IMG/VR virus record: IMGVR_UViG_3300042863_000355
From: an uncultured virus (IMG/VR IMGVR_UViG_3300042863_000355)
Lineage: Duplodnaviria; Heunggongvirae; Uroviricota; Caudoviricetes
DNA length: 20,000 nt
Reading direction: 5' to 3' (one strand)
How positions within the stretch are numbered: position 1 is the first letter of the stretch; the number at the start of each line of letters is the position of its first letter. This document shows positions 1 to 20,000 of this stretch, in pieces. A model generated the notes under the pieces. It had not been told where the DNA came from. It ran no database searches and was given only the letters and a program-made list of their open reading frames with translations. The position numbers were made by a program, and so were the translations under genes.

Positions 1-664
1 TACTATGGCAAATGCGCCAGTTGGTAAAACGAATACAGCAAAGCCTGGTAATCCTAATGTAACAACACCTCCGCCGGCGGCTACTAATATGGCAAGTGCG
101 CCAGTAAGCAAAACGAATACAGCAAAGCCTGGTAATCCTAATTTACCAGCACCAACCCCAAAGCGCACAGGTGGAAGAGCAGCAGGGGCACCATTAAGTC
201 AAACACCTAATGCTATTAGAAAACGTGCTGCAAGACTAAAAGAAGACGGTGAATTTCTTACTGAGCTTAAATCTATACAAGATTTTCCTGCATGGATTGA
301 TTCACAAATTCCTGGATTAGCAAGTGCAAAACAAGATCCGGCTATAAAAGCAAAGTTAGATCAAGCATTTTCTGCATTATCTGCCGCAAAAAATAATCCC
401 GATGCATTATCAAAGGCATTTGATAATTATGTGGCAATAGCTAATCAAGCAATGACTCAAAGTGGGCAACAAGATACACAACAAGGTACACACCAAGTTA
501 CATCATCTTCTGGGGTTCCTCCGTCGCAACAAGATAGAATGAATGCAAATTTAACTAAGTTAATCCCGCCAGATACTGCTAAACAATTACAACAACAAAT
601 ACGTAGAAAGGAATTGACCCCGGACGCATTGATACATTATCTTGAAAATCCAACCGGGTATTAA
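1..664 (+). CDS. Hypothetical protein, Pro/Ala/Gln-rich, probably 5'-truncated by the window edge
   Basis: The frame is open to the window start. The ATG at 5 is the first codon of a repeat unit (MANAPVGKTNTAKPGNPN / MASAPVSKTNTAKPGNPN), so it may be internal. Stop TAA at 662-664. Confidence 0.7.
   Translation, partial: TMANAPVGKTNTAKPGNPNVTTPPPAATNMASAPVSKTNTAKPGNPNLPAPTPKRTGGRAAGAPLSQTPNAIRKRAARLKEDGEFLTELKSIQDFPAWIDSQIPGLASAKQDPAIKAKLDQAFSALSAAKNNPDALSKAFDNYVAIANQAMTQSGQQDTQQGTHQVTSSSGVPPSQQDRMNANLTKLIPPDTAKQLQQQIRRKELTPDALIHYLENPTGY
5..142 (+). repeat. Intragenic direct repeat, 54-bp unit, 84-bp period
   Basis: 5-58 and 89-142 are near identical (atggcaaRtgcgccagt...aaaacgaatacagcaaagcctggtaatcctaat). 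Confidence 0.9.
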
Positions 665-666
665 TC

Positions 667-2232
667 ATGAATAATATGTTTAAAAATGGCGACGGTCAAT
701 CAATTACCCAACGTATCAATCAAACTGATGTTAAGACAACGTTATCTTGGCTTGAGCAGATGGTGGATCTTGATTTAATAAACAATTTGTCTAATGCTGA
801 TGAGCATAGTTTAGGAAAATTAGAGTTAACAATAGACTCTAATAAGATATCCCCTGATCAACTAATGGCTGAAATAACACAATGGTGTAATAGCCATGAA
901 CTGAAAGCAAGAGAATATGTAAAAAACTCAGGTTCGAGAATTTATTTTAGAACTCCTATTAACGGCAATCCTGCTAATGGGTACGTACAAACTGATTTTA
1001 GTTTCGTGACACCTAATGAAACTCACAATGAATCAGATATAAACTTTTTATCTAGATTACGTGATCGCATAGTTAACCAAGGTATGCTAAAATTAATTGA
1101 ATCAGATGAAGCCAAAATTAACGGTGGCAGAGCAAAAGGCATTGATCACATTGAAGATTTAGTATTTAGAAAAGGCACTAGCGGCATTAAAGATGCTTTG
1201 ACACATATTAAACATTTGATTAATGATACTGCAAGTAGTGCTACCGTAAAATGGGATGGCAAACCAGCCATTGTATTTGGTAGAGATGACGACGGTGAAT
1301 TTGTACTTACTGATATCAGTGGGTTCACTGCAACTGGGTATAATGGATTATTTACAAGTCCTGCTCATATTACTGAGAGGTTGTCTAATCGCGACAGTAA
1401 GTCAGCGACAATGGGAAAATTAGAGAATCGCGTAGAAGAACTTGGTCCAGTATACGAAATGCTATGGCCTATGTTAGAACAAGCTGTTCCTAGAAATTTC
1501 AAAGGTTTTGTACAAGGCGATTTACTTTATACTGAAACTCCAGATGAAGAATCTGGGGCATTAGTGTTTAAACCTAATACAATTGAATATAAGATTCCTG
1601 TTTCTTCTGATCTAGGTGAGGCAATTGCCAGTAGTCAAGTGGGTATTGCCATACATACTTACTATAAAGAACATCGTGCATCTAAGCAGCCTATTGGAAA
1701 AATGAAATTTAAATCAGTTCCAGGACTATTGTTAATTGAGCCAGTTAAACCAAAAGAAAATATTAAACCTACTGATTCAAGTTTACTTAGAGAATTACGT
1801 GAGTTATTAAAAGAAGGTGGAGCGTCTATTGATACATTGTTTAACCCAGCAGAACTTAGACAATTACAAATCAGTGACTTACCTCGGCTATGCGTAGATT
1901 ATATTAACAGCATAGTAAAAGATGAACTTGAGTCTAATTTTGATATTGATACATTACTCCCGCAGTTTGGAGAATGGTTAAAAGATCACGTAAGACCAAG
2001 AAAATATAACAATATAGTAGAATACTTACAAAGTCCACGTTCTAATATGATGGGTATTAGTGCAGCATTTGCGGCGTTTGTATTGATACACGAAATTAAG
2101 CTAGATTTACTACAACAGTTAGATCGTCAACACCCTGGGCACGAAGGCTGGGTAATTGCTACTCCTGGCGGACTTACTAAATTTGTTAATAGATTCGGGT
2201 TTACTAGAAATAACATTCAAAATAACGCATAA
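667..2232 (+). CDS. Fusion of a degenerate Pol-beta-like N-terminal domain and an ATP-dependent ligase/covalent nucleotidyltransferase-like domain (DUF6267-like phage family)
   Basis: TVKWDG (motif I, nt 1249-1260), VQGDLLY (III-like), EGWV (IV) and TKFV (V-like). The N-terminus resembles ORF 16195-17139. Confidence 0.6.
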   Translation: MNNMFKNGDGQSITQRINQTDVKTTLSWLEQMVDLDLINNLSNADEHSLGKLELTIDSNKISPDQLMAEITQWCNSHELKAREYVKNSGSRIYFRTPINGNPANGYVQTDFSFVTPNETHNESDINFLSRLRDRIVNQGMLKLIESDEAKINGGRAKGIDHIEDLVFRKGTSGIKDALTHIKHLINDTASSATVKWDGKPAIVFGRDDDGEFVLTDISGFTATGYNGLFTSPAHITERLSNRDSKSATMGKLENRVEELGPVYEMLWPMLEQAVPRNFKGFVQGDLLYTETPDEESGALVFKPNTIEYKIPVSSDLGEAIASSQVGIAIHTYYKEHRASKQPIGKMKFKSVPGLLLIEPVKPKENIKPTDSSLLRELRELLKEGGASIDTLFNPAELRQLQISDLPRLCVDYINSIVKDELESNFDIDTLLPQFGEWLKDHVRPRKYNNIVEYLQSPRSNMMGISAAFAAFVLIHEIKLDLLQQLDRQHPGHEGWVIATPGGLTKFVNRFGFTRNNIQNNA

Positions 2233-2265
2233 ATCTAAACCAAAACCACACTTTTTTATCTTCTA

Positions 2266-2273
2266 ACTAAATA
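2266..2273 (+). promoter_or_regulatory. Putative late promoter ACTAAATA
   Basis: Resembles the T4 late promoter TATAAATA. Intergenic, upstream of SD AGGAG (2301-2305). Confidence 0.65.
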
Positions 2274-2312
2274 CTAGTAGGACCTCAGAGTCCATCAACT
2301 AGGAGATTTAAA

Positions 2313-2753
2313 ATGGCATCAATTCCATTAGTATCAGGTGGTTCACAACCAGTATTCGCAACTGACACGCTTAACGGCCCACAGTTAGCAGCAAACGCAA
2401 CATACGCACCAACCGGTGTACCAGTTAACTTCATGGGTCCAAAACTGGACTTCTTCGGAGTAGACTTGGGTGCTGATCCTTCAGCACAAGCCGGCGTTAA
2501 CGGAGCAATCCAGACAATTTTACAAACTATTCAGCAAACAGCAACTATCGCAATTTATCAAGTTGCTGCTACTGCTAACGTTACAAACTTGTCATTAGCT
2601 GTATATCCAACAGCAGCTTACACAGCAGCTACATTGCAAGCAGCTATTCGCACATGTGGTTCGAACGTAGCTGGTACAGGATATGACGCTTCTGGTGCTA
2701 CAGTAACAGACGTAGGTTTCCGTTTAGCTTCATCAGCTACAACAGCATCCTAA
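2313..2753 (+). CDS. Putative virion structural protein, Ala/Thr-rich
   Basis: Has its own late-type promoter, strong SD and terminator. Low-charge Ala/Thr/Gly composition. Function is inferred. Confidence 0.6.
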   Translation: MASIPLVSGGSQPVFATDTLNGPQLAANATYAPTGVPVNFMGPKLDFFGVDLGADPSAQAGVNGAIQTILQTIQQTATIAIYQVAATANVTNLSLAVYPTAAYTAATLQAAIRTCGSNVAGTGYDASGATVTDVGFRLASSATTAS

Positions 2754-2778
2754 TTTTAAAGTTACCTTTAAAAACACT

Positions 2779-2801
2779 AAACCCGCTTTTGCGGGTTTTT
2801 T
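2779..2801 (+). terminator. Rho-independent terminator
   Basis: aaACCCGC-tttt-GCGGGT followed by TTTTT. Confidence 0.9.
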
Positions 2802-2820
2802 GTTGAGTATATTTTTCAAG

Positions 2821-2828
2821 ACTAAGTA
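2821..2828 (+). promoter_or_regulatory. Putative late promoter variant ACTAAGTA
   Basis: Lies between the terminator and SD AAGGAG (2863-2868). Confidence 0.5.
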
Positions 2829-2874
2829 ATATTGCTCGTGTTTTAAACACACACATTCACACAAGGAGAAAACT

Positions 2875-3126
2875 ATGAGCAAAACACCTTATGAGATTCG
2901 TCTCGAACTTTTAAAGCTGGCAAAAGATTCATTATATGAGCCAGTATTCCAAAAACGACAAAATCTTATGGACGAATTTATGTCCAAACGAGAAGTCTTT
3001 GTTGGAGTAGAAGGTCCTACTGAAGAACAGTTAGCATTACAGTTTCCGATTATGCCAGCTTTTCCCAGTACAGATATGATTATTGAAGAAGCTGAAAAAC
3101 TTAATCAGTTCGTAAGTAAGCCATAA
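2875..3126 (+). CDS. Small phage hypothetical protein (TPYEIRLELLKLAK...IIEEAEKLNQFVS type)
   Basis: Strong SD, flanked by terminators. The motif pattern is recalled from T4-like phage hypotheticals. Confidence 0.8.
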   Translation: MSKTPYEIRLELLKLAKDSLYEPVFQKRQNLMDEFMSKREVFVGVEGPTEEQLALQFPIMPAFPSTDMIIEEAEKLNQFVSKP

Positions 3127-3129
3127 TTA

Positions 3130-3151
3130 AAGGCCCCGCAAGGGGCTTTTT
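3130..3151 (+). terminator. Rho-independent terminator
   Basis: aagGCCCC-GCAA-GGGGC followed by TTTTT, with a GNRA loop. Confidence 0.9.
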
Positions 3152-3189
3152 GTTGACACATATTTTAATTAGTTAAATACACATATATT

Positions 3190-3435
3190 ATGATGGTCAA
3201 CAAAATAACAGAGTTAACAATTTTTGAAAGTCCAGATGGCGGACGTACTGTGTATGTGCGTAAACCTGGTGAAGAAACGCGGCATTTGCACTCTAAAAAT
3301 GAAATCCACGAAAAAGAAAAAGTTGAATACGAACGTTGGTTAAACATTTTTAATGCTAGACGTAATAACACAGCACTTAATGATGTATGTTTGCAAGCTG
3401 AAATATTGTATGAACTATCTAAGAATCCAGAATGA
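3190..3435 (+). CDS. Phage hypothetical protein (IFESPDGGRTVYVR motif)
   Basis: Preceded by GTTAAATA (3172-3179). ATGA overlap with the next gene. Confidence 0.75.
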   Translation: MMVNKITELTIFESPDGGRTVYVRKPGEETRHLHSKNEIHEKEKVEYERWLNIFNARRNNTALNDVCLQAEILYELSKNPE

Positions 3436-3845
3436 GATTCTCTTGCAAAACTTTATTTGACATTACTGCCACAGGTGTTACTGGACATTACAAATCTTCT
3501 CGTGTTCCGTTTAAAGATTTAGCAGATGCTGAAATAACAAATGAAATAGCTTGGAATAGATCTAGAAATCAACAACGTAACTGGGAAACATTGACACAAT
3601 TGATAGGGTTACGTACTCAAATTGCTAAACTAGATCGTCCTGAAGAAAATTCGCAAGTATGGAGTTTTGAATTTGAAGTAGATGCTCCTTATGTGTTTGG
3701 TCCTGAGGAAAACCCTACTGAAATGCTACTATCTGATTGTAATGGTGTTCCTATGTTAATAAATCTTGAAAATAAAGTAGATTTAGAACCCTTTTTGATA
3801 GTAAATGGGATTAATCAAAATATATGGTTTAACTTATTATACTAA
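3432..3845 (+). CDS. Phage hypothetical protein (TLFDITATG / RNQQRNWET motifs)
   Basis: 137-aa ORF coupled to the upstream gene by an ATGA overlap. Confidence 0.75.
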   Translation: MRFSCKTLFDITATGVTGHYKSSRVPFKDLADAEITNEIAWNRSRNQQRNWETLTQLIGLRTQIAKLDRPEENSQVWSFEFEVDAPYVFGPEENPTEMLLSDCNGVPMLINLENKVDLEPFLIVNGINQNIWFNLLY

Positions 3846-3848
3846 ATA
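3841..3848 (+). promoter_or_regulatory. Putative late promoter ACTAAATA
   Basis: Overlaps the upstream stop codon. SD GAGG follows before ATG 3867. Confidence 0.6.
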
Positions 3849-3866
3849 CACTAACGAGGAAACATT

Positions 3867-4130
3867 ATGGTTGAGCCCACTGATATTGAGAAAAAAAGTT
3901 TAGAAGCGCATGTTGAACTATGTGCTGAGCGTTATAATGCCCTTGAAAATAAAATAGCCACAGTAGATAGTAAAATTACCCATCTGTGCGCTGAGGTAAC
4001 TGATGTAAAAGACACTTTGAAAAAAATGTCTGAAAAAAACAATGACCGTTTAATCACATGGGGTATTGGAATTATTGCTACTTTAGTTGCAATAGTTGGA
4101 TACTTTATATCACACTACATTATAAAATGA
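3867..4130 (+). CDS. Coiled-coil protein with a C-terminal transmembrane helix (XhlA/holin-like architecture)
   Basis: Heptad-like helical region followed by hydrophobic LITWGIGIIATLVAIVGYFI. Confidence 0.6.
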   Translation: MVEPTDIEKKSLEAHVELCAERYNALENKIATVDSKITHLCAEVTDVKDTLKKMSEKNNDRLITWGIGIIATLVAIVGYFISHYIIK

Positions 4131-4624
4131 CAACAGAATTTGAAATGGACAAAGCCTTTAGGAAAGAATTCCCAAAGATATTAACTAATCTTATTTTTCC
4201 AAATAAGGATGGTAGCTTTGAAGTTTTTGGAAGATATGTAATAAAGAAAGAAAACGCGGTATGCCGGGTTTATTGTACTGATACAGATATAGGTGTTTTT
4301 ACCAGTACAAAAACAGCACTAAGCTGGTGTATAGCTACAAAATTTGCTAATTATAATTTAGCAAGAGATATATTAATTTTGGATAATAAATTAAGATCTT
4401 TAACTAACGACATTAACACAAGAGCTAACGTAGCGGATCGTAGTAAAAATTCGTTATTTCGTGAAACTGTGGAAACAAAGTTAGAAACTAAAATTATCCA
4501 TAAGAAACAGGTTGAGCAACAATTAACCAAATGCGTCAATTACGCTAAATACTATCAACAAAAAGGATTTAATAATGAAAATGTTCGAACTGGCCGCGAT
4601 CAAGCCATCAAAACAAGCCGCTAA
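4127..4624 (+). CDS. Hypothetical protein (start revised to 4127)
   Basis: ATG 4127 forms an ATGA overlap with the upstream stop. The track start at 4058 lies inside the upstream gene. Confidence 0.7.
   Translation: MTTEFEMDKAFRKEFPKILTNLIFPNKDGSFEVFGRYVIKKENAVCRVYCTDTDIGVFTSTKTALSWCIATKFANYNLARDILILDNKLRSLTNDINTRANVADRSKNSLFRETVETKLETKIIHKKQVEQQLTKCVNYAKYYQQKGFNNENVRTGRDQAIKTSR
4544..4551 (+). promoter_or_regulatory. Putative late promoter GCTAAATA inside the upstream CDS
   Basis: Followed by SD AAGGA (4563-4567) and ATG 4575. Confidence 0.55.
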
Positions 4625-5549
4625 GGTATACGAGAGTTATTTCGGAGACAGCATTAATGTTGACGTAATTTCCCCAAAACAAGCTCGTACAATGCTTAAT
4701 AAAGTACAAAAGCTAGTAACTGAGCATCGTTCCACTCCGGCTTTTCATCATAGCGAAAAAAATCCAACTTATTTAAAGTTGATGATGTTAGAGCGTGTGT
4801 TAAAGGCTAAAGTAAAAGAAACTGCTACTATAGGTGTTGGCGATGCTGCTGGCGCTGATAAAAATACAGCACAAAACGCTGCTCAAAATGCAGAAGCTAA
4901 GCCTAACGCCAATGTCGTTGCAGGAGATGCTGCTGCTAAACAAAAAATGCAACAGCAAGTTAATACTATTTCTGATCCTAAACTTAAATCAGCTATGCAA
5001 AAAGCCTCGCAAGGCCAAGCAATGAATACTGATGACCAAAAATTAGTTGCTCAAGCTGCACTACAAACAGAAAGCAAAGCAATGCGTCGTCAGTTATATC
5101 GTGTATTGCGCGAATCAGAAGTTCAGCAAGCCCAAGTTGTATTAGCTGCTAAAGCTATGACCGATGATATTCAAACAATGTTAGAAGAAGTATCCAGTAT
5201 GCAATTTAAAGATTTGCCAGCATTAGCCGACGAAATGAAAAATCAAATCGGTGTTGACCAAGCTATGCAATTCAATACTGATGTAACTGCGGTACTTGCT
5301 GGCTTAGTACAGAATCTACAGGCAGCTAAACAACAAATGGATCAAGCATTGGGTGTAGTTACTGGACAACAAGCAGCTCCAATTCCTGGGCAAGAACCTG
5401 AACTAGGTGCTGAACCTGAACTAGGTGCTGAACCTGGTATGGACGCTGAGCCCGATATGGACGCTGAGCCTAGTTTAGATGCTGAACCTGAGTTAGGTGC
5501 TGAAGAACCTGGTATGGATGGCGCCGGCCTTGGTCGCGCTAAACGTTAA
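4575..5549 (+). CDS. Putative prohead core/scaffold-like or internal head protein
   Basis: Helical and Ala/Gln-rich, with an acidic Pro-rich repeat tail, a basic C-terminus (LGRAKR) and a late-type promoter. Function is inferred. Confidence 0.5.
   Translation: MKMFELAAIKPSKQAAKVYESYFGDSINVDVISPKQARTMLNKVQKLVTEHRSTPAFHHSEKNPTYLKLMMLERVLKAKVKETATIGVGDAAGADKNTAQNAAQNAEAKPNANVVAGDAAAKQKMQQQVNTISDPKLKSAMQKASQGQAMNTDDQKLVAQAALQTESKAMRRQLYRVLRESEVQQAQVVLAAKAMTDDIQTMLEEVSSMQFKDLPALADEMKNQIGVDQAMQFNTDVTAVLAGLVQNLQAAKQQMDQALGVVTGQQAAPIPGQEPELGAEPELGAEPGMDAEPDMDAEPSLDAEPELGAEEPGMDGAGLGRAKR
5394..5519 (+). repeat. 18-bp degenerate tandem repeat, about 7 units, encoding EPELGA/EPGMDA
   Basis: gaacctgaactaggtgct x2, then gaacctggtatggacgct, gagcccgatatggacgct, gagcctagtttagatgct, gaacctgagttaggtgct and a partial unit. 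Confidence 0.9.
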
Positions 5550-5917
5550 TGTTAATTTTTGAAGTAGAAAATCCTGAACCAGTAGATACCGGCAAGTTAA
5601 TGGCCCTTGTACAATTTTTGTCAGGCCGTGCCGAGGATACTGGTTCAAAAAAACAAATATCTACCAAAGCATTTATTGAACTGGCACAAAGTATCGGGGT
5701 TAATGTTACCGCAGATATTAGCGGTCCTAATAGCATAGCTGAATTGATTGCCAGAGAACCACTAAACAAAATTTTACAACCTATCGACCCAACAACTCCA
5801 GACATAATTAAATATGCAGGAAATGATGAATCAGGACAGGATCAAATGGATCCAGCTGACTCTGAACAAGTAGTAGCAGCCAACGCTAAGTCTGCTATGA
5901 AAGGATTTGGCAAATAA
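5549..5917 (+). CDS. Hypothetical acidic protein, possibly head-associated
   Basis: TAATG overlap with the upstream gene. N-terminus MLIFEV. Confidence 0.7.
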   Translation: MLIFEVENPEPVDTGKLMALVQFLSGRAEDTGSKKQISTKAFIELAQSIGVNVTADISGPNSIAELIAREPLNKILQPIDPTTPDIIKYAGNDESGQDQMDPADSEQVVAANAKSAMKGFGK

Positions 5918-5931
5918 ATCTATCAAATCGG

Positions 5932-5960
5932 TTGACAATTAACTTAAAACTAAGTACAAT
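5932..5960 (+). promoter_or_regulatory. Sigma70-type promoter
   Basis: TTGACA (5932-5937), 17 bp, TACAAT (5955-5960). Overlaps ACTAAGTA (5949-5956). Confidence 0.8.
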
Positions 5961-5992
5961 CAATTTACGTAACTTAACTAACGGAGTTCAAA

Positions 5993-6391
5993 ATGAAAAA
6001 ACTTATTTTAACATTACTAGTGGCAACATCATTATTACACTCGGCTCCATCATATTCATGGAATCGCGGTGGTAACGGGTACCAAAATGGGTACAACGGA
6101 TATCGCGGCGGTTACAATAACGGATATCGCGGCGGCTATAATAATAATTGGATTGCTCCGGCTATCGGTGGGTTAATTATAGGTGGTGTAGTTGGTGCTC
6201 TTGCACAACCATACTATGCCCCGGCTCCGATATATAATCAAGCTCCTCCAGTATACTATCCTCCTGTCCAAGCTCCTCCAGTATACTATCCTCCTGTCCA
6301 AGCTCCATCGGCTGCACCTGCAGGATACCGTCAGGAACAAATGTTAGATGTAAATTGTAACTGTTATGTTACTGTATTAGTACCAAATTAA
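5993..6391 (+). CDS. Secreted/membrane protein with Gly-Tyr-Asn and Pro-rich repeats
   Basis: Signal peptide MKKLILTLLVATSLL..., a glycine-zipper-like helix WIAPAIGGLIIGGVVGALA, and a C-terminal CNC. SD GGAG. Confidence 0.8.
   Translation: MKKLILTLLVATSLLHSAPSYSWNRGGNGYQNGYNGYRGGYNNGYRGGYNNNWIAPAIGGLIIGGVVGALAQPYYAPAPIYNQAPPVYYPPVQAPPVYYPPVQAPSAAPAGYRQEQMLDVNCNCYVTVLVPN
6095..6142 (+). repeat. 24-bp tandem repeat x2 (NGYRGGYN)
   Basis: aacggatatcgcggcggttacaat / aacggatatcgcggcggctataat. Confidence 0.85.
6239..6306 (+). repeat. Perfect 30-bp tandem duplication plus partial unit (QAPPVYYPPV)
   Basis: caagctcctccagtatactatcctcctgtc x2, then caagctcc. Confidence 0.95.
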
Positions 6392-6412
6392 TGAATTTGA
6401 GCGTGACAATAC

Positions 6413-6441
6413 TTTGAATTTGATTCAAGTATAAGTATAAT
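6413..6441 (+). promoter_or_regulatory. Probable promoter: sigma70-like, overlapping late-like TATAAGTA
   Basis: TTGAAT (6414-6419), 16 bp, TATAAT (6436-6441). TATAAGTA at 6430-6437. Confidence 0.5.
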
Positions 6442-6467
6442 AGTAATACTACAAAAGGAGATTTATC

Positions 6468-6584
6468 ATGTTTGAAACATTATTATGGCTTGCTGTAGGA
6501 GCATTTATTGGGTGGAATTTCCCACAACCAGATTTTGCTAAAAGCATTCAAGCAAAACTAACTGCATTAATCAAAGGCAAATAA
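6468..6584 (+). CDS. 38-aa small membrane protein, not in the ORF track
   Basis: SD AAGGAG (6455-6460). Translates as MFETLLWLAVGAFIGWNFPQPDFAKSIQAKLTALIKGK*. Fills the gap before iscU. Confidence 0.85.
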   Translation: MFETLLWLAVGAFIGWNFPQPDFAKSIQAKLTALIKGK

Positions 6585-6593
6585 AAAACTAAC

Positions 6594-7034
6594 ATGGCTT
6601 ATAGCGAAAAAGTTTTAGATCATTATGAGAATCCTCGCAATGTAGGGTCCTTTACTAAAGACGAAGATAACGTTGGCACTGGTATGGTGGGTGCACCTGC
6701 TTGTGGTGACGTGATGAAGTTACAGATAAAGGTCAAAAATGGCATTATCACGGATGCAAAATTTAAAACATATGGTTGCGGATCAGCAATCGCAAGCTCC
6801 TCTTTGGTCACTGAGTGGGTCAAAGGAAAATCTCTTGAAGATGCTGGACGAATTAGAAATACAGACATTGCCCAAGAATTGGCACTTCCACCCGTTAAAA
6901 TCCATTGTTCAATTCTCGCAGAAGATGCGATCAAAGCAGCCGTAGCAGATTATATAAGCAAACATGATACACAAAATACTGAAGTGGCCGGATCCATCAC
7001 TACTAAAAACATGCCAACCGTGGGACTTCAGTAA
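6594..7034 (+). CDS. iscU: Fe-S cluster scaffold protein IscU
   Basis: MAYSEKVLDHYENPRNVG, GAPACGDVM, FKTYGCGSAIASSS and LPPVKIHCS. Confidence 0.97.
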   Translation: MAYSEKVLDHYENPRNVGSFTKDEDNVGTGMVGAPACGDVMKLQIKVKNGIITDAKFKTYGCGSAIASSSLVTEWVKGKSLEDAGRIRNTDIAQELALPPVKIHCSILAEDAIKAAVADYISKHDTQNTEVAGSITTKNMPTVGLQ

Positions 7035-7455
7035 CCCTCCTGTTGAAAACATAAGTCAAGATCTTCTTGACACTATGAATAGTCAGATGGCGCTCGGACT
7101 TGCTGCTAATCAAATAGGTATTTTATACCGCGTTATTGCCATGAATATTCAAAATGGCGTCTTTGCTGGCCAACAATTGGTGTTAGTAAATCCAGAAATA
7201 CATAAATTATCAGGAGAATTTTGGGAACATAGAGAAGGATGTCTAAGTTTTCCCAGAATAGATCTTACTATCACTAGACCCAAATATGTATATGCACGTT
7301 GGAGAGATATCACTGGCGGCGAACATAGTACCGTATTCAGTGAGATTGATGCTAAATGTTTCCTACATGAAATAGATCATCTAGATGGCAAAGTGTTTAA
7401 AGATTACGTAAGTGATTTAAAATTTATGCTAGCAGCTAAAAAGGCAAAAAAATAA
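6964..7455 (+). CDS. def: Peptide deformylase
   Basis: Motifs (A)LGLAANQ, EGCLS and HEIDH. Confidence 0.95.
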   Translation: MIHKILKWPDPSLLKTCQPWDFSNPPVENISQDLLDTMNSQMALGLAANQIGILYRVIAMNIQNGVFAGQQLVLVNPEIHKLSGEFWEHREGCLSFPRIDLTITRPKYVYARWRDITGGEHSTVFSEIDAKCFLHEIDHLDGKVFKDYVSDLKFMLAAKKAKK

Positions 7456-7637
7456 TGGATTTGAAAGAAAAAAAAGCATTGGATACTAGATTTCAGTTTT
7501 TAGTAAACGAAATTTGTAATGTATCTCCTGCAACTCGCAGTGAATTTCCCATGAAAGCATACCATGCTAAGACTCGTTTAGCGACACTTAGGGAAGAATT
7601 GTCCAAGGAAATTTCTGAACTAATGGAAAAATTATAA
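7455..7637 (+). CDS. 60-aa hypothetical protein
   Basis: TAATG overlaps on both sides, exactly filling the def-iscA gap. Confidence 0.65.
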   Translation: MDLKEKKALDTRFQFLVNEICNVSPATRSEFPMKAYHAKTRLATLREELSKEISELMEKL

Positions 7638-7966
7638 TGATAACAATAACAGAAACAGCAGCAAAGAAAATAATTAGCAACATTGCTAAACGAGGTAGTG
7701 GGCAAGGCATTAAAGTTGGTGTTAAAACAACCGGATGTAGTGGACTTGCGTATGTTCTTGAGTATGTAGATCAAGTTCCATCTTCGTGGGACTGGGTAGA
7801 GTACGATATCGGAGAAGGAGCTAAGGTTTGGGTTACTCAGAAAGATTTAGCTTATATTGACGGACTTGAGATTGATTATGTTCGTAAAGGACTTAACGAA
7901 GGATTTGATTTTATTAATCCTAAAGAAGCAGCCCGTTGCGGTTGCGGAGAGTCATTTACCATTTAA
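7637..7966 (+). CDS. iscA: A-type Fe-S carrier IscA
   Basis: MITITETAA, GVKTTGCSGLAY and CGCGESF. Confidence 0.95.
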   Translation: MITITETAAKKIISNIAKRGSGQGIKVGVKTTGCSGLAYVLEYVDQVPSSWDWVEYDIGEGAKVWVTQKDLAYIDGLEIDYVRKGLNEGFDFINPKEAARCGCGESFTI

Positions 7967-7967
7967 C

Positions 7968-7996
7968 TTGATATTTACGTAATACTAAGTTAAACT
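7968..7996 (+). promoter_or_regulatory. Sigma70-type promoter, probably giving a leaderless mRNA
   Basis: TTGATA (7968-7973), 17 bp, TAAACT (7991-7996). ATG at 8003 with no SD. Confidence 0.6.
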
Positions 7997-8002
7997 AGTG
8001 TA

Positions 8003-8722
8003 ATGTATATACCTAAATTTGATTATAAAGACTTATCACGTACCACTGATGCAACCGGCAAAAGATTATATCAAACCCCAGATGGGCGCCGAGTTCCTTC
8101 AGTAACCACTATTCTTAGTGCTACACAGCCAGAAGAAAAAAAGCAAGCACTACAAAATTGGCGCAAGTCAGTAGGAGTAGAACGAGCTCAGGCTATCACC
8201 ACAGAAGCTGCAAATCGTGGCACTAGGATGCACAAATATCTTGAAGATTACATACGCAATGGAGTAATAAGCGAAAGAGGATCTAACCCGTATAGCTGGG
8301 CAAGTCATAAAATGGCGCAGACTGTTATCGAAGACGGTCTTAAAAATGTCAATGAAATTTGGGGTGTAGAAATTCCCTTATACTTCCCGCAAATGTATGC
8401 TGGTACTACTGACGGATGCGGAATACACATGGGTGACGAAAGCATACTTGACTACAAACAGACAAATAAACCTAAGAAATTAGAGTGGATTGAAGACTAT
8501 TACCTACAGTTAGTAGCTTATGCACTGGCTCATAACGAAGTTTATGGAACAAAAATTCGTAAGGGTGTAGTTTTAATGTGTGTGAAACCCACAGTAGATC
8601 CTGATACTATGGAACCTACAACACGCCCACAATACCAGGAATTTATACTAGAACCTAAAGATTTTGATCACTGGGAACAAGCCTGGTGGAAACGATTAGA
8701 GCTCTACTACACGATTAGCTAA
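8003..8722 (+). CDS. PD-(D/E)XK superfamily exonuclease
   Basis: PSVTTIL, RGTRMH, E...YAGTTD...ILDYKQ and QLVAYA motifs. Confidence 0.88.
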   Translation: MYIPKFDYKDLSRTTDATGKRLYQTPDGRRVPSVTTILSATQPEEKKQALQNWRKSVGVERAQAITTEAANRGTRMHKYLEDYIRNGVISERGSNPYSWASHKMAQTVIEDGLKNVNEIWGVEIPLYFPQMYAGTTDGCGIHMGDESILDYKQTNKPKKLEWIEDYYLQLVAYALAHNEVYGTKIRKGVVLMCVKPTVDPDTMEPTTRPQYQEFILEPKDFDHWEQAWWKRLELYYTIS

Positions 8723-8725
8723 ATA
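8718..8725 (+). promoter_or_regulatory. Putative late promoter GCTAAATA
   Basis: Upstream of SD AAGGA and ATG 8749. Confidence 0.6.
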
Positions 8726-8748
8726 CTTGATATTAAGGAATCAAGTAA

Positions 8749-10788
8749 ATGGCAATCGTCCAAATTTCACAAATCACAAATCGTTTGGGATTAAACATAG
8801 ATTTACCACAACTAGCCGGCGGTGAGTTGGGTTGGTCTACAGACACCCGTGAGCTTTATATAGGTAACGGTACTTTAGCAGAAGGTGCCCCTGTTATTGG
8901 AAATACTGAAATTTTAACAGAGTTTTCGGACATTCTAAATTTAGCTGCCAGTTACACATACAAAGGAACAGCAGCAGGGTACACCGTACAAACTGGGCCT
9001 ACACCCGGTACTCCTGTAACATTAAGTTTACAAAATTGGCTAGATCAATTTGCTTCTGTACTAGATTTTGGAGCAAAGGGCGATGGATTAACTGATGATA
9101 CTGCCGCAATTAATCGTGCGTTATATCAATTATATTGCATACAACCAAATCCGCAGATTCGGCGTAGTTTGTTTTTTCCAGCTGGAGTTTATATTATCTC
9201 TGGCACTATTAATATTCCATCTTATGCTACACTATACGGTGAAGGTCCTGACAATTCCATTATTCAAATGGTAGCAACAGGCAGTGATGTTGGGACTACT
9301 TGTGTAGCACAAACTGCTGATAGCTTACAACAAACCGGAGTTAATATTGGCAATGGTGGGGCTACTCCTCCGACTGACATTAATATTACTAACATGGCTT
9401 TTCAAAGTTTAGATAGTAGTATAGATATATTTTTAGCACAATCAGTTATTAATAGTCAATTCCGTAGTGTTGGATTGTATGGTGCAGGCACTACTTCAAC
9501 GTTAACATCTAGTACAGCTGATACGGTATGTGTACTATTTGAAAGTGCAATGGTAACTACATCAGACATTTTACTTGATGGATGTAGATTTAGTGGTACA
9601 ACATATGGTATTAATACTAACGATATTACAAAAGGTATAACTGTTACTAATAGTAATTTTAATATTTTATATCAAGGAGTAGCATTAGGCACAGGAACTG
9701 TCATTAGTGATGGCCCAACTGGAACTCGTATTAGTACTAATGTGTTTGATAACATTTATAGTTTTGGTATTGCTATCGGAGCAGTATCACTTAATGTAAG
9801 TGGATACAATATTTTTTATGATGTTGCTAATCATTTTGCTGGAACATCAAGCCCGCAACAGTCAGTAATTAGTATAATAGGCAATAATAACGCCAGTGTT
9901 GGTGATATGTTTGAGAGATCAGATGCGTTTGCTGCTCAGTATCCTCGAATATCTTTAGGCACATCAATAAGTATCGCCACAACAAATGGTTCACAAATCC
10001 AACTGGGTTCTAAAACAGTTCAGTCAGGGCTAACAACATCATTGTCAGCAAATACAATAGGCACAGCATGTACTGTTGATACTTCCACTGGTATTTTAAG
10101 TTTTAAAATAGATTATTCAATAGTCCAAAGTGCTACATTATTTAGAACGGGCACAATATTAGTTGCTAAAGGAAGTACACCGTCTATCGGTAATGTAAGT
10201 GGAGCAATTGCAAATGGCAGTGTAGTAACACTGGCATTTTCTTCTGTATCTAACGTTACATTTCCTATAGGCAGCACAATATCAGTAACTGAAATAGATC
10301 CCTCTGGATATAATGGAACGTATATAGTTGCTAGTAATCCTGCTCCTAGTACAAGCTCGGTAAGTTATGCAAGCACTTATGGCGGAGTTACCGTAACTGG
10401 TGCCTCTGGTAATGGAACTGCGGCAACATTGACATTTGCGACAAGAAGTTCTCCTCCATTTTCTATTGGAGAAACAATTGCAGTTACTGGGATTAATCCG
10501 AGTGCGTATAATGGAAATCACGTAGTTACTGCATGTAGCAACTCTACAATACGTTATTCTTCTGCCACTACTGCATCCTATGTAAGCGGAGGATCGTTTA
10601 GTATTCCGTATATCAGCGACGGACTAATCACTCAGTATACTCCTAACTACACAGATGATTATACTGAAAATGCAGATTTAGGTATTATACTATCAGCTGT
10701 GCAAGTGGGGCAGAATGTATCTATACAATATAGTTCTGTAGCAAACGCAGCATCTCAAATGAGTTATTCAATCAGTTATTTTAGCTAA
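8749..10788 (+). CDS. Tail fibre/tailspike-like protein: Mtd_N-like N-terminus, pectate-lyase-3-like beta-helix and two C-terminal beta repeats
   Basis: LPQLAGGELGWSTDTRELYIGNG, then SVLDFGAKGDGLTDDTAAINRAL...FFPAGVY, then Ser/Thr/Asn-rich beta-helix rungs. Confidence 0.8.
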   Translation: MAIVQISQITNRLGLNIDLPQLAGGELGWSTDTRELYIGNGTLAEGAPVIGNTEILTEFSDILNLAASYTYKGTAAGYTVQTGPTPGTPVTLSLQNWLDQFASVLDFGAKGDGLTDDTAAINRALYQLYCIQPNPQIRRSLFFPAGVYIISGTINIPSYATLYGEGPDNSIIQMVATGSDVGTTCVAQTADSLQQTGVNIGNGGATPPTDINITNMAFQSLDSSIDIFLAQSVINSQFRSVGLYGAGTTSTLTSSTADTVCVLFESAMVTTSDILLDGCRFSGTTYGINTNDITKGITVTNSNFNILYQGVALGTGTVISDGPTGTRISTNVFDNIYSFGIAIGAVSLNVSGYNIFYDVANHFAGTSSPQQSVISIIGNNNASVGDMFERSDAFAAQYPRISLGTSISIATTNGSQIQLGSKTVQSGLTTSLSANTIGTACTVDTSTGILSFKIDYSIVQSATLFRTGTILVAKGSTPSIGNVSGAIANGSVVTLAFSSVSNVTFPIGSTISVTEIDPSGYNGTYIVASNPAPSTSSVSYASTYGGVTVTGASGNGTAATLTFATRSSPPFSIGETIAVTGINPSAYNGNHVVTACSNSTIRYSSATTASYVSGGSFSIPYISDGLITQYTPNYTDDYTENADLGIILSAVQVGQNVSIQYSSVANAASQMSYSISYFS

Positions 10789-11198
10789 TGTGGCACAAAG
10801 ATTTTGCTAATAGACTAGGTGCATGGGCTGAACTTCGTAGTCAAGTTCAATCTATGCCGCTAGAACAAGCTCTGCAAACTATCAATACTTGGTGGTATCA
10901 AGCCCCGTGGACTGGATATTATTTGCACTGGGACGATATGCTAACTTGGCCGGATCCATGGCAGCTTTTGAGCGACAACATCTATTGTGATGTTGCTCGT
11001 GGGCTAGGAATCCTGTATACTTTAACTTTATTAGACCATAAAGATTTGACTTCAATAGAGCTAATTTTGACTGAAGACAACCGTAATTTAGTCTTAATTA
11101 ATCAAGAAAAATATACTCTTAATTGGGATACGACAATTATAGTAAATACTCCATTGGTACAAAAAGTTAAACATCGTTTTATAAAGTCTAGTATATAG
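10788..11198 (+). CDS. Phage hypothetical protein, possibly a transglutaminase-like fold
   Basis: TAATG overlap with the upstream gene. Contains WPDPWQLL...YCDVA...YTL. Confidence 0.65.
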   Translation: MWHKDFANRLGAWAELRSQVQSMPLEQALQTINTWWYQAPWTGYYLHWDDMLTWPDPWQLLSDNIYCDVARGLGILYTLTLLDHKDLTSIELILTEDNRNLVLINQEKYTLNWDTTIIVNTPLVQKVKHRFIKSSI

Positions 11199-11233
11199 AA
11201 GTATAAGTATTACACAAAACAAAAAGAGAAAGA

Positions 11234-13561
11234 ATGACACAGATTACAGTTGTAAAACGTAATGGCGATCGGGAGCCACTACAAATAGAAAAATGGCAAG
11301 CACAAATAGCAAAAATTTGTAAGGGTATTGCTGATGTTAGTCAGTCAATGGTTGAAATTAAAGCACAGTTACATTTCTACGACGGCATAACTACAGAAGA
11401 TATTGATGGCATCACACTACGAGCTATTGTAGATTTAATTGATGTAGGATCTAATCCAGATGTTGGGCACACTAATTATCAGTATGTTGCTGGCAAACAG
11501 CGACTATCAATGCTTAGAAAAACAGTATATGGCGCATATGAACCGCCACACTTATATGAAATTGTAAAGAAAAACGTTGCCTCTGGTTTTTATACTCAAG
11601 AGCTACTAGAATGGTATACTGAAGAAGACTGGAATCGAATGAATGATATAATTGATCATTCTAAAGATGAGCAGTATGGCTATGCCGCGATTGAACAACT
11701 TATTGAAAAATATCTTGTTAAAAATCGTTCTACAAAAGAAATTTACGAAACACCACAAGTTCGCTACATTGTAGCTGCGGCTACTGTGTTTCACAAAGAA
11801 GAGCCTGGCTCGGCTCGTATGAAATACATCAAGGAATATTATAATGCGGCGTCTGACGGTCTTTTTACTCTTGCCACTCCTGTTCTGGCCGGGTTGGGAA
11901 CTCCAACTAAACAGTTCAGTAGTTGTGTTCTTATTCGTAGTGATGACAATCTTGATAGCATCTTTGCTTCAGGAGAAATGATGGCCAAGTATGCCGCTAA
12001 AAGAGCCGGCATTGGTCTTGAGATTGGAAGATTACGCCCGCTAGGCGCACCTATACGCGGCGGCGAAGTAACACACACAGGTATGATTCCATTTTTAAAG
12101 AAATGGTTTGGTGATCTTCGTAGTTGTAGTCAAGGCGGTATTAGAAACGCAAGTGCTACAGTTTTTTATCCTATATGGCATTATCAGTTTGATGACCTTA
12201 TTGTTCTAAAAAATAATCAAGGCACTGACGAAACTCGTGTGCGCTTCATGGATTACGGTGTTGTGTTATCAGCATTTTTCTGGAGACGATTTAAGAACAA
12301 AGAAAATATAACCTTCTTTGATCCAAATGAAGTGCCTGATTTGTATGAAGCTTTCTACAGCAATACTGCTAAGTTTGAAGAACTTTATGTCAAGTATGAA
12401 AAGAAGAAAGGGTTAAGAACTAAAACTATGGCTGCTGAAGATGTATTTAAGGGCGGCATATTAAAAGAACGCACAGATACGGGTCGTATCTATCTTATGT
12501 TCACTGACAATGTTCAGAATCAAGGTCCATTTGATCCTGAATTTCATACCATATATCAAAGCAATCTTTGCATGGAGATTTTATTACCAACTCTATCATT
12601 TGCTAGATTAGATGATGAGGAAGGTAGAATTGCATTATGTACTCTTGGTAGTCTTAACTGGGGTGCTTTCCGTAATCCAGAAGATATGCGCCGTGCTGCT
12701 CGCATACTACAGCGTAGTCTATGTAACATTCTTGACTATCAAGATTTTCTAAGCATACAAAGTAAACTAAGCAATGACGAGATACAGCCACTAGGTATTG
12801 GTATTACTAATCTTGCATACTGGCATGCTAAACGCGGATTGAAATATGGCGATGCTGATGCGTTACAAGAAGTTAAAACATGGATGGAACACCAAGCATT
12901 TTATCTAACAGAAGCTACTGTTGAACTAGCCAAAGAGCGTGGTGCATGTACACACAGTAGTAAAACACGATATGGACAAGGTATATTTCCATGGGAACTT
13001 CGTGCTAATGGTGTTAATGATTTAACAGATTTCACTCCTGAATTAGATTGGGAAACATTACGCACCAACATGAAACAATACGGTGTGCGTAATGCTACAC
13101 TAATGGCAGTGGCTCCTGTTGAAAGTAGTTCCGTCGTTATTAACAGTACAAATGGCATCGAAATGCCAATGAGTTTGATTACTGTCAAAGAAAGTAAAGC
13201 AGGAAGTTTAATTCAAGTAGTACCTGAATACAATAGACTTAAAACTAAGTATCAGTTAATGTGGGATCAAAAAGACTGCGTTGGTTATTTGAAAACAGCA
13301 GCAGTTATCGGTGCTTATGCTGATCAAAGTCTTTCAACAAATACAGCTTACAATCCAGCACATTTCGAAGGACGTAAAGTTCCTGCTACCTTAATTGCTA
13401 AAAATTTAATGTTGGCTCATTACTGGGGTTTAAAGACTCTGTATTATAGTCTCATAAATAAGCAAGGATCAAAGTCTAAGTCAGACGGGCCACTTCCAGA
13501 TATGGCACTTGAACAGATTGATTTTGATGATGAAGAATCATGCGAATCCTGTAAACTTTAA
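11234..13561 (+). CDS. nrdA: Ribonucleotide reductase class Ia alpha subunit with ATP-cone
   Basis: VVKRNG ATP-cone, FSSC, SQGGIR, SNLCMEI, ALCTL, APVESSS, KTLYY and C-terminal CESC. TATAAGTA upstream at 11202-11209. Confidence 0.97.
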   Translation: MTQITVVKRNGDREPLQIEKWQAQIAKICKGIADVSQSMVEIKAQLHFYDGITTEDIDGITLRAIVDLIDVGSNPDVGHTNYQYVAGKQRLSMLRKTVYGAYEPPHLYEIVKKNVASGFYTQELLEWYTEEDWNRMNDIIDHSKDEQYGYAAIEQLIEKYLVKNRSTKEIYETPQVRYIVAAATVFHKEEPGSARMKYIKEYYNAASDGLFTLATPVLAGLGTPTKQFSSCVLIRSDDNLDSIFASGEMMAKYAAKRAGIGLEIGRLRPLGAPIRGGEVTHTGMIPFLKKWFGDLRSCSQGGIRNASATVFYPIWHYQFDDLIVLKNNQGTDETRVRFMDYGVVLSAFFWRRFKNKENITFFDPNEVPDLYEAFYSNTAKFEELYVKYEKKKGLRTKTMAAEDVFKGGILKERTDTGRIYLMFTDNVQNQGPFDPEFHTIYQSNLCMEILLPTLSFARLDDEEGRIALCTLGSLNWGAFRNPEDMRRAARILQRSLCNILDYQDFLSIQSKLSNDEIQPLGIGITNLAYWHAKRGLKYGDADALQEVKTWMEHQAFYLTEATVELAKERGACTHSSKTRYGQGIFPWELRANGVNDLTDFTPELDWETLRTNMKQYGVRNATLMAVAPVESSSVVINSTNGIEMPMSLITVKESKAGSLIQVVPEYNRLKTKYQLMWDQKDCVGYLKTAAVIGAYADQSLSTNTAYNPAHFEGRKVPATLIAKNLMLAHYWGLKTLYYSLINKQGSKSKSDGPLPDMALEQIDFDDEESCESCKL

Positions 13562-13570
13562 GGATAGATA

Positions 13571-14221
13571 ATGTTAGAAACAATATGTGATATTATGATA
13601 GATGCTTACAAGCGTAATTGGATTACAAGTCGGGATGGCAATGTTAGTATTCGCCATCATGGGAGAGACCATTTTTATGTTACTCCAACTGGAGTTCGTA
13701 AACAAACTCTTCAACCTGATCAGTTTAAGAAAATTAAAATTAACCAGCATATTCAAAGTGGAGTTGGTACTGCGAAGTTTTCGCATAGTTGGGAAGATAT
13801 GCCGTATACTGATATAAGTACCAACTTGAAACCTAGTGGCGAAATACCCATGCACTTTGGTTTACAGAAAAATATTGATACTGAAGTGCGTGTAATTATG
13901 CACTTTCATCCCACCTATACTACAGCAGCAATGTACGCAGGTATTGACCTACCGAATCTACTCAATGAATTTCCAGAACTAAGTCGGTATACCTCAGTTG
14001 GTCCAACCGTTGGTGTATTACCTCCCATCACCCAAGACTTGGCTGACGCCTGTATAAAGAATATTGGATTCAATGATGATACAGGTGAGATTAAATATAA
14101 TATAATTGGTATGGATAGACACGGCGTTATTGCTGTTGACACAAGCCCATGGCGAGCATATGAGCACATTGAACGACTAGAGCACATTTGTAAGATAGTA
14201 CTTGCATCAAGAAAATATTAA
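13571..14221 (+). CDS. Class II aldolase/adducin family protein
   Basis: DGNVSIR, TPTG, KPSGE..MH, HFHP and RHG metal/catalytic motifs. SD AAGGA. Confidence 0.9.
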   Translation: MLETICDIMIDAYKRNWITSRDGNVSIRHHGRDHFYVTPTGVRKQTLQPDQFKKIKINQHIQSGVGTAKFSHSWEDMPYTDISTNLKPSGEIPMHFGLQKNIDTEVRVIMHFHPTYTTAAMYAGIDLPNLLNEFPELSRYTSVGPTVGVLPPITQDLADACIKNIGFNDDTGEIKYNIIGMDRHGVIAVDTSPWRAYEHIERLEHICKIVLASRKY

Positions 14222-15330
14222 TGAGTAAAGAACAATATAATTTAAGCACCAAGACAGACTATCTTAGTCGTAAAATGTTTCTAGATCCCGCTGGTCCAGT
14301 TACTATACAACGGTTTGAAGAAGTAAAGTATAATAAGTTAACAAAATTTGATGCTGAAGCTAGAGGATTCTTTTGGGTTCCAGAAGAAATTTCCCTAACA
14401 AAAGATGCAGGCGATTTTAAAGACGCTAGTGATACTGTTAAACATATCTTCACTAGTAACTTGTTGCGTCAAACAGCCTTAGATAGTGTACAAGGCCGCG
14501 GCCCCACACAAGTGTTTACACCTGTATGTTCTATTCCCGAACTTGAAGCATTGATGTATAACTGGGGATTCTTTGAAACAAATATCCATAGTCGTTCGTA
14601 TAGTCATATTATTCGCAATATCTATAATGTGCCAAAGGATGTGTTTAACACAATCCATGATACACAAGAAATTATTAGTATGGCGAGTAGTATTGGAAAA
14701 TACTATGACTATCTACATAGATTAAATTGTCGCAAAGAGCTAAATGATAATGGGTATGCAGTTGATGAGCGTGAACATATCAAGGCAATTTGGCTAGCAC
14801 TACATGCTAGCTACGCTCTTGAAGCATTCCGTTTCATGGTATCATTTGCCACAAGTTTAGCAATGGTTGAGAATCGTATCTTTATTGGCAATGGTAATAT
14901 TATCGGGTTAATTTTACAAGACGAAATCTTACACAAAGAGTGGACAGCTTGGATTATCAATCAGGTTGTTAAGGAAGATTCCAGATTTGCCAGTATCAAG
15001 GGTGAATGCGAAGCCGAAGTATATCAAATATACCTAGATGTTATTCGTGAAGAAAAAGAATGGGCGGATTACTTGTTCAACAAGGGTCCAGTCATTGGAC
15101 TTAACGCTAATATTCTTAAAGAATTTGTTGACTTTACTGCGGTAGCAGCACTAAAGGAAATTGGTATCAAGTATCAAGGATCAGCACCAAGAACTACACC
15201 AATCCCATGGTTTAACAAACATGTTAATGTAAGCAATAAACAATCGGCATTACAAGAAACTGAAAGTACAAACTATGTAATTGGTGTTATGAGTGATACA
15301 CTAGACTACGATGAGTTGCCTAGTTTATAA
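14221..15330 (+). CDS. nrdB: Ribonucleotide reductase class Ia beta subunit
   Basis: FFWVPEEI, QTALDSVQGR, ETNIHSRSY, LEAFRF, DEILH and QETE...Y. Confidence 0.97.
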   Translation: MSKEQYNLSTKTDYLSRKMFLDPAGPVTIQRFEEVKYNKLTKFDAEARGFFWVPEEISLTKDAGDFKDASDTVKHIFTSNLLRQTALDSVQGRGPTQVFTPVCSIPELEALMYNWGFFETNIHSRSYSHIIRNIYNVPKDVFNTIHDTQEIISMASSIGKYYDYLHRLNCRKELNDNGYAVDEREHIKAIWLALHASYALEAFRFMVSFATSLAMVENRIFIGNGNIIGLILQDEILHKEWTAWIINQVVKEDSRFASIKGECEAEVYQIYLDVIREEKEWADYLFNKGPVIGLNANILKEFVDFTAVAALKEIGIKYQGSAPRTTPIPWFNKHVNVSNKQSALQETESTNYVIGVMSDTLDYDELPSL

Positions 15331-15334
15331 TTAA

Positions 15335-16198
15335 TTAGAAAGTCTGTTGAACTAGTTTCAACGACTTTTCTTTTTCAGCACCTTTCTGTGTGCCTATTTC
15401 ACCAGACTTAACTGAAATCATAGACGCAAACAAACCTTTAATCCGTTCTCTACTGCGCGGATTTTTAACTCTACTATTAATCGCTGAAACTAATTCAACA
15501 AATTTAAAATCAAAACTCGTCATTCCCAACAACGAATGGACATGAAAGAAATCTGTAGAAGTCCATATTATTTCCCTACTAACTTGTTTATATGTTCCCG
15601 GCTCGTATTGTACTCGTCTTAACTGTAATTCATTGCTGGATAAATTAAATTCGTACTCTTGGTCTTGACCTAATACACCTGGGTCAGAAATATCAAGTCT
15701 ATCAAATAGTTTATCAGCGGAATTTTCTAATATAGCAACTTTTACCAATCCCAGTACTAGGCCTTGAATTGATGCAGGCATATTTAAAAATTTTCTTTTA
15801 AAATTAGCTTCGGCATAATCCCTAGCAATGATGCTATCAATCTGTGCCGAATATCCTAATTCTTTATCATAGTATCTTATAGTTACAATCTCACCTGAGT
15901 TGTATGTACGACGACCTAAATATTTAGGATTGCTGAAGGGTACAATGACATCTTCTGGTTGGTTGTGGAAAAATTCAACTAATGATTTTTTAAGAGTTGT
16001 CTTAGTAAGCACGGTAGGAATAGTTACAATTAAATCTATATCACCAAATGTCTGTTTATCCTTATCAGCGGCATAACTGCCAGTGTAATATAATATATTA
16101 TTTTCACAAAACTGATGAATAAGTTTTGAATAACCTCCGACAAATTGGACATAGTCCTCACGACTTCTGACTCTTTCTGCTCCTGCTACTCCGCTCAT
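15335..16198 (-). CDS. Pol-beta/PolX-like nucleotidyltransferase (NTase B)
   Basis: YTGSY...TFGDIDLIV with a third Asp in AQIDSI. ATGA-coupled to the upstream NTase. Confidence 0.75.
   Translation of the reverse strand: MSGVAGAERVRSREDYVQFVGGYSKLIHQFCENNILYYTGSYAADKDKQTFGDIDLIVTIPTVLTKTTLKKSLVEFFHNQPEDVIVPFSNPKYLGRRTYNSGEIVTIRYYDKELGYSAQIDSIIARDYAEANFKRKFLNMPASIQGLVLGLVKVAILENSADKLFDRLDISDPGVLGQDQEYEFNLSSNELQLRRVQYEPGTYKQVSREIIWTSTDFFHVHSLLGMTSFDFKFVELVSAINSRVKNPRSRERIKGLFASMISVKSGEIGTQKGAEKEKSLKLVQQTF
15339..15375 (+). terminator. Putative intrinsic terminator for nrdB, embedded in the antisense CDS
   Basis: AAAGTC-t-GTTGAA-ctagt-TTCAAC-GACTTT followed by TCTTTTT. Confidence 0.55.
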
Positions 16199-17139
16199 GA
16201 CAACACCTTTAATTTAGAATTTTCTGGTAAAAACTTTCCTGATAATACTAATCTATCTTTACGACCAATCCATTCCTCTTGTAAATTATCAGGAATGTCA
16301 GCTCTAGTAGAATCTAAAATCTTAAAGTATGTGTCAAGCATCTTACTATACTTTTCAGAATCTAATTGTTTAGCCAGCGTTTCACCAAGAACATAATAGT
16401 CTGCGACAATATCCGTAGTAAGCGTAGTGCCTAATCGTTCATTAAGAATAGACAATGCTTGTACTGGATTTCGTGCTAACCATTCTTTAGTAGTTTTATC
16501 TCTAACGCCAATGCCATGACTAAATGACAAGTCAGCAACTTGAAACGCAGATAACATTAGCTGTGTGCGATGTAGGCCTTTTACATTAGAATCATCTGGG
16601 TACGCCGCTGAATAGTAACTAAAGCGCAGCCAGTCTAGGTCGCCAATCATCCAATCAATCTGAACACATTCACCTGTGTCATTACCATTCAAGTCTTTTT
16701 GTGGATAATATCCAAAAATGCTGCTGTCTGTTACTTTCTTTTCATCACAATGTATTGTAGGAGCATGTAGGTTAATATAACGTACAAGATTTAGCAAAAA
16801 TGCCTTCATACACAATTGATCATCCGATGCTGTTCTTGATCGGCTCTTTAATAAATTAAATGTTTCCTCAAACTCAGTAACGGTAAGATTCCACGATTTT
16901 AATTCATTTGCTAAATTATCAGTATGTACATCAAAAATATAATGATTATTGATGCCTAAATCAATATCACCCGACACCGGCTTCTTGTTAACAGAGCCTA
17001 GAGTTTCAAAATAATGCATATTAAAGATTACTTGATGTGGAAATAGATTCTCCAACTCGGCAAAGTATGCCTTTAGTGTAGGAAGGATATTTTCTCTAAG
17101 AATTGGTGCTGTTTTATCAGCAAATACGTTACCGCCCAT
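16195..17139 (-). CDS. Pol-beta/PolX-like nucleotidyltransferase (NTase A)
   Basis: TLGSVNKKPVSGDIDLGI with a third Asp in VQIDWM. SD GGAG at 17145-17148 (minus strand). Confidence 0.78.
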   Translation of the reverse strand: MGGNVFADKTAPILRENILPTLKAYFAELENLFPHQVIFNMHYFETLGSVNKKPVSGDIDLGINNHYIFDVHTDNLANELKSWNLTVTEFEETFNLLKSRSRTASDDQLCMKAFLLNLVRYINLHAPTIHCDEKKVTDSSIFGYYPQKDLNGNDTGECVQIDWMIGDLDWLRFSYYSAAYPDDSNVKGLHRTQLMLSAFQVADLSFSHGIGVRDKTTKEWLARNPVQALSILNERLGTTLTTDIVADYYVLGETLAKQLDSEKYSKMLDTYFKILDSTRADIPDNLQEEWIGRKDRLVLSGKFLPENSKLKVLS

Positions 17140-17167
17140 GATTACTCCGATTGATTATAATACAAAT

Positions 17168-17196
17168 AGTATAGTTTAGAATGAATTAAATGTCAA
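17168..17196 (-). promoter_or_regulatory. Near-consensus sigma70 promoter of the NTase operon
   Basis: On the minus strand: TTGACA (17196-17191), 17 bp, TATACT (17173-17168). Confidence 0.85.
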
Positions 17197-17212
17197 GTGC
17201 TACTAGTAATGT

Positions 17213-17220
17213 ACTAAATA
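17213..17220 (+). promoter_or_regulatory. Putative late promoter ACTAAATA
   Basis: Upstream of SD AAGGA (17243-17247) of the glutaredoxin gene. Confidence 0.6.
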
Positions 17221-17252
17221 TTGTGCTAAAATACAACGTTATAAGGAATAAT

Positions 17253-17495
17253 ATGTTAACAGTTTATACCAAGGACGATTGCCCGTTTTGTGATCGCGCC
17301 AAGGCATTATTAGAAAGTAAAGGTATTGAATATACTACAGTAAATGTAGGTATTCGTACAGAAGCTCGTGACTATTTGGTTGAGCAAGGATTGCGTAGTG
17401 TACCACAGATTTTCAATGGTACAACATTAATTCAGGGCGGGTATCAAGGATTGGCCAGTAAGCCAGAAGAATTTTGGACAGAATTAAAAGGATAA
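17253..17495 (+). CDS. grx: Glutaredoxin (start revised to 17253)
   Basis: MLTVYTKDDCPFC...RSVPQIF...GGY. SD just upstream of ATG 17253. Confidence 0.93.
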   Translation: MLTVYTKDDCPFCDRAKALLESKGIEYTTVNVGIRTEARDYLVEQGLRSVPQIFNGTTLIQGGYQGLASKPEEFWTELKG

Positions 17496-17496
17496 T

Positions 17497-17796
17497 ATGG
17501 AAATTAAAGATAACGAAGTATACACATTTAAGATGGCATCAGGCGAAGAAATAGTCACAAAAGTATTAAGTTCAGATGTTGACTATATCTATATCACAGA
17601 GCCATTAGCAGTAGCACCTAGTCCACAGGGTCCGGCATTAATGCAAGGCATTTTTACTTCAGAACCAGGGACAAAAGTATCACTAAATATTAAGCACATC
17701 GCAATGTTTGCCGAAACTGAAGACGGCGTTAGACAGCGATACATTAAAGTTACTACTGGAATTGACGTTCCAAGCAAGAAACTTATTTTAGGATAA
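17497..17796 (+). CDS. Small phage protein, probable Sm/SH3-like beta-barrel
   Basis: TFKMASGEEIVTKV...ITEPL pattern followed by a C-terminal helix. The fold is inferred. Confidence 0.55.
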   Translation: MEIKDNEVYTFKMASGEEIVTKVLSSDVDYIYITEPLAVAPSPQGPALMQGIFTSEPGTKVSLNIKHIAMFAETEDGVRQRYIKVTTGIDVPSKKLILG

Positions 17797-17799
17797 TAT

Positions 17800-18075
17800 A
17801 TGGCAGGTGGAGTTGTTAGAATGACAGACCCAAACTCATGCGGTGGTGTTCCTATGAGCGGAGTCACTTCTGTGCGAGTCAATGGTATTCCCGTTGTAGT
17901 TACAGGTGCTAGCGTTAGTCCGCATCCAAACAACAAACCGCCTCATACCAATGCCCGCACAATAGCGGGATCTGCTTCGGTTAGAGCAGGCGGGCAACCT
18001 ATTGTAAGTGCGTCGGATGTTGACAGTTGTGGGCACTCTAGAGTTAATGCCAGTCCTAATGTTAGGATCGGATAA
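17800..18075 (+). CDS. PAAR-repeat spike-tip protein (T4 gp5.4-like)
   Basis: Three repeats (SVRVNGIPV, GSASVRAGGQP, ASPNVRIG) with Cys/His metal ligands (SCGG, PH...PH, SCGH). Confidence 0.88.
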   Translation: MAGGVVRMTDPNSCGGVPMSGVTSVRVNGIPVVVTGASVSPHPNNKPPHTNARTIAGSASVRAGGQPIVSASDVDSCGHSRVNASPNVRIG

Positions 18076-19070
18076 TGGCACAAGCACCTAGTTTACTAAC
18101 TCCATTTCAATTAACTGTTACCTCTGGATTACTAGATAATCAAGGTATAAGTGTTAATGCTGAATTTATATCCAGTGTCAATACGTTTAAGAACTTGCCT
18201 TATATGGTTGCGTTAAGTGAAGCCATAGCCGCAGCTAGTATTGTGCCAGAGTTATCTCAACCTATACTATTAGAGTTATATACACTAGGATCAAATACAT
18301 GTGCTGCGTTAGGCGACAGTATTCCCCCACATACAGGTAATATAGTTTATCCTGGCAATGTAACATTTTCAAATCTGTTATTAGAAACGGGTTACTCTTA
18401 CATGGGGCAAGATGCTACTGGCGCAGGCACAGATTTAAGTATATTTTGTCAAGGATTTGGCGCACTAGTTGGATATAATGGCATTACAAATAGTTTTGTA
18501 AATTCAGCCGTTAACAGTCAAAATTATCTAGCAGGTACTTATACCAATGCCGATAATATGGTTAGCGGTGGCATTACTAGTGTTAATTTATGTACAGCAC
18601 AATGGGGAAATGATCTTGCTAACTTAGGTGGACTGATTAATCTTAAGAATTTACCCGAACTAGGAACTCCGTTAGCATTAGTTCAACAATTGGCATCAAT
18701 AGGAGGACTTACTCCTGAAATATCTTTGGCATTTTCAAATGCAGGGGTCAGTTTAGATGTAGTAGTTAACTTAACATCACCTAATTTAGTTGTATCTGAT
18801 GTTGATCAAAAGGCTATGTATGCCGCAATGACACAAATTACCGGCACAGACTTAACACAAACATTACAAATATTAGGAGTTACAACTTCTAATATTACCA
18901 CAATGGCTGATTTATTAAATCCATATAAAATATTCCCGACTAGTTTCCAAACATTAACATTTACAGGAACAAATGGTGTCAGTCAAAACATCTATGTAAA
19001 TTCTACTGGCACAGTTAACGCTACTATGCAACAGTTTTTGCCCGCCATCGCATTGAATACAATATCATGA
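18075..19070 (+). CDS. Putative tail/baseplate structural protein
   Basis: TAATG-coupled to PAAR. Composition is Asn/Thr/Leu-rich and nearly lacks Arg. Confidence 0.55.
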   Translation: MAQAPSLLTPFQLTVTSGLLDNQGISVNAEFISSVNTFKNLPYMVALSEAIAAASIVPELSQPILLELYTLGSNTCAALGDSIPPHTGNIVYPGNVTFSNLLLETGYSYMGQDATGAGTDLSIFCQGFGALVGYNGITNSFVNSAVNSQNYLAGTYTNADNMVSGGITSVNLCTAQWGNDLANLGGLINLKNLPELGTPLALVQQLASIGGLTPEISLAFSNAGVSLDVVVNLTSPNLVVSDVDQKAMYAAMTQITGTDLTQTLQILGVTTSNITTMADLLNPYKIFPTSFQTLTFTGTNGVSQNIYVNSTGTVNATMQQFLPAIALNTIS

Positions 19071-20000
19071 CCGCATTAGATAAATTAAGTCAAATAATAC
19101 CTCCTGATCAAGCATTAGCTAATAAAGCATTGGCAGTGGCGCTACAGCAAATTACAAATATTTCGTCGTTAAATTTGCCTAGATTGGCCAATGCTGTTAG
19201 TAATGTACAAACAAATTTTGGATTACCATTAGTTAACACTCAAACAACAGCAGTAGATCCTGCTGTGGCAACTAATATTTCTAATAAACTAGGTATAGGA
19301 TCAGGGCCAAATGGCACACTTACTATCGATAATAGCATGGGAATTGCAGCAGGATTTGTAGTAACTTCCGCATTTACTAATACTGTTACATTAGTTAATT
19401 CAATGAACTTATCCAATTTAGCTAATATATACACAGATATGACTGCTACTGCAAATGGTACATACGGTCCTGCTACAGGCCCAATTACCATTACAACAGG
19501 CCCGGCTGCTGGAACTTACGATGATATTAATGCTGCATTTGCTGGACAAGAAGCTAATGCTAACGCTGGAACTGGCGGCAGTGGACTTATTCCATCTGTT
19601 AATTCAAATGTTATCCCTAATATTATTGCCGCGTATCCTAGTCAAACTACTAGTTTAAACTCAGATTGGGCTAATATGATGACTCAATTGAATACTGAAA
19701 AGATTGTGCAGCAAAGCGCAACTATTGACTTTGCAAATCTAACTCCTGGAAGTAATCCCCCGATTTATAGTTTTGTGTTATCCTTACCCCAATATGGGCA
19801 AGATACAGCAGCAAACGGTGCATTTCAATATCTAGAATCAGTAGCTGATCTTACTAATTTAACTGGGCAAACTCTAGTAGCAGCGTTAAGACAAGGGCAG
19901 TCTAATATTACTTCTACTGGCATTGCGACTACAAGTAATGTTCCAGTGAACCCAAATCCCCCGCCGCCAGAAGCAACTTTAATTCCAGCACAGTATCCAT
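19067..20000 (+). CDS. Putative structural protein, 3'-truncated, not in the ORF track
   Basis: ATGA overlap at 19067. Reads MTALDKLSQIIPPDQALANKALAVALQQI... and stays open to the window end (311 codons). Confidence 0.85.
   Translation, partial: MTALDKLSQIIPPDQALANKALAVALQQITNISSLNLPRLANAVSNVQTNFGLPLVNTQTTAVDPAVATNISNKLGIGSGPNGTLTIDNSMGIAAGFVVTSAFTNTVTLVNSMNLSNLANIYTDMTATANGTYGPATGPITITTGPAAGTYDDINAAFAGQEANANAGTGGSGLIPSVNSNVIPNIIAAYPSQTTSLNSDWANMMTQLNTEKIVQQSATIDFANLTPGSNPPIYSFVLSLPQYGQDTAANGAFQYLESVADLTNLTGQTLVAALRQGQSNITSTGIATTSNVPVNPNPPPPEATLIPAQYP

Follow-up and report, generated by a model that had tools for sequence, protein, structure and literature searches.

Why would a phage conserve a nucleotidyltransferase (NTase) domain that lacks its catalytic residues, fused to a ligase-like protein, while encoding two intact NTases at another site? 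The question is raised by ORF 667 in a stretch of 20,000 nucleotides (the window) from an uncultured phage. Judging from CheckV completeness values and one complete relative of 344 kb, the relatives of this phage are probably jumbo phages of about 350 kb. The original prediction, made by eye, described the N-terminal region of ORF 667 as the decayed paralog of a free enzyme, NTase A, derived from an ancestral NTase-ligase fusion and possibly complemented by the free NTase pair. The ORF limits given there (667–2232 on the + strand, 521 aa, with aa 1–113 at nt 667–1005) are correct. The features considered below are as follows.

667..2232, + strand: short form, with a pseudo-PolX stub fused to a DUF6267 ligase-like domain (P0001; 521 aa, from the ORF translation)
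667..1014, + strand: stub, a Pol-beta-type palm (aa 1–116) without the catalytic set and without a thumb (model pLDDT 85–97)
790..825, + strand: degenerate GS...DxD segment SNADEHSLGKLE (aa 42–53), aligned with LGSTGLKPTSGDLD of the long forms
985..996, + strand: VQTD (aa 107–110); third carboxylate kept in the window, with the thumb deletion just downstream, after F113
1036..1146, + strand: leader helix (aa 124–137) and disordered linker (helix modelled at 124–137, pLDDT <50 at 137–148)
1090–1101, + strand: K-L-I-E in the linker (aa 142–145), invariant columns in the alignments
1138..2229, + strand: ligase-like (DUF6267) domain, aa 158–521, from invariant residues and VIA-align
1249–1260, + strand: KWDG motif I (K195); K195, D197 and G198 invariant in 84 homologs
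15331..17189, no strand: insertion site of the A/B cassette, which lies antisense between nrdB (14221–15330) and glutaredoxin (17190–17495)
15335..16198, - strand: NTase B (P0003), free Pol-beta-superfamily NTase (287 aa; 4-nt overlap with A)
16195..17139, - strand: NTase A (P0002), free intact mini-PolX-like enzyme (314 aa)
17168..17196, - strand: sigma-70-like promoter match TTGACA-17-TATACT (11/12), just upstream of NTase A

The ORF 667 protein scored 123.6 bits against Pfam DUF6267 (PF19782; E = 1.7e-35), above the curated cut-off of 27 bits. Aquatic phages very commonly carry DUF6267 and mini-PolX-like genes, with 3761 homolog clusters for the former (E ≤ 1e-3, 7986 candidates scored) and 1746 for the latter, and relatives are also found in T4-like cyanophages. 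By position, ORF 667 is orthologous to a widespread long-form fusion that combines a mini family-X-like NTase with DUF6267, and the ORFs downstream of it (o2313, o3190, o3432, o3867, o4058 and o4575) recur in 42–63 of 69 long-form loci. A DNA search of window positions 1–8000 against deposited phages returned matches to NifU-like genes only.

Relationship of the fused domain to NTase A

The long-form homologs, about 640 aa in length, keep GGNVF, LGSTGxKxTSGDLDxAVD and VQTDF, and their alignment to the short form is unambiguous, with 52% identity on average over aa 8–113. T14, R16, Q19, D21, T25, W28 and E30, as well as F94, T96, P97, G100 and Q108, are conserved in short and long forms alike. 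In hhalign comparisons, these long forms matched the NTase A family with a probability of 99.55 over 213 columns (E = 2.3e-23), and a mixed alignment matched it with E = 5.3e-16. The profile alignment reproduced, column for column, the three motif matches that had been proposed by eye, namely NNMF..TQRI..VKTTL with GGNVF..TAPI..ILPTL, SNADEHSLGKLELTID with LGSVNKKPVSGDIDLGIN, and SRIYFRTPINGNPANGYVQTDF with SSIFGYYPQKDLNGNDTGECVQIDW. When compared directly by BLASTP, P0001 and P0002 gave a best E of 3.0, and a profile of 14 short forms run against the NTase A family with hhalign had no N-terminal match. Since direct similarity is undetectable, the paralogy of the stub and NTase A is transitive; through the intact long forms, the alignments clearly identify NTase A as a paralog of the fused domain. 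The similarity anticipated for the stub and NTase A was found to be significant by way of the long forms, and the models of both match Pol-beta-type polymerases.

The curated Pfam PolX models (DNA_pol_B_palm and thumb) matched none of 44 NTase A sequences and one of 27 long forms, the latter at E = 0.0042, below the cut-off. Sequence searches of the PDB with the three family profiles gave no relevant match, including no solved ligase. Look-ups in the ESM Atlas returned NTP_transf_2, DNA_pol_B_palm and RNA_ligase with low shares or scores, and these serve as leads only.

A palm without the catalytic set or thumb

The best 121 cluster representatives comprise 15 short and 106 long forms. The motif G[ST]..GDxD is present in all 106 long clusters and in none of the 15 short clusters. 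In the MAFFT alignment, the LG of LGS is deleted from the stub and S42 lies opposite the remaining serine, while K51 and E53 stand where the long forms have two metal-binding aspartates; the degeneracy first noticed in the GS and DxD motifs is thus reproduced. K51, L52 and E53 are invariant among 14 aligned short forms. The window retains the third carboxylate as D110 of VQTD, whereas 4 of the 15 short-form clusters have an asparagine in its place (VQTN or IQTN). The region that appeared to be missing after VQxD is genuinely absent, and corresponds to a thumb of about 117 residues (alignment columns 136–252) found in all long forms and absent from all short forms.

In the model of P0001, a single helix and then a disordered linker come after the palm, with no thumb subdomain. 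Aligned with VIA-align, the stub model (range 6–130) matched Pol beta (4rpx_A) with a Z of 8.3 and an rmsd of 2.7 over 100 aa, followed within family X by Pol mu (Z 7.4), TdT (7.2) and ASFV Pol X (6.4, 95 residues). The preference for family X is slight because other NTases, such as Trf4, CutA and the TUTases, score 6.2–6.8. Among the hallmarks of family X, the stub has the palm fold and is without the GS, the full set of three carboxylates and the thumb. As the Gly of GS, two of the three catalytic Asp and the thumb are gone, the fused palm of the short form can probably no longer perform nucleotidyl transfer.

Selection on the stub

The dN/dS of the stub ranged from 0.03 to 0.2, with values of 0.072 and 0.046 in the least saturated pairs. 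In all 15 pairs for which both values were available, the dN of the stub was lower than that of the ligase half. The ratio of the divergence rates of stub and ligase half was 0.58–0.81 in short forms versus 0.86–1.75 in long forms. From these per-domain values, a comparison that the original prediction had recommended, the stub is under strong purifying selection and is better conserved than the ligase half. It may therefore be considered a pseudoenzyme domain with a non-catalytic job. The term decayed, as first applied to this NTase, is wrong for the present state of the domain given the dN/dS range observed.

The free NTases and their insertion site

NTase A retains the catalytic GS, DxD and third aspartate, with G48, S49, D58, D60 and D162 invariant among 44 homologs. 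Its model (pLDDT 93.3) shows a palm plus thumb architecture like that of a minimal family X enzyme. The top nine structural matches were all family X polymerases, and the best 50 rows from Foldseek were all Pol beta with E values from 7e-6. With VIA-align, the best match was ASFV Pol X (5hr9_A; Z 9.2, rmsd 3.4, 164/176 aa), a minimal palm with a C-terminal subdomain; Pol beta (Z 9.0–9.1), TdT (8.9), Pol lambda (8.6) and Tth PolX (8.5) came close behind, all spanning residues ~1–250, versus a Z of 7.0 or less for palm-only NTases. ASFV Pol X functions in repair as an active polymerase. The identity between it and NTase A is about 11%, and the NTase A model adds a helical insert at about aa 65–125 and a helical C-terminal extension of ~65 residues.

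NTase B follows A immediately downstream in 76 of the 80 loci that have NTase A. Among 25 homologs of NTase B, G40, D53, D55 and D121 are invariant and S41 is found in at least 90%. A BLASTP comparison of A and B gave E = 0.84, and hhalign comparisons of B with A and with the fusions gave E values of 0.027, 0.0035 and 0.0024 at probabilities of 2–12%, which are not significant. Since the hhalign results are not significant, the placement of NTase B in the Pol-beta superfamily comes only from its motifs and from weak Pfam matches (DNA_pol_B_palm, E = 0.012; NTP_transf_2, E = 0.019).

In each of the four long-form genomes examined, grx comes immediately after nrdB, and o17497, PAAR, o18075 and o19067 come next. 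The A/B cassette separates nrdB from grx in the window and in G002, and it also adjoins nrdB in G003, G004, G023 and G042. The cassette was horizontally acquired by the short-form sub-lineage. The promoter preceding NTase A is a consensus match only, as the number of such sites in the region equals the expectation from shuffled sequence.

The A/B pair also occurs without any DUF6267 gene in G026 (99% complete), G028 (90% complete) and the cultured Flavobacterium phage immuto, and thus has a function of its own that is independent of the ligase-like enzyme. In immuto, a HIGH-type NTase-like protein is the fusion partner of NTase B. Within these genomes having A/B and no DUF6267 (type 2), the cassette lies elsewhere. 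They are also without o3432, the syntenic neighbour in the window, and therefore a loss series cannot be drawn.

Origin of the short form and its association with the cassette

A tree was calculated from 12 short forms, 27 long forms and 9 outgroup rows that were picked by hand. The short forms make up one clade (100/100) that is nested inside the long forms as sister to the long form P0017. Because of this nesting of a single clade, the ancestor was an intact fusion, in line with what had been proposed. NTase A and B are present in five of five short-form records (the window, G002, G003, G004 and G023) and in none of 18 long-form records, 12 of which hold nrdB; one of the 18 is 100% complete and most are fragments that are 7–58% complete. 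The two kinds of phage are otherwise syntenic and closely related, with NrdB proteins that are 81–94% identical, and the NTase A copies of the short-form genomes constitute one clade (support 96).

The loss of the motifs and the presence of the cassette do correlate, as expected if the two are connected. This correlation is a single evolutionary event, with the gain and the loss in either order, and because it is one event the co-occurrence carries no statistical weight. Among the 5 short-form and 18 long-form records, no intermediate was seen, either an intact fusion with the cassette or a short form without it. A second, independent lineage with dead motifs (P0250, L177–L180) has SNID and VQVN and keeps the thumb. 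No A/B genes were found in the records of this lineage, which are just 2–20% complete, and for that reason their absence is uninformative as a replicate.

The ligase-like domain

Across 84 diverse DUF6267 homologs, the invariant residues are E163, D164, K195, D197, G198, G205, G280, D285, P303, Y308, G317, H330, K478, E493, G494 and F512. K195, D197 and G198 provide the KxDG motif and are invariant down to ~30% identity; K505, V507 and R509 occur in 90% or more of the homologs. G280, D285, E493, G494, K505, V507 and R509 are plausibly placed and may represent motifs III, IIIa, IV and V, with a long helical insert (aa ~371–488) between the putative motifs III and IV.

With VIA-align, the domain matched NgrRnl (5cot_A) with a Z of 7.7 over 181 aa, followed by TbREL1 (7.4), Pmar-Lig (6.8), T4 Rnl1 (6.6), Trl1 (6.6), T4 Rnl2 (6.5) and T4 DNA ligase (6.2). 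These scores are indicative of an adenylyltransferase fold, although a Z of 6–8 is moderate, or middling by the scale of the tool. Foldseek with the whole model returned nothing at E ≤ 1e-3, the best row being Trl1 at E = 3e-3. The modelled DUF6267 domain has the adenylyltransferase fold, together with the KxDG lysine, of ATP-dependent ligases and is a putative ligase. Since DNA ligases score within about 1.5 Z of RNA ligases, effectively a tie, the substrate may be either DNA or RNA.

Proposed function and alternatives

The explanation that is favored, with moderate confidence, is that the short form joins a dead palm stub to a ligase-like domain while NTases A and B supply nucleotide addition in trans for fill-and-seal repair. 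In one sub-lineage, the Gly of GS and two of the three catalytic Asp have gone from the fused domain, and its thumb has been deleted; the same sub-lineage carries the horizontally acquired cassette, antisense and with two intact free enzymes. The stub would have been left with a role other than catalysis, for example holding the ligase domain at the end of a nucleic acid or serving as a docking point for a partner. Nucleotide addition would now most likely come from the free A/B pair in trans, and the K195-dependent ligase-like domain would perform the sealing, resulting in fill-and-seal repair of broken nucleic acid, whether DNA or RNA. Complementation of the dead fused domain by the free pair is plausible in these terms.

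More tentatively, the conserved dead palm may serve as an adaptor: once A and B had been acquired, the fused domain would have been reduced to a module for docking or end binding, bringing the free enzymes to the ligase. Should this doubtful proposal be true, the locus would be a natural domain-swap experiment, free mini-PolX pairs and the DUF6267 enzyme would be parts of one repair machine, and the lineage would show how an enzyme fusion can turn into a complex of several subunits with a pseudoenzyme holding it together.

Less probable than the favored explanation, and to be taken seriously nonetheless, is that the association is coincidental. The fused domain may have died independently of the cassette, for instance following a change of substrate that left only a binding module, with the cassette hitch-hiking to do a separate job. 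The three complete or near-complete genomes that have A/B without DUF6267, and the fusion of NTase B in immuto to a HIGH-type protein instead, fit this account, as do the second motif-dead lineage, in whose fragments (2–20% complete) A/B was not found, and the origin of the co-occurrence in one event. However, the domain that died is the very one of which NTase A is a paralog, and the cassette is present in five of five short-form and 0 of 18 long-form records of phages that are otherwise syntenic and closely related, with NrdB proteins as similar as those noted above.

It is quite improbable that the stub is a carrier or pro-piece for capsid loading, cut from the ligase domain at an L-x-E site in the linker, such that its conservation reflects packaging. 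The invariant K142-L-I-E145 does fall within the only disordered stretch of the model, and a leader helix with L-x-E also precedes stand-alone DUF6267 proteins in their consensus. Yet the window protein and NTase A both begin without the MxLLKE-type leader of many relatives, and the near-consensus sigma-70-like promoter before NTase A argues, weakly, against late, structural expression.

Least credible is that the stub is a neutral remnant heading for deletion or is still catalytic by a non-canonical mechanism: the deleted thumb and the Asn at the third carboxylate in 4 of 15 short clusters are as expected for loss of function, but neutrality is excluded because dN/dS is 0.03–0.2 and conservation exceeds that of the ligase half in a clade that is about 35% divergent, and templated or untemplated transfer is very unlikely because the Gly and two Asp are missing along with the entire thumb.

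Under the favored explanation of complementation in trans, the lineage would argue by comparison, and without reliance on gene adjacency, for functional equivalence of the fused domain and the free pair. With the arrival of the free pair, the fused copy would have lost its chemistry and kept its fold. It would also be a clean pseudoenzyme case, in which the ancestor is known, the event dated and the selective constraint measurable. Among cultured phages, Flavobacterium phage immuto has the A/B pair.

Comparison with known systems

A full-text search of the literature for DUF6267 found no paper, and searches on Pol X, phage, ligase, virion and base excision repair found no phage study of the mini-PolX/DUF6267 family among the papers listed. 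In bacterial LigD and split NHEJ systems, polymerase and ligase modules are fused or encoded by separate genes depending on the genome. The LigD polymerase has a primase-type (AEP) fold that is not Pol-beta-like, and a dead remnant domain is not a defining feature of these systems.

A functional model for the intact long form is PgVPolX of Phaeocystis globosa virus 16T, for which biochemical work showed filling and sealing of base-excision-repair intermediates (PMC5537341). As described there, its polymerase core is active and has lyase activity, its ligase half is a homolog of the NAD+-dependent DNA ligases and its host is a eukaryote (PMC5537341). In contrast, the palm of the window protein is thumb-less and apparently dead, its ligase-like half is DUF6267 and the window belongs to a phage.

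The nearest structural neighbours of aa 157–521 are the OB-less ATP-dependent RNA ligases NgrRnl (5cot), REL1 of T. brucei (1xdn), T4 Rnl2 (2hvq) and Trl1 (9r3w, 9qw7), with which DUF6267 has the adenylyltransferase fold and the KxDG lysine in common. Fungal Trl1 is fused to a 2H phosphoesterase, and so are 4 of the 37 DUF6267 proteins that were scanned, in which it is of the Acb1 type. In one relative, P0373, a probable intein is located directly after KWDG (Intein_splicing, E = 3.4e-8, just under the cut-off).

The P0001 family has a short and a long form

The 521-residue protein P0001, encoded by ORF 667-2232 (+), matches Pfam DUF6267 from about residue 160 onward (E 1.7e-35) and also phrog_455, a family of unknown function. 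A homolog search yielded 3761 relatives at E<=1e-3 out of 7986 scored candidates. By size, the best 121 cluster representatives split into 15 short (505-530 aa) and 106 long (625-652 aa) forms which can be aligned unambiguously. The N-terminus of the long form presents GGNVF, LGSTGxKxTSGDLDxAVD and GYVQTDF, followed by approximately 117 extra residues. In their place the short form has NNMF, SNADEHSLGKLELTID and GYVQTDF, and it lacks the ~117 residues; this gap accounts for the region after VQxD that the original prediction had reported missing from P0001. The loss of GS and DxD from the fused domain was also borne out, with G[ST]..GDxD found in every long cluster (106) and in no short one (15). 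K51 and E53, the replacement residues of the short forms, are themselves invariant.

P0001 had been proposed by eye to carry a degenerate paralog of NTase A, one of two free nucleotidyltransferases encoded antisense elsewhere in the window. Direct BLASTP of P0001 against NTase A was not significant (E >= 3), and a profile of 14 short-form sequences did not match the NTase A family. In contrast, a profile of long forms only matched it over 213 columns, including the region absent from the short form (Prob 99.55, E 2.3e-23, 28% identity). A mixed short- and long-form profile (E 5.3e-16) reproduced the by-eye residue pairings exactly. Since the short form aligns with the long form and the long-form profile matches NTase A, the observation was right, and the paralogy is established transitively. 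NTase B showed no significant profile similarity to NTase A or to the fusions.

Structure models of P0001 and NTase A

The P0001 model (pLDDT 92.1) is composed of three parts.

Residues 19-33 (helix), 51-57, 85-87, 91-97 and 106-114 (strands): N-terminal stub, a confident fold
Residues 124-137 (helix) and 137-148: linker region, disordered at 137-148 (pLDDT <50)
Residue 160 onward: large domain

The invariant KLIE sits in the disordered linker. The stub superimposes on Pol beta over 100 residues (Z 8.3, rmsd 2.7), then on Pol mu (Z 7.4), TdT (7.2) and ASFV Pol X (6.4), and palms of other nucleotidyltransferases are no more than about 1.5 Z units away. The best match of the NTase A model (pLDDT 93.3) is ASFV Pol X (Z 9.2, rmsd 3.4, 164/176 residues), followed by Pol beta, TdT, Leishmania Pol beta, Pol lambda, Thermus PolX and Pol mu (Z 7.4-9.1). 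These matches to family X polymerases span palm and thumb, whereas matches to other nucleotidyltransferases are confined to the palm (Z <= 7.0). In Foldseek, the top 50 rows were all Pol beta.

The large domain resembles ligase adenylyltransferase domains with moderate Z scores (NgrRnl 7.7, TbREL1 7.4, T4 Rnl1 6.6, Trl1 6.6, Rnl2 6.5, T4 DNA ligase 6.2). RNA ligases are only narrowly ahead in this model-based comparison, and either DNA or RNA may be the substrate. K195, D197, G198, D285, E493 and G494 never vary among 84 homologs reaching down to ~30% identity, and K505 and R509 are kept in at least 90%; such conservation would be expected for a covalent nucleotidyltransferase. In the long-form relative P0373, residues ~336-418 probably form an intein (Intein_splicing E 3.4e-8, narrowly below the cut-off), which begins with Cys right after KWDG of the ligase-like domain; the record ends at 424 aa.

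Origin of the short form and selection on the stub

For the ligase-like half, a maximum-likelihood tree was calculated on a hand-picked subset of the rows retrieved (short forms, 12; long forms, 27; more distant, 9). The short forms make up one clade (support 100/100) nested among the long forms, on a long stem as sister to the protein P0017. By this placement the ancestor was an intact fusion, as originally predicted, with a single loss. The P0001 gene is a positional ortholog of the long form, with six downstream genes recurring in 42-63 of 69 long-form loci, and NrdB is 81-94% identical between these phages.

The suggestion that the nucleotidyltransferase domain had decayed did not stand as a description of its present state. 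Inside the short-form clade, divergence is lower in the stub than in the ligase half (stub/ligase-half ratio 0.58-0.81, compared to 0.86-1.75 for the same region of long forms). Stub dN/dS (Nei-Gojobori) was 0.03-0.2. Most pairs are saturated in dS, and the two with the least saturation gave 0.072 at dS 0.33 and 0.046 at dS 0.71. Comparing the two domains, stub dN was below ligase-domain dN in 15/15 pairs with both values; six pairs of locus L011 had no ligase-part value due to an ambiguous base. The stub is a predicted pseudoenzyme domain that keeps a function, not debris.

A second, independent motif-dead fusion lineage (P0250 and loci L177-L180, match 3001-4809) keeps the thumb region and has TKFVF for GGNVF, SNID for GDxD and VQVN for VQTD. 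No A/B pair was seen in its records, which are only 2-20% complete.

The free NTase A/B cassette

The cassette lies between nrdB and grx, the glutaredoxin gene.

16195-17139 (-): NTase A, 314 aa, no significant Pfam family
15335-16198 (-): NTase B, 287 aa, no significant Pfam family, weak DNA_pol_B_palm and NTP_transf_2 matches
17168-17196 (-): sigma-70-type promoter match directly upstream of NTase A, near-consensus TTGACA-17-TATACT (11/12), overlapping the annotated glutaredoxin ORF start; such sites are no more frequent in the region than in shuffles

Whole short-form records and 18 long-form records were searched with the A and B profiles. Motif loss goes with the cassette: both genes occur in the window and in 4/4 further short-form records of sufficient length (G002, G003, G004, G023), and neither in the 18 long-form records, 12 of which contain nrdB. 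The only A-profile matches in the latter were weak and within the fusion ORF itself. Record G042 also has both genes, but its contig ends within the fusion gene, leaving the form unreadable. In each of four inspected long-form genomes, grx, o17497, PAAR, o18075 and o19067 come immediately after nrdB; in the window and G002, the cassette lies in antisense precisely at the nrdB-grx junction. NTase A copies from genomes with the cassette at this site form one clade, and in other pair-carrying phages the pair is far from nrdB. The cassette is thus the product of one insertion, in the very lineage whose fused enzyme appears to have lost its chemistry. The association of short form and cassette is one event.

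NTase A and B are coupled, since B follows A in 76/80 loci, the two overlap by 4 nt in the window, and both occupy one 650-aa open frame in the 157-kb relative G002 (G002:C1:30098-31900; locus L175 3102-4901). This frame is a natural A-B fusion and suggests joint action of the two. Eight NTase A homologs (P0156, P0170, P0180, P0192, P0198, P0223, P0234, P0236) are extended or fused, at 439-465 aa compared to ~315.

In the cultured Flavobacterium phage immuto, in G026 (99% complete) and in G028 (90%), the pair occurs without DUF6267, a negative backed by a positive control; the pair therefore has its own role. In the 160-kb genome of immuto (vB_FspM_immuto_2-6A, NC_055915.1; locus L176, 5001-9235), gp089 is the NTase A homolog (43.5% identity). 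Next comes a 907-aa protein annotated NadR/NMNAT that begins with an NTase B homolog of 284 residues (39% identity, E 1e-56), and after it an NT5C nucleotidase.

Proposed roles of the fused and free proteins

The giant-virus PolX-ligase fusion PgVPolX is shown to fill and seal repair intermediates (PMC5537341), and the intact long form is similar in domain logic. In the window lineage, the free A/B pair may have taken over nucleotide addition; sealing would remain with the K195-dependent domain, and the stub would act in binding or docking. Among 37 DUF6267 proteins scanned, fusion partners of the core include HIGH-type nucleotidyltransferases (8/37), Acb1-type 2H phosphoesterases (4/37), NT5C and ParB_N. 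Such partners are as reminiscent of the healing and sealing of RNA ends as of DNA repair. Fusions of 750-1300 aa, in which the HIGH domains are cytidylyltransferase-like, also include DUF5661 and many regions without a Pfam family (fusion proteins P0261, P0263, P0268, P0269, P0272, P0282, P0298, P0332, P0335, P0337, P0346).

A full-text literature search for "DUF6267" returned no paper, and the literature searched on Pol X, phage and ligase terms held no phage study of the P0001/NTase A family. New here are the dead form without a thumb, its origin in one event, the selection acting on it and the insertion of the cassette.

The window and its phage group

The window is densely packed with genes (GC 34-41%), including those for NifU-, IscA- and peptide-deformylase-like proteins, an exonuclease, a tail-fibre-like protein, NrdA, a class II aldolase, NrdB, glutaredoxin and a PAAR protein.

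13571-14221 (+): class II aldolase/adducin-type gene, between nrdA and nrdB
2-664 (+): Pro/Ala/Gln-rich low-complexity ORF, ending 2 nt ahead of ORF 667

Its IMG/VR relatives are records of 25-344 kb. CheckV completeness is 45% for a 157-kb fragment and 100% for a 344-kb record that has terminal repeats, from which we infer that the window phage belongs to a ~350-kb jumbo-phage group. The low-complexity ORF is present in 6/11 short-form loci (38-100% identity over aligned parts) compared to only 1/69 long-form loci.

Follow-up and report, generated by a model that had tools for sequence, protein, structure and literature searches.

A tandem pair of mini family-X-like nucleotidyltransferases inserted between nrdB and grx in a clade of T4-like phages

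Cells, giant viruses and ASFV are known to possess family-X polymerases. The pattern GS...DxD...D is common to Pol beta, Pol lambda, TdT and ASFV Pol X (174 aa; PDB 5hr9), the last of which is a minimal enzyme that has neither the 8-kDa nor the fingers domain. Phage T4 makes internal proteins, IPI-III and Alt, which carry a capsid-targeting sequence, obey the gp21 cleavage rule and are ejected together with the DNA. RlaP (PF10127) is a member of the Pol-beta superfamily with a genetic tie to a ligase; according to PMC12776372 and PMC7824862, it extends the 3' end of damaged RNA by one or two NMPs, after which the end is sealed. Finally, the available text of Iyer et al. 2017 (PMC5512222) describes the polyvalent proteins of phages and conjugative elements as multi-enzyme proteins that are injected.

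The subject of this article is a pair of adjacent genes, A and B, in a window of 20,000 nucleotides (the whole stretch of DNA that was analysed) from an uncultured giant aquatic phage of the Caudoviricetes. Like ASFV Pol X, A and B appear to be minimal family-X proteins that lack the 8-kDa and fingers domains, and they share GS...DxD...D with that enzyme as well as with Pol beta, Pol lambda and TdT. In contrast to the PolX enzymes, with which their sequence identity is 11 %, they have no Pfam membership and are two diverged enzymes in tandem, known from sequence and predicted fold. With RlaP they would share the logic of a nucleotidyltransferase tied to a ligase, but they are set apart from it by sequence profile (no PF10127 match to A or B at E up to 1), and the protein they are paired with is DUF6267 or, below threshold, one resembling RNA_ligase. 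Relatives of A have in common with the T4 proteins a leader ending in (L/I)xE, and Peptidase_S77 occurs in some of the relatives' genomes; the window copies, however, have neither leader nor junction, and packaging in the close family is putative. As in polyvalent proteins, relatives string together A, B, a HIGH-motif nucleotidyltransferase, GNAT, a HExxH peptidase-like segment, ParB_N and an Acb1-like domain, whereas the two small genes of the window are separate. A literature search found no paper on a tandem mini-PolX pair in tailed phages.

Layout and family membership of the cassette

Genes A and B are the only long minus-strand open reading frames of the window, the remaining genes of which lie on the plus strand (Table 1). 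The first-pass annotation had described them as the sole minus-strand unit, with its own TTGACA-17-TATACT promoter, a GGAG and an ATGA overlap, and the coordinates agree on every one of these points. Read from the sequence, the ATG of B occupies 16198-16196 and the TGA of A 16197-16195, and AAGGTG lies at 16209-16204, 5 nt upstream of the B start codon; A and B are a translationally coupled pair. Between 14800 and 17700 no terminator-like site was found, and the window contains no tRNA genes. For grx, the start at 17253 is favoured over that at 17190, as its ATG has AAGGA in front of it and the Pfam match sets in only at residue 24.

Table 1. Features of the cassette, its flanks and the DUF6267 gene
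Feature	Position	Strand	Remarks
DUF6267 gene	667-2232	+	Degenerate N-terminal A-like nucleotidyltransferase domain; Pfam DUF6267 E 1.7e-35; outside the cassette
nrdB	14221-15330		Flank of the cassette, B side
Convergent stop gap nrdB/B	15331-15334		4 nt; terminator-free
Gene B	15335-16198	-	287 aa; mini family-X-like nucleotidyltransferase; start M-SGVAG; C-terminal tail basic, helical
ATGA stop/start overlap A-B	16195-16198	-	Read from sequence; couples translation of both genes
Gene A	16195-17139	-	314 aa; mini family-X-like nucleotidyltransferase; start M-GGNVF
GGAG, ribosome-binding site of gene A	17145-17148	-	5 nt upstream of ATG at 17139
Sigma-70-like promoter TTGACA-17 nt-TATACT	17168-17196	-	TTGACA 17196-17191, TATACT 17173-17168
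Glutaredoxin (grx)			Flank on A side; start 17253 likelier than 17190

Neither protein belongs to an above-threshold family in Pfam, PHROGs, NCBIfam or PADLOC. For B there are sub-threshold Pfam matches to DNA_pol_B_palm (PF14792; 16.2 bits, cut-off 25) and NTP_transf_2 (15.8 bits, cut-off 21), and A has no Pfam DNA_pol_B_palm or thumb match. Sequence-profile searches of the PDB with A and B yielded no PolX and no polymerase; phycobilisome linker proteins, which the A2 profile reached in the PDB at E 4e-6, were treated as a local sequence resemblance. Megablast of the cassette region against 50,697 phage records gave no match; tblastn gave matches only in Flavobacterium phage immuto (four records). 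The family is large, as a collection of 5.8 billion proteins holds 1,746 cluster representatives for A and 341 for B, and the phages that carry it have genomes of 150-360 kb. The strong divergence of A from B outside the motifs, also part of the first-pass annotation, was confirmed in that similarity between them is undetectable (BLASTP E 0.84; hhalign probability 1.4 %), and descent of the two as paralogues is unsupported by either method; in the hhalign alignment GS, DIDL and QID are in register despite that probability.

Predicted fold and active site

Both proteins contain the motifs that had been noted at the outset, GS-x(7-10)-GDIDL and a later QID. In A these are G48-S49, seven residues, G57-D-I-D-L61 and Q160-I-D162, with carboxylates D58, D60 and D162; in B they are G40-S41, ten residues, G52-D-I-D-L56 and Q119-I-D121, with carboxylates D53, D55 and D121. 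Alignments of 60 homologues of A and 58 of B show little or no variation at the GS, DxD and D positions. The proteins were modelled by AF2 with pLDDT values of 93.4 (A) and 92.7 (B), and the Pol-beta-type fold that had been anticipated was recovered by Foldseek, where the best match of A is Pol beta (E 5e-6), and, as PolX palm plus thumb, by VIA fold searches. In the latter, A matched ASFV Pol X (5hr9; 166 residues aligned of a chain of 176) and Pol beta (4rpx), both at Z 9.2, the next enzyme class following at Z 6.8 or below, and B matched the Pol beta palm-thumb (Z 12.5), TdT (12.4), Pol lambda (11.9) and ASFV Pol X (Z 11.1; 165 of the 176 residues aligned). Family-X polymerases took the first nine places for A and the first seven for B in an all-against-48,161-chain search. 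These alignments span some 165-185 residues (166-178 for A, 165-183 for B), which corresponds to palm plus thumb; the aligned range of Pol beta is residues 142-335, and ASFV Pol X is aligned along its whole chain. Terminal uridylyl- and poly(A)-polymerases and CD-NTases, in comparison, align to A and B over only about 100 residues of the palm, the CD-NTases at Z 7-9 with B and 4-5 with A.

The models open at the palm and include neither the 8-kDa dRP-lyase domain nor the helix-hairpin-helix fingers that cellular PolX has. They present a helical insert of about 60 residues in the palm of A and an extra helical C-terminus of 50-70 residues in both proteins. Residues 233-287 of B have a pI of 10.4. 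Judged by these models, A and B are the palm and thumb of family-X polymerases with all three catalytic carboxylates kept.

Linkage of the pair, its insertion site and DUF6267

Tight co-occurrence of the two genes, which the first-pass annotation had made a point to check, is evident throughout the family: A is present in 80 of 82 sources, 76 of which have B following it in the same orientation, and A and B form a single open reading frame in nine, the junction between them being an overlap, a direct adjacency or a full fusion. Prediction of an A+B complex gave a score of 0.51 (best control 0.00), with at least 97 % contact agreement between runs and a partner pLDDT of at least 87. A score of 0.51 is reached by 116 of 157 solved complexes and by two of 215 mismatched pairs, yet the range up to 0.60 holds only 18 of the 157 solved complexes and both of the mismatches. 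The prediction weakly favours the heterodimer suggested earlier, which the two proteins probably form.

At the nrdB-grx junction, neither A nor B occurs in any of 80 syntenic loci whose nrdB is 80-86 % identical, and the pair lies antisense between grx and nrdB at 15 loci besides the window, always in that orientation in the window clade. The presence/absence pattern that the first-pass annotation had asked about was found at this site, and the pair is a reverse-orientation insertion between nrdB and grx in one clade of ~350-kb T4-like phages. The description of the cassette as self-contained is doubtful, since in most relatives the pair runs with its neighbours and has capsid-targeting-like leaders and further enzyme fusions.

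A second gene of the window appears to be connected with the pair. Among 121 near relatives, 92 have DUF6267 joined to an A-like domain. The orthologue from a cassette-free genome that is complete starts with MNIFE followed directly by GGNVF and keeps GS..SGDLDIA..QTDF, whereas the window DUF6267 starts MNNMF, has no GS, reads GKLEL and has about 110 residues deleted. The N-terminal domain is dead in five of five cassette-bearing records, window included, and intact in ten of ten records with nrdB but no B, among them genomes 100 % and 89 % complete, although this pairing may stem from a single ancestral event and the five and ten records are not 15 independent observations. In the window lineage, as far as these sequences indicate, the cassette goes together with decay of the A-like domain in DUF6267. 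The pair is also present in a 99 %-complete genome (G005) that has no DUF6267 match, so it does not always need DUF6267.

The nature of DUF6267 itself was approached from several sides. The features most conserved across 150 diverse members are K-x-D-G, D216, D285, E-G-x-V and K505/R509, which we take to be ligase-like motifs. In Atu_ph07 and Phosso, the A-like gene overlaps an EKLDG gene whose product has a full-length sub-threshold match to Pfam RNA_ligase (E 0.002), and in PA5oct the A-like protein lies three genes downstream of an EKIDG gene, the C-terminal stretch of which (EGYV..KIVDK) matches the DUF6267 profile. For DUF6267, the Atlas returned only DUF6267 clusters, followed by a lead of 0.77 to a cluster with RNA_ligase in 48 % of its members. 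None of the KxDG-bearing or DUF6267 partners of A-like domains reaches the threshold of a ligase family. Phmmer and profile searches with DUF6267 gave no match in the PDB, Pfam at E up to 10 returned DUF6267 alone, hhalign against the Atu_ph07 ligase-like protein gave a probability of 0.6 %, and the best 150 matches of the profile among 1.84 billion representatives were all strong DUF6267 members, with no bridge to a named family; a literature search on DUF6267 found no paper. Its assignment as a ligase-like enzyme is a tentative reading of sequence motifs. In group 2.2 jumbo phages, a 'split minimal Pol III alpha' is described in the available text of PMC7824862, where no accession matches the A-like family of Atu_ph07.

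Expression, possible functions and implications

We infer that the pair probably mends or extends nucleic-acid ends. In the full form of the proposal, host polymerase would transcribe an obligate mini family-X pair from its own sigma-70-type promoter, and the products would act in the cytoplasm; A and B would work jointly, probably as a heterodimer in which the basic B holds the nucleic acid, and would add nucleotides to the 3' ends of damaged RNA or DNA, which the ligase-like DUF6267 would then seal. Candidate substrates are RNA, as in tRNA repair against host nucleases, or DNA, as in gap filling. The pair would have replaced the A-like domain present on the DUF6267 of cassette-free relatives, and it is the link between the cassette and the dead DUF6267 domain, with the ligase-like motifs of DUF6267, that leads us to favour end extension before sealing. 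Taken as a whole, the proposal is tentative and falls a little short of even confidence. The acidity of window A (pI 5.3, family median 6.9) counts against it, being unlike a typical DNA-binding polymerase, and an anti-signalling or NAD role would account just as well as repair for the fusions to HIGH-motif nucleotidyltransferases, an Acb1-like phosphodiesterase, GNAT and FMN reductase.

Those fusions are the core of an alternative that we regard as unlikely, namely counter-defence by nucleotide chemistry, in which small nucleotides would be made, capped or consumed (as signal decoys, NAD-related compounds or sponges) together with the HIGH-motif (NMNAT/PPAT-like) transferase and the Acb1-like phosphodiesterase fused to B or DUF6267 in relatives. 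CTP_transf_like is fused to B in eight of ten B-family fusions scanned and in further cases, one B is fused to an FMN reductase, and 54 DUF6267 fusions scanned include four with Acb1 (anti-CBASS) and seven with CTP_transf_like; moreover, the immuto B homologue is annotated NadR/NMNAT and sits near an 'NAD synthetase' gene, and the palm fold is common to B and to CD-NTases and OAS, which B matches at Z 7-9. However, the resemblance to CD-NTases stops at the palm where that to PolX takes in the thumb, PADLOC matches neither A nor B, and no HIGH-motif transferase stands beside the pair in the window clade or occurs in three partial clade records. Should a protease cut these fusions apart as polyproteins, they would be evidence of co-delivery and not of a common pathway. 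Acb1, furthermore, belongs to the 2H phosphoesterase group, other members of which heal RNA ends.

How the pair is expressed bears on a further alternative, which we consider distinctly improbable: that the leaderless A and B of the window are capsid cargo too, packed for example via another cargo protein and injected with the DNA, the promoter-like site being incidental or late-phase. In most relatives, the pair would indeed be made with a T4-type leader and protease-cut junctions, for capsid loading. A leader-like extension ending in (L/I/V/M)-x-E, resembling the T4 CTS, stands right before GGNVF in 54 of 80 A proteins (MKTFAQYLAE and MKSFVEFITE are examples, with (L/I)xE next to the mature GGNVF), the junctions of fusions read (L/M)xE, with ..MTE or ..LTE followed by SGVAG, and Peptidase_S77, a T4 gp21-type protease, was found in the sister-clade record G002, in G005 and in immuto, three of the five records searched. 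PA5oct gp253, a distant A-like protein reached by the A profile at 33 bits, is annotated 'structural protein, ESI-MS/MS'. Since a leader on B itself is very rare, B would need piggy-back loading if it is cargo at all.

Against this, window A opens at M-GGNVF with no in-frame start codon upstream, B opens at M-SG, no protease-type junction is present, and the leaderless form is common, being found in 23 of 80 A homologues across several clades. With 11 of 12 positions matched, the promoter site is better than any other promoter-like site in 14800-17700; the window has a single TTGACA-N17-TAKAMT where 0.03 would be expected, the pattern having been written after the site had been seen. The promoter postulated by the first-pass annotation gained support from relatives, as TTGAC(A/G)-17-TATAAT is kept upstream of A in five of five aligned leaderless split forms (L004, L005, L007, L008 and L015), the sequence on either side being divergent. 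In the sister form at this locus, which is fused and bears a leader, another motif stands upstream, CTAAATAT (three of three aligned). This motif resembles CTAAATAC, which precedes four plus-strand genes of the window, including those for a virion structural protein and a tail-spike; the CTAAATAC-type motif has five matches on both strands of the window against 1.2 expected, and the 7-mer CTAAATA alone shows no enrichment (ten matches, 6.7 expected). The window copy lacks leader and junction and is therefore likely to be produced early inside the cell and not brought along in the capsid.

Very improbable is a modification weapon in which one or both enzymes, like MenT/AbiEii or a minimal NTase antitoxin, nucleotidylate a protein or tRNA of the host, leading to host shut-down or phage exclusion: MenT1 is among the palm-level fold matches (Z 8.2 for B, 4.9 for A) and the available text of PMC5512222 proposes Pol-beta NTases of mobile-element polyvalent proteins as protein NMPylators, but A and B have a PolX-type thumb that minimal NTases lack, no toxin, antitoxin or defence model matches them, and the family in that text is a four-strand minimal NTase of firmicute elements with another architecture.

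Returning to end repair, a wider version of the idea, which is conceivable although doubtful, is that large aquatic phages possess an undescribed modular kit for nucleic-acid ends, composed of two mini-PolX proteins, the ligase-like DUF6267, a HIGH-motif transferase and a 2H/Acb1-like esterase. Such a kit might be delivered in two ways, either as a late-made, leader-tagged and protease-cut polyprotein injected from the capsid or, as in the window, from a split operon that lacks leaders and has an early promoter of host type. Arrival of the free pair at the nrdB-grx junction would have made the resident polymerase domain of DUF6267 redundant, and its decay would have followed. If this is true, the decay of the domain amounts to a natural complementation experiment that places the pair and DUF6267 in one pathway. 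Taken together, the cassette and the loss of the domain's active form yield a concrete, testable prediction of functional partnership. If the pair does extend damaged ends for a ligase-like partner, it would represent a widespread phage system of repair or counter-defence with two delivery routes, and would make polymerase-like enzymes of very small size available to research.

A minus-strand pair with PolX-like folds

Genes of the window, as called by ORF and family searches, lie almost all on the plus strand and include those for NifU, peptide deformylase, IscA, a PD-(D/E)XK exonuclease, a tail-spike-like protein, NrdA, a class II aldolase, NrdB, glutaredoxin (grx) and a PAAR protein. The minus-strand genes A and B overlap by ATGA, with a purine-rich ribosome-binding site before each and a promoter-like site upstream, the pattern of which, written from the site itself, matches once in the window vs 0.03 expected. 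The stops of B and nrdB are 4 nt apart, and no terminator-like site was found in the scanned cassette region. Since grx probably starts at 17253, the divergent intergenic region would be 113 nt. Judged by the ORFs, overlap and promoter site, every detail of this layout in the first-pass annotation (minus-strand pair, promoter, Shine–Dalgarno sequence and ATGA overlap) is accurate.

Coordinates of features in the window and, where a locus is named, in homologous loci
Feature	Position	Strand	Remarks
ORF with repeated NTAKPGNP-type N-terminus	5-664		weak sub-threshold Rit1_C match, E 5.5e-4
DUF6267 gene	667-2232	plus	
CTAAATAC	2267, 3842, 4545, 8719	plus	24-45 nt before genes at 2313, 3867, 4575, 8749
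Class II aldolase/adducin-domain gene	13571-14221	plus	between nrdA and nrdB; varies among relatives, several with other ORFs there
nrdB–grx junction	15331-17252		
Gene B	15335-16198	minus	287 aa, between nrdB and grx
B residues 74-133	about 15800-15979	minus	
Gene A	16195-17139	minus	314 aa, between nrdB and grx
TTGACA-17-TATACT	17196-17168	minus	promoter-like; 11/12 positions matched, best in region
CTAAATAT	17214-17220	plus	33 nt before likely grx start
ORF of 128-137 aa (MTTAW.HLPNA..., W/D/A-rich)	L004:5319-5732, L007:3733-4143, L015:10939-11325, L020:6828-7214		between A and B
ORF of 81 aa	L004-L008, e.g. L005:9689-9934	cassette strand	between grx and promoter
5-hmdU DNA kinase-like gene near the pair, or radical SAM gene between A and B	L040:6317-7483, L079:9251-10201		

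Neither protein has a match above threshold in Pfam, PHROGs, PADLOC or NCBIfam, and for B the family libraries give only faint, sub-threshold DNA_pol_B_palm and NTP_transf_2 matches. AlphaFold2 models, built from alignments of 60 (A) and 58 (B) homologues, have pLDDT values of 93.4 and 92.7, and their top Foldseek matches are Pol beta for A (E 5e-6) and Pol lambda for B (E 6e-7). When each model was aligned to 48,161 representative chains, A best matched the family-X polymerases (PolX) ASFV Pol X (Z 9.2, with 166 residues aligned to a chain of 176), Pol beta (9.2), TdT (8.8), Pol lambda (8.7) and Thermus PolX (8.4), vs 6.8 or less for other nucleotidyltransferase classes. B best matched the Pol beta palm-thumb (12.5), TdT (12.4), Pol lambda (11.9) and ASFV Pol X (11.1, with 165 residues aligned to the chain of 176); its alignment to uridylyl/poly(A) transferases and CD-NTases covers only ~100 palm residues. 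Because these matches extend over palm and thumb, and because the GS, the DxD and the third Asp vary little or not at all across both families, A and B are each predicted to be a palm-plus-thumb mini-PolX with an extra helical C-terminus; the Pol-beta-like fold proposed from the sequence is borne out by AlphaFold2, Foldseek and the all-chain search, which put PolX enzymes first. The two proteins are too divergent for BLASTP or hhalign to relate them to each other. In a predicted-structure library for viruses, giant-virus PolX enzymes are the closest proteins with an annotation, and the phage relatives are all labelled 'uncharacterized'. Separately, the B-family profile, over B residues 74-133, matches phycobilisome linker repeat domains (9k9w_M2, E 4e-6, three stretches; Pfam PBS_linker_poly, E 0.006), probably a local sequence resemblance.

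Relatives number 1,746 for A and 341 for B among 90%-identity cluster representatives, many of them from contigs 150-360 kb long. Flavobacterium phage immuto is the only cultured phage with close homologues; there the A homologue gp089 is directly followed by gp088 (907 aa), whose first 285 or so residues are B-like. In a survey of 81 loci plus the window, several of them near-identical so that the counts are not independent, A was detected in 80 of the 82 sources, both misses being cut by locus ends, and 76 of the 80 have B downstream in the same orientation. In the other four, the locus ends 16 to 1,717 nt past A, and the ORF caller accepted stop-closed ORFs only. A and B form one ORF in nine loci, and one to three small ORFs separate them in 11. 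The 128-137-aa ORF between them, absent from the window, has four copies that are 43-58% identical, lie in loci of the window's clade and have no Pfam match; the 81-aa ORF, found in five close relatives, is likewise absent from the window. Complex prediction weakly supports pairing: the score for A with B is 0.51 vs 0.00 for the best control, with at least 97% contact agreement between runs and partner pLDDT of at least 87. Solved complexes reach that mark in 116 of 157 cases and mismatches in 2 of 215, but scores passing at 0.60 or below comprise just 18 of the 157 solved complexes plus both mismatches.

Insertion at nrdB–grx and the DUF6267 gene

In the window and 15 loci whose A is at least 60% identical, grx and nrdB flank the pair, which is antisense to all neighbours. 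Another 80 loci (L090-L169), fetched by NrdB (80-86% identical), keep the gene order of the window (exonuclease, tail spike, nrdA, optional aldolase, nrdB, grx, PAAR), and A or B was found in none of them. There nrdB is followed by grx directly or by variable same-strand inserts of ~63-499 codons, of which 136, 239 and 401 recur, and the junction resembles an insertion hot spot. The cassette is an insertion, and its presence in one clade and absence from 80 syntenic loci support the mobility suggested in the first-pass annotation. In the other ~60 A-bearing loci the pair is co-oriented with its neighbours in a conserved setting (DnaJ, deformylase, ClpB-like ATPase, three small ORFs, A, B and, farther on, a family-B DNA polymerase). 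Genomes of the window's clade are ~350 kb, as estimated from a 157-kb contig scored 45% complete. Elsewhere in the nrd cluster, nrdA is in two pieces around a 255-codon ORF in L005, L006 and several of L090-L169, and other relatives carry ORFs of 200-400 codons; they are possibly homing endonucleases or inteins.

Neither B nor a close A is present in a complete cassette-free relative (344,244 bp with terminal repeats; NrdB 86% identical), which encodes, ~11 kb upstream of nrdB, a 653-aa protein with an MNIFE|GGNVF start and GS..SGDLDIA..QTDF, followed by Pfam DUF6267. The window's orthologue of this gene has a degenerate N-terminal domain, with an MNNMF start, the GS lost, GKLEL for GDLDV and ~110 residues deleted. 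Among 121 near relatives of the protein, 92 are intact and long, 15 degenerate and short, six fragments and eight long forms that failed a strict motif test; in 80 viral-contig loci the domain is intact in 58, dead in 13 and cut in nine. It is dead in all five cassette-bearing records (the window, G002, G003, G004 and G011) vs intact in all ten records that have nrdB with room downstream and no B anywhere (G006-G009, G012, G014, G015, G019, G022 and G023; two of them 100% and 89% complete), a comparison that leaves out G017 and G018 (nrdB at the contig end) and G027 (domain cut). The pattern, which may reflect a single ancestral event and is no statistical proof, is suggestive of the cassette having replaced the A-like domain of the DUF6267 protein.

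Leaders and promoters of the two forms

An N-terminal extension ending in (L/I/V/M)-x-E right before GGNVF is present in 54 of 80 A proteins, many of these leaders being of 7-17 residues (e.g. MKSFVEFITE, MKTFAQYLAE and MRIRELLSE) and a few long, with HExxH; 23 have M or MM immediately before GGNVF (GGHVF once), and three are ambiguous. Junctions in fused forms read ..NMTE|SGVAG, ..HLGE|SGSTG and ..KLTE|SGVAG, and a few separate B proteins have MIDE, MINE or MIIE before SG. We take leaders and junctions to be similar to the capsid-targeting sequence of T4 and its gp21 cleavage rule. A Peptidase_S77 gene is present in a sister-clade record, a 353-kb relative and immuto. By this analogy, A and B of leader-bearing relatives are putative capsid cargo. 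Capsid delivery would be a rival reading for the window's copies as well, but these are leaderless; with the initiator Met cleaved off ahead of Gly or Ser, their mature ends would match those of the leader-bearing forms.

At the same antisense locus, a sister subclade (L010-L014 and L063) has a single fused ORF with the leader MKIFEVLTRGIAE, and in the three of these loci aligned (L010, L012 and L014) CTAAATAT lies just upstream in place of the TTGACA promoter. TTGAC(A/G)-17-TATAAT precedes A in 5/5 leaderless split relatives aligned. CTAAATA is a late-promoter motif of T4-like cyanophages. The genes preceded by CTAAATAC, which has five matches on both strands of the window vs 1.2 expected, include those for a virion structural protein and the tail spike, and the CTAAATAC/CTAAATAT motif probably serves this phage group as its late promoter. 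From the leaderless copies, and from a TTGAC(A/G)-17-TATAAT promoter kept in leaderless relatives vs CTAAATAT at the fused form, we infer that the window's pair would be made from a host-type promoter rather than as capsid cargo, probably early.

Possible roles of the pair and of DUF6267

The best-supported reading, drawn by analogy, is that the pair, produced inside the cell from its own promoter in the window's phage, would extend 3' ends of damaged RNA or DNA, with sealing to follow. A like extend-then-seal logic is found for PolX and ligase in base-excision repair and for RlaP and RNA ligase (PMC12776372; PMC7824862). B is mildly basic with a strongly basic tail and the window's A is acidic, which would suit a dimer with divided roles and counts against A as a DNA binder alone.

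DUF6267 is conserved in T4-like cyanophages, Pelagibacter phage HTVC008M and others, always annotated 'hypothetical protein'. Its most conserved residues across 150 diverse representatives (K195-x-D-G, D216, D285, E493-G-x-V and K505/R509) presumably correspond to motifs I, III, IV and V as arranged in covalent nucleotidyltransferases. Both Atu_ph07 and Phosso carry an A-like gene (profile E 2.8e-14) that overlaps another gene, which starts ..EKLDG.. and has an RNA_ligase match that is full-length yet sub-threshold (18.7 bits). In PA5oct, A-like gp253, annotated 'structural protein, ESI-MS/MS', is encoded three genes downstream of gp256; the latter contains EKIDG and a C-terminal stretch, EGYV..KIVDK, that matches the DUF6267 profile. 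With DUF6267 clusters left out, RNA_ligase is the first Pfam-named family among the Atlas matches listed (row 4), with a score of just 0.77. PDB sequence search, PDB profile search and hhalign gave no ligase likeness, and on these sequence features the odds that DUF6267 is a ligase are roughly even.

Among rivals to 3'-end extension, a nucleotide- or NAD-centred counter-defence draws on fusions in relatives to HIGH-motif transferases, an Acb1-like domain and FMN reductase; nucleotidylation of host targets by A and B is a further rival reading. Near the pair in some relatives, the 5-hmdU kinase-like and radical SAM genes may be links to DNA modification.

Among the papers listed in literature searches on PolX or Pol-beta-like enzymes of phages and on capsid cargo, none describes such a PolX-like pair, and a search for DUF6267 by name found no paper. 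Iyer et al. 2021 (PMC7824862) describe a 'split minimal Pol III alpha' in jumbo phages including Atu_ph07, which may bear on priority for the A/B family; in the portion of that paper available, no match to the family was found. New in the window are the leaderless, promoter-bearing antisense insertion, the way it differs from a fused form that carries a leader at this site, and the link to DUF6267.
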